Shown: positions 1 to 64,000 of the stretch, piece by piece
How positions within the stretch are numbered: position 1 is the first letter of the stretch
Layout: every line of letters begins with the position of its first letter
DNA from: Alphaproteobacteria bacterium
Lineage (GTDB): Bacteria > Pseudomonadota > Alphaproteobacteria > GCA-2731375
Assembly: GCA_965232515.1 (NCBI GenBank)
Contig: CBDDPY010000002.1
Location: 4,928,001-4,992,000 of the forward strand
DNA length: 64,000 bases
Direction of reading: 5' to 3'
Made by a program: the position numbers and the translations under genes
The notes under the pieces: generated by a model
Told to the model about the DNA's origin: nothing
Databases searched by the model: none
The model's input: the letters and a program-made list of their open reading frames with translations, nothing else

Positions 1-758
1 GGCAGGCGGGCCTCGAGTGCCGGACGCCGGCCGACGGCCCGATCTACGGCACCCAGATGATCGTGCTCGAGGGCGTCGACGAGACCGCGCCACTGACCCG
101 CGCCGATGTCGAGGCGCGGCTCGCCGACAAGGCCGATGGCTACGGCCTGACGCGGCGCGACGGCTTCGTCTTCGTCATTCCCGGCAAGGGCCGGGCGCTC
201 GTCAACATGACCCATCTCGAAACCCCGCTCGACCCCGTGGCGGCGTCGCGGCAGGCCATCGCCGGTCGGGCCGAGGCCGACCGCCTGCTGACGTTCCTGC
301 GTGCGGAATTCCCCGAGGCGCTTGGGCGTGCCAGCATCCGCAGTTACGGTCAGCTCGGCGTGCGCCAGACCCGATGGATCGCCGGCCGCCACCATCTGAC
401 CATCGACGAGGTCCGGGCCGGCACGCGGTTCGACGACGCCATCCTGCGCTGTTCCTGGCCGATCGAGCTGCACGACCGCGCCGAGGGCGCCTATTGGGAG
501 GAGTTCGGCGACGATCACCTGCACCATGTGCCGCTGCGCAGCCTGACCCATGACGGCGCCGACAACCTGTTGGCCGCCGGCCGCTGCATCGACGCCGACG
601 TCGCCGCGCTCTCGACCGTCCGCGTCATGGGGCCCTGCATCGCCATGGGCGCGGCCGCGGCGCACGCGCTCGACCTCGCCGGCGCCGGCTCGGTGCACCA
701 GATCGACATCGCGGCCCTGACCGCGCGCCTCGCCGACAATCTCGACCGCACGGACTGA
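1..758 (+). CDS. FAD-dependent oxidoreductase (FAD_oxidored family), 5'-truncated by window edge
   Basis: Frame open from position 3 (QAGLECRTP...). Motifs GVRQTRWIAG, WPIELH, VPLRSL...NLLAAGRCI...RVMGPCIAMGAAAA are typical of the family C-terminus. Confidence 0.8.
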   Translation, partial: QAGLECRTPADGPIYGTQMIVLEGVDETAPLTRADVEARLADKADGYGLTRRDGFVFVIPGKGRALVNMTHLETPLDPVAASRQAIAGRAEADRLLTFLRAEFPEALGRASIRSYGQLGVRQTRWIAGRHHLTIDEVRAGTRFDDAILRCSWPIELHDRAEGAYWEEFGDDHLHHVPLRSLTHDGADNLLAAGRCIDADVAALSTVRVMGPCIAMGAAAAHALDLAGAGSVHQIDIAALTARLADNLDRTD

Positions 759-782
759 GCGGGATAGTCTGAGGAAGATTTT

Positions 783-810
783 TGCGTCCTTTTCGCACGA
801 CGTGCGTCTA
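783..810 (+). promoter_or_regulatory. Candidate ECF (SigZ-type) promoter
   Basis: TGCGTCCTTTT...TGCGTCTA, with TGCGTC repeated 20 bp apart, ~35 nt upstream of the arsI ATG. CGTC is typical of ECF -10 elements. Inference. Confidence 0.4.
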
Positions 811-844
811 ACCGGGTGACTGAAACCTGGAAAGGAGTGACGCC

Positions 845-1282
845 ATGCGCCTTCAGCTTGCCCTGAACGTGCGGGACATCGACGAAGCCGTCGATTATTA
901 CGCCAAGCTGTTCGACACGCCGCCGCACAAGCGCCGGCCCGGCTATGCCAATTTCGCCATCGACATGCCGCCGTTGAAGCTGGCGTTGTTCGAGAACCCC
1001 AACGCCGCCGAACGACTGAACCACCTCGGCGTCGAGGTGTTCGAGCCGTCGGAGGTCGACGCGGCCGCGAACCGGTTCGAGGACGCGGGCATTCTCGACA
1101 AGATCGAGCAGGATGAGACCTGCTGTCACGCGACCCAAGACAAGGTCTGGTCGCGCGAGGCGCAGGGCCTGCGCTGGGAATGGTACCGCATCACCGACGA
1201 CGAACCGGTCGACGACCGGATGGCCGGCAGCGACGGCTGTTGCGCCGGACCGTCGGCCGAGCAGCGGACCTGCTGCGCCTGA
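845..1282 (+). CDS. arsI: ArsI/CadI-family VOC (glyoxalase) metalloenzyme, putative C-As lyase
   Basis: RLQLALNV, RPGYANF, LNHLGVEV, ETCCHATQDKVW, WEWY. Vicinal Cys pair and Q/H/E metal triad. RBS AAGGAG. Confidence 0.85.
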   Translation: MRLQLALNVRDIDEAVDYYAKLFDTPPHKRRPGYANFAIDMPPLKLALFENPNAAERLNHLGVEVFEPSEVDAAANRFEDAGILDKIEQDETCCHATQDKVWSREAQGLRWEWYRITDDEPVDDRMAGSDGCCAGPSAEQRTCCA

Positions 1283-1307
1283 GCGGTTCGACCATGCGAC
1301 CCGAACC

Positions 1308-1904
1308 ATGACCCTGACCGACGACGCGATGATCCACGTCGAGACCCGGCTGCGCGCCTATCTGCGCCGCCGGGTCGAGCCGTCTGCCGTGGGTGATCTG
1401 CTGGGCGACGTGCTGCTGCGCATGGTCCAGCACCGCGACGATCTCGAGGCGGCGAAGAACCCTTGGGGCTGGCTCTATCGCGTCGCGGCCAACACCGTCA
1501 TCGACCATTATCGCCGCCGTGCCGCCGAACGCCGGGCGTTGGGCCAGGTGGATCCCGAGCTGTCAACGACGGCGGCGGATGCTATCGGCAAAGAGGCCGT
1601 CGCCGCCGACGAACTCTCCGACTGTCTCGTGCCGATGATTCGCACGCTGCCGTCGCGGTATGCCGAGGCGCTGCTGCTCACGGACATCGAGGGATTGACC
1701 CAGGCCACGGCGGCCGAGCGTCTCGGCCTGTCCTTGTCCGGCATGAAATCGCGCGTGCAACGGGGCCGCCGGCTGCTGAAACAGACGCTCCTGCGCTGCT
1801 GCGAGGTCGAACTCGACCGGCGAGGCGGGGTCGTTGACTATCGCCCGCGCAGGCAACAGCGGGATGCCACCGAAAAGCGTACCCCTAACTGTGGCTGTAC
1901 CTGA
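1308..1904 (+). CDS. sigZ: ECF RNA polymerase sigma factor, SigZ-like
   Basis: Region 2 WLYRVAANTVIDHYRR. Region 4 LTDIEGLTQ...LGLSLSGMKSRVQRGR. SigZ-type tail LLRCCEVELDRRGGVVDY. Confidence 0.85.
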   Translation: MTLTDDAMIHVETRLRAYLRRRVEPSAVGDLLGDVLLRMVQHRDDLEAAKNPWGWLYRVAANTVIDHYRRRAAERRALGQVDPELSTTAADAIGKEAVAADELSDCLVPMIRTLPSRYAEALLLTDIEGLTQATAAERLGLSLSGMKSRVQRGRRLLKQTLLRCCEVELDRRGGVVDYRPRRQQRDATEKRTPNCGCT

Positions 1905-1918
1905 TTCGCCGGCGTCGG

Positions 1919-2497
1919 TTAACGCAGGAAGGTCGGCAGGGCGACGTCGGCAAGGCCGCTCGCGGCTTCTTCCAGCGCGTGCAGGTCGGCCCAGTCGTAG
2001 CGCACGACCGGCAGGCGCGACGAATCCACCAGCGAGATGTCGCGCGCGCCGAGCTCGCCGCCAAGCCGCTCGTAGAACGCCCGTGCGCCGTGGTTGGCGT
2101 ACAGCACCCAGACACAGCCCTGACCATAGCCGTCGGCCAGCAGCTGCTCGGCGCAGGCCGCCATCAGCCGCCGCCCCAGGCCCTGCCGCTCGAAGCTCGG
2201 CAACAGGTAGAGCGTATAGATCTCGCCCCGGCTCGACCGTCGGCGCGACGGGCCGCAGGTGGCGAAGCCGACGATGCCGGACTCCTGATCGCCGATCACG
2301 AAGATCCGCTGGCCCTCGCCGCGCGCCAGCGTGCGCCGCCAGTGCACGGTCTCGCGCACGACGTTCATGGCCTGCAGTGTCTCGGTGGGAATGATGCCGC
2401 GATAGGCGCGCTGCCAGCTTTTCACATAGACCCGGGCAATGCCCACCGCGTCCGAAAAAGAGGCCGTGCGAAGCGCGAATGTCGTTGCGTTACTCAT
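1919..2497 (-). CDS. GNAT family N-acetyltransferase
   Basis: IARVYVKSWQRAYRGII, GEIYTLYLLPSFERQGLGRRL, NHGARAFYERLG. Start trimmed to MSNATT. Confidence 0.85.
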   Translation of the reverse strand: MSNATTFALRTASFSDAVGIARVYVKSWQRAYRGIIPTETLQAMNVVRETVHWRRTLARGEGQRIFVIGDQESGIVGFATCGPSRRRSSRGEIYTLYLLPSFERQGLGRRLMAACAEQLLADGYGQGCVWVLYANHGARAFYERLGGELGARDISLVDSSRLPVVRYDWADLHALEEAASGLADVALPTFLR

Positions 2498-2673
2498 ACG
2501 ATCGCCGATGCTGTTCGCGGTACCGCGCGTTAACGTCTTGGTAACCGGATCATAGCCGGGATTGCCCGCCCGTGCACGCCGGCATTCGCCCATTAACCCT
2601 GAATGCTTATCGGATCGGCCGAAGCGCACTATCATGCGCCTCAACGACAGCAAAGGGTCAAGTCCCGGCCCGC

Positions 2674-3438
2674 ATGGCCGATGGTAAACCGCAACCCAAG
2701 AAATGGACGGGGTCCACATCCGTGAGCCAATCAGAAATTCCGCTCGGCAATATCGAAATCCTCGCCTCCCTGACGCCCGAGCAACTGCGCGACCTGGAGA
2801 AGCGCTGCCGCTGGCGGCGCTACGACGCCAGCGATCAGATCCTCGACCAGGACGATCAGAACCGCGATGTCTATTTCGTGGTCTCTGGCGACGTGCGCAT
2901 CGTCAACTATTCGCTGACCGGGCGCGAGGTGGCGCTGGCCCGGGTTGGCGCCGGCGGTTTCTTCGGCGAGCTCTCGGCCATCGACGAACGGCCGCGGTCC
3001 GCCAGCGCCGTCGCGCTCAGCAAATGTCAGCTCGCCTCGCTGTCGCCGATCGCCTTCAACGATCTGGTCATGCGTCATGCCGAGATCGCCGCCCGGGTGA
3101 TGCGGCAGCTGGCGGCCGTCGTGCGGTCGTGCGACGAGCGGATCATGGATCTGTCGACGCTCAGCGCCATGCAGCGGGTTTACATGGACCTGCTGCGCCG
3201 CTGCGAGGAGATCATGCCGAATTCGGGCATCTGGGCGGTGCGCAAGCTGCCGACGCAACAGACCATCGCCAACCGTGCCAGCACCTCGCGCGAAACCGTG
3301 GCCCGGGCCATGAGCCAGATCACCAGCGGCGGCATCGTCGAACGCAAGGACCGCATCCTCTATATCCGCGACCGCCCGCGCCTGGAGCAGCTCGCCCAGG
3401 CGCTGGAAGTCGAAGGCGACGAATCCACCGTGCGCTGA
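2674..3438 (+). CDS. Crp/Fnr family transcriptional regulator (cNMP-binding + HTH)
   Basis: FFGELSAIDERPRSASAVA phosphate-binding cassette and PTQQTIANRASTSRETVARA HTH. Start could be GTG 2722. Confidence 0.85.
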   Translation: MADGKPQPKKWTGSTSVSQSEIPLGNIEILASLTPEQLRDLEKRCRWRRYDASDQILDQDDQNRDVYFVVSGDVRIVNYSLTGREVALARVGAGGFFGELSAIDERPRSASAVALSKCQLASLSPIAFNDLVMRHAEIAARVMRQLAAVVRSCDERIMDLSTLSAMQRVYMDLLRRCEEIMPNSGIWAVRKLPTQQTIANRASTSRETVARAMSQITSGGIVERKDRILYIRDRPRLEQLAQALEVEGDESTVR

Positions 3439-3465
3439 AGCGAAAAGAAGGCCGTCCTGATATCG

Positions 3466-3569
3466 CATGCTTTGAGACGGCCCCTACGGGGCCTCCTCAG
3501 CATGAGGTCTTGAATCGATATCAAGTAAGAACCTCACCCTGAGGAGCGCCGAAGGCGCGTCACGAAGGG
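3466..3569. repeat. Inverted pair of alphaproteobacterial REP/RIME-like palindromic units (CCTCAnnCTGAGGAG...GTCnCGAAG type)
   Basis: TTTGAGACGGCCCCTACGGGGCCTCCTCAGCATGAGG (3471-3507) faces CCTCACCCTGAGGAGCGCCGAAGGCGCGTCACGAAGGG (3532-3569), between convergent genes. Confidence 0.75.
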
Positions 3570-3599
3570 TCGGCGATCGCTGCCCGACGTCGACTGTCG

Positions 3600-4082
3600 C
3601 TATTCTTCGGCGAGGCCGGCGAGGATGCGAAGGTCGTCGACGAAGCGGGCCCGGCGCTCGGCCGGCAGCGGCGCCAGGATGCGCGCCTGCGCCCGCGCGA
3701 CTCCCGGCAGCGCCGCCATCAACGCCGCCCGTCCTTCCACCGTCAGCATGACGGCGTTGGCCCGGCCGTCGCCGCCGGCGCGGGTCCGCGACAGCAGGCC
3801 GCGGTCGACCAGCCGGCCCAGCATCTCGGCCACCGTCGAACGGTCGATACCGCTCAGCCGCACCAGCTCGGCCTGGCTCAAGCCCTCGTTCATGGCGATC
3901 ACGTAGAGCAACGCGAACTGCCGCGGCCGCAGGCCATCGGCGCCGACCTCCTGCACGAAGGCCTCGACGGCCAGCTGCTGACAGCGCCGCAGCAGATGTC
4001 CCGGCGCGTCATGCAGCGCGAAGTCCCGCAGCACCGCCTGATCGTCGTCGGCGTTTGCGTCGCGCGTTTCGGTGTCGGCCAT
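3600..4082 (-). CDS. MarR family transcriptional regulator
   Basis: PGHLLRRCQQ, SQAELVRLSGIDRSTVAEMLGRLVDRGLLSR, DGRANAVMLTVEG. Confidence 0.9.
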   Translation of the reverse strand: MADTETRDANADDDQAVLRDFALHDAPGHLLRRCQQLAVEAFVQEVGADGLRPRQFALLYVIAMNEGLSQAELVRLSGIDRSTVAEMLGRLVDRGLLSRTRAGGDGRANAVMLTVEGRAALMAALPGVARAQARILAPLPAERRARFVDDLRILAGLAEE

Positions 4083-4207
4083 GTCTATTGGATAGCAGGC
4101 GACTGACGGACTGTCAGCCGGCAATCCGTGTACGGAGCAAGCGCGTCGTTTCCCCGGCGATAGGGACGACGTAGGCTGTCCGCACCGAACCGACAGGAGC
4201 CGATGGT

Positions 4208-4831
4208 ATGGATTGGACGACGTACGGGTTCTTTCTCGCGACCTCGTTGCTGGTCGGTGCCGCGCCGGGACCGACGACCCTCCTGGTGTTGTCGCATGCG
4301 CTCGGCCGCGATCCCCGGCGGCCGGCGGCGTTGATCGCCGGTGCATTCTGCGGAAATGTCGTCTTGGTATTGGTGACGGTATTGGGCCTGAGCGCCCTCA
4401 TCGTCGCGTCGCAAACCGGGTTCGAGCTGTTGCGCTGGCTCGGCGCGGGCTATCTGATCTATCTCGGCTGGCGCTACTGGCGCGCGCCGGCGGCGCCCGT
4501 CGCTGCGCCCGGCGCGGCGGCAGCGACGGCTTACGGCGCGCTGGCGCTGCAGGCCGCCATGACCTCGATGACCAATCCCAAGGGACTGGTGTTCTATCTC
4601 GCCTTCCTGCCCCAATTCGTGACGCCGGGCGCCGGCGCCGGCTGGCAGCTCGGCCTGCTGGGCGCGAGCTATGTCGGCGTGTTCGTGGCCGTCTTGATCG
4701 CCTATGCCCTGGCTGGCCGGCGGCTCGCGCATCTCTTCGCCACGCCGCGCGCTGTGCGCGTTAAGAACCGGCTGACCGGCACGTTCCTGATCGGCGCGGG
4801 TCTCTCGCTGTTGCGCTACGAGCGCGTTTGA
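4208..4831 (+). CDS. LysE/RhtB family exporter
   Basis: PGP motif, GAGYLIYLG, TNPKGLVFYLAFLPQF; hydrophobic. Confidence 0.9.
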   Translation: MDWTTYGFFLATSLLVGAAPGPTTLLVLSHALGRDPRRPAALIAGAFCGNVVLVLVTVLGLSALIVASQTGFELLRWLGAGYLIYLGWRYWRAPAAPVAAPGAAAATAYGALALQAAMTSMTNPKGLVFYLAFLPQFVTPGAGAGWQLGLLGASYVGVFVAVLIAYALAGRRLAHLFATPRAVRVKNRLTGTFLIGAGLSLLRYERV

Positions 4832-4983
4832 TGGGTCAAGCCCGGCCCTGTGGCCGGTAGAATGACGTGATGCTGGCGTGCTTCCCTAAATCGTGCCACC
4901 ATCCTCGCAAAGAACCAGAACAATAATAATTTCCGGCGGGAAAGTAATTTTCGCCATCCCGCTGGAAAAGCAAGGGGGTGAAA

Positions 4984-5418
4984 ATGCCGGATACTTTACT
5001 CGTCGGTGTCGACGGCAGCGATGGCGGCGCCCGCGCCGCGAAATTCGCCGCGTCGTGCGCGCGCGAAAGCGGTGCGCGACTTGTCGTCGCCTATGTGATC
5101 GAGTGGTCGCCTTACACGTTTAATACCCCGGAAGAGAACGAGGTCCGCCACAAGCGGCGCGAGGAGGAGATCAGCCGCGCCCAGTCGGAGGTCCTGCAGC
5201 CGATCCTCGACGTGCTGAACGAGAACGGCGAGATCGCCGAGGGCGCTGTCCAGCACGGCCATGCCGCCGAGGTCCTGAGCCGGCTGGCGGCCGAGCACAA
5301 GGCCAGCCAGATCTTCATTGGCCGGCGCGGTCTGTCGAAGCTGCAGGCGCTGCTGTTCGGCAGCACCGCCGGCAGCCTGGTGCAGATCTCGCCCGTCCCC
5401 GTCACGGTTATTCCTTGA
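4984..5418 (+). CDS. Universal stress protein (UspA family)
   Basis: LLVGVDGSDG...IFIGRRGLSKLQALLFGSTAGSLVQISPVPVTVIP. Confidence 0.9.
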   Translation: MPDTLLVGVDGSDGGARAAKFAASCARESGARLVVAYVIEWSPYTFNTPEENEVRHKRREEEISRAQSEVLQPILDVLNENGEIAEGAVQHGHAAEVLSRLAAEHKASQIFIGRRGLSKLQALLFGSTAGSLVQISPVPVTVIP

Positions 5419-5492
5419 GACGGCGGCACGGCCGGAACCGGTCGGCGGCGTTCGGTGCCTCGGCCTGAAACGAAAATCTTCGGGAGGCTTCC

Positions 5493-7022
5493 ATGGTTAG
5501 GTTCTTTATCTGGCTGACGGCGATGCTTTGGGCTCCGGCCGCCTGGGCGCAGGAGGCGGGCGGCATCGACGAGACCATCAACACCTATGTCGCGCCGGTC
5601 TCGAACGCCATCGTCAGCGTGGTCTTCTATTCCGTGCCGGTGCTGGGCGCCGACCTGCCGCTGATCGTGGTCTGGCTGGTCGTGGCGGCGGCGATCGCCA
5701 CGTTCTATTTCAATTTCATCAGCTTCCGCGCCTTCGGTCACGCCATCGACCTGATCAAGGGCGATTACGCCAATCCCAAGGACGCGGGCGAGGTCTCGCA
5801 TTTCCAGGCGCTGGCGACGGCGCTGTCGGGCACCGTGGGCCTCGGCAACATCGCCGGCGTCGCCATCGCCGTCTCCATCGGCGGACCCGGCGCCACCTTC
5901 TGGATGATTCTTGCCGGCCTGCTCGGCATGTCGCTGAAGTTCGCCGAGTGCACGCTCGGCGTGAAGTACCGCAACGAGTACGCCGACGGCACGGTTTCGG
6001 GCGGCCCGATGTACTATCTCAGCAAGGGCCTCGCCGAAAAGAACATGGGCGGTCTCGGCAAGGTGCTGGCCGTGTTCTTCGCGGTCTGCTGCATCGCCGG
6101 CTCACTCGGCGGCGGCAACATGTTCCAGGCCAACCAGTCGTTCCAGCAGTTCGTCAACGTCACCGGCGGCGAGGCCAGCTTCATGGCCGACAAGGGCTGG
6201 CTGTTCGGCCTCGTCATCGCCGTCATCGTCGGCGCCGTGATCATCGGCGGCATCAAGTCGATCGCGCGGGTGACCGAGAAGGTCGTGCCGTTCATGGCGG
6301 TCGTCTATTGCACCGCCGCCGTCGTTATCATCGTCGCGCACATCGACCAGGTGCCGGCCGCCGTGACCGCCATCGTCGTCGGCGCCTTCAGTCCCGAGGG
6401 CGTGGCCGGCGGCGCCATCGGCGCGCTGATACAGGGCTTCAAGCGGGCCGCCTTCTCGAACGAGGCCGGCGTCGGTTCGGCCTCGATCGCGCATTCCGCC
6501 GTGCGCACCAAGGAACCGGTGACCGAGGGCCTGGTCGCGCTGCACGAGCCGTTTATCGACACCGTCGTGATCTGCACCATGACCGCATTGGTCATCGTCA
6601 TCACCGGCACCTACACGGCCGGCGGCGGCATGAGCGGTGTCGAGCTCACCTCCAGCGCCTTCGAGAGCGTGTTCTCCTGGTTCCCCTACGTGCTGGCGCT
6701 GGCGGTCATTCTGTTCGCCTTCTCGACCATGCTGTCCTGGTCTTACTACGGCGCCAAGTGCTGGACCTATCTGTTTGGCGAGAACCGCACCATGGATCTG
6801 GTGTTCAAGCTGATCTTCTGCGTTTTCGTGGTGATCGGCTCGTCGATGAATCTCGGTCCGGTCGTGGATTTCTCGGATTCCGCCATCTTCGCCATGGCCG
6901 TCGCCAACATCGTCGGCCTTTACCTGCTGTTCCCGGTGGTGAAGCGGGAACTGGACTCCTACTGGAGCCGGCTCAAGAGCGGCGAGATCCAGAAATACGC
7001 CATCGACCACGTCGGCACCTGA
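5493..7022 (+). CDS. Alanine/glycine:cation symporter (AGCS, AlsT-like)
   Basis: [59 protein letters not shown]. Confidence 0.92.
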
Positions 7023-7032
7023 TCGACACCTT

Positions 7033-7072
7033 GCCCGGCGATCCCCCTGGGGATCGCCGGGCTTGAATTTTT
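7033..7072 (+). terminator. Probable intrinsic terminator
   Basis: GCCCGGCGATCCCC-CT-GGGGATCGCCGGGC hairpin followed by TTGAATTTTT, just after the symporter stop. Confidence 0.6.
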
Positions 7073-7158
7073 CGCGCCGCGGCTTAGCTGATAGCGACCG
7101 CCGCGGACGAAGGCGCCGTTGCCTGCCGCGCCATCCGCGGGGGCAAGCGAGGTCCCCC

Positions 7159-8148
7159 ATGACCGTGCATTTTCTCTCTGCCGCCTTCGAACCCGAGCGC
7201 GCCGCCGCGACAGACAGCCCGGCGAGCGACGACGTGCTGCTCGACGCCTATTCCAACGCCGTGGTCCGCGTCGCCGAGACCATGGGGCCGAGCGTCGTTG
7301 CCGTGCGCAAATCCGGCGCCTGTGGCGGCCAGGGCAGCGCCGGTTCCGGCGTCGTCATCGCGCCCGACGGCTATGTGCTGACCAACCAGCACGTCGCCGG
7401 CGACGGCAAAGGTCTCAGCGTTGCGTTGAGCGATGGCCGCGAGTTCGACGCGCGCTATGTCGGCGGCGACCCGGATACCGATTTGGCCGTGCTGCAACTA
7501 CCGGTCTCGGGCCTGACCGCCGCCACATTCGGAGACTCGGACCGCCTGCGCCCGGGCCAGCTCGTCGTCGCCATCGGCAATCCGTTGGGCCTGGAGGCGA
7601 CCGTCACCGCGGGCGTCGTCAGCGCGCTGCGCCGCACGCTGCGCAGCCGTTCCGGCCGGCTGATCGAAGACGTGATCCAGACCGACGCCGCGCTCAATCC
7701 CGGCAACAGCGGCGGTGCGCTCGCCGACTCCGCCGGAAACCTGGTCGGCATCAACACCGCGGTGATCGCCGGCGCCCAGGGCATCTGTTTCGCCGTGCCG
7801 GTCAACACGGCGGCCTGGATCACGCCCGAGATCCTGCGTCACGGCCGCGTCGTGCGCGGCCATCTCGGCATCGCCGGTCAGAGCCGGCCGCTGCCGCCAG
7901 CGCTCGCCGCGCGCTTCGACCTGCCGGCGCCGTCCGGCGTCCAGGTCATGAAGGTCGTCGACGGTCCGGCGCGCGACGCCGGCATGCGCGAGGGCGACGT
8001 GATCCTCACAATCGATGGTCTGCCGACGCCGTCCGTCGACGCCATCCATCGCCAGCTGACTCGTGCCACTGCCGGCCGACCGCTCGACTGCCTGATGCTG
8101 CGCCACGGCCAGGAACATCGCCTCGCCGTCACGCCCGTGCTGCGCTAG
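7159..8148 (+). CDS. HtrA/DegP-like S1C serine protease with one PDZ domain
   Basis: GSGV, LTNQHV (His), DTDLAVL (Asp), IQTDAALNPGNSGG (Ser); C-terminal PDZ. Confidence 0.9.
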   Translation: MTVHFLSAAFEPERAAATDSPASDDVLLDAYSNAVVRVAETMGPSVVAVRKSGACGGQGSAGSGVVIAPDGYVLTNQHVAGDGKGLSVALSDGREFDARYVGGDPDTDLAVLQLPVSGLTAATFGDSDRLRPGQLVVAIGNPLGLEATVTAGVVSALRRTLRSRSGRLIEDVIQTDAALNPGNSGGALADSAGNLVGINTAVIAGAQGICFAVPVNTAAWITPEILRHGRVVRGHLGIAGQSRPLPPALAARFDLPAPSGVQVMKVVDGPARDAGMREGDVILTIDGLPTPSVDAIHRQLTRATAGRPLDCLMLRHGQEHRLAVTPVLR

Positions 8149-8360
8149 CTCTGCGCTGTTGCAGAGAGAATCCAGGCCGGGATGCCTGCCTCCCGGCTCC
8201 GGAATGCCAGACGGGCCGCCGGCGCCGGCCGCGCGGGCTGAAACCTGGCGTTGATTTCGGTGGGCGAAAAAGCTTGCCTCATCCGTTCGTCTGGCGATGC
8301 TGGCGGGGACCCGAGACGGCGACCCGCGCGCCGTTCCGCGCCAACGGTAGTGGAGAAATC

Positions 8361-9545
8361 ATGTCCTCGATCTTGATGGAACACGGGCTGCAGCCGGTCA
8401 TCAACGCCACCGGACACTGGACCAAGATGGGCAATTCGACCCTGAGCGATGGCGTCATCACGGCGATGAACGATGCGGCGCGGGCCTATTTGCCCATTGA
8501 CGAGCTTCAGGACATCGCCAGTCGCGCCATCGCCGAGGCGACGGGGGCGGAAGCCGGCTACGCCACGCCCGGGGCGTCGGCCGGCATGACGCTCGCCGTC
8601 GCGGCCTGCATTGCCGGCGAAGACCCGGCCCGGATCAAATCGTTGCCGCACATCGCCCAGCCGCCGCACACGGTGGCGATGTTCCAGCAGCACCGTGGGT
8701 ATTACGACTTTGCCCTACGGGCGACCGGCGCGCACCTGCGGCTGGTCGACGCGTCGGCGCCGGATCCGCTGCAACGGCTTGCCGCCGCCATCGATGACGA
8801 TGTTGCCTGCGTTTTCTACGACTGCACCGGTCTGCCCTACAAGGACCACACCGGCGGGCCCTCATTGGATGACGTCGTGCGGGTCGCCCACGAACGCGGG
8901 GTCCGGGTGGTCGCGGATGGCTCGATGGCCGTGCCGCCGGCCGAGAACCTGCGGGCGCTGGTCGCCACCGGCGCCGACGCCGTTGCCTTCACCGCCAGCA
9001 AGGCCATGCAGGGACCGGCGGCGAGCGGTTTCGTCGCTTGCCGCAACGATCTGTTGCGATCGATGGCGCTGCAGCACCAGGATCTCGACGTGCTCGCCGC
9101 GATTACCGGCGCCGGCGATCCGCGCAACCGCTACATGGGATTGGGGCGAAGCCTCAAGGTCGGCAAGGAGCAGATTGTCGGCATGCTTGTCGCCCTGGAC
9201 GAATACCAGCGGCGCGACCATACCGGCGACCAAGCCGCCTGGCGCGCCGCGCTCGAGGTGATCGAGGGCGCCGTCAGGGACATTGACGGCGTATCGCGGC
9301 GCTGGCTGATCTCGAACGAGGGGCGCGCGCCCTACCTGCTGGTCGGCTTCGAGGGCCGTCTCGCGGGCATCAAAGCCGAAGACATCTCGGATCGGCTGAT
9401 GGCCGGCGAGCCGCGGGTTTTCATAGCCGCGCACCACGACAACACGCTGTGGGTCGGGGCGGAAAGCCTCGGCGACAACGATGCCGAGCGCGTCGCTGGC
9501 CGGCTCGGCGAGGTCATCGCGGCGGCGGCCGGTACGAACGGCTGA
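8361..9545 (+). CDS. SelA-like/DgaE-like PLP-dependent enzyme
   Basis: PVINATGHWTKMGNS, GASAGMTLAVAAC, FTASKAMQGP (PLP Lys), GRSLKVGKEQIVG. RBS GGAG. Confidence 0.8.
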   Translation: MSSILMEHGLQPVINATGHWTKMGNSTLSDGVITAMNDAARAYLPIDELQDIASRAIAEATGAEAGYATPGASAGMTLAVAACIAGEDPARIKSLPHIAQPPHTVAMFQQHRGYYDFALRATGAHLRLVDASAPDPLQRLAAAIDDDVACVFYDCTGLPYKDHTGGPSLDDVVRVAHERGVRVVADGSMAVPPAENLRALVATGADAVAFTASKAMQGPAASGFVACRNDLLRSMALQHQDLDVLAAITGAGDPRNRYMGLGRSLKVGKEQIVGMLVALDEYQRRDHTGDQAAWRAALEVIEGAVRDIDGVSRRWLISNEGRAPYLLVGFEGRLAGIKAEDISDRLMAGEPRVFIAAHHDNTLWVGAESLGDNDAERVAGRLGEVIAAAAGTNG

Positions 9546-9561
9546 CGGTCGCCGCCGCCGA

Positions 9562-10977
9562 TTAGCAGCGGCTTGCCGGCGTGTCCCGATGGCCCTCGGC
9601 CAGAGTCCAGACCGGAACGCCGGCTTCCCGACCGCGAAGCGTTTTCACGCCCGCTGACGAGAGGTTGTCGATCAGTGCCGATTCGCCATCGTTTTCCCGC
9701 CGGATCGCGTCGACCAGGCCGCCGCTGACCACCAGCGGGGTCTTCAGCTCCCGCGTCAGCTGTTCCAGCCGGCTGGCGATGTTCACGGTGTCGCCGATAA
9801 CGCTGTGCTCCAGCCGCCGCTCATTGCCGATATCGCCGGCGATGACCGGCCCGTAGTGCAGGCCGATGCCGACGCGCACCGGTTCTTCGCCGGCGGCGAC
9901 GCGCTCGGCGTTCCAGGCGTCGAGCGCCGCGATCATCGCCAGCGCGCAGGAAAGCGCGTTTTGTGCGTCGTGCGGTCCCGGCTCCGGCGTGCCGAACGTC
10001 GCCATCAGGCCGTCGCCCAGATATTTGTCCAGCGTGCCGTGATGGTCGAACACGGCCCGGCCGAGCCGGTTGTGGTATTCGCGCAGCAGCGCGATCACGC
10101 GCCCCGGCGCTTCCCGCTCGCACATGCCCGTGAAATCCACGATGTCGACGAACAGCACGGCGACCCGCTGCTCGCGCGCGGTACCCAAGATGTCGCCGGC
10201 GCCGCTCAGTCGGTCGACCACATTGGGGGAAAAATAGCGGGCGAGGTTGGCGCGGGCGCGTTCGGCAAGTGAGCGGCTCTCGACCAGACGGCGCGAGCGG
10301 CCGACGACGACCGCGAGACCACCGGCCACCAACAGCGTGACGATGACCTCGATGGCCCAATACGGCAGATGCACGTAGTTGAGGTCGGTGGCGGCCGCGA
10401 CGGCGCCGTCGGTGTCCGCGCCCGCCAGATCGAACGTGGTGAACACATCGGGCTGGCTCAGCACCCACAGCAGCATGCCCGACCGCGCCGCCACGATGCA
10501 CAGGCCGCACCACAGGACCAGACGCGGCCGCAGGCTGAAGGTCGACTGCATCAGGAAGACGAAGAAGAACGTAAACGGGCTGCCGTGCATGGCGAACGCC
10601 GGCGGCTCGACAATGTCGGCCCACGGCTTGCCGGCCGAGAACGCGACGGCCAGCAGCGCGCAGTCCGCCGCGACGAAGGCGTATTTCAAGGTCTCCATGT
10701 GGAACCGCTGGCGGGCGCTGACATATTGCAGCAGGCCGAGCAGCATCAACCCACCGATGACGATGAAGCCATAGGCATAGGCCAGCCCGCTGTCGGTGTT
10801 GCCGACGAACTCCCAGAGGAAAATCAACGCCAGCGCGACCGTGCGGGCCTTGGCGGCCAGCATCAGGCCCTGCCGTTCCTCCGCCGCGAACACGCTCTCG
10901 GTGCGCGCAACCAGCCGGGCGCGGACGCCCGGCTCGACAGCCCGCGGGACGGCATTCGGCGCCTGGGCACCTGCCAC
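9562..10977 (-). CDS. Membrane-anchored class III adenylate/guanylate cyclase
   Basis: Several TM helices, then LFVDIVDFT, DKYLGDGLMA, GIGLHYG, VIGDTVNIASRLE. GTG start chosen for AGGAG RBS. Confidence 0.88.
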   Translation of the reverse strand: MAGAQAPNAVPRAVEPGVRARLVARTESVFAAEERQGLMLAAKARTVALALIFLWEFVGNTDSGLAYAYGFIVIGGLMLLGLLQYVSARQRFHMETLKYAFVAADCALLAVAFSAGKPWADIVEPPAFAMHGSPFTFFFVFLMQSTFSLRPRLVLWCGLCIVAARSGMLLWVLSQPDVFTTFDLAGADTDGAVAAATDLNYVHLPYWAIEVIVTLLVAGGLAVVVGRSRRLVESRSLAERARANLARYFSPNVVDRLSGAGDILGTAREQRVAVLFVDIVDFTGMCEREAPGRVIALLREYHNRLGRAVFDHHGTLDKYLGDGLMATFGTPEPGPHDAQNALSCALAMIAALDAWNAERVAAGEEPVRVGIGLHYGPVIAGDIGNERRLEHSVIGDTVNIASRLEQLTRELKTPLVVSGGLVDAIRRENDGESALIDNLSSAGVKTLRGREAGVPVWTLAEGHRDTPASRC

Positions 10978-11159
10978 CTTGGCTTCTCCTGGCTTGATTC
11001 GGTTCGAAGAACCGACTTTTAGAGAAGTGCGCGGGGCGTCACAAGACATCGCCCCCGCATCGGTTCCGGACGTGACGATGCGAAGCGGCCGGCGTGCTTC
11101 CGGTGGCCAACCGTGCGGTCTGCGACGGGCTCAGCGGGTCGGGGCCAATTTATCGAACG

Positions 11160-11777
11160 TTAGGTCGGGCGTTGGCGGCGGGCAACACCCATGCCGGCGA
11201 GCCCCAGACCCAGCAGCAGCAGTGTGCCCGGCTCCGGCACGGCGGTCGCGACGGCCTCGAATCGGACATCGTCGAACGAGAAGTTGAAGCCGTTCGAGCT
11301 GGAGCGAAACTCGACCCGGATGATGTCTTCGGTCGTCTGCACGCCCAGGAAAGCCTGGTTCGAGCTTGTCGTGACCTGCTCGATAAATCCGCCCGCGCCG
11401 AACACATCCATGATGAAGACCTGGCCGCCCGACCCATCGAGGTCCAGGCCGAACCGATTGACCGGTGTCGAGAATTGGACTTCCTGCAGGCCGCCGAGGT
11501 TGAGCATCGCAAAGGCGACGTTCGGCGGGCTGGAGAGTGTCCCGCCAAACGAGTCTTCGATCGTCGTCGTGCCATTGGTGGTCTGGAACGTGGCGCCCAG
11601 GCCGGCGAACTGATTGCCGAGCACGGTATCGTCGGCGAGGCCGTCAAATCCGATGACGGTCTCGCCGCCGGAAAACGCGCCGATGCCGATCGGTACGCTC
11701 CTGGCCGGCGTTGCCGCCATGGCCAGGAACCCACAGGCGACCGCCGCCACCCGCCACCCGCGAACGCTGCCAATCAC
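11160..11777 (-). CDS. PEP-CTERM sorting-domain surface protein
   Basis: Signal peptide; C-terminal VPEPGTLLLLGLGLAGMGVARRQR. Confidence 0.88.
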   Translation of the reverse strand: MIGSVRGWRVAAVACGFLAMAATPARSVPIGIGAFSGGETVIGFDGLADDTVLGNQFAGLGATFQTTNGTTTIEDSFGGTLSSPPNVAFAMLNLGGLQEVQFSTPVNRFGLDLDGSGGQVFIMDVFGAGGFIEQVTTSSNQAFLGVQTTEDIIRVEFRSSSNGFNFSFDDVRFEAVATAVPEPGTLLLLGLGLAGMGVARRQRPT

Positions 11778-12018
11778 TCGAGCTTTCCCTCTCTGACCGT
11801 TCGACGTGCAGCGTTTTTGGATCTAGGCCGGCGCGCGCATCTTTTCGCGAGACGCTTGCCCGGATCGTCTCTACGCTGCGGCCCTCAACGAAAGACGGAT
11901 GACCGATCCAGATGGTTCTCGATTTCGGAATGTTTGCATTGTGCTCATTCCGTGGCGCGAAACGCACCGAATGACACAGCCCAGTCACAGAATGTAATGC
12001 CGGGGCGGGTCCCCTGAA

Positions 12019-12561
12019 CTAAACCGGCGCCAGCGGCATATGCGGCGCCGACGGCAGATCGACGCCAATGGCGTCGCCCGATCGCACGGTGCCGCCGGTC
12101 AGCACGACGCCCATGACGCCCGATTTGCGGATCAGATTGCCGTCGACGTCACGGTCCAGTACGGCCTGCATCAGACCGGACCGGAAGTCGTTCAACTGCT
12201 TGCACGGGTTGCGCAGGCCGGTCACCTCGACCACGGCGCTGTCGCCGAGGCGCAGCGTCGTGCCGGCCGGCAATGCCAGCAGATCCAGTCCGCGAGTCGA
12301 GATGTTCTCGCCCATCTGCCCCGCCGACACATCGAAGCCGTCGGCTCGCAGTGCATCCAGCAGCTCGGTATGGATCAGGTGTACCTGCCGCAGGTTGGGC
12401 TGGCTTGGATCCCGCGCCACGCGGCTGCGGTGCTTGACGGTCTCGCCCAGATGCGCGTCGCTCTCGATCCCCAGCCCGGCGATCAGCGTGATGCTGTCAC
12501 GGACGGGTTTGCTGAACGCGTGCACCGGACTCGAACTGACGGCGACGACGACGGCGCTCAT
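12019..12561 (-). CDS. MOSC domain protein
   Basis: HAFSKP, PNLRQVHLI, GENISTRG, EVTGLRNPCKQL. Confidence 0.88.
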   Translation of the reverse strand: MSAVVVAVSSSPVHAFSKPVRDSITLIAGLGIESDAHLGETVKHRSRVARDPSQPNLRQVHLIHTELLDALRADGFDVSAGQMGENISTRGLDLLALPAGTTLRLGDSAVVEVTGLRNPCKQLNDFRSGLMQAVLDRDVDGNLIRKSGVMGVVLTGGTVRSGDAIGVDLPSAPHMPLAPV

Positions 12562-12681
12562 TGACGTGACCTCCATGTCTGGGATTGCGTTCTAGCACGC
12601 GGCGCACCGGACGCGCATGGACTGTCGGCCGGAAACGTGCGATGTCCGGCAATCGGTCTTGTGGTCGAAGGAACTGTTGTC

Positions 12682-13305
12682 ATGTCGTCAGCGGAAAGCC
12701 ACCTCGTCACCTCGCTCGCCGACCTGGAAGCGCTCTACGGCGCGCCGGCCGAGGCATCCGTGATCAAGGAAACGGCACGCCTGACGCCGGAATATTGCCG
12801 GCTGATCGAGGCGGCACCGTTTTTCGCGTTGGCCACATCAGGACCGGAAGGTCTCGACTGCTCGCCGCGCGGCGACGGGCCCGGTTTCGTCCGCGTGCTC
12901 GACGAGACCCGCCTCGCTATCCCCGACCGGCGCGGCAACAACCGCCTCGACAGCCTGCGCAACATCGTGCGCGATCCGCATGTGGCTTTGCTGTTCCTGA
13001 TTCCCGGCGTCAACGAAACCCTGCGCGTCAACGGCCGCGCCACGATCTCGACGGAACCTGCGCTGCGCGAAAGCTTCGCCATGCAGGACAAGCTGCCGGC
13101 CACCGTGCTGATCGTCACGGTCGATAGCGTCTATTTTCAGTGCGCCCGGGCCTTGCTGCGGTCGCGCCTCTGGCAGGCCGACGCCCAAGTCGACCGCACG
13201 ACGCTGCCGAGCGTCGGCCAGTTGCTGCGCGGCGTCAAAGCGGACTTCGACGCCGAGGCCTACGACGCCGCCATGCCGGGCCGGCACAAGGCGTCGCTTT
13301 ACTGA
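12682..13305 (+). CDS. Pyridoxamine 5'-phosphate oxidase-family FMN-binding protein
   Basis: DCSPRGDGPGFV, IPDRRGNNRLDSLRNI, YFQCARALLRSRLW. Confidence 0.88.
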   Translation: MSSAESHLVTSLADLEALYGAPAEASVIKETARLTPEYCRLIEAAPFFALATSGPEGLDCSPRGDGPGFVRVLDETRLAIPDRRGNNRLDSLRNIVRDPHVALLFLIPGVNETLRVNGRATISTEPALRESFAMQDKLPATVLIVTVDSVYFQCARALLRSRLWQADAQVDRTTLPSVGQLLRGVKADFDAEAYDAAMPGRHKASLY

Positions 13306-13326
13306 CGACAACAGCTTTTGTGGATT

Positions 13327-14037
13327 TCACTCGGCCGCCACGATGAAGCCGTCGTTGCGCATCGACGGCACGGCGGCCAGCGGACCCAAGTTGAACCATT
13401 CGATCAGCACGCGCCTGACGCCCGCGTCGCCCAGCGCCTCCAGCCGTCCCGACGACAGCGCCCGCGGCAACGTCAGGTCGCCGTTATAGATGTAGATCAG
13501 GTCGGGCAGCGTCGCGGCCAGATACAGGTCCACATCATCGCCCGGATCTTCGACGCAGAGCTCGACCGCGCCGTTTTCGTTGACGAACCACCACAGGCGC
13601 TTGTTCGACGGCTGGTCGGTGATCTCCAGCCGCAGCACGGTGCGCTTCGGCCCGAACGCATCGGCCTTGACGCTCCATTCCAACCCCCAGATCAGCAGGC
13701 CCAGGTCGATCTCGCCCGCCTGCAGCTCGCGCCGCGTCCAGCGTTGACCCCAGACGCCGAGCGCGCCCACCAGCGGCACGAATTCCTCGCCCGCCGGCGT
13801 CAGGTGATAGCTCCAGCCGCGGCCTTTCTCGGGCCGGCGGCGCTCGACGATGCCTTCCGCCTCGAGCTGCTTCAGCCGCCGCGACAGCAGTGTCGGCGAC
13901 ATCAGCGGCACGCCGCGATGCACGTCCGTGAAGCGCGACGCGCCGGCCGCCAGATTGCGCACGATCAGCGCGGTCCAGCGCTCGCAGAACAGCTCGGCGG
14001 CCTTGGCGATGGGGCAGAACTGACCATAGCTTTTCAT
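13327..14037 (-). CDS. HxlR-type winged-helix regulator with C-terminal SCP2-like domain
   Basis: YGQFCPIAKAAELFCERWTALIVR, GVPLMSPTLLSRRLKQL; C-terminal ELCVEDPG domain. Confidence 0.88.
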   Translation of the reverse strand: MKSYGQFCPIAKAAELFCERWTALIVRNLAAGASRFTDVHRGVPLMSPTLLSRRLKQLEAEGIVERRRPEKGRGWSYHLTPAGEEFVPLVGALGVWGQRWTRRELQAGEIDLGLLIWGLEWSVKADAFGPKRTVLRLEITDQPSNKRLWWFVNENGAVELCVEDPGDDVDLYLAATLPDLIYIYNGDLTLPRALSSGRLEALGDAGVRRVLIEWFNLGPLAAVPSMRNDGFIVAAE

Positions 14038-14165
14038 CTCGTCTCCCTCCGTCGCCGCAATGATAGCGTCGCAATTGGCGGCATAAACTACACATTCTGG
14101 ACTTACAGGCGTGTGACGGCGTCGGCATCGTGCGGCCGTTAGAAGAGCGTTTGCGGAGGTAGTTC

Positions 14166-14999
14166 ATGTCAGATCATCAGCACGTGGCGGACCACTACAC
14201 CAATGGCGGGCTGCTGGCCGCCATCGAAACCGGCGTCGCCGCGATGGGCAAGACGCCGGACGATATCTCGGTCGACGAACTGGGACCCGTCGACGAATTT
14301 CACATCGGCGGCCGGCAGGCGAGCGAGGATCTGCTGTCGCAGCTTGACCTGACGGCCGCGCATGAAGTGCTCGACATCGGCTGCGGCCTCGGCGGCGGCG
14401 CGCGCCTCGTCGCCAGCCGTTACGGCAGCCGCGTCACCGGCATCGACCTGACGGCCGAGTTCGTCGCCGCCGGCAATGCGCTCAGCGGCTGGGTAGGTTT
14501 GGCCGACCGCGTGACGCTCGACCACGGCAGCGCTTTGGACCTGCCCTACAACGCCGACAGCTTCCATGCCGCCTACATGCTGCACGTCGGCATGAACATC
14601 GCCGACAAGACCGCATTGATGACCGCCGTGCATCGAGCGCTGCGGCCGGGCGGCGTCTTTGCCGTCTACGACATCATGCGAAACGGCGGCGGCGACGTGA
14701 CCTATCCGATGCCGTGGGCGGCTGACGCCGAGACCAGCGCCCTCGCGCCGCCCGACGACTACAAGCAGGCTTTCGAAGCCGCCGGCTTCGAGATTGTCGC
14801 CGAGCGCAACCGCCATGACTTCGCGGTCGCCTTCTTCGAACGGCTGCGCGCCCGCATGGCCGCCGCCGGCAGCCCGCCGCCCCTGGGTCTGCACATCGTC
14901 ATGGGCGGGAACGCGGCCCAGAAGCTCGGCAACATGATCGACGGCGTCGCCGACGGCCGCATCGCCCCGGTCGAGCTGATTGGCCGCAAGGCGGGTTGA
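14166..14999 (+). CDS. Class I SAM-dependent methyltransferase
   Basis: DEFHIGGR, VLDIGCGLGG, GIDLT, HVGMNIADK, LRPGG. Confidence 0.9.
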   Translation: MSDHQHVADHYTNGGLLAAIETGVAAMGKTPDDISVDELGPVDEFHIGGRQASEDLLSQLDLTAAHEVLDIGCGLGGGARLVASRYGSRVTGIDLTAEFVAAGNALSGWVGLADRVTLDHGSALDLPYNADSFHAAYMLHVGMNIADKTALMTAVHRALRPGGVFAVYDIMRNGGGDVTYPMPWAADAETSALAPPDDYKQAFEAAGFEIVAERNRHDFAVAFFERLRARMAAAGSPPPLGLHIVMGGNAAQKLGNMIDGVADGRIAPVELIGRKAG

Positions 15000-15272
15000 G
15001 CGGGCCGGCAAGCGACTGACACCTTGTCTCCGCCCGCTAAATGGCAGCTTTCGGACCTCATCATCGGTGATGCCTCGCGCGCGTGCGCGCGAAAGCCTAT
15101 CTCTATGCCATGACCGTCCATGTGACCTGTAACCGGTCCGACCACGGCGCTATTCTCTGTTCGAGACGGGCGATCCGCGTTCTGCCTGGCTCAACCACCT
15201 CGTCACCATCGGGAAGGGACGTAACTGCGACGACGGCGTGATTTGCGACGTTTTCGCGGTGCGCTGAACACC

Positions 15273-16043
15273 ATGACCCAAGCTCAGAAAGCCCGCGACT
15301 TCACCGACCTCCACGTACCCGGCACGCCCGTGGTGCTCTACAACATCTGGGACGCCGGCGGCGCCAAGGCCATCGTCGAGGCCGGCGCGAAAGCCGTCGC
15401 GACCGGCAGCTGGTCCGTCGCCGCGGCCCACGGCTATCCCGATCGCCAGGCGATTCCGCTGGACCTGGTGTTGCAGATCGTTGCGCGCATCGCCGAGACG
15501 GTGGACGTGCCCGTCACGCTCGATTTCGAAGGCGCCTATGCCGAGGCGCCTGACGAGGTCGCCGCCAACGTCGCCCGCGTGATCGCGGCCGGCGCCATCG
15601 GCATCAACTTCGAGGACCAGGTCGTCGGCGGCGAAGGCCTGCACGCGCCGGATCTGCAGAGCGAACGGATCGCCGCCATTCGCCGGGCCGCCGACGCGGC
15701 CGATATCCCGTTTTTTATCAACGCCCGGACAGACCTGTTCCTGAAGGAACGGGACAGCGCCAAGCAGGCGGGCCTGCTGACGGAAGCGCAGGAACGGGCG
15801 GCGGCCTATGCCGAGGCCGGCGCCAGCGGTTTCTTCGCGCCGGGCCTCGTCGATCCCGAGCTGATCGGCGCGATCTGCCAGGCCGTCACGCTGCCGGTCA
15901 ACGTCATGATGTTGAGCGGCGCGCCCTCCATCGCCGACCTGGCAGGCCTCGGCGTCGCCCGCATCAGCTACGGACCGGGCCCGTATTTCGAGGCCATGAA
16001 AACCCTTGCCAGCCGGTTCACCGAGGTTACCGGCGGCGCATGA
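15273..16043 (+). CDS. Isocitrate lyase/PEP mutase family protein
   Basis: NIWDAGGA, ATGSWSVAAAHGYPD, GINFEDQ, FINARTDLF. Confidence 0.88.
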   Translation: MTQAQKARDFTDLHVPGTPVVLYNIWDAGGAKAIVEAGAKAVATGSWSVAAAHGYPDRQAIPLDLVLQIVARIAETVDVPVTLDFEGAYAEAPDEVAANVARVIAAGAIGINFEDQVVGGEGLHAPDLQSERIAAIRRAADAADIPFFINARTDLFLKERDSAKQAGLLTEAQERAAAYAEAGASGFFAPGLVDPELIGAICQAVTLPVNVMMLSGAPSIADLAGLGVARISYGPGPYFEAMKTLASRFTEVTGGA

Positions 16044-16525
16044 CGTCACGCATCGAGGCACGCCTGCACGAACTCGGGCTCGCGGTTCCCGATCCGCCCA
16101 GGGCGATCGGGAACTTCGTGCCTGGCGTAGTCCACGACGGCATCCTCTACGTCTCCGGCACCTACGGCACCGTCAAGGCGACAGACGGTGCGGACGTGAT
16201 CCCGAAACCGGGCAAGGTCGGCGGCGCGCTGACGGTTGAGGACGGCTACGAGTCGGCGCGCCTCATGCTGTTGAACCATCTGGCGTTGGCGAAGGCGGTG
16301 CTGGGCGACCTCGACCGCATCGAACGGCCAATCCGCCTCGTCGGCTATGTCAACGCGGCGCCCGGTTTCCAGGACGCGCCGTCCGTGCTGAACGGCGCAT
16401 CGGATCTCCTGATCGAAATCTTCGGCAAGGAGCAGGGTTCGCATGCCCGCATGGCGCTCTATCAGCACGAGCTGGCGCGCGACGCGCCCATCGCCGGCGA
16501 GATCAGCTTCGCCGTGACGGCGTGA
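16040..16525 (+). CDS. RidA/YjgF family protein
   Basis: LYVSG, GKVG, VLNGASDLLIEIFG...HAR. ATGA overlap with the upstream gene. Confidence 0.85.
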   Translation: MTSRIEARLHELGLAVPDPPRAIGNFVPGVVHDGILYVSGTYGTVKATDGADVIPKPGKVGGALTVEDGYESARLMLLNHLALAKAVLGDLDRIERPIRLVGYVNAAPGFQDAPSVLNGASDLLIEIFGKEQGSHARMALYQHELARDAPIAGEISFAVTA

Positions 16526-16546
16526 ACCGGCTGCACAGGAACGGAT

Positions 16547-17173
16547 CTAACCGGCCAGTTTGACGAGCCGCTTGATCACGGCCTGGTGCTCCTTGCCGAC
16601 CAATCCGATGTTCTGATGGTAGCGAAAGCCCGACTTCCTGACCTGCGCAGCGTCCAGCGCCTGCCGGGCGTGTGTTCTCGCTTCCGCATCGCCATTCTGG
16701 GCAGCGGCAATCAGTGCCTTTGACGCATGCCAGCGGAACTTATCGACCGGGAACGGCAACTCTTCCGCACCCTTTTCCAAAACCGTCAGGGCAAACGAAT
16801 ACTCCGCCGACAGACTCTGATTGGCGATGAAATAGGGAAGCTCCAAATACGTCGCGGTCTGGTGCTTGGGGAACTCGGCTTCGCGACGCAGGACGTCTTT
16901 GTATGCCTGAACGGTCTCGACGATCTTCTTCTGGGACCGATAAGCTTCAGCCCTTGCCAGCAGTGCTCTGACATCTTCGAAATCCGACGTCTTCGTATCG
17001 AAGTAACGATCGACCAGGCGCAACGTCACGTCCGGCCTTTGGACCGATAGCGTGGTGGCTTGAATGACAAGATATTGATCGCGTTGCGACCGGGTACGCG
17101 AGAGCCTTTCGAAGAACGCCTGCTCGATGCGATCGTTCCACCGTGTCTGTCGATACCAGTCTTCGTCGGCCAC
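16547..17173 (-). CDS. Hypothetical helical (TPR-like) protein, lower GC than its neighbours
   Basis: Clean 208-aa ORF with natural composition (DWYRQTRW...QYLVIQA...SGFRYHQNIGLV). No function recognised. Confidence 0.65.
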   Translation of the reverse strand: MADEDWYRQTRWNDRIEQAFFERLSRTRSQRDQYLVIQATTLSVQRPDVTLRLVDRYFDTKTSDFEDVRALLARAEAYRSQKKIVETVQAYKDVLRREAEFPKHQTATYLELPYFIANQSLSAEYSFALTVLEKGAEELPFPVDKFRWHASKALIAAAQNGDAEARTHARQALDAAQVRKSGFRYHQNIGLVGKEHQAVIKRLVKLAG

Positions 17174-17236
17174 GCGCGTCCACCGTCCGATGTTTGCCGG
17201 TGCCTATCATGCCCGTCTGCCTCAGCGCTAGCTGGA

Positions 17237-18454
17237 TCATGCCTGGGCTTCCTGCAGGCGGTCCGGCGTCCGCGCCGGCAGCAGGGCGGCGCAGACCGTG
17301 GCGACGGCGCCGCCGAGGCCGAGCAGCGCGAAGGCCCAGCCCCAGCCCTGATCGGCCGGCGCGATGTCCAGCACGGCGCCGAACGACGCCGGCGCCACGG
17401 CGCCGAGCCCGATGCCCAGGATCGAGCGGATGCCGAGCGCGCGGCCCAGGTGGTCCGGCGGTACGGTCTCGGTCATGGCCGTCGACAGCACGGCGGAATC
17501 GCCGATCGCCGCGAAGCCGTAGAGCGTCGCGAAGATCAGCAGCAGCGACGGCGCCAGCGCGCCCGACCAGCCGAAGCCGAACGAGCAGATGGCGCCCAGC
17601 GCCGCCACGTAGATCAGCACCACACGCCGGCCCAGCCGGTCCGACGCCTGGCCCATCAGGAACGAGGCGAAGAAGCCGGAGAGATGCAGCGCCAGCGCGA
17701 TGGCGATGCCGAGCCCGATGCCGCCCAGCGCCAGGTTCGCGAACGGCGGCCGGTCGCCGAGACTCAGCATCAGGAAGGCCGGCACCCAGGCCCAGGCGCC
17801 GAACAGCTCCCAGCAATGGCCCATATAGCCGATGGTCAGCAGACGCGAGTTGCGGTCGCGCAGCAGCGAATAGGGGGCCTGGCGTTTCCGCGCTGGCGCG
17901 GCGATGCGGTTCGCGACCCGGCGCGTGGCCGCGACGCCGAAAATCGCGCCCAGCAGCGTGCCCCCTGCGCAGACCAGGAAGGCCGCCTCATAGCCGTGCA
18001 CTGACGTCAGGCCCGTCGAGAGCACGATGGAGATCACATAACCGGCCGACATGCCCGCCAGCATCCAGCCGACCGCGGCGCCGCGCTTCTCCGGCGGCAG
18101 TTCCTGCGAGACCAGCATGATCGCGGGCGTATAGGTGCCGCCCTGCGCCGCGCCGGCGATGGTCGCCAGCACCAGGCCTGTCTCGAACGAGCGCGCGAAG
18201 CCGGCAAACACGAGCGCGGCGCCTGCCGCCAGCCAGGTGAACAGCACGAACATGCGCTTGGCCCCGGCCCGGTCCGACGCCCATGACGTCAGCAGCAGCG
18301 AGACCGCGAAGCCCGCGGAAAAGCCCGTCTGCACCAGCCCGGCCTGCGTCGCCGACATCTGCCAAGCGGTACTCAGCGTCGGTAGGCAGGCCGGATAGGT
18401 CATGAAGATCGCCGTCGTGAAGACGCGGCTGAAGAACAGGGCGGTGAGGGACAT
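17237..18454 (-). CDS. MFS transporter
   Basis: About 12 TM helices; SDRAGAKR and SDRLGRR MFS loop motifs; GYMGHCWELFG. Confidence 0.88.
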   Translation of the reverse strand: MSLTALFFSRVFTTAIFMTYPACLPTLSTAWQMSATQAGLVQTGFSAGFAVSLLLTSWASDRAGAKRMFVLFTWLAAGAALVFAGFARSFETGLVLATIAGAAQGGTYTPAIMLVSQELPPEKRGAAVGWMLAGMSAGYVISIVLSTGLTSVHGYEAAFLVCAGGTLLGAIFGVAATRRVANRIAAPARKRQAPYSLLRDRNSRLLTIGYMGHCWELFGAWAWVPAFLMLSLGDRPPFANLALGGIGLGIAIALALHLSGFFASFLMGQASDRLGRRVVLIYVAALGAICSFGFGWSGALAPSLLLIFATLYGFAAIGDSAVLSTAMTETVPPDHLGRALGIRSILGIGLGAVAPASFGAVLDIAPADQGWGWAFALLGLGGAVATVCAALLPARTPDRLQEAQA

Positions 18455-18534
18455 CGTTTCGGCCACCTTGGTTCGGCGGCGGGGTGCGTCTGGCCGCGCG
18501 GGTCGGGATACAAATTTTCCGAGAACGCCGATTT

Positions 18535-18600
18535 CGACTATATAAAAATCACATAATATCAATTATCTATAATGATCAGGCATGATTTGCAATATTCGGA
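18535..18600. promoter_or_regulatory. AT-rich divergent MFS/LysR promoter region with T-N11-A-like sites
   Basis: CTATATAAAAATCACATAATATCAATTATCTATAATGAT between divergent MFS and LysR genes. Confidence 0.5.
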
Positions 18601-18621
18601 ACCAACCCCTCGGACGCTGAC

Positions 18622-19500
18622 GTGCTGGACCTGACCCAGGTGCGGGCCTTCCTGGCCGTGGTCGAGCACGGCGGCTTCAGCCGGGCGGCGGCCGCGCTCG
18701 AGACGACCCAGCCCGTGGTCTCGCAGCAGGTCCGCAAGTTGGAGACGGCGGTCGGCGCGCGCCTGCTCGCGCGCAGCCACGCGCGGACTGTGCCAACGGA
18801 GGACGGCCACCGCTTTCTGCCGCACGCGCGAGCGTTGCTGCGGGCGGAACAGCGGGCGAGGGACAGCGTCGCCGGCGCCGCGTTGACGGTCGCCGCCTCG
18901 ACCAATATCGGCGCTTACCTGTTGCCGCCGCTGATCGAAGCTTATGCGCGCCGAACAGCCGGCCCACCTCCGGAAATGCTTCTGGGTACCAACCCGGAAA
19001 CCGTCGACCGGCTCGAAAGCGGAACCGCCGACCTGGCGTTGATGGAGTGGTGGGACGACCGGCCGGGCTTCGCGGCGCGCCATTGGCGCACCGAGCCGCT
19101 GATCGTCATCGTCGACCCGGCGCACCCCTGGGCCGCAAGAGACGAAGTCGCACAGGCCGAGCTGTTCGATGCCCCGCTGATCGGCGGCGAGCCCGGCACC
19201 GGCACCGGGCAACGCCTGCGGCAGGTCTTCGGGGCCTCGGCGTCGCGGCTGCGGACCGCGCTGACGGTCGGCAGCACGGCCGCCGTCAAGGAAGCCGTGA
19301 AGGCCGGTCTCGGCATCTCGATCGTCATGGCGGCGTCGGCGGCCGAGGAACTGCGCCACGGCACCCTGCACGGCCTGCGGATCGCCGATGCGGCCCTGGC
19401 CAAGGACCTCTTCGCAATTCTGCCCGTCGACCTGCCGGAAACGGCCCCCGCCGTTCGCTTCGACCGGTTTCTGGCCGAGGCCGCGCCTTCCGCGGCCTGA
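18622..19500 (+). CDS. LysR family regulator (CysL/CbbR-like)
   Basis: FSRAAAALETTQPVVSQQVRKLE HTH; GSTAAVKEAVKAGLGISI. Confidence 0.9.
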   Translation: MLDLTQVRAFLAVVEHGGFSRAAAALETTQPVVSQQVRKLETAVGARLLARSHARTVPTEDGHRFLPHARALLRAEQRARDSVAGAALTVAASTNIGAYLLPPLIEAYARRTAGPPPEMLLGTNPETVDRLESGTADLALMEWWDDRPGFAARHWRTEPLIVIVDPAHPWAARDEVAQAELFDAPLIGGEPGTGTGQRLRQVFGASASRLRTALTVGSTAAVKEAVKAGLGISIVMAASAAEELRHGTLHGLRIADAALAKDLFAILPVDLPETAPAVRFDRFLAEAAPSAA

Positions 19501-19572
19501 TATCCAGATCTGCCGTGATCTCGGCGCGGGATTGCCGTCCGAAAAACCGCCGGGCTTTGCTATAAGGCTCGG

Positions 19573-20508
19573 ATGAACGACAGCACCGACGCGCACGGCC
19601 AGACCACGCACGACGCGGAAGAGGACGCTCGCAACCGCGACATCAAGATCTACGTCGACGGTGAGATCGTGCACCGGGACGATGCCAAGATCTCGGTCTA
19701 CGATTCCGGCTTCATGCTGGGCGACGGCATGTGGGAAGGCATGCGCCTCTACAACGGCAAGTGGGCCTTCTTCGACGACCACATGGACCGCCTGTTCGCG
19801 GCCTGCAAGGCCGTCGCCCTCGACATCGGCATGGACCGTGCCGGCATTCTCGACGCGCTCACCCGCACGGCCGACGCAAATGCTATGACGACGGACGTAC
19901 ATTGCCGGCTGATGGTGACCCGCGGCGTGAAGGTGAAGCCGTTCCAGCATCCGAGCCTGTCGCGTTCCGGTCCCACCGTCGTGATCATCATGGAGCACTC
20001 GAAACCGGTCGACAGTCTGCAAAGCCGTGGCATCCGTCTTGCCACCGTGCCGCAGGTGCGCGGCCTGCCGATGTCGCAGGACGCCAAGTACAACTCGCAT
20101 TCCAAGCTGAACTGCGTCATCGCCTGCCTGCAGGCCGAACAGGCCGGCGCCGACGAGGCCCTGATGCTGGACCCGCACGGCTTCGTCAACACGACGAACG
20201 CCTGCAACTTCTTCATCGTCCGGCGTGGCGAGGTCTGGACCTCGACCGGCGACTACTGCATGAACGGCGTCACCCGCCAGAAGGTGATCGACCTCTGCCG
20301 GGCGAACGGCATCCCGGTGTTCGAACGCAACTATTCGCTGGTCGACACCTACAGCGCCGACGAGGCGTTTCTGACCGGGACCTTCGGCGCGCAGACGCCC
20401 GTCGCCGAGATTGACGGCCGCAAGATCGGTGCGCACGACGGCGCTGGCCCGGTGACGACGCGCTTGCAGGCGCTCTACAAGGACCTCGTCAGACAGAACA
20501 CGGCCTGA
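19573..20508 (+). CDS. Class IV PLP aminotransferase (BCAT/D-amino acid type)
   Basis: SVYDSGFMLGDGMWEG, HSKLNC, EALMLD, NGVTRQ, DEAFLTGT. Confidence 0.9.
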   Translation: MNDSTDAHGQTTHDAEEDARNRDIKIYVDGEIVHRDDAKISVYDSGFMLGDGMWEGMRLYNGKWAFFDDHMDRLFAACKAVALDIGMDRAGILDALTRTADANAMTTDVHCRLMVTRGVKVKPFQHPSLSRSGPTVVIIMEHSKPVDSLQSRGIRLATVPQVRGLPMSQDAKYNSHSKLNCVIACLQAEQAGADEALMLDPHGFVNTTNACNFFIVRRGEVWTSTGDYCMNGVTRQKVIDLCRANGIPVFERNYSLVDTYSADEAFLTGTFGAQTPVAEIDGRKIGAHDGAGPVTTRLQALYKDLVRQNTA

Positions 20509-20514
20509 CGCGGC

Positions 20515-21396
20515 TCAGTCCGCGCCACGCACGCGCTCGCGCCAGGCGAGCAGCGCCGCGCCGGCGACGATCAGAACGGCGCCGGCCAGGCTGAATGCGG
20601 TCGGCAGCACGCTGAACACCAGGAAATCGTAGACGGCGGCGAAGACCAGCGTCGCGTAGAAGAACGGCGCGACGAAGCTGGCGTCGCCCCGGCGCATGGC
20701 CTGGATGAAGAGCGTTTGCGCCGTCACCATGGTCGCGCCGAGCATCGCCAGCAGCGCCCACTGCGTCGGTGTCGGCCAGATCCAGACGAACGACGCGGCG
20801 ATGAGCGCGACCGTGGCGCCGATGCTGTTGTTGATGGCGAGAATGCGCAACGGTGGTTCGCCGCCGGCCAGCCGCTTGATCAGGATCAGCTCCATGGCCA
20901 TGAACAGCGCCGAGGTCAGCGCGATCAGCGCCGCGGCCTGGAAGGCATCCGTGCCCGGCCGGATCAGCACGATGGCGCCGGCGAGCGAAATCCCGGCGGC
21001 GGCCCAGCGCCAGGGTCCAATCCGCTCGCCCAGCAGCGGGATCGCCAGCAGCATGGTGAACAGGGGACTGAGAAAACTGATCGCCGTCGCGTCCGCCAGC
21101 GGCATCATCGCGGCGGCGGCGAACATGCAGCTCACGCCGGCCCAGCCACAGAGCGCACGCCCGATATGTACCGGCCAGGCCGCGCCGCGCAGGCTCGGCC
21201 GGACCCAAGCGAGGATCGGCAGCAGCGTCATCAGCGCAAAGCAGAACCGCCCGGCGCTCACCTGCAAGGGGTGCAGCGCGGCGCCGTCGATGCCGCGGCC
21301 CAGCACCTTGGCGATCAGCGTCGTCACCGCCAGCAGGGCGCAGCAAGCCACCATCAGGGCCGCGCCGGTCAGCGGCCGGGACGCCGCCGGCGTCAC
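20515..21396 (-). CDS. DMT/EamA family transporter
   Basis: About 10 TM helices; LLGERIGPWRW, ASFVAPFFY. Confidence 0.85.
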   Translation of the reverse strand: MTPAASRPLTGAALMVACCALLAVTTLIAKVLGRGIDGAALHPLQVSAGRFCFALMTLLPILAWVRPSLRGAAWPVHIGRALCGWAGVSCMFAAAAMMPLADATAISFLSPLFTMLLAIPLLGERIGPWRWAAAGISLAGAIVLIRPGTDAFQAAALIALTSALFMAMELILIKRLAGGEPPLRILAINNSIGATVALIAASFVWIWPTPTQWALLAMLGATMVTAQTLFIQAMRRGDASFVAPFFYATLVFAAVYDFLVFSVLPTAFSLAGAVLIVAGAALLAWRERVRGAD

Positions 21397-21485
21397 GCCG
21401 CCATGCCGGATTTACTGATGTCGATCCTCATTGCCGTTGTGATACGACGCGGGGCGTCGGCGCGTCTACGCGCAATGCCGGCGCG

Positions 21486-21749
21486 TCAGCGCGTATAGCC
21501 GCCCCATTTGCCGCGGCCGTCGAAGGCCGGTTCGGCGCTTGTCACCGTTTGGCTGCTGTCGTCGCGATCGACGGTCTGGTCCACGTAGTATGAGTCATGG
21601 GACAGCCCCAGGGCGACCAGGATGGCGACGGCGATTACGGCGGCATAGACCGGAAGTTGCGCGAAGATGCCGCCGCGCGGCGCGTGCGCGTGGCCGGCCG
21701 GGTGGTGCGGGGCGTTGAGGTACATGCCCTGGTAACGCGCGTACAACAT
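21486..21749 (-). CDS. Small single-TM hypothetical protein
   Basis: Strong RBS AAGGAG; one TM helix; C-terminus FDGRGKWGGYTR. Confidence 0.6.
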   Translation of the reverse strand: MLYARYQGMYLNAPHHPAGHAHAPRGGIFAQLPVYAAVIAVAILVALGLSHDSYYVDQTVDRDDSSQTVTSAEPAFDGRGKWGGYTR

Positions 21750-21884
21750 ATGCGTTCTCCTTATCGCTGCGGCCGCGCCGGGTCGAAACCCGACGGCCGC
21801 CGGATATGGCGCCGTCCATGGAGATATGCGGGCCCGGCGTCACAGCCACAAACGAGAACTTCTCATTTGTTGGATAAGGAAATG

Positions 21885-22739
21885 TTATGCGGAAGCCGTT
21901 GTCGCCGGATCGGCGAACAGCGCCGTCAGCCAGTCGGCGACGGCCGAAATCCGTGGCAGATGGCGGATCTCGGGGTGCACCAGCAGCCAGACCTCGCGGC
22001 GTAGCACCGGCCCGTCGGTGAGTCGCGTCAATCCGTCGCCGTCGGTCACGGCGAGATCGGGCAGCAGCGTCCGGCCGAGCCCCGCCACTACGGCCTGAAA
22101 CAGGGTCTCGGCGTCGTTCGCCCGCAAGGCGATGTCGGCGTTCCGCGCCTCCCGGGCCAGCCAGCGCGCCTGCGGCAGATCGGCATGGTCGTCGTCGTAG
22201 CCGAGCCAGGGCAGGGGGCCGCCGGCGACGACCGCGCCATAGACCGAGTAGGCGAGCTCGCCCAGCTTTCGGCAGAGCGCTGTGCCGCCGGCCGGCCGCG
22301 CCAGCCGCACCGCGATGTCGGCGTCGCGCTTGGCGAGCTGCAGGTTGCGGGGCTCGGCAACCAGTTCCAGCGACAGCCTGGGATAGCGCTGCCGGAACGT
22401 CCCCAAGTGCGGGATCAGCACGCGGTTGACCAGGATCGGCACCGCCGTCAGCCGCACATCGCCCTCCGGCGCGCGGTCGGCGCCGGCGAGCCGCGCCGCC
22501 AGGCGTTCGATCTCGGCTTCCACCCGCTCGGCATGCGCGACCGCGTCGGCCCCGGCGTCCGTCGGCCGCAGCCGCCGCTCAATACGTTGAAACAGCGGCG
22601 TGCCCACGGCTTGCTCGAGGGTGGCCAGCCGACGCGTCACCGTCGTCTGGTCCACCCCCAGCCGCTTCGCGGCTGCCGACAGGGTCTCGCCGCGTGCCAC
22701 CGCCAGCACGACACGCAGGTCGTCCCAGTTGAGAGGCAT
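21885..22739 (-). CDS. LysR family regulator
   Basis: NWDDLRVVLAVARGETLSAAAKRLGVDQTTVTRRL; ADIAVRL. Start may be 22751. Confidence 0.9.
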   Translation of the reverse strand: MPLNWDDLRVVLAVARGETLSAAAKRLGVDQTTVTRRLATLEQAVGTPLFQRIERRLRPTDAGADAVAHAERVEAEIERLAARLAGADRAPEGDVRLTAVPILVNRVLIPHLGTFRQRYPRLSLELVAEPRNLQLAKRDADIAVRLARPAGGTALCRKLGELAYSVYGAVVAGGPLPWLGYDDDHADLPQARWLAREARNADIALRANDAETLFQAVVAGLGRTLLPDLAVTDGDGLTRLTDGPVLRREVWLLVHPEIRHLPRISAVADWLTALFADPATTASA

Positions 22740-22744
22740 ATGAG

Positions 22745-22802
22745 TCTGCATTTCTACAGATTAAATTCGCGGAAGTTCGACTGTAAATCGCATTTCTGCG
22801 GA
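22745..22802. promoter_or_regulatory. Candidate LysR binding sites
   Basis: TCTGCATTTCTACAGA and a related CGCATTTCTGCG dyad between the divergent LysR and carbonic anhydrase genes. Confidence 0.45.
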
Positions 22803-22843
22803 TCAAAGATGTGGGCGCTGTCCGCACACAGAGGAGCGCCACC

Positions 22844-23431
22844 ATGCCGACCTCCAACGATCCCTGGTTGTCGACCCTGCTGGCCCGCAACGCCGCCTTC
22901 CGCGCCAAGGCCGATCCGGCGCGCTTGCCGGTCGCGCGCAGGCCCGGCCGTTTCGGGCTGGTCACCTGCATGGACCCGCGCCTCAATCCGGCCGTGCTTG
23001 GCCTCGACGGCTTCGGTCCGGACGGCGCCGGCGGCGGCGATGTGCGCGTGATCCGCACCATCGGCGGCATGGCCGACGACCGCTCGCTGATCGTCTGCAT
23101 TCATCTCGCCGGTATCCGCGAGTTCGCCTTCATTACCCACACCGACTGCGGCAACTGCCTCGCCAAGGCGCGCATCGATGCCATTTCCGACAGCCTGCGC
23201 GCGACCATGTCGGCTGACGATCACAAGGCCTTCGCCGATGCCATCGGCGGCGACGATCCGGCGCGGCTCGTCGCCCATCTCAAGGCCTTCGACGATCCCC
23301 GCGTTGCTGTCGAGCAGGAAATCGACAGCGTCCGCCGCAAGCCCTTCGTGCCGGCCGACGTTATCCTGCACGGCCTGGTCTACGACCTCGCCACGGCGAC
23401 GCTCGACCTGGTGGTCGATGGCTATGTCTAG
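22844..23431 (+). CDS. Beta-class carbonic anhydrase (short, clade-D-like)
   Basis: Zn ligands TCMDPR and HTDCG; HGLVYDLAT. RBS GAGGAG. Confidence 0.85.
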   Translation: MPTSNDPWLSTLLARNAAFRAKADPARLPVARRPGRFGLVTCMDPRLNPAVLGLDGFGPDGAGGGDVRVIRTIGGMADDRSLIVCIHLAGIREFAFITHTDCGNCLAKARIDAISDSLRATMSADDHKAFADAIGGDDPARLVAHLKAFDDPRVAVEQEIDSVRRKPFVPADVILHGLVYDLATATLDLVVDGYV

Positions 23432-24297
23432 GCTTTGGACCGGGCGCCGACCTGGGCCAGGATGATGCCGCCGATGACCAGCGCGGTGCCCAGCGCCTGC
23501 TGGCCGGACATCGGCTCGCCCAACAGCAGCAGCGCCAGCATGATGGTGATCGGCGGCTCCAGATTGAACAGCAGCGCCGCGGGCACCGCGCCCAGGCGGC
23601 GGATGCCGGCGAACATGCTGACGTAGAACAACAGGAACGTCGCCAACGCCAGGCCCAGCATGGCCCAGCCGAAGCCGCCGCGCGGCAGCGCGAACTCGCT
23701 GGCGAAGCTCGCCGTCAGCAGCGCCATGGGCAGGCCGGCGAGCGAGAAGTGCAGGCTCGCCGGCAGCGTGTCGACGCCGCGCAGCACCCGGCCGGAGCCG
23801 ATGAAGGCGATGCCGCCGCCCAGCGCCGCGGCGAAGGCCAGCGCCAGCCCGCGCGGATCCAGCCCCTCGAACGAGATCGACAGCGCCATGGCGAGACCGC
23901 CCAGCACGACGACCGCGCCGACGACTTCCGCGATGGCCGGGCGCCGACGGTCGACCACGGCCGCGCCCAAAAGCGTCAGCAGCGGATAGAGATAGAAGAT
24001 CAGGATCGCCAGGTTCACCGGAATGAACTGCACCGCGCCCAGATAGCCGCCGGCCTGTGCGAACAGCGCCAGCCCGACGCCGTAGCAGGCGAGCGCGGAG
24101 CGCAATGGCAGTGCTGCCGGTGTACCGCTCTGCCGCAGCAGCAGCCAGAGCATGGCGGCCGAGAGCGGATAGCGCAGGCACAGCAGCGTCGCGGCATTGC
24201 CGCCGGCCTCGAAGACCAGGCGCGACAGGACGACGGACAGGCTGATGCTGGCGGCCGAGAAGATGATCAGCAGGCCGCCCAATGACTTGGCAGACAT
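23428..24297 (-). CDS. DMT/EamA family transporter
   Basis: About 10 TM helices; LIFYLYP, NLEPP, LLGE. Confidence 0.85.
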   Translation of the reverse strand: MSAKSLGGLLIIFSAASISLSVVLSRLVFEAGGNAATLLCLRYPLSAAMLWLLLRQSGTPAALPLRSALACYGVGLALFAQAGGYLGAVQFIPVNLAILIFYLYPLLTLLGAAVVDRRRPAIAEVVGAVVVLGGLAMALSISFEGLDPRGLALAFAAALGGGIAFIGSGRVLRGVDTLPASLHFSLAGLPMALLTASFASEFALPRGGFGWAMLGLALATFLLFYVSMFAGIRRLGAVPAALLFNLEPPITIMLALLLLGEPMSGQQALGTALVIGGIILAQVGARSKA

Positions 24298-25199
24298 TAC
24301 CCGCTTATAGCAGTGCCCGGCCGCCGGTGCGCGAGCCAGATGCCGATGGCGACCGCAACGAGGCCGGCGACGAACAAAACCGTGATCTCCTCGCCCAGCA
24401 ACGTCGCGCCCAAGCCCATGGCCGTGATCGGGCTCAACGACAGGAAAACCGCCGTGTTGGTCGCCGGCGCGTGCTGCAGCGCCCAGAGCCAGAGGTAATA
24501 GCCGACGCCGCTGTTGGCGCCAATGAACAGCACCGCCAACCAGCCGCCGGTCGTGAAGCTGGGCACGGCCGCGAAGAAGCCTTCCCACCCGGCCAGCACG
24601 GCCAGGAACAGGACGGAGGCGAACATGGCGAACAGGCTCACCTGCAACGCCGGATACTTCTGGAGATACGGCCGGTAGAATACGCTGCAGACCGCGCCGC
24701 AGAGCGCACTGCCCAGCACCGCGATCTCGCCCCGCCAGCCGCCGAGGCCGGCATCGTGCAGGCCCAGCTTGTCGCCGAGCGCCAGACCGACGCCAACCAC
24801 CGTCAGCGCCACGCCGATCGATTTCGCCGGCGTCAGCCGCTCCTGGCCCAGGCCCGCCGCCAGCACCATGGTCAATAACGGCAGCGTGGCGAAGATCAGC
24901 GCGCCCATGGCCGACGACGTGAACTGCAGCCCATAGTTCAGCAACGCGATCAGAATGCCGAACTGCCCGATGCCCAGCAGCGCGATGGGCAGCAGGTCGC
25001 GCGCCGCGAACCGTACCCGCGCGGACATCAGCACCGGCGGCAGCAAACAGACGACGCCGATGGCGTAGCGCAGCAGCGCCAGCGAGGCCGGCTCGGTCTG
25101 GTCGATGACGAACCGCGTCGCCACCATCGCCGCCCCGACCAGGATCCCACACCCGGCCGCGGCCGCCGGCGGCAAGAGTCGCCGCCAGTCGTCAGACAT
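24297..25199 (-). CDS. DMT/EamA family transporter
   Basis: About 10 TM helices; LALLRY, GQERLT, LLGEEI. Confidence 0.85.
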   Translation of the reverse strand: MSDDWRRLLPPAAAAGCGILVGAAMVATRFVIDQTEPASLALLRYAIGVVCLLPPVLMSARVRFAARDLLPIALLGIGQFGILIALLNYGLQFTSSAMGALIFATLPLLTMVLAAGLGQERLTPAKSIGVALTVVGVGLALGDKLGLHDAGLGGWRGEIAVLGSALCGAVCSVFYRPYLQKYPALQVSLFAMFASVLFLAVLAGWEGFFAAVPSFTTGGWLAVLFIGANSGVGYYLWLWALQHAPATNTAVFLSLSPITAMGLGATLLGEEITVLFVAGLVAVAIGIWLAHRRPGTAISG

Positions 25200-25212
25200 A
25201 GCGGGTGTCCCT

Positions 25213-25296
25213 GGATTGCCGGGTCGAGCCCGGCAATGACGAACTAGCGAGGAAGTAAGACATCCTTCGTCATCACCGGGCTTGACCCGGTGATCC
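25213..25296. repeat. Inverted pair of REP/RPE-like units (GTCATnnCCGGGCTTGACCCGGnnATCC type)
   Basis: GGATTGCCGGGTCGAGCCCGGCAATGAC (25213-25240) and GTCATCACCGGGCTTGACCCGGTGATCC (25269-25296). Confidence 0.75.
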
Positions 25297-26241
25297 AGCG
25301 CCGGCCGCCGCGCGCAGATCCAGTTCCCAGGTCTCGCTGACCAGATCCTGGCCGAAGCTGCGATGCGGTTCCGAATGCACCATGCGGAACCCGGCGTCGC
25401 GATAGATCTGACGGGCGGCGGTCAGCACGCTGTTGGTCCACAGCGTCATCGTTTTGTAGCCGCGCGATCGCGCGAAGCGGATGCACTCGTCGACCAGGCG
25501 GCGGCCGATGCCGAGGCCGCGCGCCTTCGGCTCCACCAGCAGCAGCCGCAGCTTCGCCACCTCGTCCGACTGCCGCGCCAGGAACACCGAGCCGACATTC
25601 TCGCCGTCCTTCTCGGCGATCCAGCAGCGCTCGGTCTGGGAATCGAAGTTCTCGACGAAGGCGGCGGCGACGCCGGCGACCAGCGCCTCGAAGCGCTCGT
25701 CCCAGCCGAACTCGCGGGCATACAGCACGCCATGCCGCTGGATCACCCAGCCGATGTCGCCCGGCTGGTGCGGCCGCAGCAGGTAGGGCGCCTTCGGTTC
25801 CGGTTCGGCGCCAAGCACCTCTTCGACGATGCCCATCGCCTCGATCAGGCGCGTCTGTTCGGGCGGCGACAGCTCGTCCAGCATGGCGCCGATCTCGGCC
25901 GCCGAGCGCGCGTTCAGCATCGCGAAGGTGCCCCGGCCGCTGTCGGTCAGGCGCAGCAGACTCTGCCGGCCGTCACGCGTCGACGGCGTCTTCTCGATCT
26001 GGCCCAGATTGGCGAGCTTGCGCAGCAACCGGCTCAGATAGCCGGGATCGAGATCGAGATATTTCGCCAGCGCCGTCGCCGTCGTCTCGTCGCGATGCGC
26101 CAGCTCGTAGATCACCCGCACCTCGGTCAACGAGTAGGGGCTGCTCAAATGCCCTTCCAGCAGCACGCCGATGCGCCGCGTGTAGAAGCGGTTGAACCGC
26201 CGCACCGCGGCGACCCGCTGGGCAAATCCGGAATCGTCCAT
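25273..26241 (-). CDS. Bifunctional MarR-HTH/GNAT acetyltransferase
   Basis: VRRFNRFYT, LDPGYLSRLL; GNAT half with AKLRLLLVEPKARGLGIG, LWTNSVLTAARQIY. Confidence 0.92.
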   Translation of the reverse strand: MDDSGFAQRVAAVRRFNRFYTRRIGVLLEGHLSSPYSLTEVRVIYELAHRDETTATALAKYLDLDPGYLSRLLRKLANLGQIEKTPSTRDGRQSLLRLTDSGRGTFAMLNARSAAEIGAMLDELSPPEQTRLIEAMGIVEEVLGAEPEPKAPYLLRPHQPGDIGWVIQRHGVLYAREFGWDERFEALVAGVAAAFVENFDSQTERCWIAEKDGENVGSVFLARQSDEVAKLRLLLVEPKARGLGIGRRLVDECIRFARSRGYKTMTLWTNSVLTAARQIYRDAGFRMVHSEPHRSFGQDLVSETWELDLRAAAGAGSPGQAR

Positions 26242-26271
26242 GGCCGATGTCCCGCCGCCGAAATGCTATTG

Positions 26272-26308
26272 ATTGTATTGAGCAATTAAATAATTGCTTT
26301 CGTCAACT
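26272..26308. promoter_or_regulatory. Candidate MarR-type operator
   Basis: AGCAATTA-AA-TAATTGCT dyad (26281-26298) within two TTG-N-CAA boxes upstream of the MarR-GNAT gene. Confidence 0.5.
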
Positions 26309-26365
26309 AAATTTCACCCATGGTATCGATTGCTATGATGGGCCACACCGAATCGGCTGCCGTTC

Positions 26366-27166
26366 ATGTCCCGCGCCCGCCTGACCGTCGCCACCTGCCA
26401 GTTCTCTGTCGTCGCCGATATCGGTCGCAATGCCCGCCAGATCGTCCGGCTGATCGGCCGGGCGGCCGATCAGGGCGCGGACATCGCGCATTTCCCGGAA
26501 GCGGCGCTATCCGGCTACGCCGGGGCCTCGTTCGATACATGGGACGGCTACGACTGGGCCGGTCTGGACCGGGCGATGGCGCGCGTGCGCGCGGCTTGCC
26601 GCCGGCACGGCATCTGGGCCGTCATCGGCACCAGTCACCGGCCGGATGCCGCCGGGCTGCCGTTCAACAGCGTCGAGGTCATCGATCCGCGCGGCGAACC
26701 CGTCGGCCGTTGCGACAAGCGCCGCTGCAACGATAAGGAGCGCACCCGCTACCGGGTCGGCCGCCGCGCGGTGACATTCACGGTGAACGGCGTGCGCTGC
26801 GGCTGCCTGATCTGCCTGGACTGGTCGTTTCCCGAGCTCTTTCGGGGCTATGCCGACGACGGCGTCGACCTCGTCCTGCTGTCGGCCTTCTCCGCCGGCA
26901 ATGACGGCGACAGCCTGCATACCGACGTGGTGCCGCCCTTGATGCAGGGTCACGCCTTCCTCAACTGCCTTTACATCAGCGTCGCCAACTGCGCCCTGCC
27001 GCGACAAAGCTTCGCCAGTTTCTGGGTCAAGCGCAGCGGCCGGCTCGGCGCCCGCTGCCGCCGCAACACCTCGGGCCTGATCGTCAGCGCCATCCCCGAC
27101 GACGCCGAGAAGGACGCCTTCTACGCCAAGGTCCGCGGGTTCCGCGCGGCCGCCGAGACAAATTAA
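26366..27166 (+). CDS. Carbon-nitrogen hydrolase (nitrilase superfamily)
   Basis: Catalytic E-K-C: FPEAAL, CDKR, ICLDWSFPE. Confidence 0.88.
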   Translation: MSRARLTVATCQFSVVADIGRNARQIVRLIGRAADQGADIAHFPEAALSGYAGASFDTWDGYDWAGLDRAMARVRAACRRHGIWAVIGTSHRPDAAGLPFNSVEVIDPRGEPVGRCDKRRCNDKERTRYRVGRRAVTFTVNGVRCGCLICLDWSFPELFRGYADDGVDLVLLSAFSAGNDGDSLHTDVVPPLMQGHAFLNCLYISVANCALPRQSFASFWVKRSGRLGARCRRNTSGLIVSAIPDDAEKDAFYAKVRGFRAAAETN

Positions 27167-27204
27167 TCCGTATACGGATTAATTTGTCTGTACACGGACT
27201 AATT
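27156..27204. repeat. 34-bp perfect AT-rich palindrome plus a degenerate adjacent copy
   Basis: AGACAAATTAATCCGTATACGGATTAATTTGTCT (27156-27189), then GTACACGGACTAATT. Confidence 0.8.
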
Positions 27205-27256
27205 CGGCTGGCATAGTCCCGCTCACTTGGCGCAGCGAGCATGGAAGGATGGCGCG

Positions 27257-28321
27257 ATGCCCGCAGTGGAATTCGGCATGCAGTTCTTTCCCGACGTCGG
27301 CCCGGCCGAGAAGTCGGGCGCGGATTATTGGGGCGAGGCGCTGCGGCTCTCGGCGCTGGCCGACGCGCTCGGTTTCACCAACCTGCGCACGGTCGAGCAC
27401 TATTTCCACCCCTACGGCGGCTACAGCCCGAACCCGCTGATCTACCTGACGGCCGCCGCCATGCTGACCAAGAAAGCCCGGCTGATCACCGGCGCCGTGC
27501 TGCCGGCTTTCAACAATCCGCTGAAGCTCGCGGCCGAGATCGGCATGGTCGACGCGATCTCGAACGGCCGGCTCGAGGTTGGTTTCGCGCGGGCCTTCCT
27601 GCCGCACGAATTCGGTCATTTCGGCGTCTCGCTGGACGAGAGCCGCGCCCGCTTCGACGAGGGCGTCGAGCAGGTCCAGGCCCTGCTGGCGAACGAGACG
27701 GCGAGCATGGACGGCCGCTTCCATTCCTTCAAGGACGTGACCTCGCTGCCGCGGCCGACGCAAACGCCGCACCCGCCGTTCTGGATCGCTGCGCTCGCGA
27801 CGCCGGAATCGTTCGAGCGCGCCGGCGCGCGCGGCTTCGGCGTCATGGCCATTCCCTTGGCCGGCGGCCAGATGGCCGAACTGATTGGCCTCTACCGCGA
27901 CGCCTGGGCCAAGGCCGGCCATCCGGGTCGGGGTCGGGTCATGCTGGCCTTCCATATGTTCTGCCATGAAGACGCTGGTGCCGCCGCCGATACCGCCCGC
28001 GCGCCGCTCAACGCCTATCTGAAATCTCTGGTCGACGGCGCCAGCCACTGGCTCTCGGGCGCCAACTCGACCGACTATCCCGGCTACGACAAGATCATCG
28101 CCGGCCTGTCGAAAGAAACCTTCGAGACTCAGGTCGCGAAGGGCGCCGCCTGGGTCGGCGATCCCGCCGCGATCCGTCAAACCATTGCCGACTATTACGA
28201 CCGCGTCGGCGGCTTCGAAATCGCCTCGCTGCAGGTCAACTTCAACACGATCGCCGTCGACGACGCCGAGCGTTCGGTCCGCCTGTTCTCGAAAGAGGTG
28301 ATGCCGCACTTCGGCGGCTGA
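27257..28321 (+). CDS. Luciferase-like (LLM) flavin-dependent monooxygenase
   Basis: VEHYFHPYGGYSPNP, NPLKLAAEIGMVDAISNGRLEVGFARAF, PRPTQTPHPPFW. Confidence 0.9.
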   Translation: MPAVEFGMQFFPDVGPAEKSGADYWGEALRLSALADALGFTNLRTVEHYFHPYGGYSPNPLIYLTAAAMLTKKARLITGAVLPAFNNPLKLAAEIGMVDAISNGRLEVGFARAFLPHEFGHFGVSLDESRARFDEGVEQVQALLANETASMDGRFHSFKDVTSLPRPTQTPHPPFWIAALATPESFERAGARGFGVMAIPLAGGQMAELIGLYRDAWAKAGHPGRGRVMLAFHMFCHEDAGAAADTARAPLNAYLKSLVDGASHWLSGANSTDYPGYDKIIAGLSKETFETQVAKGAAWVGDPAAIRQTIADYYDRVGGFEIASLQVNFNTIAVDDAERSVRLFSKEVMPHFGG

Positions 28322-28330
28322 TCTGCCAGC

Positions 28331-29905
28331 TCAGTTTTCGGCCTTGCCCGCGTTGGCGGGCAGGTCGATATGCACGGTCGTGCCCTGGCCCGGCGCGCTG
28401 TCGATGGCGATCTCGCCGCCATGGGCATCGATGATCGCGCGCGCCAGCAGCAGGCCGATGCCGACGCCGCCCTGTTCCCTGGCATAGGGGCCGTCGATCT
28501 GACCGAACGGCTTGAAGATCTCCTCCAGGCCTTCGGGCGGGATGCCGTGGCCCTTGTCGGCCACGGTGACGCGCAGTCTGGTCGGTGTCGGCCGGGTCAG
28601 GCTGATGCGGACCGTGCCGCCGACATCGCTGAATTTCACGGCGTTCGAGATCACTTCGCCGAGCGCGATGCCAAGCTTCTGGCGGTCGCCGCGCAGGGTG
28701 GCATCGCCGCGCTGCAGCCGACGCGCCAGCTTGATGTCGCGTGCGAACATCGGCTCGGCCGCCTTGTCGAGCTCCCGGGCGACCAGTGCGCGCAGATCGA
28801 CCTTGTCGTCCGCCAGGTTCAGCTTGTGCCGTACGAAACCCTCGAGCGACAACATCCGCAGCACCTGCGCTTCCAGGCTGCCGGCCGACTGCGCGATGTC
28901 GTTCAGCACCGACAGCTGCCGCTTGTCGCAGATGGCGCCGTAGGCGCCGGCGGAGAGCGCCTGGGCGAAGCCGCCGATATGGTTCAGCGGCGTCAGGAAC
29001 TCGTGGCTCAGGTTCGACAGGAAGTTGGCCCGCGCCTCCTTGTCCAGCATGGCGAGCGCCGCCGTCTGCGCCTCCTGTACATGCTGCTTTTCGCGGCGAT
29101 CGAACTCGGTTACGTCTTCGCAGGTCGACACCGAGCGGCCGTCCGTCAGCGGCCGGTGCGTGACCGAGATCATTCGGCCGTCTTTCAGCTTCTGTTCGTA
29201 GCTCGTGGTGCCCGGCGTGCGGAACTGCTGCATGCGGCTGGCGATCGCGGCGTCGCGGTCGGGCGGATCGTAGTTTCCGATCTCGATGCTGTAGCGCAGG
29301 ATCTCCTCGATGCTGACGCCGGGTCGCACCCGATGGGAAGAGAAGCCATACATGTCGAGATAGGTCTGGTTGCAGACGATCAAACGCTCGTCGGCGTCGA
29401 ACAGGCAGATGCCGTTGCGGGCATTGTCCAGTGCCAGGTTCAGCAAGCTATTCTTCTCGCCGAGCTGCACCATTGTCCGCTTGAGTTCGCTCTCCACCTC
29501 GCTCAATCGCTCGCGGTCGCGCAGACTGCTCAGCACGTGCTGAAGCGCCCGGTCGACCAGATGGAGCTCGATCTCGTCGCGCCCGAGATAGTCCACGATC
29601 TCGTCCCCGTTGGCGTCAATCGCGGTCGGCGCGGTCATGCCGATGACGATTATCGGCGGACAGGATTGGGCGGCAAGGATCGCATCGGGAAGCCGGCCGT
29701 CGGAATCGCACAGACGAGCGCCGACGAAGCAGACGCCGTAATCGCCGCCGGCCAGACGGCGGGCCGCGCTGTCCGCTGTCGCCGCCACGTCGACGGCGCG
29801 GAACCGGTGCCGCGTCCGCGACAGTGCGTCGGTCAGCCGCCGGCGGCAATCGGTGTCGTCCATGACCAACAGGCAACGCGGCGCTGGCGCGGCCGCGCGG
29901 GTCAT
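28331..29905 (-). CDS. Sensor histidine kinase with degenerate N-terminal REC and PAS domains
   Basis: H-box SHEFLTPLN, N-box ISNAVKFS, DKGHGI, GGVGIGL; PAS LFDADERLIVCN. Confidence 0.85.
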   Translation of the reverse strand: MTRAAAPAPRCLLVMDDTDCRRRLTDALSRTRHRFRAVDVAATADSAARRLAGGDYGVCFVGARLCDSDGRLPDAILAAQSCPPIIVIGMTAPTAIDANGDEIVDYLGRDEIELHLVDRALQHVLSSLRDRERLSEVESELKRTMVQLGEKNSLLNLALDNARNGICLFDADERLIVCNQTYLDMYGFSSHRVRPGVSIEEILRYSIEIGNYDPPDRDAAIASRMQQFRTPGTTSYEQKLKDGRMISVTHRPLTDGRSVSTCEDVTEFDRREKQHVQEAQTAALAMLDKEARANFLSNLSHEFLTPLNHIGGFAQALSAGAYGAICDKRQLSVLNDIAQSAGSLEAQVLRMLSLEGFVRHKLNLADDKVDLRALVARELDKAAEPMFARDIKLARRLQRGDATLRGDRQKLGIALGEVISNAVKFSDVGGTVRISLTRPTPTRLRVTVADKGHGIPPEGLEEIFKPFGQIDGPYAREQGGVGIGLLLARAIIDAHGGEIAIDSAPGQGTTVHIDLPANAGKAEN

Positions 29906-30174
29906 GATCTCGACGGTCCCGGTCGGCGCGCCGGTTCGCCCTGGTGCCTGGTCGCCCACGGGACGCTTGTCTCTGGTTGCCTGTCCATTCCCACACGTGG
30001 GGTTAGATTGCCCCGATCACAAATTACCCGCCATCGGCTAACGAACCGTCAACCGCAATCTTCTAATGCATCGGCCGGCCAGGAACCGCTTGTCTTGGCG
30101 GGTTCGAGGGGTCACGCTATTCGCTTGTCAATGAGAGCCGCTCAGGCCGTCGCGATCGCAACAGGGAGAACCGC

Positions 30175-31344
30175 ATGTCACTTCAGGACAGCCTCAACAC
30201 TTTGTTAGGGAATGCCGTTTCGAACGGCGATGTGCCGGGCGTGGTCGCCGCGGTCACCGACCGTGACGGCAATATCTATGAAGGCGGTTTCGGCGAGCGG
30301 GTGCTCGGCGGCGGCGCCGCTATGACGCCGGACACCGTGGTCTGGATCGCCTCGATGACCAAGGCCGTCACCGGGGCCGCGGCCATGCAGCTGGTCGAGC
30401 AGGGCAAGCTCGACCTCGACGCGCCGGCCGGCAACGTGGTCTCGCACCTGGGCGAAGTGGAGGTGCTGGACGGGTTTGACGACAACGGCCAGCCCAGGTT
30501 GCGGGCGCCGAAGCGGCCGGTGACGCTGCGCCACCTGCTGACGCATACCGCCGGCTACGCCTACGAGATCTGGGACGGGTCAATCGTCAAATACCAGGAG
30601 GCCAAGGGCCTGCCGGGCGTCACCACCTGCGAGAACGCGGCCCTTCTGACGCCGTTGCTGTTCGATCCGGGCGACCGCTGGGAATACGGCATCAATATCG
30701 ACTGGGCCGGCAAGATGGTCGAGGAGGTCAGCGGCCAGAAGCTCGGCGACTACATGCAGGCGAACATCTTCGCGCCGCTGGGCATGACCTCGACGGCCTT
30801 CAAGATCACGGCCGAGATGCGGGCGCGCATGGCCAAGATCCATCAGCGCGGCGACGACGACGGTTTCGAGGCACTGGACCTGGAACTGCCGCAGGAGCCC
30901 GAGTTCGAGATGGGCGGCGGCGGTCTGTACTCGACCGTTGGCGACTACACGAAGTTCATCCGCATGATCCTGAACAACGGCAGCGCCAACGGCCAGCAGG
31001 TCCTCAAGCCCGAGACCGTCGAGATGATGTCGCGGAACCAGATGGGCGATTGCCGGGTGTCGATGCTGAAGACCATGATGCCGCCGTTGTCGAACGACGC
31101 CGAGTTCTTCCCCGGCATGTCGAAAACCTGGGGCCTCAGCTTCATGATCAACGACGAGGACGCGCCGACCGGCCGTCCGGCCGGCAGCCTCGCCTGGGCC
31201 GGGCTCGCCAACTCCTACTACTGGATCGACCCCAAGAACGGCATCGGCGGCGCCTACGCGACGCAGATCCTGCCCTTCGTCGACAAGAAGTCGTTGCCGC
31301 TCTATCTCGACCTCGAGACCGCGGTCTACCGGAACCTGTCGTAG
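30175..31344 (+). CDS. Serine hydrolase, beta-lactamase class C / family VIII esterase
   Basis: IASMTK (SxxK), LLTHTAG, PGDRWEY, WAGLAN. Confidence 0.9.
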   Translation: MSLQDSLNTLLGNAVSNGDVPGVVAAVTDRDGNIYEGGFGERVLGGGAAMTPDTVVWIASMTKAVTGAAAMQLVEQGKLDLDAPAGNVVSHLGEVEVLDGFDDNGQPRLRAPKRPVTLRHLLTHTAGYAYEIWDGSIVKYQEAKGLPGVTTCENAALLTPLLFDPGDRWEYGINIDWAGKMVEEVSGQKLGDYMQANIFAPLGMTSTAFKITAEMRARMAKIHQRGDDDGFEALDLELPQEPEFEMGGGGLYSTVGDYTKFIRMILNNGSANGQQVLKPETVEMMSRNQMGDCRVSMLKTMMPPLSNDAEFFPGMSKTWGLSFMINDEDAPTGRPAGSLAWAGLANSYYWIDPKNGIGGAYATQILPFVDKKSLPLYLDLETAVYRNLS

Positions 31345-31420
31345 CGGCTGCGGGACGGCGGTCGCGCGGGAAACGATGCGCGGTCGCCGTCTCCAAGTCG
31401 GTCGGTGATGCGGAGAGCGA

Positions 31421-32398
31421 ATGTCGGCGGCCGGTTTCGAGACCATACCGCGGATCGACGTTGCCGGGCTCTATGACGGTGGCCCGCGGGCGCGGCGCGA
31501 TCTGGCGCGTCGGCTGCACGGGGCGCTTCGCGATGTCGGCTTTGCCTATGTCACCGGCCACCGGGTCGCCGGCGACCTGATCGACGGTCTGCGCGCGCAG
31601 GCCAGGCGCTTCTTCGCGCTGCCCATGGCCGACAAGCAGGCCATCGCCATCAACGCCCAGCACCGGGGTTACATGGCGCCCAACAGCTCGACCATCGTCA
31701 CCTCGTCGGTGGCGACGGTCCGCAAGCCGAACCAGAGCGAGTCTTTCCTGGCCCTGCACGAGCTGGCGCCGGACGATCCTGATGTCGTCGCCGGCAGGCC
31801 GTTGCAGGGGCCGAACCAGTGGCCCGCCGCGTTGCCGTCGTTCCGGCCGGCGGCATTGGCGTACATGGCCGCGATGGAAGCGCTGTCGCGCCGTCTGGTC
31901 GGCCTGATCGCGCTCGGCCTTGATCTGCCGGAGGACTACTTCGCGCCATACTTCGAGCGCCCGACGGTGTTCCTGCGCCTGCTGCATTATCCGCCGACAC
32001 CGGACGAGGACGGCCTGTTCGGCTCGGCGCCGCACACCGATTACGGGTTCATCACGCTGCTGGCCCAGGACGATGTCGGCGGGCTCGAGGTGCGCAACCG
32101 TGACGGCCGCTGGATTGCGGCGCCGCCGGTCGACGGCAGTTTCGTCTTGAATGTCGGCGACATCCTGTCGCGCTGGAGCAATGGGCTTTTCGCCTCGACG
32201 CCGCACCGCGTGATCAACCGGTCGGGACGGCAGCGCTATTCCCAGCCCTATTTCTTCGACCCGTCCATGGACAGTGTCATCGCGCCGCTGCCGGACTGCG
32301 CCGGAGCGGACGGCGCGTCCGATTTCGCGCCCGTTCGCTATGGCGACTATCTGATGTCCCGCCTCGACCAGAACTACGACTACCGCAAATCGGGTTAG
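31421..32398 (+). CDS. 2-oxoglutarate/Fe(II) dioxygenase (IPNS-like)
   Basis: LRLLHYPP, PHTDYGFITLL, STPHRV, RYS. Confidence 0.9.
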   Translation: MSAAGFETIPRIDVAGLYDGGPRARRDLARRLHGALRDVGFAYVTGHRVAGDLIDGLRAQARRFFALPMADKQAIAINAQHRGYMAPNSSTIVTSSVATVRKPNQSESFLALHELAPDDPDVVAGRPLQGPNQWPAALPSFRPAALAYMAAMEALSRRLVGLIALGLDLPEDYFAPYFERPTVFLRLLHYPPTPDEDGLFGSAPHTDYGFITLLAQDDVGGLEVRNRDGRWIAAPPVDGSFVLNVGDILSRWSNGLFASTPHRVINRSGRQRYSQPYFFDPSMDSVIAPLPDCAGADGASDFAPVRYGDYLMSRLDQNYDYRKSG

Positions 32399-35037
32399 CC
32401 GGCCTTGGCGTAGGCGCGCAGGCGGCCGGCCGGCAGCCGGACCACGGCCGTCGTACCCTGGCCGGGTGTGCTGTCGAGCGTCAGCGAGCCGCCGTGCAGC
32501 TCCGCCAACGCCTTGCTCACCGACAGGCCGAGGCCGGTGCCTTCGGCGGCGATATCGGCGCTCAGCTCGGCCTGCTCGAACGGCGACAGCACGCGTTCGA
32601 TCGATGCCGGATCGATGCCGATGCCGTCGTCGCGCACCGACAGCGCGACGTCGCCGTCGGCCGTCCGTTGCAGCGACACCTCGATCCGCCCGCCTTCCGA
32701 GGTGAACTTCACGGCGTTGGACAAGAGGTTCAGCAGGATCTGCCGCAGCAATCGGGAGTCGGCCCAAAGCTGGATCGGCCCGCTGATGTCGGCCAATGCC
32801 ATTGTCAGCTTCGCGGCCTCGGCACGCGGCTGCATCAAGCGCAGGCAGTCGCGTGTCAGGTCGTCCACGTCGACCACCTCCTCGTTCAGATCCAGCTTGC
32901 CGGCCTCGATCTTCGCCAGGTCCAGCAGATCCGAGACGATGCCCAGCAGATGCTGACCGCTGGCGTGGATATCCGCGGCATAGCCCTTGTAGGCCTCGAC
33001 GCCGACCGGACCGGCAATTTCGTCCCGGATCATCTCCGAAAAGCCGATGATGGCGTTCAGCGGCGTGCGCAGCTCGTGACTCATACCGGCCAGGAATTCC
33101 GATTTCGCGCTGTTCGCCCGCTCGGCCTCGAAGGTCGCCCGCTGCAGTTCCTGCTCCATGCGCTTGCGCTCGGTGATGTCGGTGCCGATGGTGACGGTGC
33201 TGCCGTCGGCCATGCGTTGTTCGCGGATCAGAAACCACTGGTCGCCGCGGCGGGACATTTCAAATGGACCCTCGGGATAGCGGTGGCGCAGCAGACGCTG
33301 CTGCAGCCACGTTTCCTCCCGGCCCCCGGCTTCGGGCACGAGGCCCGCGGCAAGAACGGCGCGGATATAGTCTTCGTAGCTGACGCCCGGCCGTGTCGCT
33401 TCCGGCACTTCGGCGTTGATGTCGCGATAGCGCTGGTTGCAGATCAGCAACCGGTCGTCCGGGCTCCACAGCACGAATATGTCCACCAGGCCCTCGACCG
33501 CCGTCGACAGTCGTTGCTGCGCCAGCTCGGCTCGTTGTTGGGCCTTGTACTGTTCGGTCAGATCGGATCCGGTGCCGCGATAGCCCTTGAACGTGCCGTT
33601 CTCGTCGAATATCGGGACGCCGCTGATCCTCATCCAAACATCGCCCTTCGATCCACGACGGCGGTAGGCGAAATCTTTGAATGGCTGCCGCGCCTCGAGC
33701 GCCGCCAGGTGCTCAGTCCAGGTCTCCGCCGATACGTCGGGAATGCCGACTTCCTCGCGCCGCTTGCCGTAGTGCCATTCCGCCGGTAGGCCGGCCACCC
33801 TCTCGATCTCGGCCGAGATGTAGGTGAAGCGAAGATCGGCGTCCATTTCCCAGAACCAGTCCGAGGACGCCGCGGCGAAGTCGCGGAAGCGGCTCTCGCC
33901 ATCCGCCAGCGCCTGCGCCATCAGCACCCTGTCGGTGATGTCGGTGCCGGTGCCGCGATAGCCCAGAAAGACGCCATTGGCGTCGAACACCGGTTTGCCG
34001 TTGATCGACAGATAGACGCGGGTGCCGTCCGGCTTGGTGCGCGGATGCTCGAACCCGCGAAACGGCCGGTGCGCCTTCAGGTCGTCGAGATGGCGTTGCC
34101 AGTAATCGGCCGCGACGCCGGGGTTGCCGGTTTCCTCACGCGTCCGCCCCAGCATTTGCTTTGCCGATACGCCGGCGATCTCGCTCATGCGCGAGGAGAA
34201 GTAGCTGAACCGGAGATCCTGGTCCATTTCCCAGTAGAAGTCGGACGCCGCGTCAGCGAAATGCCGGAACCGCTGCTCGCGCGCCCGCAGCTCGTCGATA
34301 TGAGCGGTCGACACTTGCTTTAGGAGATCGTTGAACGACGTGACGATGTCGCCGATCTCGTCGGCCTTCGGATAGGTCAAGGCGTAGCGCCCGGCATGGG
34401 CGGTATCGCGGCGGGCGGCGAGCAGCCCCTGTCTCAGCTGCAGGATCGGCCGCAGGACCTTTTGGCTGAGGATCAGCACGGTAGCCGCGGCGACGCCCAG
34501 CGACAGAATCAGGACCAGGCCGGCGATGCGCCAGACGAACGCGGTCAGTTCCGTACCGATCCAGGCCGCATCCAATCTAGCCGCGACCGCGAACGGCAGG
34601 CCGGTCGCGTCCGGCGTCCACAGGACATCCAGGTTGGCGCCGTCGGCCGAGCGTTCGCGACGAAAGGCGTCGTCCGTCGGCGTCAGGTCGGGCGCGACGC
34701 CGAAGCTGCCGATCGTTGTGCCGTCGGCGCGAAACAGCGTCCCGCCGCGAAAGTGCGGCGACCTGTTCAGCAATCGGCCGGTCAGCATCAGGTCGCGGTC
34801 GCTGGCGTGCGCCCTTGGCCCGAAAGCGGCGATGGCCGCGGTCATCCCGGCGTCTTCCAGCCGGTCCAGCAGATCGGTCTCGTAGCGCAGGTATGACGGC
34901 ACCAGCACGATGGCCTCGATGATCAGGATGCTGACAAAGACGGTCAGCGCGACGGTCCGGCATAGCCGGCTGCGCAGCAACTCGCCGCCGATGCCGGGTG
35001 GAACCGGCGGGTCTGGTCGTGACTGATGATCCGACAT
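32395..35037 (-). CDS. Membrane sensor histidine kinase (HAMP + three PAS + HisKA + HATPase)
   Basis: Two TM helices; two repeated SDW(F)WEMD PAS domains; MSHELRTPLNAIIGF, NLLSNAVKFT, GTGLGL. Confidence 0.92.
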   Translation of the reverse strand: MSDHQSRPDPPVPPGIGGELLRSRLCRTVALTVFVSILIIEAIVLVPSYLRYETDLLDRLEDAGMTAAIAAFGPRAHASDRDLMLTGRLLNRSPHFRGGTLFRADGTTIGSFGVAPDLTPTDDAFRRERSADGANLDVLWTPDATGLPFAVAARLDAAWIGTELTAFVWRIAGLVLILSLGVAAATVLILSQKVLRPILQLRQGLLAARRDTAHAGRYALTYPKADEIGDIVTSFNDLLKQVSTAHIDELRAREQRFRHFADAASDFYWEMDQDLRFSYFSSRMSEIAGVSAKQMLGRTREETGNPGVAADYWQRHLDDLKAHRPFRGFEHPRTKPDGTRVYLSINGKPVFDANGVFLGYRGTGTDITDRVLMAQALADGESRFRDFAAASSDWFWEMDADLRFTYISAEIERVAGLPAEWHYGKRREEVGIPDVSAETWTEHLAALEARQPFKDFAYRRRGSKGDVWMRISGVPIFDENGTFKGYRGTGSDLTEQYKAQQRAELAQQRLSTAVEGLVDIFVLWSPDDRLLICNQRYRDINAEVPEATRPGVSYEDYIRAVLAAGLVPEAGGREETWLQQRLLRHRYPEGPFEMSRRGDQWFLIREQRMADGSTVTIGTDITERKRMEQELQRATFEAERANSAKSEFLAGMSHELRTPLNAIIGFSEMIRDEIAGPVGVEAYKGYAADIHASGQHLLGIVSDLLDLAKIEAGKLDLNEEVVDVDDLTRDCLRLMQPRAEAAKLTMALADISGPIQLWADSRLLRQILLNLLSNAVKFTSEGGRIEVSLQRTADGDVALSVRDDGIGIDPASIERVLSPFEQAELSADIAAEGTGLGLSVSKALAELHGGSLTLDSTPGQGTTAVVRLPAGRLRAYAKAG

Positions 35038-35309
35038 CCGTGCGGCCGGCTGGTCTTCCTGATACGCGTTGCCGGCGATAGTCTGCCGTTCGGCCTTGTA
35101 ACAATGGTTAATGACCGGCGCGGAATGAAGATTTCCTTGCTATTTTCCTGTCGTATTCTCGTTTTTCGGGATTGTCGGCTAATTTCGGTGACGCCTGACG
35201 GCGAATTCACGGCTAGACAGGCCACCCGTACAGTGCCCACTCTTTAGCAGTTTCGAAGGTGGCGTCCGGCGACCGGGCCGGTGGCCGCCGGGTGTCGCGG
35301 AGATCCGCC

Positions 35310-35912
35310 ATGAGCGCGCCGACGAACCGGAACGTTGATGCCAGAACGCGCGTTGCGCGGCAGGGCGACGCGCGGACGATCGCCGAGTTGTATTTGTCGG
35401 CGTCGGGCGACGTCGCCCAGCGGGTCTGGTCGCGGCATGTCCGGGGCGATGCCTCCGTGCTCGATGTCGGCGAGCAGGTCTTCGCCCGGGCCGAGGGCCG
35501 GCTGACCTGCGACCACAGCATCGTCGTCGAGGTGGGCGAGACCGTCGTCGGCATGATGGTGGCCTTTCCCAACGACGCGGCGGGCGCGAGCCGGCGCGTC
35601 GATCAGCTCGATCGTATTCCGGTCGAGTTTCCGGAATGGCCGGCCGAACGCATGCTGCACATCGCCGCGATGGTGTTGCGGCCGGACTATCGCGGACAGG
35701 GGCTGGGCGAGAAGCTGCTGAACCTGGCCGAGACCGAGGCCGCGACCACGGGGCTCGCGGCGACCACCGTCATCGTGCCCGCGCGAAACGAGACCGGCTG
35801 TCAGTTCCTGCGCGACCACGGCTATATGGAATTCGATCGCCAGGACCTGCCCGACCCGCCGCGGGACGGGCGGTCGACGCAGGCCATCCTGTTCGCGAAA
35901 TACGTCGGCTGA
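35310..35912 (+). CDS. GNAT family N-acetyltransferase
   Basis: LHIAAMVLRPDYRGQGLGEKLL. Confidence 0.8.
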   Translation: MSAPTNRNVDARTRVARQGDARTIAELYLSASGDVAQRVWSRHVRGDASVLDVGEQVFARAEGRLTCDHSIVVEVGETVVGMMVAFPNDAAGASRRVDQLDRIPVEFPEWPAERMLHIAAMVLRPDYRGQGLGEKLLNLAETEAATTGLAATTVIVPARNETGCQFLRDHGYMEFDRQDLPDPPRDGRSTQAILFAKYVG

Positions 35913-35913
35913 C

Positions 35914-37860
35914 TCAGGTCGCCGATCCGCAGACGCGCAGATCCTCGATCGCTCTTGTCGGCCCGCGCGACCTGGCGCCCGTCGTGATCGGCTTGCTCCC
36001 GGTTTTGACCGATCCGCTGCCAAGCCGGCCCTGATCGGCGAGCTTGGTCGCCTCGTCCATGCGCCCGAGCTTGACCAGCGCCGCGGCCAGTGCCATGCGC
36101 GGCCAGATGTCGGTGTCGGATAACCGCGTCCCCGACGGTCCGGCCGTATCCCGTGCGTCATGCCGGACCGACGGCGAGGTCTGTCGAGACAGGCTCAACG
36201 CCCGGTCGATGTGCCGCACCGCTTCATCTTGCCGCCCCAGCACGGCCTGAATCTGGCCCAGGCTGAGATAGGCCTGCGCGTGGCTGGGCGTTTCCGCGAC
36301 CGCGCGCTCCAGCAGTTCCAGACCGGCCTCGTGGTCGGCGCCGAACGCCATGGCCCCGCCCAGCACCATGACGGGGAACGAGTCCGACGGCTGCAGGTCG
36401 ATCGCCCGCTGCGCCAGCCGGATCGACTGTGCCATCTCCTGGGCGACGTCGCTCGCCAGGTTCAGCGCCACCCGCACCAGATGCACGTAGGCGAGCCCGG
36501 CATAGGGCGCGGCGAAGCCCGGCGCCAGCGTGTTGGCCTGTCGGAAATGCGCTTCCGCCTTGTCGACCTCCTCGCGCGTCAGCCGATAGGCGTGCCGCAT
36601 GCCGTGTTGGAATTGTTCCCAGGCGTCGAGGTTGTCGGCCTGCAGCCGCGGCAGCCGCTCGCGCTGGTGCACGCGGATCTGGGCGTCGATCGTTTCGATG
36701 ATCTCGCCGCTGATATCGTCCAGCAACGCGAAGATGTCGTCGATGTCCCGGTCGTAGCGGTTGGCCCAGAGCTGCTGGCCCGACCGCGGGTCCACCAGGC
36801 GGGCGGTGACGCGGATCCGACCGTCGGCCCGGCGCACGCTGCCCAGGATCACATATGTCGCGCCCAGCTCGGCATGCAGCGCCGTCAGGCCGTCCCCGTC
36901 GTGACCGGTCTCAAACGTCGATTGCCGCGAGAACACGTGATAGTCGCTGATCTTCGACAACTCGACGATCAGGTCCTCGGTGATGCCGACGGCGATATGG
37001 TCCTGGTCGGCGTCGACGGTCAGGCTGTCGAACTGCAGGATCGCGATCCGCGGCTTGGCCGCGAAGGTCGAACTCTCGGCCGCGGCGCCGTTCGTTGCCG
37101 GCGGTTCGCCGGCCATGGCGCCGGTTTTCTGATCGTTGCGCGTATGCCGCCGCGCCTCGTCGAACAGATCCTTGGTCTCGTCTTCCGGCTCGGCGCCCAG
37201 GTGTTCGCGCACGGCGTCGACACAGCTCGCATACTGCTTGATCGCGGCGTTGTGCCGCCCCCGCCGGATCAGCGTCCGGATAATCGCGCGATGCGCCTCC
37301 TCGCAGGCCTCGTCGGCCCGCAGCAGCTGCAGTGCCAGGCTCTCGGCCGCATCGAACGCCGGCTCCGAGCCGGCGATCTCGGAGAGCTTCTCGGCCAGCC
37401 GCTCGGCGACGTTACGCAGCGACTGCCGTTCGATGCGCAGCCAGTCGTCGAAGCTGGCGTCAGCCGCCTTGACGTCACTCAGCAGATCGCCGCGGTAGAG
37501 CAGCGCGGCCCGTGTAAGCGCGTCCTCACCGCCGTCCGTCAGCAGCGACGCAAATTCCTCGACGTCGACCTGCACCGCGTCGGCTTCCAGTCGCAGCTCC
37601 GTCGCCGACGTCCACAGCGCGTCGCCGGCGTCGTGGCTTTCCAGCAGCCGCCGGATGTCGCTCAGCGCCCGGCGCAGGCTACCCGATGACTGCGCGTCGC
37701 CGCGGTCGCTCCACAAGAGGTTGCGCACGGCCTCGCGCCGGATGGTCTTGCCCGGGTTGAACGCCAGCAGCGCGAACAGCATGGCTGTCTTGCGGGTCGG
37801 AAATTCGATCGCAGCGGTGCCGTCGACGGCCAACGGGCCAAGCAGGCGAACGGTCAGCAT
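35914..37860 (-). CDS. SARP-type regulator (wHTH + BTAD + TolB-like + TPR)
   Basis: VRLLGPL, LLWSDR...SLRRALSDIRR, LYRGDLL...FDDWL, EEAHRAII; GITEDLIVELSK, LWANRYDR; TPRs. Confidence 0.88.
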   Translation of the reverse strand: MLTVRLLGPLAVDGTAAIEFPTRKTAMLFALLAFNPGKTIRREAVRNLLWSDRGDAQSSGSLRRALSDIRRLLESHDAGDALWTSATELRLEADAVQVDVEEFASLLTDGGEDALTRAALLYRGDLLSDVKAADASFDDWLRIERQSLRNVAERLAEKLSEIAGSEPAFDAAESLALQLLRADEACEEAHRAIIRTLIRRGRHNAAIKQYASCVDAVREHLGAEPEDETKDLFDEARRHTRNDQKTGAMAGEPPATNGAAAESSTFAAKPRIAILQFDSLTVDADQDHIAVGITEDLIVELSKISDYHVFSRQSTFETGHDGDGLTALHAELGATYVILGSVRRADGRIRVTARLVDPRSGQQLWANRYDRDIDDIFALLDDISGEIIETIDAQIRVHQRERLPRLQADNLDAWEQFQHGMRHAYRLTREEVDKAEAHFRQANTLAPGFAAPYAGLAYVHLVRVALNLASDVAQEMAQSIRLAQRAIDLQPSDSFPVMVLGGAMAFGADHEAGLELLERAVAETPSHAQAYLSLGQIQAVLGRQDEAVRHIDRALSLSRQTSPSVRHDARDTAGPSGTRLSDTDIWPRMALAAALVKLGRMDEATKLADQGRLGSGSVKTGSKPITTGARSRGPTRAIEDLRVCGSAT

Positions 37861-38402
37861 GATCGGTCACCGTGCGTTGCCGTGGCCGGCGGCGATCCGA
37901 TGCTTATCGCGATGGCGTTCCGGATTGGCGGTTTTCGTGTTTTCGCGCATTTGTGCGAACTATCCCCACGGGCGTCGGTTGAGTCCGAGGCCCCGATGCA
38001 GTCTGGACGCGATGCGTGTTTCGCCGATGTCGCGAAACCGTGAAATTGGTTTCAATTGTTTCCGCCCGACCGAAGCGTTCTCGACCGGCCAATCGAAAAA
38101 TTTTTTCCGCCCTGTCGAATTCACGCTCAGGTAACGCCAAGCCGCGCGGCGAAATCACGCGCGCCCCCCATCTTCCGTTTCGGGTCGCGGACGAATCCGT
38201 CTCGCCGGCCCCGAATGCGAACGTTTTGAGGGAGTCGATGCAGCTTTGGTTCTAAGGGTTTCGGACCGACCGGCGGATGCGCGCCCGCGTCCACGCGATC
38301 CGCGCCGCCGACCTGGACCAGCCATGGAACCTCACCGATTCCCACCATCCGGCCCGGCGCCGGATCATCCGACATCGGTTCTGAATTGAAAGGAATGGAA
38401 CA

Positions 38403-39497
38403 ATGTCCACGCTTGGTTTTGCCGAATATCTCTGGCTTGACGGCAGTCAGCCGACACAGCGTATCCGCTCGAAGGCGCGGGTCGTCCAGGTCCCCGAACA
38501 GCCCGACGCGGCCGATTTTCCGGAATGGAGCTTCGACGGCTCGTCGACCGAACAGGCGACCGGCGACGATTCCGATTGCTTCCTGCTGCCCGTGCGCGTC
38601 GCCGCCGACCCGCTGCAGGGGCCGGGCCATTACCTGGTGCTCTGCGAGGTTCTGAACCCCGACGGCACGCCGCATGCGACGAACCAGCGCGCCCGGCTGC
38701 GCCAGGTGCTCGATGCCATCGATCCCGAGGACGCGCCGTGGGTCGGCTTCGAGCAGGAATACACGATCTATCGCGACGGCCGTCCGCTCGGCTTTCCGGC
38801 GAACGGGTTCCCCGGGCCGCAGGGGCCTTACTACTGCGGCGTCGGCGCGGACCGCGCCTTCGGCCGTGACGTGGTGTTGCGCCACGCGCATGCCTGCCTT
38901 GCCGCCGGCTTGCGTTTCTACGGCATCAACGCCGAGGTGATGCCCGGCCAGTGGGAGTTCCAGATCGGCTACCGCGGCATCGAGGACGAAACCGGCGATG
39001 CGCTCGCCATGGCCGACCATCTCTGGATGGCGCGTTACCTGCTGCACCGCGTCGGCGAGGCCGCCGGCGTGATGATCTCGTTCGACAACAAGCCGGTGCA
39101 GGGCGACTGGAACGGCGCCGGCATGCACACGAACTTCTCGACCTCGGCGACCCGCGATCCGCGGCGCGGCTTCGACGCCATTCATCAGGCCGTCGCCAGC
39201 CTGGAAGACAGTCACGAGTTCCATATCGGCTATTACGGCGACCGCCTCTACGAACGGCTGACCGGCCTGCACGAGACCTGCGACATCGACACCTTCAAGT
39301 CGGGTGTCGCGCATCGCGGCGCCTCGATCCGGATCCCGCATCCGGTGGCGATCAAGGGCCACGGTTATCTGGAGGACCGCCGTCCCGGCGCCAACGCCGA
39401 TCCCTATCTCGTCGCCGCCTGCCTGATCGCGACGGTCTGTGACGCCACGCAGGCGTTCCATGCCTTCGACTTGGGCGACCAGGCGGTCGCTGCCTAA
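38403..39497 (+). CDS. glnII: Glutamine synthetase type II
   Basis: EYLWLDG, WSFDGSST, GFEQEY, QGPYYCGVG, NAEVMPGQWEFQ, DWNGAGMHTNFS, RLTGLHET, RGASIRIP, YLEDRRP; 364 aa. Confidence 0.92.
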   Translation: MSTLGFAEYLWLDGSQPTQRIRSKARVVQVPEQPDAADFPEWSFDGSSTEQATGDDSDCFLLPVRVAADPLQGPGHYLVLCEVLNPDGTPHATNQRARLRQVLDAIDPEDAPWVGFEQEYTIYRDGRPLGFPANGFPGPQGPYYCGVGADRAFGRDVVLRHAHACLAAGLRFYGINAEVMPGQWEFQIGYRGIEDETGDALAMADHLWMARYLLHRVGEAAGVMISFDNKPVQGDWNGAGMHTNFSTSATRDPRRGFDAIHQAVASLEDSHEFHIGYYGDRLYERLTGLHETCDIDTFKSGVAHRGASIRIPHPVAIKGHGYLEDRRPGANADPYLVAACLIATVCDATQAFHAFDLGDQAVAA

Positions 39498-39499
39498 GC

Positions 39500-39521
39500 G
39501 CGGCGCCCCATGGGGCGCCGC
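39500..39521. repeat. 22-bp perfect GC palindrome between GS and amt
   Basis: GCGGCGCCCCATGGGGCGCCGC; no U-tract follows. Confidence 0.7.
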
Positions 39522-39538
39522 ATTCATCGGAGAAGAAA

Positions 39539-40837
39539 ATGAAACGCTTCAATCTCGCGATCGGCCTCACGGCGGCATTGGCGTCGCTCTTGGCCGCGCC
39601 GGCCCTGGCGGCGGATCCGACCGCCGCCGAGGTCGGCTTCATCCTCAACAATCTGTTCGTGCTGCTGTGCGGCGCGCTGGTCATGTTCATGGCCGCCGGC
39701 TTCGCCATGCTCGAGGCCGGCACGGTCCGCAGCAAGTCGGTGGCGGCGATCTGCACCAAGAACATTGCGCTTTACGCCATCGCCGGCGTGATGTTCTTCG
39801 CCTCGGGCTATCAGTTGATGTATGGCGACAGCACGGGCGGTCTCTTCGGCACGCTGGGGTTCTGGCAGGCCGACGATAGCGCCATCGCAGCCGGCGACCT
39901 GTCGGCCGGTCTGGCGCCGGCCACCGACTGGTTCTTCCAGATGGTGTTCGTCGCCACCGCCGCCTCGGTGGTCTCGGGCGCGCTCGCCGAGCGGGCCCGT
40001 TTCTGGGGCTTCGCCGCCTTCACCGTTGTGCTGGCCGGTCTGATCTATCCCGTGATCGGGCATTGGACCTGGGGCGGCGGCTGGCTCGCCGAGCTCGGCT
40101 TCGTCGACTTCGCCGGCTCCACGATCGTGCACTCGGTCGGCGGCTGGGCCGCCTTGGCCGGCGCGGTCATCATCGGCGCGCGGCAGGGCCGGTTCGACAA
40201 GAACGGCAAGGCCCGCGTGATGCTGCCGTCGTCGATGCCGCACGTGACGTTGGGCACGTTCATCCTTTGGCTCGGCTGGTTCGGCTTCAACGGCGGCTCG
40301 CAGCTGTCGCTGTCCAGCGTCGACGATGTCGTCGCGGTGGCGCACATCTTCGTCAACACCAACGTCGCCGCCGCGGCGGGCGTGGTGACCATCGCCATTG
40401 CCAGCCAGCTGATGCTGCGGCGTCTCGACCTGCCGCTGATCCTGAACGGCGCGCTTGCCGGCCTGGTCAGCATCACGGCCGAGCCGTTCGCGCCGACGAT
40501 CTGGCAGGCCATGCTGATCGGCGCCGTCGGCGCGCTGGTGATGATGGCGGCCAGCCGTCTGATGGAAGCGCTGTCGATCGACGACGTGGTCGGCGCGGTG
40601 CCGGTGCACCTGGCGGCCGGCATCTGGGGCACGCTCGCCGTGGCGCTCACCAATGCGGACGCCAGCTTCGCCGTCCAGGCAATCGGCGTTGCCGCCGTCG
40701 GCGTCTTCGTCGGCTCGGTTTCGCTGGTCGCGTGGCTCGCGCTCAAGGCGACCGTCGGCATCCGGCTGCGGCGCGCGCACGAAGAAGCGGGCGGGGATAT
40801 CGCCGAGCTCGGTATCCGCGCTTACAACCTGTCATGA
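39539..40837 (+). CDS. amt: Ammonium transporter (Amt family)
   Basis: GFAMLEAG, FQMVF, DFAGSTIVHSVGG, GWFGFNGGS, IDDVVGAVPVH; twin His and Phe gate intact; signal peptide. Confidence 0.93.
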   Translation: MKRFNLAIGLTAALASLLAAPALAADPTAAEVGFILNNLFVLLCGALVMFMAAGFAMLEAGTVRSKSVAAICTKNIALYAIAGVMFFASGYQLMYGDSTGGLFGTLGFWQADDSAIAAGDLSAGLAPATDWFFQMVFVATAASVVSGALAERARFWGFAAFTVVLAGLIYPVIGHWTWGGGWLAELGFVDFAGSTIVHSVGGWAALAGAVIIGARQGRFDKNGKARVMLPSSMPHVTLGTFILWLGWFGFNGGSQLSLSSVDDVVAVAHIFVNTNVAAAAGVVTIAIASQLMLRRLDLPLILNGALAGLVSITAEPFAPTIWQAMLIGAVGALVMMAASRLMEALSIDDVVGAVPVHLAAGIWGTLAVALTNADASFAVQAIGVAAVGVFVGSVSLVAWLALKATVGIRLRRAHEEAGGDIAELGIRAYNLS

Positions 40838-40903
40838 CCTTGACATGACCTTGGTGGGGGCCGGCCGTCGCGCCGGTCCCCATCCTCTTTGGATGATCAG
40901 ACA

Positions 40904-42496
40904 ATGAATGCAAACATCTCGAATATCGTGTTCAAGGCGCTGGACGAGACCGGCGCCGGTGTCGTTCCGGCCAAGGACATCTGGGCGCGACTCGCCCAGG
41001 CCGGCCTGACCCGGGACGACCCCCGGCTGTCGGCGCTGTCCGAGCGCCTGGCGCGGCGGGCGGAGGACGGCGACGGCATGGTCGATGCCGCGTCCTTCGT
41101 CGAACTGGTCCACACCGGCCAAACGCTGTTGGAACGCACGCTGAAGGACGAGCTGGTGATCCCGCAGTTCGCGGACTTTGCCGGACACCTGCAGCGGCTC
41201 TATGACGAGATCAAGCCGCAGACGTCGGGCGAGGTCGCGAACTACATCCCGCAGCTCGCCCGCGTGGCGCCTGAACAGTTCGGCGTCTCGATCTGCACGA
41301 TCGACGGTCAGCGCCTCAACCTCGGCGACTTCGACACCAAGTTCACCTTCCAGTCTGCCTGCAAGCCGTTGCTGTATTGCGGCGCGCTCGAGGCCTGGGG
41401 CGAACAGCATGTACACCGGCATGTCGGCCGCGAGCCGAGCGGCATGTCGTTCAACGAGCTGTCGCTCAACAAGAACGGCCAGCCGCACAATCCGATGATC
41501 AATGCCGGCGGCGTCATGTCAGCCAGCTTCTGGCACCCGGACCTGCCCATGGCCGGCCGCTTCGAGCGATTGAGCGACCTGGTCGCGACACTCTCCGGCG
41601 GCCGCCGCCCCGGTTTCGACAATGCGATCTTCTATTCCGAGCGCGATACCGCCGACCGCAACTTCGCGCTGGCCCATGCCATGCGCGAGACCGGCGCCTT
41701 CCCGGAAGGTACCGATATCTTCCAGACGCTGGACCTCTATTTTTCCGCCTGCTCGATCGAGACCACGGTCGAGCGCATGGCGACGCTTGCCGCCACTTTC
41801 GCCAACGGCGGAATCTGTCCGCCGACTGGCGCGCGGGTGTTCTCCGACGCGACGGTCAAGAACTGCCTGTCGATGATGTATTCCTGCGGCATGTACGACT
41901 ATTCCGGCGAGTTCGCCTTTCGCGTCGGCATGCCGGCGAAGTCGGCCGTGTCCGGCGTGATCTTCGCGGTCGTGCCCAATGTCATGGGCATCGCCGTCTG
42001 GTCGCCACGGCTCGACAGCTACGGCAACAGCGTGCGCGGTGTGTCGTATCTCACCAGGCTGGTCGAGACCTTCAACTTCCACAACTACGACAGCCTGCTG
42101 GATTCGCAGAAGATCGATCCGCGCGTCCGGCGTCAGACCTTCGAGGCCAACGTCACCTTCAGCGCCATCAACGCCGCTAGCCGCGACGACGTCGACGAGC
42201 TGAAGCGGTTGGTTGCCTACGGCCACATGCTTGACAAGGCGGACTATGACGGCCGTACGCCGCTGCACCTGGCGGCGGTGGAAGGTCATATCGCCGCCGT
42301 CCGCTACATCCTGGCGCAGGGCGTCGACCGCACCCCGGTCGACCGGTGGGGCAACACGCCACTCGACGACGCGCGGCAGAACGGCCATGCCCGGATTGCC
42401 GATCTGCTTGCCGGCGCCGACAAGCTGCCCGGCACGGCGGGCAAGGGCGGCAAGGCCGAGGCCGACACTGCCAAGAAGGGCCGCAAGGCCGCCTGA
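40904..42496 (+). CDS. glsA: Glutaminase A with EF-hand-like N-terminus and C-terminal ankyrin repeats
   Basis: GEVANYIPQLA, FQSACKP (SxxK), GREPSG, PHNPMINAG, SCGMYDYSG, PAKSAVSG; ANK DYDGRTPLHLAA and DRWGNTPLDDA; N-terminal GLTRDDPRL. Confidence 0.92.
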   Translation: MNANISNIVFKALDETGAGVVPAKDIWARLAQAGLTRDDPRLSALSERLARRAEDGDGMVDAASFVELVHTGQTLLERTLKDELVIPQFADFAGHLQRLYDEIKPQTSGEVANYIPQLARVAPEQFGVSICTIDGQRLNLGDFDTKFTFQSACKPLLYCGALEAWGEQHVHRHVGREPSGMSFNELSLNKNGQPHNPMINAGGVMSASFWHPDLPMAGRFERLSDLVATLSGGRRPGFDNAIFYSERDTADRNFALAHAMRETGAFPEGTDIFQTLDLYFSACSIETTVERMATLAATFANGGICPPTGARVFSDATVKNCLSMMYSCGMYDYSGEFAFRVGMPAKSAVSGVIFAVVPNVMGIAVWSPRLDSYGNSVRGVSYLTRLVETFNFHNYDSLLDSQKIDPRVRRQTFEANVTFSAINAASRDDVDELKRLVAYGHMLDKADYDGRTPLHLAAVEGHIAAVRYILAQGVDRTPVDRWGNTPLDDARQNGHARIADLLAGADKLPGTAGKGGKAEADTAKKGRKAA

Positions 42497-42526
42497 CGAT
42501 GCGCGGCCAACGACGGGCGCTGGCGC

Positions 42527-43393
42527 CTAGTCGTTGGCCGCCATCATCACCGTGCGCCGCGCACGTCCGCGCGTTTCGACTTGCCAGATTCGATCCTCGA
42601 TCAATTCGCCGATCAGTTCACCGTGGGTGACCGGCGCCATGTGCCCGACATCCGGGATCTCCTCATGGCGGGCCGTGGGAATGTTTTCGACCACGATCTC
42701 CGCCACGCGGCGCGTCACCGCCGGTGATTTCTCGCCTGACAGCATCAATGTGGGGCAGGTGATGCCTTGGCATCGGCTCGCGACCCAGGTCTCGGACAGG
42801 CCCGCCGCGAAGTCGTGCACGACCTGTCCGGCCTGGCGTGTCAGCAGGTCGCGCACTTCGGACGGTGTCCGCGCCCAGGCGCCGTCACCGTTCCAGAAGT
42901 CGATGAACTGACTCATGCCCGCTTCCGGCACGCGGCCGGCGACGGCCTCGGCCAGCCGGCGTCCCACCAGGTCGATCTGGCGCAGCAGCGCCCGGTCGCG
43001 GCGGCCGCCCTCGCGCAGCAGATGCACCAGCACCGGCTCGTACAGCACCAGGCTGCGCACCAGATCCGGCCGCATCAGCGCAATCTTGACCGCCACGGCG
43101 GCGCCGTAGGAGTGCCCGACCAGATGCACCGGTCCCGGCCGCCGCGCGATCAGAACCGCGATCGGCGCGGCGACATCGGCCAGCCCCTGCCGGCCCGACC
43201 GCGACAGGGCATTGGACTGCCCGTAGCCCGGCAGATCGGGCGCGGTCACGCAATGCCGGCCCGTCATCCGTGCCGTCAGCGCCCGCCATTGAACGGACGA
43301 GGATGCTGAAGCGTGGAGCGCGACCACAGGGCTGCCGTAGCCCGTGCAGTCGAACGCGATAGCCGTGCTGCCGGTGTCGGTATTGAACATCAT
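42527..43393 (-). CDS. Alpha/beta fold hydrolase
   Basis: LHASASS, PDLPGYG, GHSYG nucleophile elbow, GHMAPVTH. Confidence 0.9.
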   Translation of the reverse strand: MMFNTDTGSTAIAFDCTGYGSPVVALHASASSSVQWRALTARMTGRHCVTAPDLPGYGQSNALSRSGRQGLADVAAPIAVLIARRPGPVHLVGHSYGAAVAVKIALMRPDLVRSLVLYEPVLVHLLREGGRRDRALLRQIDLVGRRLAEAVAGRVPEAGMSQFIDFWNGDGAWARTPSEVRDLLTRQAGQVVHDFAAGLSETWVASRCQGITCPTLMLSGEKSPAVTRRVAEIVVENIPTARHEEIPDVGHMAPVTHGELIGELIEDRIWQVETRGRARRTVMMAAND

Positions 43394-43580
43394 GATGGGC
43401 CTCCGTTACTGGCCGGTCGTCGTGTGATGGATCACCGCGGGATCTGCGGGAACGCGTCATATCGGTGTAACGCGGCAACCGACCGGCCGCTTGGAAGGCA
43501 TTTGGAGATTTTCTGTAGAATTCTTACAGTCGCGTCATGGTGGCATTGGCCAATCCGCGAGAACGCGTTGCGAGGCGGCG

Positions 43581-45125
43581 ATGATTTACCGCTTCGCCGA
43601 CCGCGCGCTTGACACCGACCGCTGCGAGATCCGGCACGGCGAGGAGGTGCGCGCGGTCGAGCCGCAGGTTTTCGACCTGCTCTGTTATCTGATCGAAAAC
43701 CGCGCGCGCATCGTCAGCAAGGACGAGATCTTCGAGAGCGTCTGGCAGGGGCGGCTGGTGTCGGAGTCAACGCTCAGCAGCCGGGTCAAGGACGCCCGGC
43801 AGGCGATTGGCGACAGCGGCCGCGCGCAGAACCTGATCCGTACGATCCACAAGAAGGGTTTCCGCTTCGTCGCCGATGTCGTCGTCGACGCCGGGTCGGC
43901 GAGCGGTGCGACGGAGATCGCCGCGTCGCCGGCCCCGCGCGAGCACCCGTCCGTCGCGGTCTTGCCGTTCGACGATCTCTCTGCCGACCGCGATCAGGAA
44001 CATCTGGCCGATGGTCTGGTCCAGGACGTCACCATGCTGCTGGCCCGGGTGCCCGGCTTTTTCGTCATCGCCCGCAACTCGACCTTCGCCTACAAGGGGC
44101 GGCCGGTCGATGTTCGCACGGTCGCCCGCGATCTCGGCGTCCGCTACATCGTCGAAGGCAGCGTGCGCGCGGCGGGCGACAGGATCCGCGTCGCCGCCGA
44201 GTTGATCGAGGGTGCGACCGGCACGCATCTCTGGGCCGACAGCTTCGATCGCCAGCGCGCCGATCTCTTTGCCGTACAGGACGAGGTCGCCCAGGGCATT
44301 GTCGGCGCGCTGCAGCCGCAGTTGATCCTGGCCGAGGCCGCGCTGGCGCGTGGCCAGACGCCCGACAGTGTCGATGCCTGGGGCTACGCCGCGCATGCCT
44401 GGGTAACGCTGTTCGGCATGGGCCGCGCCGACACCGACCGGGCCGAGCCGTTGGCGCGCCGGGCAGTCGATCTCGATCCCGACTATGGCTTCGGGCACGC
44501 CGTGCTTGCGCAGGTGCTGTCCTGGCGGTCCTACAACGGTTGGACCGAGGACTGGTACGCCGACGCCAAAGAGGCGATCGTGGCCTCGGAACGCGCCATG
44601 GCGCTCGCCCGCAACGATCCCAACGTGGTGCTGTCGCGCGGCATGGCGCTGCACTATATGGGCCTGTTCCTGAAGGCGCATCCGGTGCTGCGGCGCGCCG
44701 TCGAGCTCAATCCCAACGCGGCGATGGCCTGCTCGTTGCTGGGCCACAGCCACGCCATTCTCGGAGAGCCGGCAGAGGGCATTCCGCTCATCGAGCGCGC
44801 ATTTCGCCTGAGCCCACGCGATCCCATGGCGTTTCTGTTCCACTGCCATCTGTCGCACGGGCATTTCTTTTCCGGCCGGTTCGAGGAAGCGCGGCAGCAC
44901 GCCGAGACGTGCCTGCAACTCGCGCCCGGCAGCATCGAGGGTCATCTCTACCTGGCCGCCGCCCTGGTCCGGCTCGATTGCGAGGACGCGGCGCGGCGCG
45001 AGATCGCCCGCATCGAGACCAATTCGCCGACGGCCGCCCTGAAGCACGTGTTCCGCCCCCGCACCGAGGGCACGCTGTGGGGCAACTACACCGACGCCCT
45101 GCGCCGGGCCGGGCTGGAGCCGTAG
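43581..45125 (+). CDS. CadC/OmpR-type wHTH + TolB-like + TPR transcriptional regulator
   Basis: EPQVFDLL, VSKDEI...VWQGRLVSESTL, IRTIHKKGFRF; PSVAVLPF, VIARNSTF; TPRs. Confidence 0.9.
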   Translation: MIYRFADRALDTDRCEIRHGEEVRAVEPQVFDLLCYLIENRARIVSKDEIFESVWQGRLVSESTLSSRVKDARQAIGDSGRAQNLIRTIHKKGFRFVADVVVDAGSASGATEIAASPAPREHPSVAVLPFDDLSADRDQEHLADGLVQDVTMLLARVPGFFVIARNSTFAYKGRPVDVRTVARDLGVRYIVEGSVRAAGDRIRVAAELIEGATGTHLWADSFDRQRADLFAVQDEVAQGIVGALQPQLILAEAALARGQTPDSVDAWGYAAHAWVTLFGMGRADTDRAEPLARRAVDLDPDYGFGHAVLAQVLSWRSYNGWTEDWYADAKEAIVASERAMALARNDPNVVLSRGMALHYMGLFLKAHPVLRRAVELNPNAAMACSLLGHSHAILGEPAEGIPLIERAFRLSPRDPMAFLFHCHLSHGHFFSGRFEEARQHAETCLQLAPGSIEGHLYLAAALVRLDCEDAARREIARIETNSPTAALKHVFRPRTEGTLWGNYTDALRRAGLEP

Positions 45126-45137
45126 AGCGTAAGCGCC

Positions 45138-46721
45138 ATGGTCGCGCTCTCCGGCATCGATCTCGCCGTCGTCGCCGTTTATCTCGTCGCCGTTATCGCC
45201 TTCGGCCTGTGGGTCGGACGCGGCGAGCGGGATGCCACAGACTACTTCCTCGCCGGCCGGGCGCTGCCCTGGTACCTGATCGGGTTCTCCTTCTATGCCT
45301 CGAATATGTCGGGCGCCAGCTTCGTCGGCCTGATGGGCGCGGCCTACAGCCACGGCATGGTGGTCTTCAACTACGAATGGACCGCCACCATCGTGCTGAT
45401 CTTTTTCGCGCTGTTCATGCTGCCGGTGTTCCTGCGCAGCCGGCTGTTCACGGTGCCGGCCTATCTCGAGACCCGCTTCGACCGGCGCGCGCGCTGGGCC
45501 TATGCCGGCTTCACGATCCTGACGCTGATGTTCATCGACACCGCCGGCGCGCTCTATGCCGGCGGCATCGTCGTCGGCACCGTTTTCCCGGGCGTCGAGC
45601 TCTGGCAGACCGGCGCCGCGCTGGCGCTGCTCGCCGGCGTCTACACGCTGTTCGGCGGTCTCAGGTCGGTCGTCGTCACCGACGCCATGCAGGCCGTGCT
45701 GATGATCATCGGCGCCGGCCTGATCTTCTGGTTCGGGCTCGGCGAGGTCGGCGGCTGGCAGGCGCTGATGACCGGTCTCGACGAGGCCAGCGTCCGCCTC
45801 ATCAAACCGGCCGACGACGGTTTTCTGCCCTGGCCGGGCGTGCTCGGCGTCATCCTGCTCGGCTTCTACTACTGGACGCTGAACCAGTATTTCGTGCAGC
45901 GCGCGCTCGCCGCCCGCACGCTCGACGACGGCCGCAAGGGTGCGCTGTTCGGCGGCCTGTTGAAGCTGCCGAACGTGTTCCTGATGATCTTGCCGGGCAT
46001 GATCGCCATCGTCCTGCTGCCGCAGCTCGACAACCCGGACCGGGTGTTCCCGACGCTCGCCTTCGAGCTCTTGCCGCTCGGCCTGCGCGGTCTGGTCCTG
46101 ACCGCGCTGCTGGCCGCCATCATGTCCAGCCTCGACAGCGCGCTCAACGCCGCCGCCTCGCTGCTGACCATGGATTTCGTTAAGCCGCTGCGGCCGGCCA
46201 CGTCGCAACGCGCGCTGCTGTTCGTCGGCCGCGGCTTCACCGCGCTGTTGATCGTCGTCGCCGCCTTCTACGCGCCGCTGATCGAGCGCTTCGGCTCGCT
46301 GTTCCAGTATTTCCAGTCGACGCTCGCCTATCTGGTGCCGCCCATCGTCGCGGTCTATCTCGGCGGCCTGTTCTGGCGGCGCTTCTCGCCGGCGAGCGGC
46401 TTCTGGGGCATCGCCGTCGGGCTGGGCGTGGGCTTTCTGCTGTTCCTGGCGCAGGAAGTGACCGGCGTCTGGACCGCGCTGGCGCTGCCCCCGATCCACT
46501 TCACCTACATGGCGCTGATCGTCTTCGGCCTCACGCTCGGCGTCATGCTCGTGGTGACGTTCGCAAGCCCGCCGCAGCCCGCGCCGCCCACGGCGTGCTT
46601 CCAATGGTCCGACCTGAAACCCGAGACGACTGCGGGCCGGTACGCCCTGTTGCGCGATTACCGCGTCCAGTCGGCGGCGCTCGCCCTGCTGATGATCGCC
46701 TTCATCGCCGCCTTCTGGTGA
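45138..46721 (+). CDS. Sodium:solute symporter (SSS, SGLT-like)
   Basis: DYFLAGR, ASNMSG, YEW, YTLFGGLRSVVVTD, NQYFVQRALAA, AAIMSSLDS. Confidence 0.92.
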   Translation: MVALSGIDLAVVAVYLVAVIAFGLWVGRGERDATDYFLAGRALPWYLIGFSFYASNMSGASFVGLMGAAYSHGMVVFNYEWTATIVLIFFALFMLPVFLRSRLFTVPAYLETRFDRRARWAYAGFTILTLMFIDTAGALYAGGIVVGTVFPGVELWQTGAALALLAGVYTLFGGLRSVVVTDAMQAVLMIIGAGLIFWFGLGEVGGWQALMTGLDEASVRLIKPADDGFLPWPGVLGVILLGFYYWTLNQYFVQRALAARTLDDGRKGALFGGLLKLPNVFLMILPGMIAIVLLPQLDNPDRVFPTLAFELLPLGLRGLVLTALLAAIMSSLDSALNAAASLLTMDFVKPLRPATSQRALLFVGRGFTALLIVVAAFYAPLIERFGSLFQYFQSTLAYLVPPIVAVYLGGLFWRRFSPASGFWGIAVGLGVGFLLFLAQEVTGVWTALALPPIHFTYMALIVFGLTLGVMLVVTFASPPQPAPPTACFQWSDLKPETTAGRYALLRDYRVQSAALALLMIAFIAAFW

Positions 46722-46724
46722 CCG

Positions 46725-48398
46725 TCAGCCCGCTTTCACCAGGTCAGCGCCTTTCTCCGCCACGGCCACCGTCGGCGCCATGGTGTTGCCGGACGTGACG
46801 CACGGAAACACCGACGCATCGATGACGCGCAGGCCTTCCATGCCGTGCACCCGCAGGCTGGCGGGATCGGTCACCGCGTCCGCGCCGGTTCCCATCGCAC
46901 AGGTCGAGGTCGGGTGGTACATCGTCATGCAGTGGGACTTGATGTAGTTGCGCAGATCGTCGTCCGACTGCACGTCGCGCCCCGGCTCCATCTCCATGCC
47001 GACATGGTCCTTGAAGGCCGGCTGGTCGGTGATCTTGCGCATGATATGGATGCCCCGCACCAGGTTCTGCATGTCCCGGTCGTCCTGGCAGAAATTATGC
47101 TGGATCAGCGGCTGCTCGAACGGGTCGGGCGAATGCAGACCGACATGGCCGCGCGAGTAGGGGCGCAGATCCGTCGCATGCATTGCCCAGCCATGCGCGA
47201 AAAAACTGTCCGCGGCCTGGGCCGACGCGATGGTCGTGCAGAAGAACAGCTGCAGGTCGGGCCGGTCGGCGCCCTCGTGCGACCGGACGAATCCGCCGGC
47301 CTCCGCGGTGTTCGAGGTAAAGGCGCCGCGCCGCCGGAAAATCCATTTCAGCACATGGCCGATATTCTTGTGCAGCACCGGCAGCGACAGGCCATAAGTG
47401 ATCCGCGACGTCGACTTCTGCTTGACCCAGGTGTCGATGTGGTCCTGCAGGTTCTGTCCGACGCCGGGCAGTTCGTGCTGGACCTCGATCCCCTGCTTGA
47501 CGATCTCATGGCCCGGCCCGATGCCGGACAGCATCAGGATCTGCGGCGTGTTGAAGGCGCCGGCCGCCATGATCACTTCCCGTTGGGCATTGACGGTCTG
47601 CGTCATGCCATTCTGGTCGTACTCGACGCCTGTAACGCGCTTGCCGTCCAGGATCAGCCTGCGCACGCGCGCCTCGGTGATGAACTCGACGTTGGGCCGG
47701 TTCTTGCAGCCGTTGGCGTAGCCCGATTCCATGCCCCATCGCTCGCCGCCCTTCTGCTGCAGCCAGTGATAGCCGATGCCTTCCTGGCTCTTGCCGTTGA
47801 AGTCGGGATTGATGTTGTAGCCGGCCTGCTTGCAGGCCTCGAAATAGACGTGGCACATGGGATTGGGGTCGCGCGGCGGCGCCACGTTGTAGGGCCCGCC
47901 GGTGCCGTGATAGTCGAGGTCGATCTGATCCCGGACCGGCCGGCCCTCGATGTGGAAGTTCGGTGTGTAGTCGGGATTGGTCGCGATCTCGAAGTTCTCG
48001 GACTTCTTGAAATATTTCAGCATCTCGTCGCGGCCCCAGCCAGGGGCGCCCAGCGCCTCCCACTGGTCGTAGTCTTCGTGCTGGCCGCGGATATAGATCA
48101 TGCCGTTGATCATCGACGAGCCGCCCACCGCCTTGCCGCGCGGCAGGTCCAGCGCCGCGCCGCCCAGGCCCTGGTTGGGCTCGCCCTTGAACAGATAGGT
48201 CATTTTCGGGCCGCCCATGAACGCGAGGTTCGGCATCATGAACGTCACCATGCCGAGCGGCATCTTCACGATCGTCTTCGTGTGATTTCCGGCCTTGCCG
48301 TATTCCAGGATGCCGACCCGCACGTTGGGGTCTTCGCTCAGGCGGTAGGCAAGCACACAGCCCGCCACGCCGCCGCCGACGATCACATAGTCATACAT
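46725..48398 (-). CDS. GMC family oxidoreductase (choline/alcohol dehydrogenase-like)
   Basis: YDYVIVGGGVAG, RGKAVGGSSMINGM, GVGQNLQDH, YHPTSTCAMG, GNTMAP. RBS GGAGG. Confidence 0.92.
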   Translation of the reverse strand: MYDYVIVGGGVAGCVLAYRLSEDPNVRVGILEYGKAGNHTKTIVKMPLGMVTFMMPNLAFMGGPKMTYLFKGEPNQGLGGAALDLPRGKAVGGSSMINGMIYIRGQHEDYDQWEALGAPGWGRDEMLKYFKKSENFEIATNPDYTPNFHIEGRPVRDQIDLDYHGTGGPYNVAPPRDPNPMCHVYFEACKQAGYNINPDFNGKSQEGIGYHWLQQKGGERWGMESGYANGCKNRPNVEFITEARVRRLILDGKRVTGVEYDQNGMTQTVNAQREVIMAAGAFNTPQILMLSGIGPGHEIVKQGIEVQHELPGVGQNLQDHIDTWVKQKSTSRITYGLSLPVLHKNIGHVLKWIFRRRGAFTSNTAEAGGFVRSHEGADRPDLQLFFCTTIASAQAADSFFAHGWAMHATDLRPYSRGHVGLHSPDPFEQPLIQHNFCQDDRDMQNLVRGIHIMRKITDQPAFKDHVGMEMEPGRDVQSDDDLRNYIKSHCMTMYHPTSTCAMGTGADAVTDPASLRVHGMEGLRVIDASVFPCVTSGNTMAPTVAVAEKGADLVKAG

Positions 48399-48409
48399 TG
48401 CTAGCCTCC

Positions 48410-49213
48410 CTACTTGCCGATTCCGGATGTCAGGCCACGCACCAGCCAGCGCTGGAAGAAGATGGCCAGGAAATAGACGGGCACCATGGCGGCAAGCGAC
48501 GCCACCGCCATCTGCCCGAAGCGCAGCTGACGGTCGCCCTGATAGAGCGACAGGCCGACGGGCACGGTCTGGGTGTCCTCGCTGCGCGCCAGAAAGGACG
48601 CGAACAGGAACTCGTTGTAGGACAGGACCAGGCAGATGATGCCCGTGCTGGCGATGCCCGGCATCAACAGCGGGATCACGATCCACCTGAGGATCTGTAT
48701 CTGGTTCAGGCCGTCGATCTGCGCCGCTTCTTCGACGTCGACCGGCAGGCGCCGCACGAATGACGACAACAGCCAGAACGCCACCGGCAGGTTCATCACG
48801 CCATAGACCAGCGACATGCCGGCGAGCGTGTTCACCAGCCCGAGATTCTTCAGCAGAAAGAATAGCGGGAACAGCGCCACGATCGGCGGCGCCACGTAGC
48901 TGCCCAGAATCACCGCCGGCAGCCATGGATGGCCGAGATTGGACCGCGCGATCGCATGCGTCGCCGGCACCGCGATGAACAGCGTGATCAGCGTGCCGCA
49001 CGCGGCGGCGATTGCCGAGTTGGCCAGATACTTATCGAGCGCGATCGACGCGAAGGCGTCCGGATAGTTCTTCCAGAACAGCACGGTCGGAAACACGTCG
49101 CCGGTGGCGATGTCGGCCTGGCTCTTCAGCGAGACCATGGCCATGTAGAGGATCGGAAAGGTGAAGAAGGCGAGCGCCAGCGCCAGCAGCGGCAGATAGA
49201 CCCGGCGCTTCAC
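48410..49213 (-). CDS. Carbohydrate ABC transporter permease
   Basis: EEAAQIDG EAA motif; YNEFLFA. Confidence 0.9.
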   Translation of the reverse strand: MKRRVYLPLLALALAFFTFPILYMAMVSLKSQADIATGDVFPTVLFWKNYPDAFASIALDKYLANSAIAAACGTLITLFIAVPATHAIARSNLGHPWLPAVILGSYVAPPIVALFPLFFLLKNLGLVNTLAGMSLVYGVMNLPVAFWLLSSFVRRLPVDVEEAAQIDGLNQIQILRWIVIPLLMPGIASTGIICLVLSYNEFLFASFLARSEDTQTVPVGLSLYQGDRQLRFGQMAVASLAAMVPVYFLAIFFQRWLVRGLTSGIGK

Positions 49214-50133
49214 GACAGCCTCGCGTCGGCGCGGTCATGCGCCATGGTGAACGGTACGGTCGCCAGCCCGACGACGATGGCGAACAGGATCGTCTGCGTC
49301 GCGGCCATGCCGATATCGAACTGCTGGATCGCGACCCGGTAGATGTAGAAGCTCGAGACCGTTGTCGCCTGTCCCGGACCCCCGGCCGTCAGCACGAAGA
49401 CCAGGTCGAAGACCTTGAAGGCGATCACCAGCTTCAGGACGGCAATGCCGATCAGCGCCGGCAGCAGCATCGGCAGCGTGATGAAGCGAAAGATCTGGAA
49501 GTGCGTCTGGCAGTCGAGCTGCGCCGCGTCGAAGACCTCCTCCGGCAGCGTCTGCAGGGCCGCGAACGCCATCAGCGCCACGAACGGGCTCCATTGCCAG
49601 ACGTCGGCGACGGCAAGGAAGAAAAACGCCGATGCCGGCTGGCCGAGGAAGCTGACGGGCTCGCTGATGATCGCCAGGTCCGCCAGGAACCCGTTCAGCC
49701 AGCCGCCCTGCGGCATCAGGATCAGCTGCCACATCACCGCCACCGTCACGGGCGGCGTCAGCAGCGGCAGCAGGATCAGCGTGCGGATCAGGTCCCGGCC
49801 CTTGACGGCCTGGTCGAGCAGCAGCGCGAGCGCGACGCCGAGGACCATCGCCATCCCCGTCGTCAGAAAGGAAAACCCGACCGAGCGGGCAATCGTCGCG
49901 GTGAACTTGGCATCGCCGACGGCGTCGGCATAGTTCGAGAATCCGACCCAGTCCTGAAACACCCGGCCGAGATTGCTTTCCGAGAACGACAGGAACAGCA
50001 GATAGACGAACGGATAGACGGCGAACACGACGATGCCGAGGATCATCGGCAGCGCCAGCATCCAGGCGATGCGCCGGCCCGAGAACCACGAGACCCTCGG
50101 GCCGGTACGCGTTACAGCCATCGACACGGACAA
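49210..50133 (-). CDS. Carbohydrate ABC transporter permease
   Basis: DVWQWSPF, FDAAQLD, ITLPML, FKVFD, TAGGPG. Start uncertain. Confidence 0.9.
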   Translation of the reverse strand: MSVSMAVTRTGPRVSWFSGRRIAWMLALPMILGIVVFAVYPFVYLLFLSFSESNLGRVFQDWVGFSNYADAVGDAKFTATIARSVGFSFLTTGMAMVLGVALALLLDQAVKGRDLIRTLILLPLLTPPVTVAVMWQLILMPQGGWLNGFLADLAIISEPVSFLGQPASAFFFLAVADVWQWSPFVALMAFAALQTLPEEVFDAAQLDCQTHFQIFRFITLPMLLPALIGIAVLKLVIAFKVFDLVFVLTAGGPGQATTVSSFYIYRVAIQQFDIGMAATQTILFAIVVGLATVPFTMAHDRADARLS

Positions 50134-50137
50134 TGGC

Positions 50138-51490
50138 TCAGCTCAGGGTTTTCTCCCAGAATGCCTGCGCGTCGCCCATCGCCTGCTCGACCGACTTCTC
50201 GCCGGCCAGCATCAGGCCAAGCTCGTCGGTCAACGCCTGCATCAGCTTTGGCGTCTCGGGCTTCGTCGGCCAGGGGAAGGCGTCCGCGATGGCTTCCTCG
50301 ACCACCTCGCCCTGCCGCGGCGCGAAGGCCTTGTAGGCCGGGATCGCCGATTTGCGGATCGGATCGACGCCGGTCTTGTTGTTGGTCAGGACGGCGACAT
50401 GCGTCTCCTTGGACGAGGCCATCTTGACGAACTCCCAGGCCATGTCCTGGTTGCTTGAGCCGGTCGAGACCGCGAAGCCGAAGCCGGCGTTCATGGCCGG
50501 GCGGTGGACGTTGTTGCCGCCGCCGACCGGCATCGGCACCGCGCCCCATTTGCCGACGATCTTGCTCTGCTCGGGATCTTCCGCCCAGGTGCCCATGTCG
50601 GTCCAGAACTCGATCATGCCGGCCTGGCCGCCCAAGAACACCGGGATCGAATTGCCGAACTCGGTCTCCAGCGGTGTCGGCGTGGCGTGCGGCGCGGCAT
50701 CCAGCATGGTCTTGGCCGCGGCGATCGCGGCAGCGCTGGTCAGCGCCGGCTTGCCGTTGGCATCCAGGAAATCGCCACCGAATCCGCCCAGGCGGTTGGC
50801 GTAGCTGGAGCAGAGGATGATCGGGATCTGCTTGGCCATGATCAGGGCGCCGTAGATGCCGTTGGCCTTCTCCGCGTCGGTGATCGCGGCGGTGACGGCG
50901 GCGTATTCATCCCATGTCCGGGGTGGCTTCTGGCCGTTACGTTCGAGGATCTCCGAATTGTAGAACAGCACATGCGTGTCGCCGTCATAGGGCAGGCCGT
51001 AGCGCCTGCCGTTGACCAGCGTGTAGGCGTCATAGAGCGCGCCCAGGAAGTCGTCCGGGTCGATGACGTCCTTTTCCGCCTCGATGCGGTCGGTGATGTC
51101 GGCGACGACCCCGTCGCGCACCAGCGCCTCCTTGTCGGCGTACCAGTATTCGAACACGTCGAACTGATTCGTCCCCGACATGACGTCCAGCGTCGCCTGC
51201 GCGGTGATCTGGTCGTAGGGAACCTTGACCGCCTCGACCGTGGCCCCGGTCAGTTCCGCGAACGCCGCCGACAGCGGTTCGATCGAGCCGGCGTGCGGAT
51301 TGATCATCATGAACTTCAGGGTCTGGCCGGAGAAATCGGCGGCGCGCGCCAGCTTCACAAGCGCCGGATGCGCCAGAAGCGGCCCGGCGAGCGCGGCCGA
51401 CAGGGCGCCCCTAGTGAAACGCCGTCGGGTGATGCCCGTGGCGGTGATCTCGTCGTTCTTCGCGAGATCGGAATCCTTGATTTTGCTCAT
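50138..51490 (-). CDS. ABC transporter substrate-binding protein (CUT1 type) with Tat signal
   Basis: ITRRRFTRGAL Tat motif; YGLPYDGD, LFYN, PPRTWDEY. Confidence 0.88.
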   Translation of the reverse strand: MSKIKDSDLAKNDEITATGITRRRFTRGALSAALAGPLLAHPALVKLARAADFSGQTLKFMMINPHAGSIEPLSAAFAELTGATVEAVKVPYDQITAQATLDVMSGTNQFDVFEYWYADKEALVRDGVVADITDRIEAEKDVIDPDDFLGALYDAYTLVNGRRYGLPYDGDTHVLFYNSEILERNGQKPPRTWDEYAAVTAAITDAEKANGIYGALIMAKQIPIILCSSYANRLGGFGGDFLDANGKPALTSAAAIAAAKTMLDAAPHATPTPLETEFGNSIPVFLGGQAGMIEFWTDMGTWAEDPEQSKIVGKWGAVPMPVGGGNNVHRPAMNAGFGFAVSTGSSNQDMAWEFVKMASSKETHVAVLTNNKTGVDPIRKSAIPAYKAFAPRQGEVVEEAIADAFPWPTKPETPKLMQALTDELGLMLAGEKSVEQAMGDAQAFWEKTLS

Positions 51491-51636
51491 TTCGTTATCC
51501 TCCCTTTGCAAGTCCGTTGCGAGCCGCTTGCCGAAAGGCCGTCAACATACGCACACGCGTCAACGCGGCGCTTCCGGCAAACAGCTGACTTGAATTGACC
51601 TGTTCTTCCCCTTCGTTAGTGGTTGGAGTGCCGCCG

Positions 51637-52359
51637 TCAGCCGGCGTTTTCCGTATCCTCGATGCCGGGACGTGGCAGGCTGGCGCCCGCGTCCGTCATG
51701 TGCTGGCGCATTGCCGCCGCCGCCGCCGGCCCATCGTGCGCGGCAATCGCGTCGGCGACGCGCTTGTGCCCGGCATGGGCAAGGCGGATGTGCGCCTTGT
51801 CCTTCAGGGTCAGCTTGCGCAGGTCGTGCGTCGCCTCGAGGATCTCCTCGACGATCTGCTCGATCATGGCGTTTTGGGTGATGGACGCCAGTTCCAGATG
51901 AAAGTCGGCGTCGGTCCGGCCCGCGTCGTCGATGCCGACCCGTCTCAGCGATTCCGTGAGCGCGTTCAGCCGCCGGATATTGTCGTCCGTGGCTTTTTGC
52001 GCCGCCAGTTCGGCAACGCCGGGTTCGATCACCATGCGCAGCTCGATCAGCTTCTGCAGGCTGTCCACATGCGTGTCGAACCAGTCGCCGAGCCGTGCGA
52101 CGGAGCGCTCGCTTGCCGCCACGACGAACGTACCCAGCCCCGGCTTGACGTCCACATAGGACTGCACCTGAAGCTTGCGCAGCGCCTCGCGCACCGACAT
52201 GCGCGACACGCTGAACAGTTCGCACAGCTCGCGTTCGCTCGGCAGCCGTTGGCCTTCCGCCAACTCGCCGCTGTCGATCATGCCCTTGATCTGGTCGGCG
52301 ACCTGCATCCAGATCTTGGCCCGATCGATTGCCATGAAGCGCGGCGCATTTGCCGTCAT
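51637..52359 (-). CDS. GntR/FadR family regulator (FCD domain)
   Basis: LPSERELCELFSVSRMSVREAL; DADFH; AMRQH. Confidence 0.92.
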   Translation of the reverse strand: MTANAPRFMAIDRAKIWMQVADQIKGMIDSGELAEGQRLPSERELCELFSVSRMSVREALRKLQVQSYVDVKPGLGTFVVAASERSVARLGDWFDTHVDSLQKLIELRMVIEPGVAELAAQKATDDNIRRLNALTESLRRVGIDDAGRTDADFHLELASITQNAMIEQIVEEILEATHDLRKLTLKDKAHIRLAHAGHKRVADAIAAHDGPAAAAAMRQHMTDAGASLPRPGIEDTENAG

Positions 52360-52409
52360 GTCATGCCCGCCTCGGTTTCGTCCGGCGATTGGCCATCCGC
52401 CCATCAAAC

Positions 52410-52435
52410 TGGTCAGTGGTCATACCACCAGACCA
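52410..52435. promoter_or_regulatory. FadR-type operator
   Basis: TGGTCAGTGGTCATACCACCAGACCA, with nested TGGT...ACCA dyads upstream of the FadR gene. Confidence 0.6.
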
Positions 52436-52618
52436 CAATGCTAACAGCCTGCCCAACACGGTCAAGCAGCATCGGGCCGCGGTGCTTGCTGAGGAGATCG
52501 CCGGTAACGCGCAATCGCTCGTCATGCTGGCGAAGGCCAGCATCCAGCAACATCTCAAGTGATTGAGAGACAAGACATATGGATCCTGGCCTTCGCCAGG
52601 ATGACGGTGTCGCGGATG

Positions 52619-53281
52619 TTAGTCCGCGTCCGCGAGTGCCTTCAGATGCTCCGGCTCTTTCAGCTCGATGCGGCCGCGGGCCCGGTCGAGCCAGCCCCGG
52701 CGTTCCAGCTCCTTGAGCTGCCGGCCGACCACCTCACGCGCGGTGCCGAGCTCGGTGGCGAGATCCTGGTGCGTGGCGCAGACCGCGCCGTCCGGTCCGG
52801 CCAGATCCAACAGGCGCTGTGCCAGCCGCTTGTCCAGCCGCTCGAAGGCGACTTCCTCGACCACGTGCATCAGGTCCGAGATCCGGTGCGAATAGTCGGC
52901 GAACACCAGCCGCCGGAAGCCGGGCGAGCGCGCGATCGCTTCCTCGAACGCGGCTTTCGGCAACGCCACCGCGTCCACGTCGGTCTCGGCGACGCCTTCG
53001 GCCGAAACGGCCTCGCCCGACAACAGGCAGGCCGTCGTCATGATGCAGGTTTCGCCGCCCGTGACCCGGTAGAGCACGATCTCGCGGCCGTTCGGCGAGA
53101 CCTGCTGCACCCGCACGGTGCCGTCCAGCACCAGAATGAAGCTCTCGGCCTCGACGCCGGGCGCGAAGATCGTCGTGCCCGCCGGCAACGACACCTGCAT
53201 GGCGCGCGCGCTCAACAGCCGCCGGTCTTCCGCCGGCAGGGCCGCGAGGTCGGGAAACTGCTCGAGCCAGCTCTCGTTCAT
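52619..53281 (-). CDS. Crp/Fnr family regulator
   Basis: GREIVLYRVTGGETCIMTTACLL; THQDLATELGTAREVVGRQL. Confidence 0.9.
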   Translation of the reverse strand: MNESWLEQFPDLAALPAEDRRLLSARAMQVSLPAGTTIFAPGVEAESFILVLDGTVRVQQVSPNGREIVLYRVTGGETCIMTTACLLSGEAVSAEGVAETDVDAVALPKAAFEEAIARSPGFRRLVFADYSHRISDLMHVVEEVAFERLDKRLAQRLLDLAGPDGAVCATHQDLATELGTAREVVGRQLKELERRGWLDRARGRIELKEPEHLKALADAD

Positions 53282-53323
53282 GGATGTGCTTTCGTCGCCG
53301 CCGCCGCGCGGGTTCACGAAAAC

Positions 53324-53336
53324 GTGACTAAGTCAC
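53324..53336. promoter_or_regulatory. Candidate Crp/Fnr-type operator GTGAC-TAA-GTCAC
   Basis: Perfect dyad between the divergent Crp/Fnr and persulfide dioxygenase genes. Confidence 0.55.
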
Positions 53337-53417
53337 AGACACAACCTTAGCGCAAGTGCAGGCTGCTCCCAACGTCAACAGGCGTCGCGCACGACCGCGA
53401 CGGTGGGAGGGTAATGC

Positions 53418-54278
53418 ATGAAACCGACTGTCAAGACGTTCTTCGACGAAGCGACATACACGGCGACGCATGTGATCTCGGACCCCGAGACCCGTCACGC
53501 GGCCATCGTCGACAGCGTCAAGGACTACGACCCGAAATCCGGCCGCACGTCGACCGCGTCCGCCGACGCCGTCATCGCCTATGTGCAGGAACAGGATCTT
53601 ACCGTCGACTGGATCCTGGAGACCCATGTGCACGCCGATCATCTGACCGCAGCACCGTATCTCAAGGAAAAGCTGGGCGGCAGCATCGGCATCGGCGCGC
53701 GCATCGACGTGGTCCAGGGCGTGTTCAAGAAGGTGTTCAACGCCGAAGACGAGTTCGCCACTGACGGCCGCCAGTTCGATCAACTGTTCGCCGACAACGA
53801 GATCTTCCATATCGGCGAGCTGGAAGCGACCGTGATCCACACGCCGGGCCACACGCCGGCCTGCGCGACCTACGTGGTCGGCGACGCCGCCTTTGTCGGC
53901 GACACCTTGTTCATGCCCGACTTCGGCACCGCCCGTTGCGACTTTCCGGGCGGCGACGCGCGCCAGCTCTACCAATCCATTCAGCGCATCCTGTCGCTGC
54001 CGCCGGACACCCGGCTGTTCATGTGCCACGACTACGCGCCCGGCGACCGGGGTTACGAGTGGGAGACCACCGTCGCCGCCGAATGGGCCGACAACATCCA
54101 CGTCCGCGACGGCGTCTCCGAAGACGATTTCGTCGCCATGCGCACCGACCGCGACAAACAACTCGATATGCCGGTCCTGATCCTGCCGTCGGTGCAGGTG
54201 AACATGCGCGCCGGCGCGATGCCGCCGGCAGAGGACAACGGCGTCCACTATCTGAAGATCCCGGTCGACGCGCTCTGA
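53418..54278 (+). CDS. Persulfide dioxygenase (Blh/PDO-type MBL-fold)
   Basis: ETHVHADH, TPGHTPAC, GDTLFMPDFGTARCDFPGG, CHDY, PSVQVNMRAG. Confidence 0.9.
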   Translation: MKPTVKTFFDEATYTATHVISDPETRHAAIVDSVKDYDPKSGRTSTASADAVIAYVQEQDLTVDWILETHVHADHLTAAPYLKEKLGGSIGIGARIDVVQGVFKKVFNAEDEFATDGRQFDQLFADNEIFHIGELEATVIHTPGHTPACATYVVGDAAFVGDTLFMPDFGTARCDFPGGDARQLYQSIQRILSLPPDTRLFMCHDYAPGDRGYEWETTVAAEWADNIHVRDGVSEDDFVAMRTDRDKQLDMPVLILPSVQVNMRAGAMPPAEDNGVHYLKIPVDAL

Positions 54279-54304
54279 CGCGACCGCACAGGAGAACCGC
54301 ATCC

Positions 54305-55986
54305 ATGTCCATCAACAAGGTCGACGCCGAGATCAGCGTCGCCCCGCAGATCACGACGGCCGACGTCCAGGCGATCGCGGCTGCGGTTACAAGACCATCA
54401 TCTGCAACCGCCCCGACGGCGAGGGCAACGATCAGCCGCTGTTCCACGAGATCGAGGAGGCGGCAAACCAGGCCGGGATCGAGTCGCATTACCTGCCGGT
54501 GGTCAGCGGCAAGGTCACCGACGAGGACGCCGCCGCCTTCGGCCAACTGCTCGACGCCGCGCCGAAACCTGTGTTGGCCTATTGCCGCAGCGGCACCCGC
54601 TCGATCACGCTCTGGTCGCTCAGCCGCGCCGGCCGCATGGCGCTGCCCGACATCCTGGCCAAGGCCAAGGGCGCGGGCTACGACATGCACGGCGTTGTCC
54701 GCCGCATCGCCAACAACGGCCGCACCCCGTCGGACGCCGTCGATGCCAAGTTCGAGGTGGTGATCGTCGGCGCCGGCTCGGCCGGCATATCCGTTGCCGC
54801 CTCGCTGCTCGCCCGGGCGCCGGAACTGAACGTCGCCGTCATCGATCCGGCCGACATCCACTACTACCAGCCCGGCTGGACGCTCGTCGGCGGCGGCATG
54901 TTCGCGGCCAACGACACCGTGCGCACGCTGTCCTCGGTGCTGCCCGAGAAGGTGCATTGGATCAAGGCCGCCGTCGCCGCCTTCGAGCCGGAACGCAACG
55001 CCGTGCTGCTGGAAGGCTGCCGACTGATCGAATACGACCGCCTCGTGGTCTGCCCGGGCCTGAAGCTCGACTGGCACAAGGTCGACGGCCTGGTCGATAC
55101 GCTGGGCAAGAACGGCGTCACCTCGAACTACCGTTTCGACCTCGCGCCCTATACCTGGGAGCTGGTCCGCGGCCTGAAGCAGGGCGCGGCTTTGTTCACC
55201 CAGCCGCCAATGCCAATCAAGTGCGCCGGCGCGCCCCAGAAGGCCATGTATCTCTCGGCCGACTACTGGTGGCGCGAGGGCTGGCTGCAGAATATGGACA
55301 TCGCCTTCCACAATGCCGGCGGCGTGCTGTTCGGCGTCAAGGATTATGTCCCGGCGCTAATGAAATACGTCGAGAAGTACCACGCCGACCTCCGCTTCAA
55401 CGAGAACCTGGTGGCGATCGACGGACCGGCGCGCACGGCATATTTCGACAAGACTGACGGCGACGGCAACGTCGAGCGGGTCGAACGCGAGTTCGACATG
55501 ATCCATGTCTGCCCGCCGCAATGCGCGCCCGACTTCATCCGGGTCAGTCCGCTCGCCGACGAGGCCGGCTGGGTCGACGTCGATCAGAACACGCTCCGGC
55601 ACAAGACGTATGAGAACGTCTGGAGCCTCGGCGACGTCATGAACGCGCCCAACGCCAAGACCGCCGCGGCGGCGCGCAAGCAGGCCCCGGTGGTGGCGCA
55701 GAACCTGCTCGCCGATCTCGGCAAGGCGTCCGGCGTCGCGCACTACGACGGCTACGGCTCCTGCCCGCTGACGGTGGAGAGCGGCAAGATCGTGCTGGCC
55801 GAGTTCGGCTATGGCGGCAAGCTGCTGCCCAGCTTCCCGCGCTGGCTGATCGACGGCCGCAAGCCCAGCCGGCTCGCCTGGATGCTCAAGGCCAAGGTCC
55901 TGCCGCCGGTCTACTGGAAAGCCATGCTGCGCGGCCGCGAATGGCTGGCCAAACCCAACCTGGTCCGGCCCGAGGTCGTCAACTGA
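54305..55986 (+). pseudogene. sqr: DUF442 (TIGR01244) sulfurtransferase-sulfide:quinone oxidoreductase fusion, frameshifted near 54384 (real lesion or sequence error)
   Basis: MSINKVDAEISVAPQI... switches frame to GYKTIICNRPDGE...YCRSGTRS. SQR motifs GAGSAG, YQPGWTLVG, IKCAGAPQK, KTAAAARKQ, YDGYGSCP. Confidence 0.85.
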
Positions 55987-56000
55987 GCGTCTTGCCGCCC

Positions 56001-56125
56001 GCCCTCACCCCAACCCTCTCCCGCAAGCGGGAGAGGGGGCCGCTGTCGCTGCGGTTTGTTGGCCCCTCTCCCGCTTGCGGGAGAGGGAGGGACCCGCGAG
56101 CGTCAGCTCGTGGGAGGGTGAGGGC
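56001..56125. repeat. Composite REP-like element (CCCTCACCCCAACCCTCTCCCGCAAGCGGGAGAGGG family)
   Basis: Two CCTCTCCCGC..GCGGGAGAGG hairpins enclosed by GCCCTCACCC...GGGTGAGGGC inverted ends. Confidence 0.8.
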
Positions 56126-57892
56126 ATGATCGACCGGCTGTTGCCGTGCGTCGGCTGGCTGCGCCGCTACGACGCCGAAGCGTTTCGCGGCGACGCGCTG
56201 GCCGCCGTGATCGTCACCATCATGCTGATCCCGCAGAGCCTGGCCTATGCCTTGCTCGCCGGCTTGCCGCCGCAGGTCGGTCTGTACGCCAGCATGCTGC
56301 CGCTCCTCGGCTATGCGCTGTTCGGTTCCTCGAACGCGCTGGCCGTCGGGCCGGTGGCGGTGGTTTCGCTGATGACCGCGGCGGCATTGGGCGAGATCGC
56401 CGCCGCCGGATCGCCGGAATATGTCGGTGCGGCACTGGTCCTGGCGCTGCTGTCGGGCCTGTTCCTGATCGCGCTCGGGCTGCTGCGGCTCGGCTTTCTC
56501 GCCAGCCTGCTCAGCCATCCCGTGATCTCCGGCTTCATCACCGCGTCCGGCATCCTGATCGCCGCCAGCCAGCTCAAGCACATTCTCGGCATCGATGCCG
56601 GCGGCCACACGCTGGTCGATCTCGGCCAGTCGCTGGCCGGCGGTATCGGCGCCACCAACCTGCCGACCTTGGCGATCGGTGTCGCCGCCACCCTGTTCCT
56701 GTTCTGGGTGCGCGGCCAGCTCAAGCCGCTGCTGATGCGTCTCGGCCTCAGCCCGCGCCTCGCCGACAGCGCGGCGAAGGCCGGTCCGGTCGCGGCCGTG
56801 TTGGCGACGATCCTGGCGGTCGATCTGCTGGCGCTCGACGCGGCCGGCGTGCAGGTCGTCGGCGCCATCCCGCAGGGCCTGCCGCCCGTCGCCCTGCCGC
56901 CGCTCGACGTCGATCTCTGGCGCGCGCTGATCCCGTCTGCGGTGCTGATTTCCGTCGTCGGCTTCGTCGAATCCGTTTCCGTCGCCCAGACGCTGGCGGC
57001 GAAGCGGCGCGAACGCATTCAGCCCGATCGCGAGCTGCTCGGTCTCGGCGCCGCCAACATCGCCGCCGGCTTCGGCGGCGGCTATCCGGTCACCGGCGGC
57101 TTCGCCCGCTCGGTCGTCAACTTCGACGCCGGTGCCCGCACGCCGCTCGCGGGCGTGCTGACGGCGGTCGCCATCGGCCTCACGGCACTCCTGCTGACGC
57201 CGCTGTTCCACCAGCTGCCGAAGGCGACGCTCGCCGCGACCATCGTCGTCGCCGTGCTGTCGCTGGTCGACCTCGGCGCCCTGAAACGCACCTGGATCTA
57301 TTCCAAGACCGACTTCGCCGCCATGGCCGCGACTATCGTCGTCGTGCTGGCGGCCGGCGTCGAGGCCGGGATCGTCGCCGGCGTCGGCCTCTCGGTGGTC
57401 CTGTTCCTGGCCCGCTCCGCCCGGCCGCACATGGCCATCGTCGGCCAGGTGCCGGGCACCCAGCATTTCCGTAACGTCAAGCGCCACGACGTCGTCGTCA
57501 GTCCCTCGGTCCTGAGCGTCCGCGTCGACGAGAGCCTGTATTTCGCCAATTCCCGCTGGCTCGAGGACCGGGTCTACGACATGGCCGTCGCCGATCCGGA
57601 CATCCGCCACGTCGTGCTGATCTGCTCGGCCGTCAACGAGATCGACGCCAGCGCGCTCGAAAGCCTGGAAGCGCTGATCGACCGCCTGCGCGTCGCCGGT
57701 ATCGCCTTCCACCTGTCGGAAGTGAAGGGCCCCGTCACCGACAAGCTCCGCCGCTCCGATTTCTTCGAGCATCTCAGCGGCCGGATCTACCTGAGCCAGT
57801 ACGACGCGCTCGCGGACCTCGACCCCGACACCACGCGCGTCGCCGACACCGGTTGCCGCCCGGCCCGGTCGGCCGCGACCATGGCGCTGTAA
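56126..57892 (+). CDS. SulP family inorganic anion transporter with STAS domain
   Basis: IPQSLAYA, GLYAS, LSHPVISGF, TGGFARS, RVDESLYFAN. Confidence 0.92.
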   Translation: MIDRLLPCVGWLRRYDAEAFRGDALAAVIVTIMLIPQSLAYALLAGLPPQVGLYASMLPLLGYALFGSSNALAVGPVAVVSLMTAAALGEIAAAGSPEYVGAALVLALLSGLFLIALGLLRLGFLASLLSHPVISGFITASGILIAASQLKHILGIDAGGHTLVDLGQSLAGGIGATNLPTLAIGVAATLFLFWVRGQLKPLLMRLGLSPRLADSAAKAGPVAAVLATILAVDLLALDAAGVQVVGAIPQGLPPVALPPLDVDLWRALIPSAVLISVVGFVESVSVAQTLAAKRRERIQPDRELLGLGAANIAAGFGGGYPVTGGFARSVVNFDAGARTPLAGVLTAVAIGLTALLLTPLFHQLPKATLAATIVVAVLSLVDLGALKRTWIYSKTDFAAMAATIVVVLAAGVEAGIVAGVGLSVVLFLARSARPHMAIVGQVPGTQHFRNVKRHDVVVSPSVLSVRVDESLYFANSRWLEDRVYDMAVADPDIRHVVLICSAVNEIDASALESLEALIDRLRVAGIAFHLSEVKGPVTDKLRRSDFFEHLSGRIYLSQYDALADLDPDTTRVADTGCRPARSAATMAL

Positions 57893-57943
57893 GCCACGCG
57901 TCTGTCCCTTGTGAATGTCAGGCGTTTCGACTATCGGAGAGGC

Positions 57944-59050
57944 ATGCGCCGGATCCACTGCCTCGCTGTTCTTGTTGCCGCCGCGCTGCTCATCAGCGCC
58001 GGCCGCACGTCGTTCGCCGACGATTGGCCGCGCGCCGACCTCGCCGCGGCCGGCTTCGCATCCGATATCGGCGACAAGCTCGACGCCGGCGTGCGCGAGC
58101 GCCGGTTCCAAAACCTGCACGGCGTCGTCGTCGTGCGCGGCGGCAAGCTGGTGCTGGAGCGCTATTACGAAGGCGAGGACGAACGCTGGGGCCGGCCGCG
58201 CGGCCGCGTCGCCTTCGATGCCAACGAACTGCACGATCTGCGTTCGGTCAGCAAGAGCATCGTCAGTCTGCTCTATGGCATCGCGTGGGCCGAGGGCAAG
58301 TCGCCGCCGCTCGACGCTCCGCTGGTTGATCAGTTTCCGGAATTTCCGGAGCTCGCCGACGAGCTGATGCGCCGGCGCATGACCGTCGCCCACGCGCTCA
58401 CCATGATGCTGGGCACGGAATGGAACGAGCGCCTGCCCTATACCGATCCGCGCAACAGCGAGATCGCCATGGAGCGGGCCGACGACCGCTACCGGTTTGT
58501 GCTCGACCGGCCCATGGTGTCCGAGCCCGGCACGCAATGGGTCTATAACGGCGGCGCCACGGCCGTCATCGGCCGGTTGATCGCCAAGGGCAGCGGACGG
58601 AGCCTCCTTGCCTATGCCAAGACGAATCTGTTCGCCCCGCTCGGCATTACCGATGTTGACTGGGTGCGGGGCCGGGACGGCGAATACGCCGCCGCCTCGG
58701 GCCTGCGTCTGCGGCCGCGCGACCTCGCCAAGATCGGCCAGCTCGTCCTCAATGACGGCCGCTGGGGCGATGCGCAGATCGTGTCCGCCGACTGGCTCGA
58801 TCAATCCTTCCGAACGCGCGCCAGGCTCGAACGCATCAATTACGGCTACCAGTGGTGGCTGGGTCCGGAGGGACCGGACGGTCCGCGTTGGATCGCCGGT
58901 TTCGGCAACGGCGGCCAGCGGCTCTGGATCAACCCCGGCCTCGACCTGGTCGTGGTAGTCACGGCCGGAAACTACAACCAGCGCAACGCCTGGCGGCTCC
59001 CGGTCGCGATCATCACCGAAATCGTCCTGCCTGGCCTGCAGGCGCGCTAG
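57944..59050 (+). CDS. Secreted serine hydrolase (beta-lactamase class C-like)
   Basis: Signal peptide; RSVSKS (SxxK), YNGG, RDLAKIG, GNGGQ. Confidence 0.88.
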   Translation: MRRIHCLAVLVAAALLISAGRTSFADDWPRADLAAAGFASDIGDKLDAGVRERRFQNLHGVVVVRGGKLVLERYYEGEDERWGRPRGRVAFDANELHDLRSVSKSIVSLLYGIAWAEGKSPPLDAPLVDQFPEFPELADELMRRRMTVAHALTMMLGTEWNERLPYTDPRNSEIAMERADDRYRFVLDRPMVSEPGTQWVYNGGATAVIGRLIAKGSGRSLLAYAKTNLFAPLGITDVDWVRGRDGEYAAASGLRLRPRDLAKIGQLVLNDGRWGDAQIVSADWLDQSFRTRARLERINYGYQWWLGPEGPDGPRWIAGFGNGGQRLWINPGLDLVVVVTAGNYNQRNAWRLPVAIITEIVLPGLQAR

Positions 59051-59661
59051 TCGATCTCCGACTCGAACGCGTCGCCGATGCGCGACAGCACGTGCGGGAT
59101 CGCCTGATCCAATACGTCCTTCCGCAGGTCGAGCGTTTCCATGGCATGGCTCTGCAGGACGCTGGCGAGCCCGTGCAGTGCCGACCAGATGAACAGCGCG
59201 TCGAGTTCGACGCCTTTCTCGTCGCTGGGCTTGCGGCGGTCGGCCGGCAACTTGGCGATGCCGTCGCGCAACAGCGCGAAGGCGTGCCGCGCCTGGCGCA
59301 TCATCTCCGGATGCTCGGCGGGGTCCGGTAGCGGCGTGCCGAACATCAGCCGGTATTGCAGCGGATGGGTGAGCGCATAGGTCAGATAGCACTCGCCCAT
59401 GGCATGCAAGTCGCCGTGCGCATCGCCCGGCTTCTGCCGGGATTCCAGGTATTCGGCGAACGCCGTATAGGCCCGGCCGACGATCTCGGCCAGGATATGG
59501 TCGCGGCTGGGGAAATGCTTGTACGGCGCCTGGTGCGACACGCCGAGCCGGCGCGACACCTCGCGCAGGCTCAGGCTTTCGACCCCCGACGTCTCGACGA
59601 TCGCCAGGGCCTCGGCCACGCAGGCCTCGCGCAGGTCCTGGCTACGCCTCCGCGGCGCCAT
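59047..59661 (-). CDS. TetR/AcrR family regulator (WHG-like)
   Basis: LSLREVSRRLGVSHQAPYKHF; WSALHG. Confidence 0.9.
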   Translation of the reverse strand: MAPRRRSQDLREACVAEALAIVETSGVESLSLREVSRRLGVSHQAPYKHFPSRDHILAEIVGRAYTAFAEYLESRQKPGDAHGDLHAMGECYLTYALTHPLQYRLMFGTPLPDPAEHPEMMRQARHAFALLRDGIAKLPADRRKPSDEKGVELDALFIWSALHGLASVLQSHAMETLDLRKDVLDQAIPHVLSRIGDAFESEID

Positions 59662-60457
59662 GCTGGTGCTTGGTCATGCCCTTCATCACGGTGCCCATCA
59701 TGCGCACCCGGGCGCCGCGCGGCAATGGCGCCAGCGAGCCCTCGAGGAATTTCGCCAGCCAGCCGGGCCGCACGGTGGTCTTGCGGCCGAGCGCATCCAG
59801 CGTCGCCTGCGCCACCGCGTCGGGCTTCTGCGCCATGCCCATCTGCATGTCGGCGCGCGCCGCGAAGCCGCTGTCGATCGGGCCCGGCGCCGAGGCCACC
59901 ACATCGACGCCGCGCGGCGCCAGCTCCAGCCGCAGCGCTTCGGCCAGCGTCTGCACATAGGCCTTGGTCGCGGCGTAGTTGGCGGCGTGCGGCACGCCCT
60001 GGAACGCCACCAGCGAACTCATCAGCACCAGGCCGCCGCGGCCCTGCCCGGCGAAGCGGCGGCCGAAAGCATGGCTCAGCGCCAGCACCGCCCGGCAATT
60101 GACGTCGATCATCTCCAGCTCCGGTTCGAGCGGCGCGTCGATCAACGGCCCCGACGTGCCAAAACCGGCGCAAGCCGCCAGCAGGCCGACATCCAGTTCG
60201 GCCGCCGCCGCGATGATCCGCTCAACCTCGTGCGCCCGGCTCAAATCGGCAGCGACGACCCGGGTTTCGACGCCGTCGTCGGTGGCGATCCGCGCCGCGA
60301 TCTCGTCCAGCAACGCCCGCCGGCGCGCCACCAGCATCACGTTCAGCCCGGCCCGGCCCAGGCAATGCGCCATCTCCCGGCCGATGCCGTCCGACGCGCC
60401 GGTGACCACCGCCCAGGGGCCGTATTTCGCCCGCCAGCGGTCGCGCGCCGCGCTCAT
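59642..60457 (-). CDS. Short-chain dehydrogenase/reductase
   Basis: YGPWAVVTGASDGIG; YAATK. Confidence 0.9.
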   Translation of the reverse strand: MSAARDRWRAKYGPWAVVTGASDGIGREMAHCLGRAGLNVMLVARRRALLDEIAARIATDDGVETRVVAADLSRAHEVERIIAAAAELDVGLLAACAGFGTSGPLIDAPLEPELEMIDVNCRAVLALSHAFGRRFAGQGRGGLVLMSSLVAFQGVPHAANYAATKAYVQTLAEALRLELAPRGVDVVASAPGPIDSGFAARADMQMGMAQKPDAVAQATLDALGRKTTVRPGWLAKFLEGSLAPLPRGARVRMMGTVMKGMTKHQHGAAEA

Positions 60458-60903
60458 TTCGCCACCTCGACGTCGAGCTTCAGCGCCGCGCCCTCGGCGA
60501 GCGCCACCGCGGCTTCCTCGAAGGTCGGCGCGCGCAGGGTCGGGCGGACATTGTTCGACACGCCCCAGGCCTCCTTCGGAATGCCGAGGAAATTGGTGTC
60601 CGTTTGCCGGTTGCCGTTCAGGTCGTGCGACACGGCGACGGCGTATTGTCCCGGCGCCAGTCCCTCGAAGCGGCACTCGGCGCCGCCGTCGCGGACGTCC
60701 AGCCACTGCTGCGTGGCGGCGGACGGATCCATCGGAAAGCCGTCGGCGCCGGCATAAAGCGCGCAGCCGATCTCGCCGGCCGTACCGTCGGCGCCGCTGA
60801 CGACGACGGTGATCTCGCCCGCCGCCGCCGGCGCGGTGGCGAGTGACAGAGCGGTAAGCGTGGTCGCGAACGCGATTCTCCGGGACAGGCCTGACAGACG
60901 CAT
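60454..60903 (-). CDS. DUF2141 family secreted protein
   Basis: Signal peptide; PGQYAVAVSHDLNGN...TNFLGIPKEAWGVSNN...PTFEEA. Confidence 0.85.
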   Translation of the reverse strand: MRLSGLSRRIAFATTLTALSLATAPAAAGEITVVVSGADGTAGEIGCALYAGADGFPMDPSAATQQWLDVRDGGAECRFEGLAPGQYAVAVSHDLNGNRQTDTNFLGIPKEAWGVSNNVRPTLRAPTFEEAAVALAEGAALKLDVEVAK

Positions 60904-60917
60904 GGACAACCTCCCTT

Positions 60918-60967
60918 GTTGACAGTGTCAACTTAGAAGGTGGGATGCTTGGTAGACGATGTCAACC
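60918..60967. promoter_or_regulatory. Two TetR-type operators
   Basis: GTTGACAGTGTCAAC (60918-60932) and GGTAGACGATGTCAACC (60951-60967) upstream of DUF2141-SDR-TetR. Confidence 0.6.
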
Positions 60968-61864
60968 TTTCGAACGGCCGATACCGATGACGATCGCCGC
61001 GACCACCAGGGCGCAGCCGGCGGCCTGTGACAACGACACCGGCTCGTGCAGGATCAGGGCCGCCAGCAGCAGGGTCGAGACCGGCAGCACGGCGGTGAAC
61101 AGCGAGGCTTCGCCGGGCGTGGTGCGCCCCGCGCCCTCGTACCAGAGAAAGAAGCCGATCACCGTCGGCACCAGCGCGTAGTAGACGACGCCGATGACGG
61201 CGGCGCGCGTCGCCTCGTCGGCGAGGCCCAGGCCGACCTCGACGCCTGCCGGCCCGACCGCCAGACAGAAACCGAACAGGCTCATCAGCGCCGACAACGG
61301 CAGCGCCGGCACCGGCGTCGACAGCTTCCGGTTCAACAGCAGGAACACGGCCTCGCAGGCGATCGCCGCCAGCACGATGCCGATGCCGATGGCGTCGTCG
61401 AGCGTCGGCGGCGCCAGTCGGCCGGATTCGACCTTCAGCGTCACCAGCAGCACGCCGAGGCCGGCGACGGCCAGCGCGCCGAGAAAGCGCGGGCGCGGCC
61501 GCTCGCCGAAGGCCAGGATAGCCAGCAGCCCCATAATCACGGGCAGGGTGCCGACCACGACGCCCGCGTTCGCGGCCGAGGTGAACCTGAGCGTCAGGAT
61601 CAGCAGCACCGTATAGGCGACGCTGCCGGCCGCCGCCTGGATCACCAGCAGGCCCCAGTCGCGCCGGCCAAGGCGCGGGATCGACTGGCGCGAGCGCCAC
61701 AGCAGCAGCACGAAGATCGGGCTGGCGATTGCCAGCCGCAGCGCCGCCGCCGTGAACGCCGGCAGGCTGTCGCCGATGATCTTGCTGACCACGACCGTGC
61801 TGCCGACCCCGATCATCGAGACCGTCAGGCATGCGTAGCCCACAAGTTTACGCTTGTCCGCCAT
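60962..61864 (-). CDS. DMT/EamA family transporter
   Basis: About 10 TM helices; GSTVVVSK, FGERP, GFFLWYEG. Confidence 0.85.
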   Translation of the reverse strand: MADKRKLVGYACLTVSMIGVGSTVVVSKIIGDSLPAFTAAALRLAIASPIFVLLLWRSRQSIPRLGRRDWGLLVIQAAAGSVAYTVLLILTLRFTSAANAGVVVGTLPVIMGLLAILAFGERPRPRFLGALAVAGLGVLLVTLKVESGRLAPPTLDDAIGIGIVLAAIACEAVFLLLNRKLSTPVPALPLSALMSLFGFCLAVGPAGVEVGLGLADEATRAAVIGVVYYALVPTVIGFFLWYEGAGRTTPGEASLFTAVLPVSTLLLAALILHEPVSLSQAAGCALVVAAIVIGIGRSKG

Positions 61865-62036
61865 CGAGCCCGCCTCCGCGCCGGCGAAGTATGGCATTTG
61901 CGCGGGCCGCGCACGCGAATGAAATCCCGCCCGCCGCCCATGCCACGGACTCCCGTGCTTGCCGTCATATGCGTCCGAGATCAGGCGACCGCGGTCGGCG
62001 CCGACAGCGCGGGTCAACCCGTCGGCGTCGCGCCGT

Positions 62037-62972
62037 CTATGGCGCCCTCCGGCGCTGTTGCGGGATGTCGGCGAGATCGAACGCGGTCGACTGGTAGAGG
62101 TCGTTGATCCAGTTGCCGATCAGCAGGCTGCCGTGCGCCCGCCATCGGTTGACCGGCGTTCGCGCCGGGTCGTCGTCGGGAAAATAGTCGGCCGGCAGGT
62201 CGATCGGCGCGCCGGCGGCGACGTCGCGGTGGTACTCGTCCGCCAGTGTGTTCGTGTCGTATTCCAGGTGATTGAACATGTAGGTCTGCCGTCGCGCCTC
62301 GTCGCGCAGCAGGCACAGACCCGCGTCGTCGGAGTCCAGCAGCACGGTCAGGCCCGCGTCCTCCGGCAGGTCCGCGCACCGCACCTCGGTGTGGCGGCTG
62401 ACCGGCACCGGGATTTCGTCGTCGAAGCCGCGCAGCAGGCCGTCGCGCCCGCCCCGCACGCGATGGGCAAAGACGCCGAACATCTTGCGCGGCAGTTCGT
62501 GCTTCGGCACGCCGTGGAAATGCCGCAACGCCGCCTGTCCCGCCCAGCAGATGTTGTAGGTCTCTTGAACGTGGCTCTGCGACCAGTCGAAGATTTGGGT
62601 CAGTTCGCGCCAATAGACGACGTCCTCGAACGGCAATGTCTCGACCGGCGCCCCGGTGATGACAAGACCGTCGAACTTGCGATCGCGCACCTCGTCCCAG
62701 GGTTTGTAAAACGCCAGCATGTGTTCGGCGGACGTCGTCTTCGGCGCGTAGCTCGACGTGGTCACCAGGGTCAGTTCGATCTGCAGCGGCGTACCGCCCA
62801 GCAGGCGGGAAATCTGCGTCTCCGTCTTGATCTTTTCCGGCATCAGGTTCAGCAGCGCGATCTCCAGCGGCCGCACGTCCTGGTGCAGCGCCGCCCTTTC
62901 GGTGATCAGCAGCACCCCTTCGTTTTCCAGCGCCGTCATCGCTGGCAGATTGTCCGGAACCTTGATCGGCAC
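62037..62972 (-). CDS. metA: Homoserine O-acyltransferase (MetA family)
   Basis: PIKVPDNLPA, QDVRPLEIALLNLMP, DGLVITGAPVE, ICWAGQA, HLEYD. GTG start. Confidence 0.93.
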   Translation of the reverse strand: MPIKVPDNLPAMTALENEGVLLITERAALHQDVRPLEIALLNLMPEKIKTETQISRLLGGTPLQIELTLVTTSSYAPKTTSAEHMLAFYKPWDEVRDRKFDGLVITGAPVETLPFEDVVYWRELTQIFDWSQSHVQETYNICWAGQAALRHFHGVPKHELPRKMFGVFAHRVRGGRDGLLRGFDDEIPVPVSRHTEVRCADLPEDAGLTVLLDSDDAGLCLLRDEARRQTYMFNHLEYDTNTLADEYHRDVAAGAPIDLPADYFPDDDPARTPVNRWRAHGSLLIGNWINDLYQSTAFDLADIPQQRRRAP

Positions 62973-63145
62973 GTCTTCCAACCCATTCAGCGCCGCCTCG
63001 CCGGGCGGCTTGTTCGTGGCGTCGACTGCCTACCATAATTCAACGCAACGTTTGCGAAAGCGTTGCCTGACGCCGGCCGGCCTGTTGAGCGGCGCCGTCC
63101 GACTACCTAACATGAGCAGCTTTTCCGAGTGGAGGCGGACGTCCG

Positions 63146-64000
63146 GTGGCGGAACTGACAAGAGACGAGTATCGCGTGCCGAGCGGCATCGACGGCCTGT
63201 CGCTGCTGCTCCGCCGCAAGCGGCCGGCGGGCGCGGCGCCGGCGACGCCGGAAAAGACCGTGCTGTTCTTGCACGGCGCCACCTACGCCTCGACCCTCAC
63301 CTTCGACTATGCCATCGACGGCTTGTCCTGGATGGATCGCCTCGCCATGGCAGGCTTCGACACCTGGTGCCTCGATCTCCTGGGCTACGGCGGCTCCGAC
63401 CGGCCGCCGGCGATGGACGAGCCGCCGGACAACCATCCGCCGCTGGTGGATACCGCCCAGGCGGTCGACGATCTCGGCCGCGCGGTCGATTTCATCTGCG
63501 CCGAACGCGGCATCGATCGGCTCTGCCTGATCGGCTATTCCTGGGGCAGCGCGATCTGCGGCGGCTTCGCCGGCCGACAGCCGGACAAAGTGGCGCGCCT
63601 CGTCCTCTATGGCGCGATCTGGCTCGGCGTCGGCGGCGGCGCCGTCACCGCGGGCGGCCGTCCGGGCGCCTACCGCACCGTCGATGCCGAGGCCGTGATC
63701 GCCCGCTGGCAGTCCGGCCTCGATGCCGATCAGCTCGCGGCGATCGCGCCGTTGGAACGTATCCACGATTGGGCCGAGGCCGCCATCGCCAGCGATCCCA
63801 CCGCGGGCCGGAGCGACCCGCCCCGCCTGCGCGCGCCCGCCGGCGTGGTCAAGGACGTGCTCGACCACTGGCGCCAGGACCAGCCGACCTACGATCCCGC
63901 GAAGATCGAGGCGCCGACGCTCGTCGTCGTCGGCGAATGGGACCGCGAAACCACGCCCGAACAGGGCCGCGGCGTCTTCGACCGCCTAGAAAACGCCGCC
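63146..64000 (+). CDS. Alpha/beta fold hydrolase, 3'-truncated by window edge
   Basis: Not in the ORF track (no stop in window). GTG start with GGAGG; VLFLHGATY, DLLGYGGSDRP, GYSWG. Confidence 0.85.
   Translation, partial: MAELTRDEYRVPSGIDGLSLLLRRKRPAGAAPATPEKTVLFLHGATYASTLTFDYAIDGLSWMDRLAMAGFDTWCLDLLGYGGSDRPPAMDEPPDNHPPLVDTAQAVDDLGRAVDFICAERGIDRLCLIGYSWGSAICGGFAGRQPDKVARLVLYGAIWLGVGGGAVTAGGRPGAYRTVDAEAVIARWQSGLDADQLAAIAPLERIHDWAEAAIASDPTAGRSDPPRLRAPAGVVKDVLDHWRQDQPTYDPAKIEAPTLVVVGEWDRETTPEQGRGVFDRLENAA

Follow-up and report, generated by a model that had tools for sequence, protein, structure and literature searches.

A type II glutamine synthetase (GS), an Amt ammonium channel and a three-domain glutaminase are encoded by three adjacent genes on the + strand of the window (the whole stretch of DNA analysed, 64,000 nucleotides), and probably work as one unit controlling cellular nitrogen, since the trio recurs in many unrelated bacteria. 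No description of a GS-Amt-glutaminase arrangement was found by full-text literature search, in agreement with the original prediction, which knew of no characterised case. The same prediction ranked the locus as the best candidate for a new system, which is an overstatement: the arrangement is new and recurrent, but it is built from known enzyme families.

The reading that we favour, tentatively and at somewhat less than an even chance, is a dedicated ammonium-capture set with a built-in return valve from glutamine to glutamate, a role reasoned from textbook enzymology. Amt and the type II GS would capture ammonium into glutamine, and the human-type glutaminase would turn surplus glutamine back into glutamate and ammonium; with a return path of its own (a relief valve, or push-pull pair) the module could hold the glutamine:glutamate ratio when ammonium jumps. 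In enteric bacteria, the glutamate pool is lost on ammonium upshift when mutation has abolished the adenylylation of GS. We infer the net direction of flux, a simultaneous activity of both enzymes in cycling or buffering, the role as a valve and which proteins act as regulators. The genome also retains a full canonical nitrogen set (glnB-glnA, two P-II-linked Amt genes, GOGAT and GlnE), and the module is therefore an extra system, which would sit atop the canonical machinery and appears to move between phyla.

Conservation of the cluster in other genomes

The synteny, on whose recurrence the original prediction had been made to depend, is not restricted to this genome. The genome scan was seeded with the window's glutaminase, and its 80 best loci are best matches, not a random sample, with relatives that are not independent; among them, GS lay within the flank of the glutaminase at 43 loci (32 type II, nine type III and two type I) and was missing beside it at 37. 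Amt was found beside the glutaminase at 28 of these 80 loci and all three genes at 27, and the titles of the linked loci name six phyla (Pseudomonadota, Planctomycetota, Gemmatimonadota, Myxococcota, Bacteroidota and Ignavibacteriota). Thirty of the 32 type II GS genes are co-directional with the glutaminase and two are divergent. The gene order varies, with at least five orders, and the Amt proteins of the modules form two clades that are about 30% identical to each other, the channel residues being invariant in both. In five GSII-Amt-GLS loci (L016, L018, L019, L020 and L092) the Amt reading frame ends -6 to +25 bp from the start of the glutaminase alignment, and five related loci carry a P-II gene between Amt and glutaminase.

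A second scan was seeded with the window's synthetase and run on metagenome contigs, the 80 best-matching loci again being neither a random sample nor independent where they are related. Here GS had a glutaminase beside it at 22 loci, Amt at 21 and both at 16; restricted to the 44 loci whose downstream sequence extends for 3 kb or more, the counts were 14, 13 and 12, respectively. Glutaminase and Amt were the commonest GS neighbours in these loci, followed by a secretion ATPase (10 loci). The link between GS and glutaminase is far from universal: about two thirds of the well-flanked metagenome loci of the module GS subfamily have no glutaminase. Five of 401 genomes sampled evenly from the window's class encode the three-domain glutaminase; the four other carriers, two of them with the gene on a contig shorter than 4.1 kb, have neither GS nor Amt next to it. 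A synthetase of 72% identity in the same sample stands alone.

A FastTree phylogeny of the glutaminases contains a clade of 13 rows in which Planctomycetota, Gemmatimonadota and a gammaproteobacterial MAG occur together; 12 of these rows are linked to GSII. Linkage to GS, mapped as a label, requires at least 15 changes on this tree against a mean of about 27 after shuffling, with none of 500 shuffles as low. Its recurrence in many lineages makes the arrangement more than a product of chance, and the interchangeability of GS types, Amt clades and gene orders speaks for function more than for a shared history. The type I GS at two loci and the P-II gene at five imply that the module is not simply a substitute for control by adenylylation or GlnK.

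Organization and expression of the locus

The three reading frames were confirmed on the + strand as the GS gene (38403..39497, 364 aa; Pfam and NCBIfam), the Amt gene (39539..40837, 432 aa; Pfam and NCBIfam) and the glutaminase gene (40904..42496; Pfam). The gaps are 41 bp between GS and Amt and 66 bp between Amt and glutaminase, the latter with a start at ATG 40904; the first start in the list of open reading frames is TTG 40889, which would shorten the gap to 51 bp. The ATG is supported by a Met that is nearly invariant in the N-termini of 17 aligned homologues. The original prediction of three same-strand genes with gaps of 41 and 66 bp and intact catalytic motifs was accurate in its coordinates, spacing and residues. 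A BTAD/TPR regulator gene (35914..37860, - strand; Pfam) lies divergently 542 bp upstream of GS, and an alpha/beta hydrolase gene (42527..43393, - strand) lies 30 bp downstream of the glutaminase gene. As both flanking genes are on the opposite strand, GS, Amt and glutaminase make up a bounded unit.

The upstream intergenic region (37861..38402, + strand, 542 bp) is probably a promoter plus leader, and holds direct repeats, one 21 nt long with copies at 38054 and 38099 and another 11 nt long with copies at 38116 and 38150. A sigma-70-like promoter scan of this region gave no match and no Rfam family was found in it. Rhizobial glnII is NtrC-dependent; in contrast, a consensus scan for a sigma-54 -24/-12 site (TGGCAC-N5-TTGCW, up to three mismatches) found none on the + strand of 37861-38402, and the module does not look sigma-54/NtrC dependent. 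Its expression is probably under module-specific regulators, here of the winged-helix/TPR kind and in other phyla NarL-type response regulators with NarX-like kinases. One candidate, on the evidence of its neighbourhood, is an OmpR-type winged-helix and TPR protein without a receiver domain (43491..45125, + strand; Pfam); homologues of it accompany the module in the three loci whose Amt most resembles that of the window (L092, L016 and L080). The BTAD/TPR protein is a second candidate regulator, with weaker homologues near the module in the same three loci. Regulator genes are recurrent beside the module in other loci as well.

Both spacers contain a GC-rich hairpin, at 39500..39521 (+ strand) between GS and Amt (-21.8 kcal/mol, z -2.95, without a T tract) and at 40853..40884 (+ strand) between Amt and glutaminase (-30.5 kcal/mol, z -2.48, for the fold of 40835-40906). 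The RNA evidence consists of assembled RNA-library contigs of related strains, which prove neither transcription nor a single transcript. All three genes are represented in the same libraries in runs X4 and X6. Run X4 gave 19 pieces of 90-99% identity that start near 37946 and cover 27 of 30 bins, with a depth of about 5-6 on all three genes against 0.34 at 37800-37966 and 0 at 42643-42800 on the flanking genes. The junction between GS and Amt is bridged across its hairpin in both runs (X4 record 3, 39313-40053; X6 record 10, 38334-39953), and none of the contigs listed bridges the junction between Amt and glutaminase. Across this second spacer the depth of run X6 drops from 16-18 to 1-4, and it is about five-fold lower on the glutaminase.

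The spacer hairpins and the lower glutaminase depth in X6 allow for uneven expression within the unit, and hence for an alternating switch, in which the genes would be kept together so that one regulator governs both directions while the enzymes are active at different times, with no cycle. Reciprocal allosteric or post-translational control would then select either assimilation by GS and Amt or glutamine use by the glutaminase, Amt venting or recapturing ammonia in the second phase. This explanation, which we consider somewhat unlikely, draws on the same conserved synteny as the capture set with a return valve, from which it is hard to distinguish, and the EF-hand-like and ankyrin domains of the glutaminase leave room for such regulation. 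It fits less well with the presence of contigs of all three genes in both libraries at depths that are similar in X4, and with the near-abutting Amt and glutaminase genes of the relatives, which suggest joint production.

The Amt channel and the P-II genes

The module Amt matches Pfam Ammonium_transp (PF00909, 325.6 bits) over profile positions 2-399 of 399, a full-length domain, and scores 513.1 bits against TIGR03644, for which the cut-off is 514. The twin histidines H198/H357 as well as W178, D190 and S254 are invariant among 25 module Amts of both clades; from E. coli AmtB, we take these to be the twin-His pore and the Trp/Asp/Ser recruitment site. The protein is a paralogue, 58% identical to the genome's glnK-linked Amt. 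As had been predicted, the gene is without its usual glnK: no P-II gene adjoins it at 4.97 Mb, the four P-II matches of the genome all lying elsewhere (C2, 0.15, 1.51, 2.02 and 4.27 Mb), two of them beside the genome's other two Amt genes. The layout resembles that of the amtB-glnK operon, of which two canonical pairs are present in the same genome, in that the Amt gene is closely followed by a gene for a cytoplasmic nitrogen-metabolism protein; in the module, however, this slot is filled by the glutaminase and not by P-II.

The lack of an adjacent GlnK to plug the module Amt would also suit a system whose main output is controlled ammonium release, pH homeostasis or the feeding of a partner. 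Ammonia from the glutaminase would leave through Amt or buffer protons, and GS would rebuild the glutamine store. Glutaminase-based acid resistance exists in E. coli, and small word shares of the stretch in marine, coral and marine-sediment metagenome runs point weakly the same way, but the habitat labels of such runs are not evidence. This alternative appears distinctly unlikely: the recurrent neighbours include neither an amino-acid antiporter nor a decarboxylase such as acid resistance employs, and the partner found most constantly is GS, an argument for assimilation.

The glutamine synthetase

Both the beta-grasp N domain and the catalytic domain are found in the module GS, with Pfam matches above cut-off (PF03951, Gln-synt_N, 48.7 bits; PF00120, Gln-synt_C, 56 bits). 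By sequence comparison it is similar to the solved decamers 4bax, 2ojw and 2d3a, with 361.8 bits to 4bax and about 350 bits to eukaryotic GS, and its distance from these true GSII enzymes is about their distance from one another. Residues D58, E117, E119, E178, E185, H242, R305, R310, E324 and R326 are invariant in 35 aligned sequences, and are presumably the ligands of metal, ATP and glutamate and the Asp of the ammonium site, as in GS structures. The protein shares its fold family, a length of about 350 aa and all catalytic ligands with bacterial GlnII (rhizobia, Streptomyces; 4bax). It differs in its score against NCBIfam GlnII (NF041605; 437.6 bits, below the equivalog cut-off of 500), in a 7-residue insertion (QIGYRG...D.L) that marks its subfamily and is absent from 4bax and eukaryotic GS, and in being co-encoded with Amt and glutaminase.

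The low GlnII score and the insertion, in a subfamily whose close members are named by NCBI only as "glutamine synthetase beta-grasp domain-containing protein", would be compatible with a GS-like protein making a gamma-glutamyl amide that the "glutaminase" hydrolyses, the pair handling another amine. Such a substrate is quite improbable given the invariant ligand columns and ammonium-site Asp, the closeness to solved GSII enzymes, the replacement by type III and type I GS at other loci and the ammonium channel as third partner. In addition, the glutaminase clears the threshold for glutaminase A, and none of the catalytic residues of human GLS is missing from it.

The three-domain glutaminase

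The glutaminase consists of an EF-hand-like N domain (EF-hand_14, PF17959), a Ser-Lys core (Glutaminase, PF04960, 351.4 bits) and C-terminal ankyrin repeats (Ank, PF12796), and scores 298.6 bits against TIGR03814 (glutaminase A, cut-off 255.4). The catalytic residues S156, K159, Y119, N205, E251, N258, Y284 and Y336 are present and, with the Ser-x-x-Lys pair S156/K159 among them, invariant in the aligned homologues. Residues 13-507 align to human KGA (5uqe, E 4.4e-137), and about 500 residues also align to 8szl and 8gwr. Human KGA/GLS and GLS2 have the same three-domain build and the same catalytic residues, whose numbering is shifted by a constant 130; in contrast to them, the module enzyme is bacterial, is without the mitochondrial presequence region and is encoded beside GS and Amt. 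At the activation-loop position that we take to be human 320, the alignment places a Glu in the module enzyme where the human one has Lys. In a review, ankyrin repeats are described, citing Pasquali 2017, as gained early among glutaminases, and phosphate activation and filament formation as absent from single-domain bacterial glutaminases (PMC13142944).

The original prediction allowed for a physical complex through the ankyrin repeats; in a metabolon, the ankyrin or EF-hand-like domain of the glutaminase would bind the enzyme to GS, or to Amt where GlnK would otherwise sit, and ammonia would be channelled between pore and active sites. Ankyrin repeats generally serve to bind proteins, and the glutaminase gene directly follows Amt, nearly abutting it in five relatives, in a layout like that of amtB-glnK. 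We regard this as highly improbable: the same build is kept in stand-alone glutaminases without adjacent Amt or GS and in human KGA/GLS2, so that the repeats are not special to the module, and the earlier suggestion finds no support here. Furthermore, GS of types II, III and I, which are different fold classes, and Amt proteins of two distant clades replace one another in the module; its closest relative (L014) lacks Amt, and GlnK is kept between Amt and glutaminase at five loci. Finally, each of the genes has many carriers without the partner, and the sampling is biased to relatives of the window's proteins, but an adjacency that is a mere accident of descent or hitch-hiking can hardly be expected in six phyla, with varied gene orders, three GS types and two Amt clades, and from two collections searched with different seed proteins, so that the absence of any functional link is already very unlikely.

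Relation to known glutamine systems

The capture set with a return valve has a physiological parallel in the "glutamine cycle" described in Rhizobium etli and Neurospora crassa, for which simultaneous synthesis and hydrolysis of glutamine have been proposed. The enzymes of that cycle are encoded at separate sites and its glutaminases have a single domain, whereas the module is one cluster that includes the channel. A glutaminase and a transporter serving one pathway are also encoded together in the glsA-glnT operon of Bacillus subtilis and the YbaS/GadC acid-resistance system of E. coli; in these systems a single-domain glutaminase accompanies a glutamine or glutamate carrier with no GS, whereas the transporter of the module is an ammonium channel and its main partner is GS.

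Gene organization and genome background

The window, a 64 kb stretch of ~67% G+C (positions 4928001-4992000 of contig C2), belongs to a genome of 7.39 Mb in four contigs. The module consists of three genes on the forward strand, coding for a type II glutamine synthetase (GSII; 38403-39497, 364 aa, Pfam Gln-synt_N and Gln-synt_C), an Amt channel (39539-40837, 432 aa, Pfam 325.6 bits) and a glutaminase (GLS; ORF 40889-42496) that joins EF-hand_14, glutaminase core and ankyrin repeats; their third-position G+C is 0.85-0.92. The glutaminase most likely starts at ATG 40904, because its methionine is conserved almost without exception when the N-termini of 17 homologues are aligned. From this start, the gap between Amt and glutaminase is 66 bp, and that between GS and Amt is 41 bp, as the original prediction had stated; its observation is confirmed as a whole. 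The three genes form a bounded unit, since the neighboring genes are divergent upstream (a BTAD/TPR regulator, 35914-37860, reverse strand) and convergent downstream (an alpha/beta hydrolase, 42527-43393, reverse strand); the hydrolase is followed by a gene coding for a winged-helix/TPR protein (43491-45125, forward strand).

No P-II gene lies near the module among the P-II matches of the genome. Elsewhere, the genome harbors glnB-glnA, two more GS-like genes, two further Amt genes that each adjoin a P-II gene, the GOGAT large subunit and GlnE, so that the module comes on top of a canonical system that is already complete. A second glutaminase, with a single domain, is also present.

Features of the enzymes and of the channel

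The synthetase reaches 437.6 bits with the NCBIfam GlnII model, short of the equivalog cut-off of 500; the parts of the module all come from known families. The synthetase is about equally near to the solved bacterial GSII 4bax (361.8 bits) and to human, plant and yeast GS (338-359 bits), and the columns for metal, ATP and glutamate ligands do not vary among 35 sequences. The subfamily is marked by a 7-residue insertion (QIGYRG...D.L), and close homologues carry generic names only at NCBI, so that annotators gain a context for them from the module. A requirement of this insertion for the linkage was rejected, as linked loci of the Nannocystis type lack it and the unlinked locus L098 has it.

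The Amt protein scores 513.1 bits with the "marine subtype" model TIGR03644 (cut-off 514). It retains the twin histidines and the recruitment-site residues Trp, Asp and Ser, none of which varies among 25 module Amts. Among solved structures, 8qj3, 8qpf and 6eu6 come closest to it (265-227 bits), at about twice the score of E. coli AmtB (134 bits); we take these three to be sensor-type Amt proteins, although their table label is only "Ammonium transporter". The relatives 8qj3 and 8qpf are Amt parts of proteins of 644-661 aa, and the Amt of the window (39539-40837) stands alone, without an extra cytoplasmic domain. With 58% identity to the glnK-linked Amt found elsewhere in the genome, it is read as a channel.

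The glutaminase core scores 351.4 bits with Pfam and 298.6 bits with TIGR03814 (cut-off 255.4). Residues 13-507 align to human kidney-type glutaminase (5uqe, E 4.4e-137), and liver-type GLS2 aligns equally well. Residues S156, K159, Y119, N205, E251, N258, Y284 and Y336, whose human counterparts are the catalytic residues, are all present at a constant offset of 130. Judged from their sequences, the enzymes of the module look active. The ankyrin repeats are described, with citation of Pasquali 2017, as having been acquired early in glutaminase evolution (passages of PMC13142944).

Conservation of the module

The three-domain glutaminase is widespread, with 6385 matches among 8000 scored candidates. 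The best 120 matches nearly all share the same domain set and include Alphaproteobacteria, Gammaproteobacteria, Nannocystis and Thiodiazotropha names, as well as eukaryotes at 42-47% identity. A scan with the glutaminase alignment over one genome per GTDB species gave 568 confirmed loci, and the flanks of the best 80 were typed by tblastn, ORF clustering and Pfam scans of cluster representatives. The synteny is not unique to this genome: a GS gene lies beside the glutaminase in 43 of these best 80 loci, an Amt gene in 28 (one more, in L088, is cut at a contig end) and both in 27. The flanking GS is of type II in 32 loci (30 co-directional, 2 divergent), of type III in nine and of type I in two. 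The remaining 37 of the best 80 have no GS gene beside the glutaminase.

The order of the window, GSII-Amt-GLS, is found in Pseudomonadota MAGs, Planctomycetota, Gemmatimonadota and a Rickettsiales MAG, and in five such loci the Amt ORF ends -6 to +25 bp from the start of the glutaminase alignment. Other orders are Amt-GSII-GLS (L032), Amt-P-II-GLS-GSII (L021 and the Nannocystis loci L028, L036 and L042), Amt-GSIII-GLS (Myxococcota), kinase-regulator-GSIII-GLS-Amt (a Kapaibacterium MAG and two alphaproteobacterial MAGs) and GSII-GLS, the last in 11 of the best 80 of 568 loci, including the closest relative L014 (glutaminase 74% identical). The module Amts form two clades of only ~30% mutual identity. 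In a Parvularculaceae MAG (L091:1487-5117) the order is glnB-GLS-glnA, which places the three-domain glutaminase between a P-II gene and a type I GS gene, in the most canonical of nitrogen operons; in L065, the glutaminase is immediately preceded by a P-II gene.

Two generalizations had to be rejected. The partner GS is not always of a type other than I, as L054 and L091 harbor a type I GS that shares 68-69% identity with GlnA of this genome. Nor are module Amts always devoid of GlnK, as L021, L028, L036, L042 and L057 carry a P-II gene between the Amt and the glutaminase genes.

Regulatory genes accompany the module: among the best 80 of 568 loci, a NarL/LuxR-type response regulator is found nearby in 23, and a kinase with a NarX-like PilJ-N sensor, PAS and HisKA_3 in 11. 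The three loci with the Amts closest to that of the window (L016, L092 and L080) have homologues of its winged-helix/TPR protein nearby. Recurrently, the three-domain glutaminase is linked genetically to an ammonium channel and to a GS, whichever its type, in the company of dedicated regulators.

On a tree of 81 glutaminases (FastTree only, with local supports), the GS-linked label requires 15 changes or more versus a shuffled mean of ~27, and none of 500 shuffles was as low. Planctomycetota and Gemmatimonadota stand together with a gammaproteobacterial MAG in a clade of 13 rows, 12 of them GSII-linked, which suggests that the set moves between phyla.

Metagenome contigs scanned with the synthetase gave 578 confirmed loci, and the best 80 have a glutaminase beside the synthetase in 22, an Amt in 21 and both in 16. 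With at least 3 kb downstream (44 loci), these numbers are 14, 13 and 12, and the glutaminase is absent from about two thirds of the well-flanked loci among the best 80 of 578. The commonest neighbors in this set are the glutaminase, in 23 loci according to clustering, and Amt, in 21; the next, a type II/IV secretion ATPase (10 of the best 80 of 578 loci), looks like the local context of one lineage. Both 80-locus sets are best matches to the proteins of the window and not random samples, and related genomes in them are not independent.

Among 401 evenly sampled genomes of the class to which the window belongs, five hold a complete three-domain glutaminase, and none of the four other carriers has GS or Amt beside it, two of them being on contigs of less than 4.1 kb. 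Type II GS is found in eight of the 401 genomes; one, 72% identical, stands alone, and another lies 1.6 kb from a convergent glutaminase match without ankyrin region and with one internal TGA. Five further glutaminase-core matches of this sample (G110:C1:287819, G165:C6:22944, G370:C13:91956, G193:C22:4564 and G045:C5:47843) lie in open frames of 615-657 aa without the EF-hand and ankyrin regions of the window and probably carry other added domains.

Transcription and upstream region

The original prediction had called the trio an apparent operon, and this is supported in part. Coverage of the module region was compared for four of the 24 sequencing runs listed for the stretch. In the RNA library X4, 19 contig pieces cover 27 of 30 bins at a depth of ~5-6 across the three genes; coverage starts near 37946, and depth is near nothing in the flanks (0.34 at 37800-37966, 0 at 42643-42800). 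The GS-Amt junction is crossed by X4 record 3 (39313-40053) and by record 10 of run X6 (38334-39953), whereas none of the listed RNA-library pieces crosses the Amt-glutaminase junction, and X6 depth falls from 16-18 to 1-4 on the glutaminase. These contigs come from related strains (90-99% identity) and prove neither transcription nor a single transcript; they support co-expression in part and would allow for attenuation ahead of the glutaminase.

PolyA raw reads of X21 and X24 yielded short pieces at 38922-38969 and 39269-39300 only, 90-95% alike and with loose ends. They match just two short conserved stretches of the synthetase, and the runs share their organism label with the best-matching DNA run. 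Their assignment to this synthetase was rejected, and they are read as type II GS mRNA of another organism.

Both spacers of the module contain GC-rich hairpins without T tracts (GS-Amt, -21.8 kcal/mol, z -2.95; Amt-glutaminase, -30.5 kcal/mol, z -2.48), and the fold of the 471-nt leader is unremarkable (z -2.28). Consensus scans of the forward strand upstream of the module matched no sigma-54 site, nor did such scans match a sigma-70 site there, and Rfam (E up to 1, 37700-42800) returned nothing but two chance miRNA-like matches inside genes. Two pairs of direct repeats lie 5' of the GS gene, 38054-38074/38099-38119 (21 nt, 81% identity, 45 nt apart) and 38116-38126/38150-38160 (11 nt, 91% identity, 34 nt apart), and could be candidate binding sites for the neighboring OmpR/BTAD-type regulators. 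Related TCACG words occur upstream in L014; between the 5' regions from the window, L014 and L098, no useful alignment was obtained.

Proposed function and comparison with known systems

In textbooks, bacterial nitrogen control relies on type I GS with adenylylation, P-II proteins and an Amt plugged by GlnK, and glutaminase is usually seen as a catabolic or acid-resistance side enzyme. The original interpretation, a self-contained glutamine/ammonium cycling module, is supported in part. The trio represents a recurrent and novel form of gene organization for nitrogen assimilation, made up of enzymes of known families; for its function, we infer capture of ammonium by Amt and GS and return of glutamine by the glutaminase. 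The latter would turn surplus glutamine back to glutamate, and the module would keep the glutamine:glutamate ratio steady when supply jumps, at an ATP cost paid only at overflow. Such a return valve fits the glutamine cycle reportedly described in Rhizobium etli and Neurospora, and also enteric mutants unable to adenylylate GS, which are said to suffer glutamate depletion on ammonium upshift.

In a bolder view, the ATP cost would be paid continuously, and the module would be a self-contained, phylum-crossing glutamine homeostat. GS and glutaminase would work simultaneously as a deliberate ATP-spending push-pull controller with its own channel. The glutamine:glutamate ratio and internal ammonium would both be held under fast and robust control, and the three-domain glutaminase would replace GS adenylylation and GlnK; we consider this unlikely. 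The return valve also has rivals in an alternating switch between the two enzymes, a role in ammonia or pH handling, activity on a different substrate, a physical metabolon and, lastly, a chance association of the genes. Concerning a metabolon, complex prediction of Amt with the full glutaminase scored 0.00 in two runs whose controls were not folded, which speaks neither for nor against it.

The module differs from amtB-glnK, which has the P-II gene that the module lacks, from rhizobial glnII, which is monocistronic and NtrC-dependent, and from glsA-glnT of B. subtilis and YbaS/GadC of E. coli, which have an amino-acid carrier and are not known to include a GS. In agreement with the impression that the arrangement was uncharacterized, no description of a GS-Amt-glutaminase cluster was found in full-text searches of the literature, although Pasquali 2017 and its supplements may bear on its novelty. 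The passages retrieved from PMC6863919 do not mention glutaminase, those from PMC3412718 contain no such cluster, and the "glutaminase" in those from PMC7646526 is a NadE domain.

The recurrence of a cluster of GS, channel and human-type glutaminase means that many bacteria link glutamine synthesis and hydrolysis genetically. It makes the bacterial "glutamine cycle", an old and mostly physiological idea, testable in cultured carriers such as Nannocystis (L028, L036 and L042), and provides bacterial systems in which to model the regulatory domains of the human glutaminases, themselves drug targets. As a further part of the bolder and unlikely view, the GS-glutaminase pair may have entered eukaryotes jointly from such a cluster, since eukaryotic GS is of type II and eukaryotic glutaminase of the EF-hand/ankyrin type, both of which are joined here.

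Additional genes next to the module

An ORF of ~140-205 aa lies directly 3' of the glutaminase in Gemmatimonadota, Saprospiraceae and Myxococcota (L035:7434-7973, L074:7484-7954, L083:3607-4077, L084:7464-7883 and L047:2791-3219; also L057, L060 and L075), in eight loci including three where it is merely nearby. Its representative has no Pfam match, and a weak homologue is present elsewhere in the window's genome (C2:5561213-5561611).

In Sphingomonadales loci, this place is taken by an alpha/beta-hydrolase protein of ~530 aa (L068:7560-9158, L070, L072, L073, L078 and L081), which also precedes the synthetase in five metagenome loci among the best 80 of 578 (for example L110:3082-4677). Its long N-terminal region has no Pfam match and is regulator-like by eye. 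The window has at that place a separate hydrolase (42527-43393) and the winged-helix/TPR gene (43491-45125), and a fused copy, at 46% identity, is found elsewhere in its genome.
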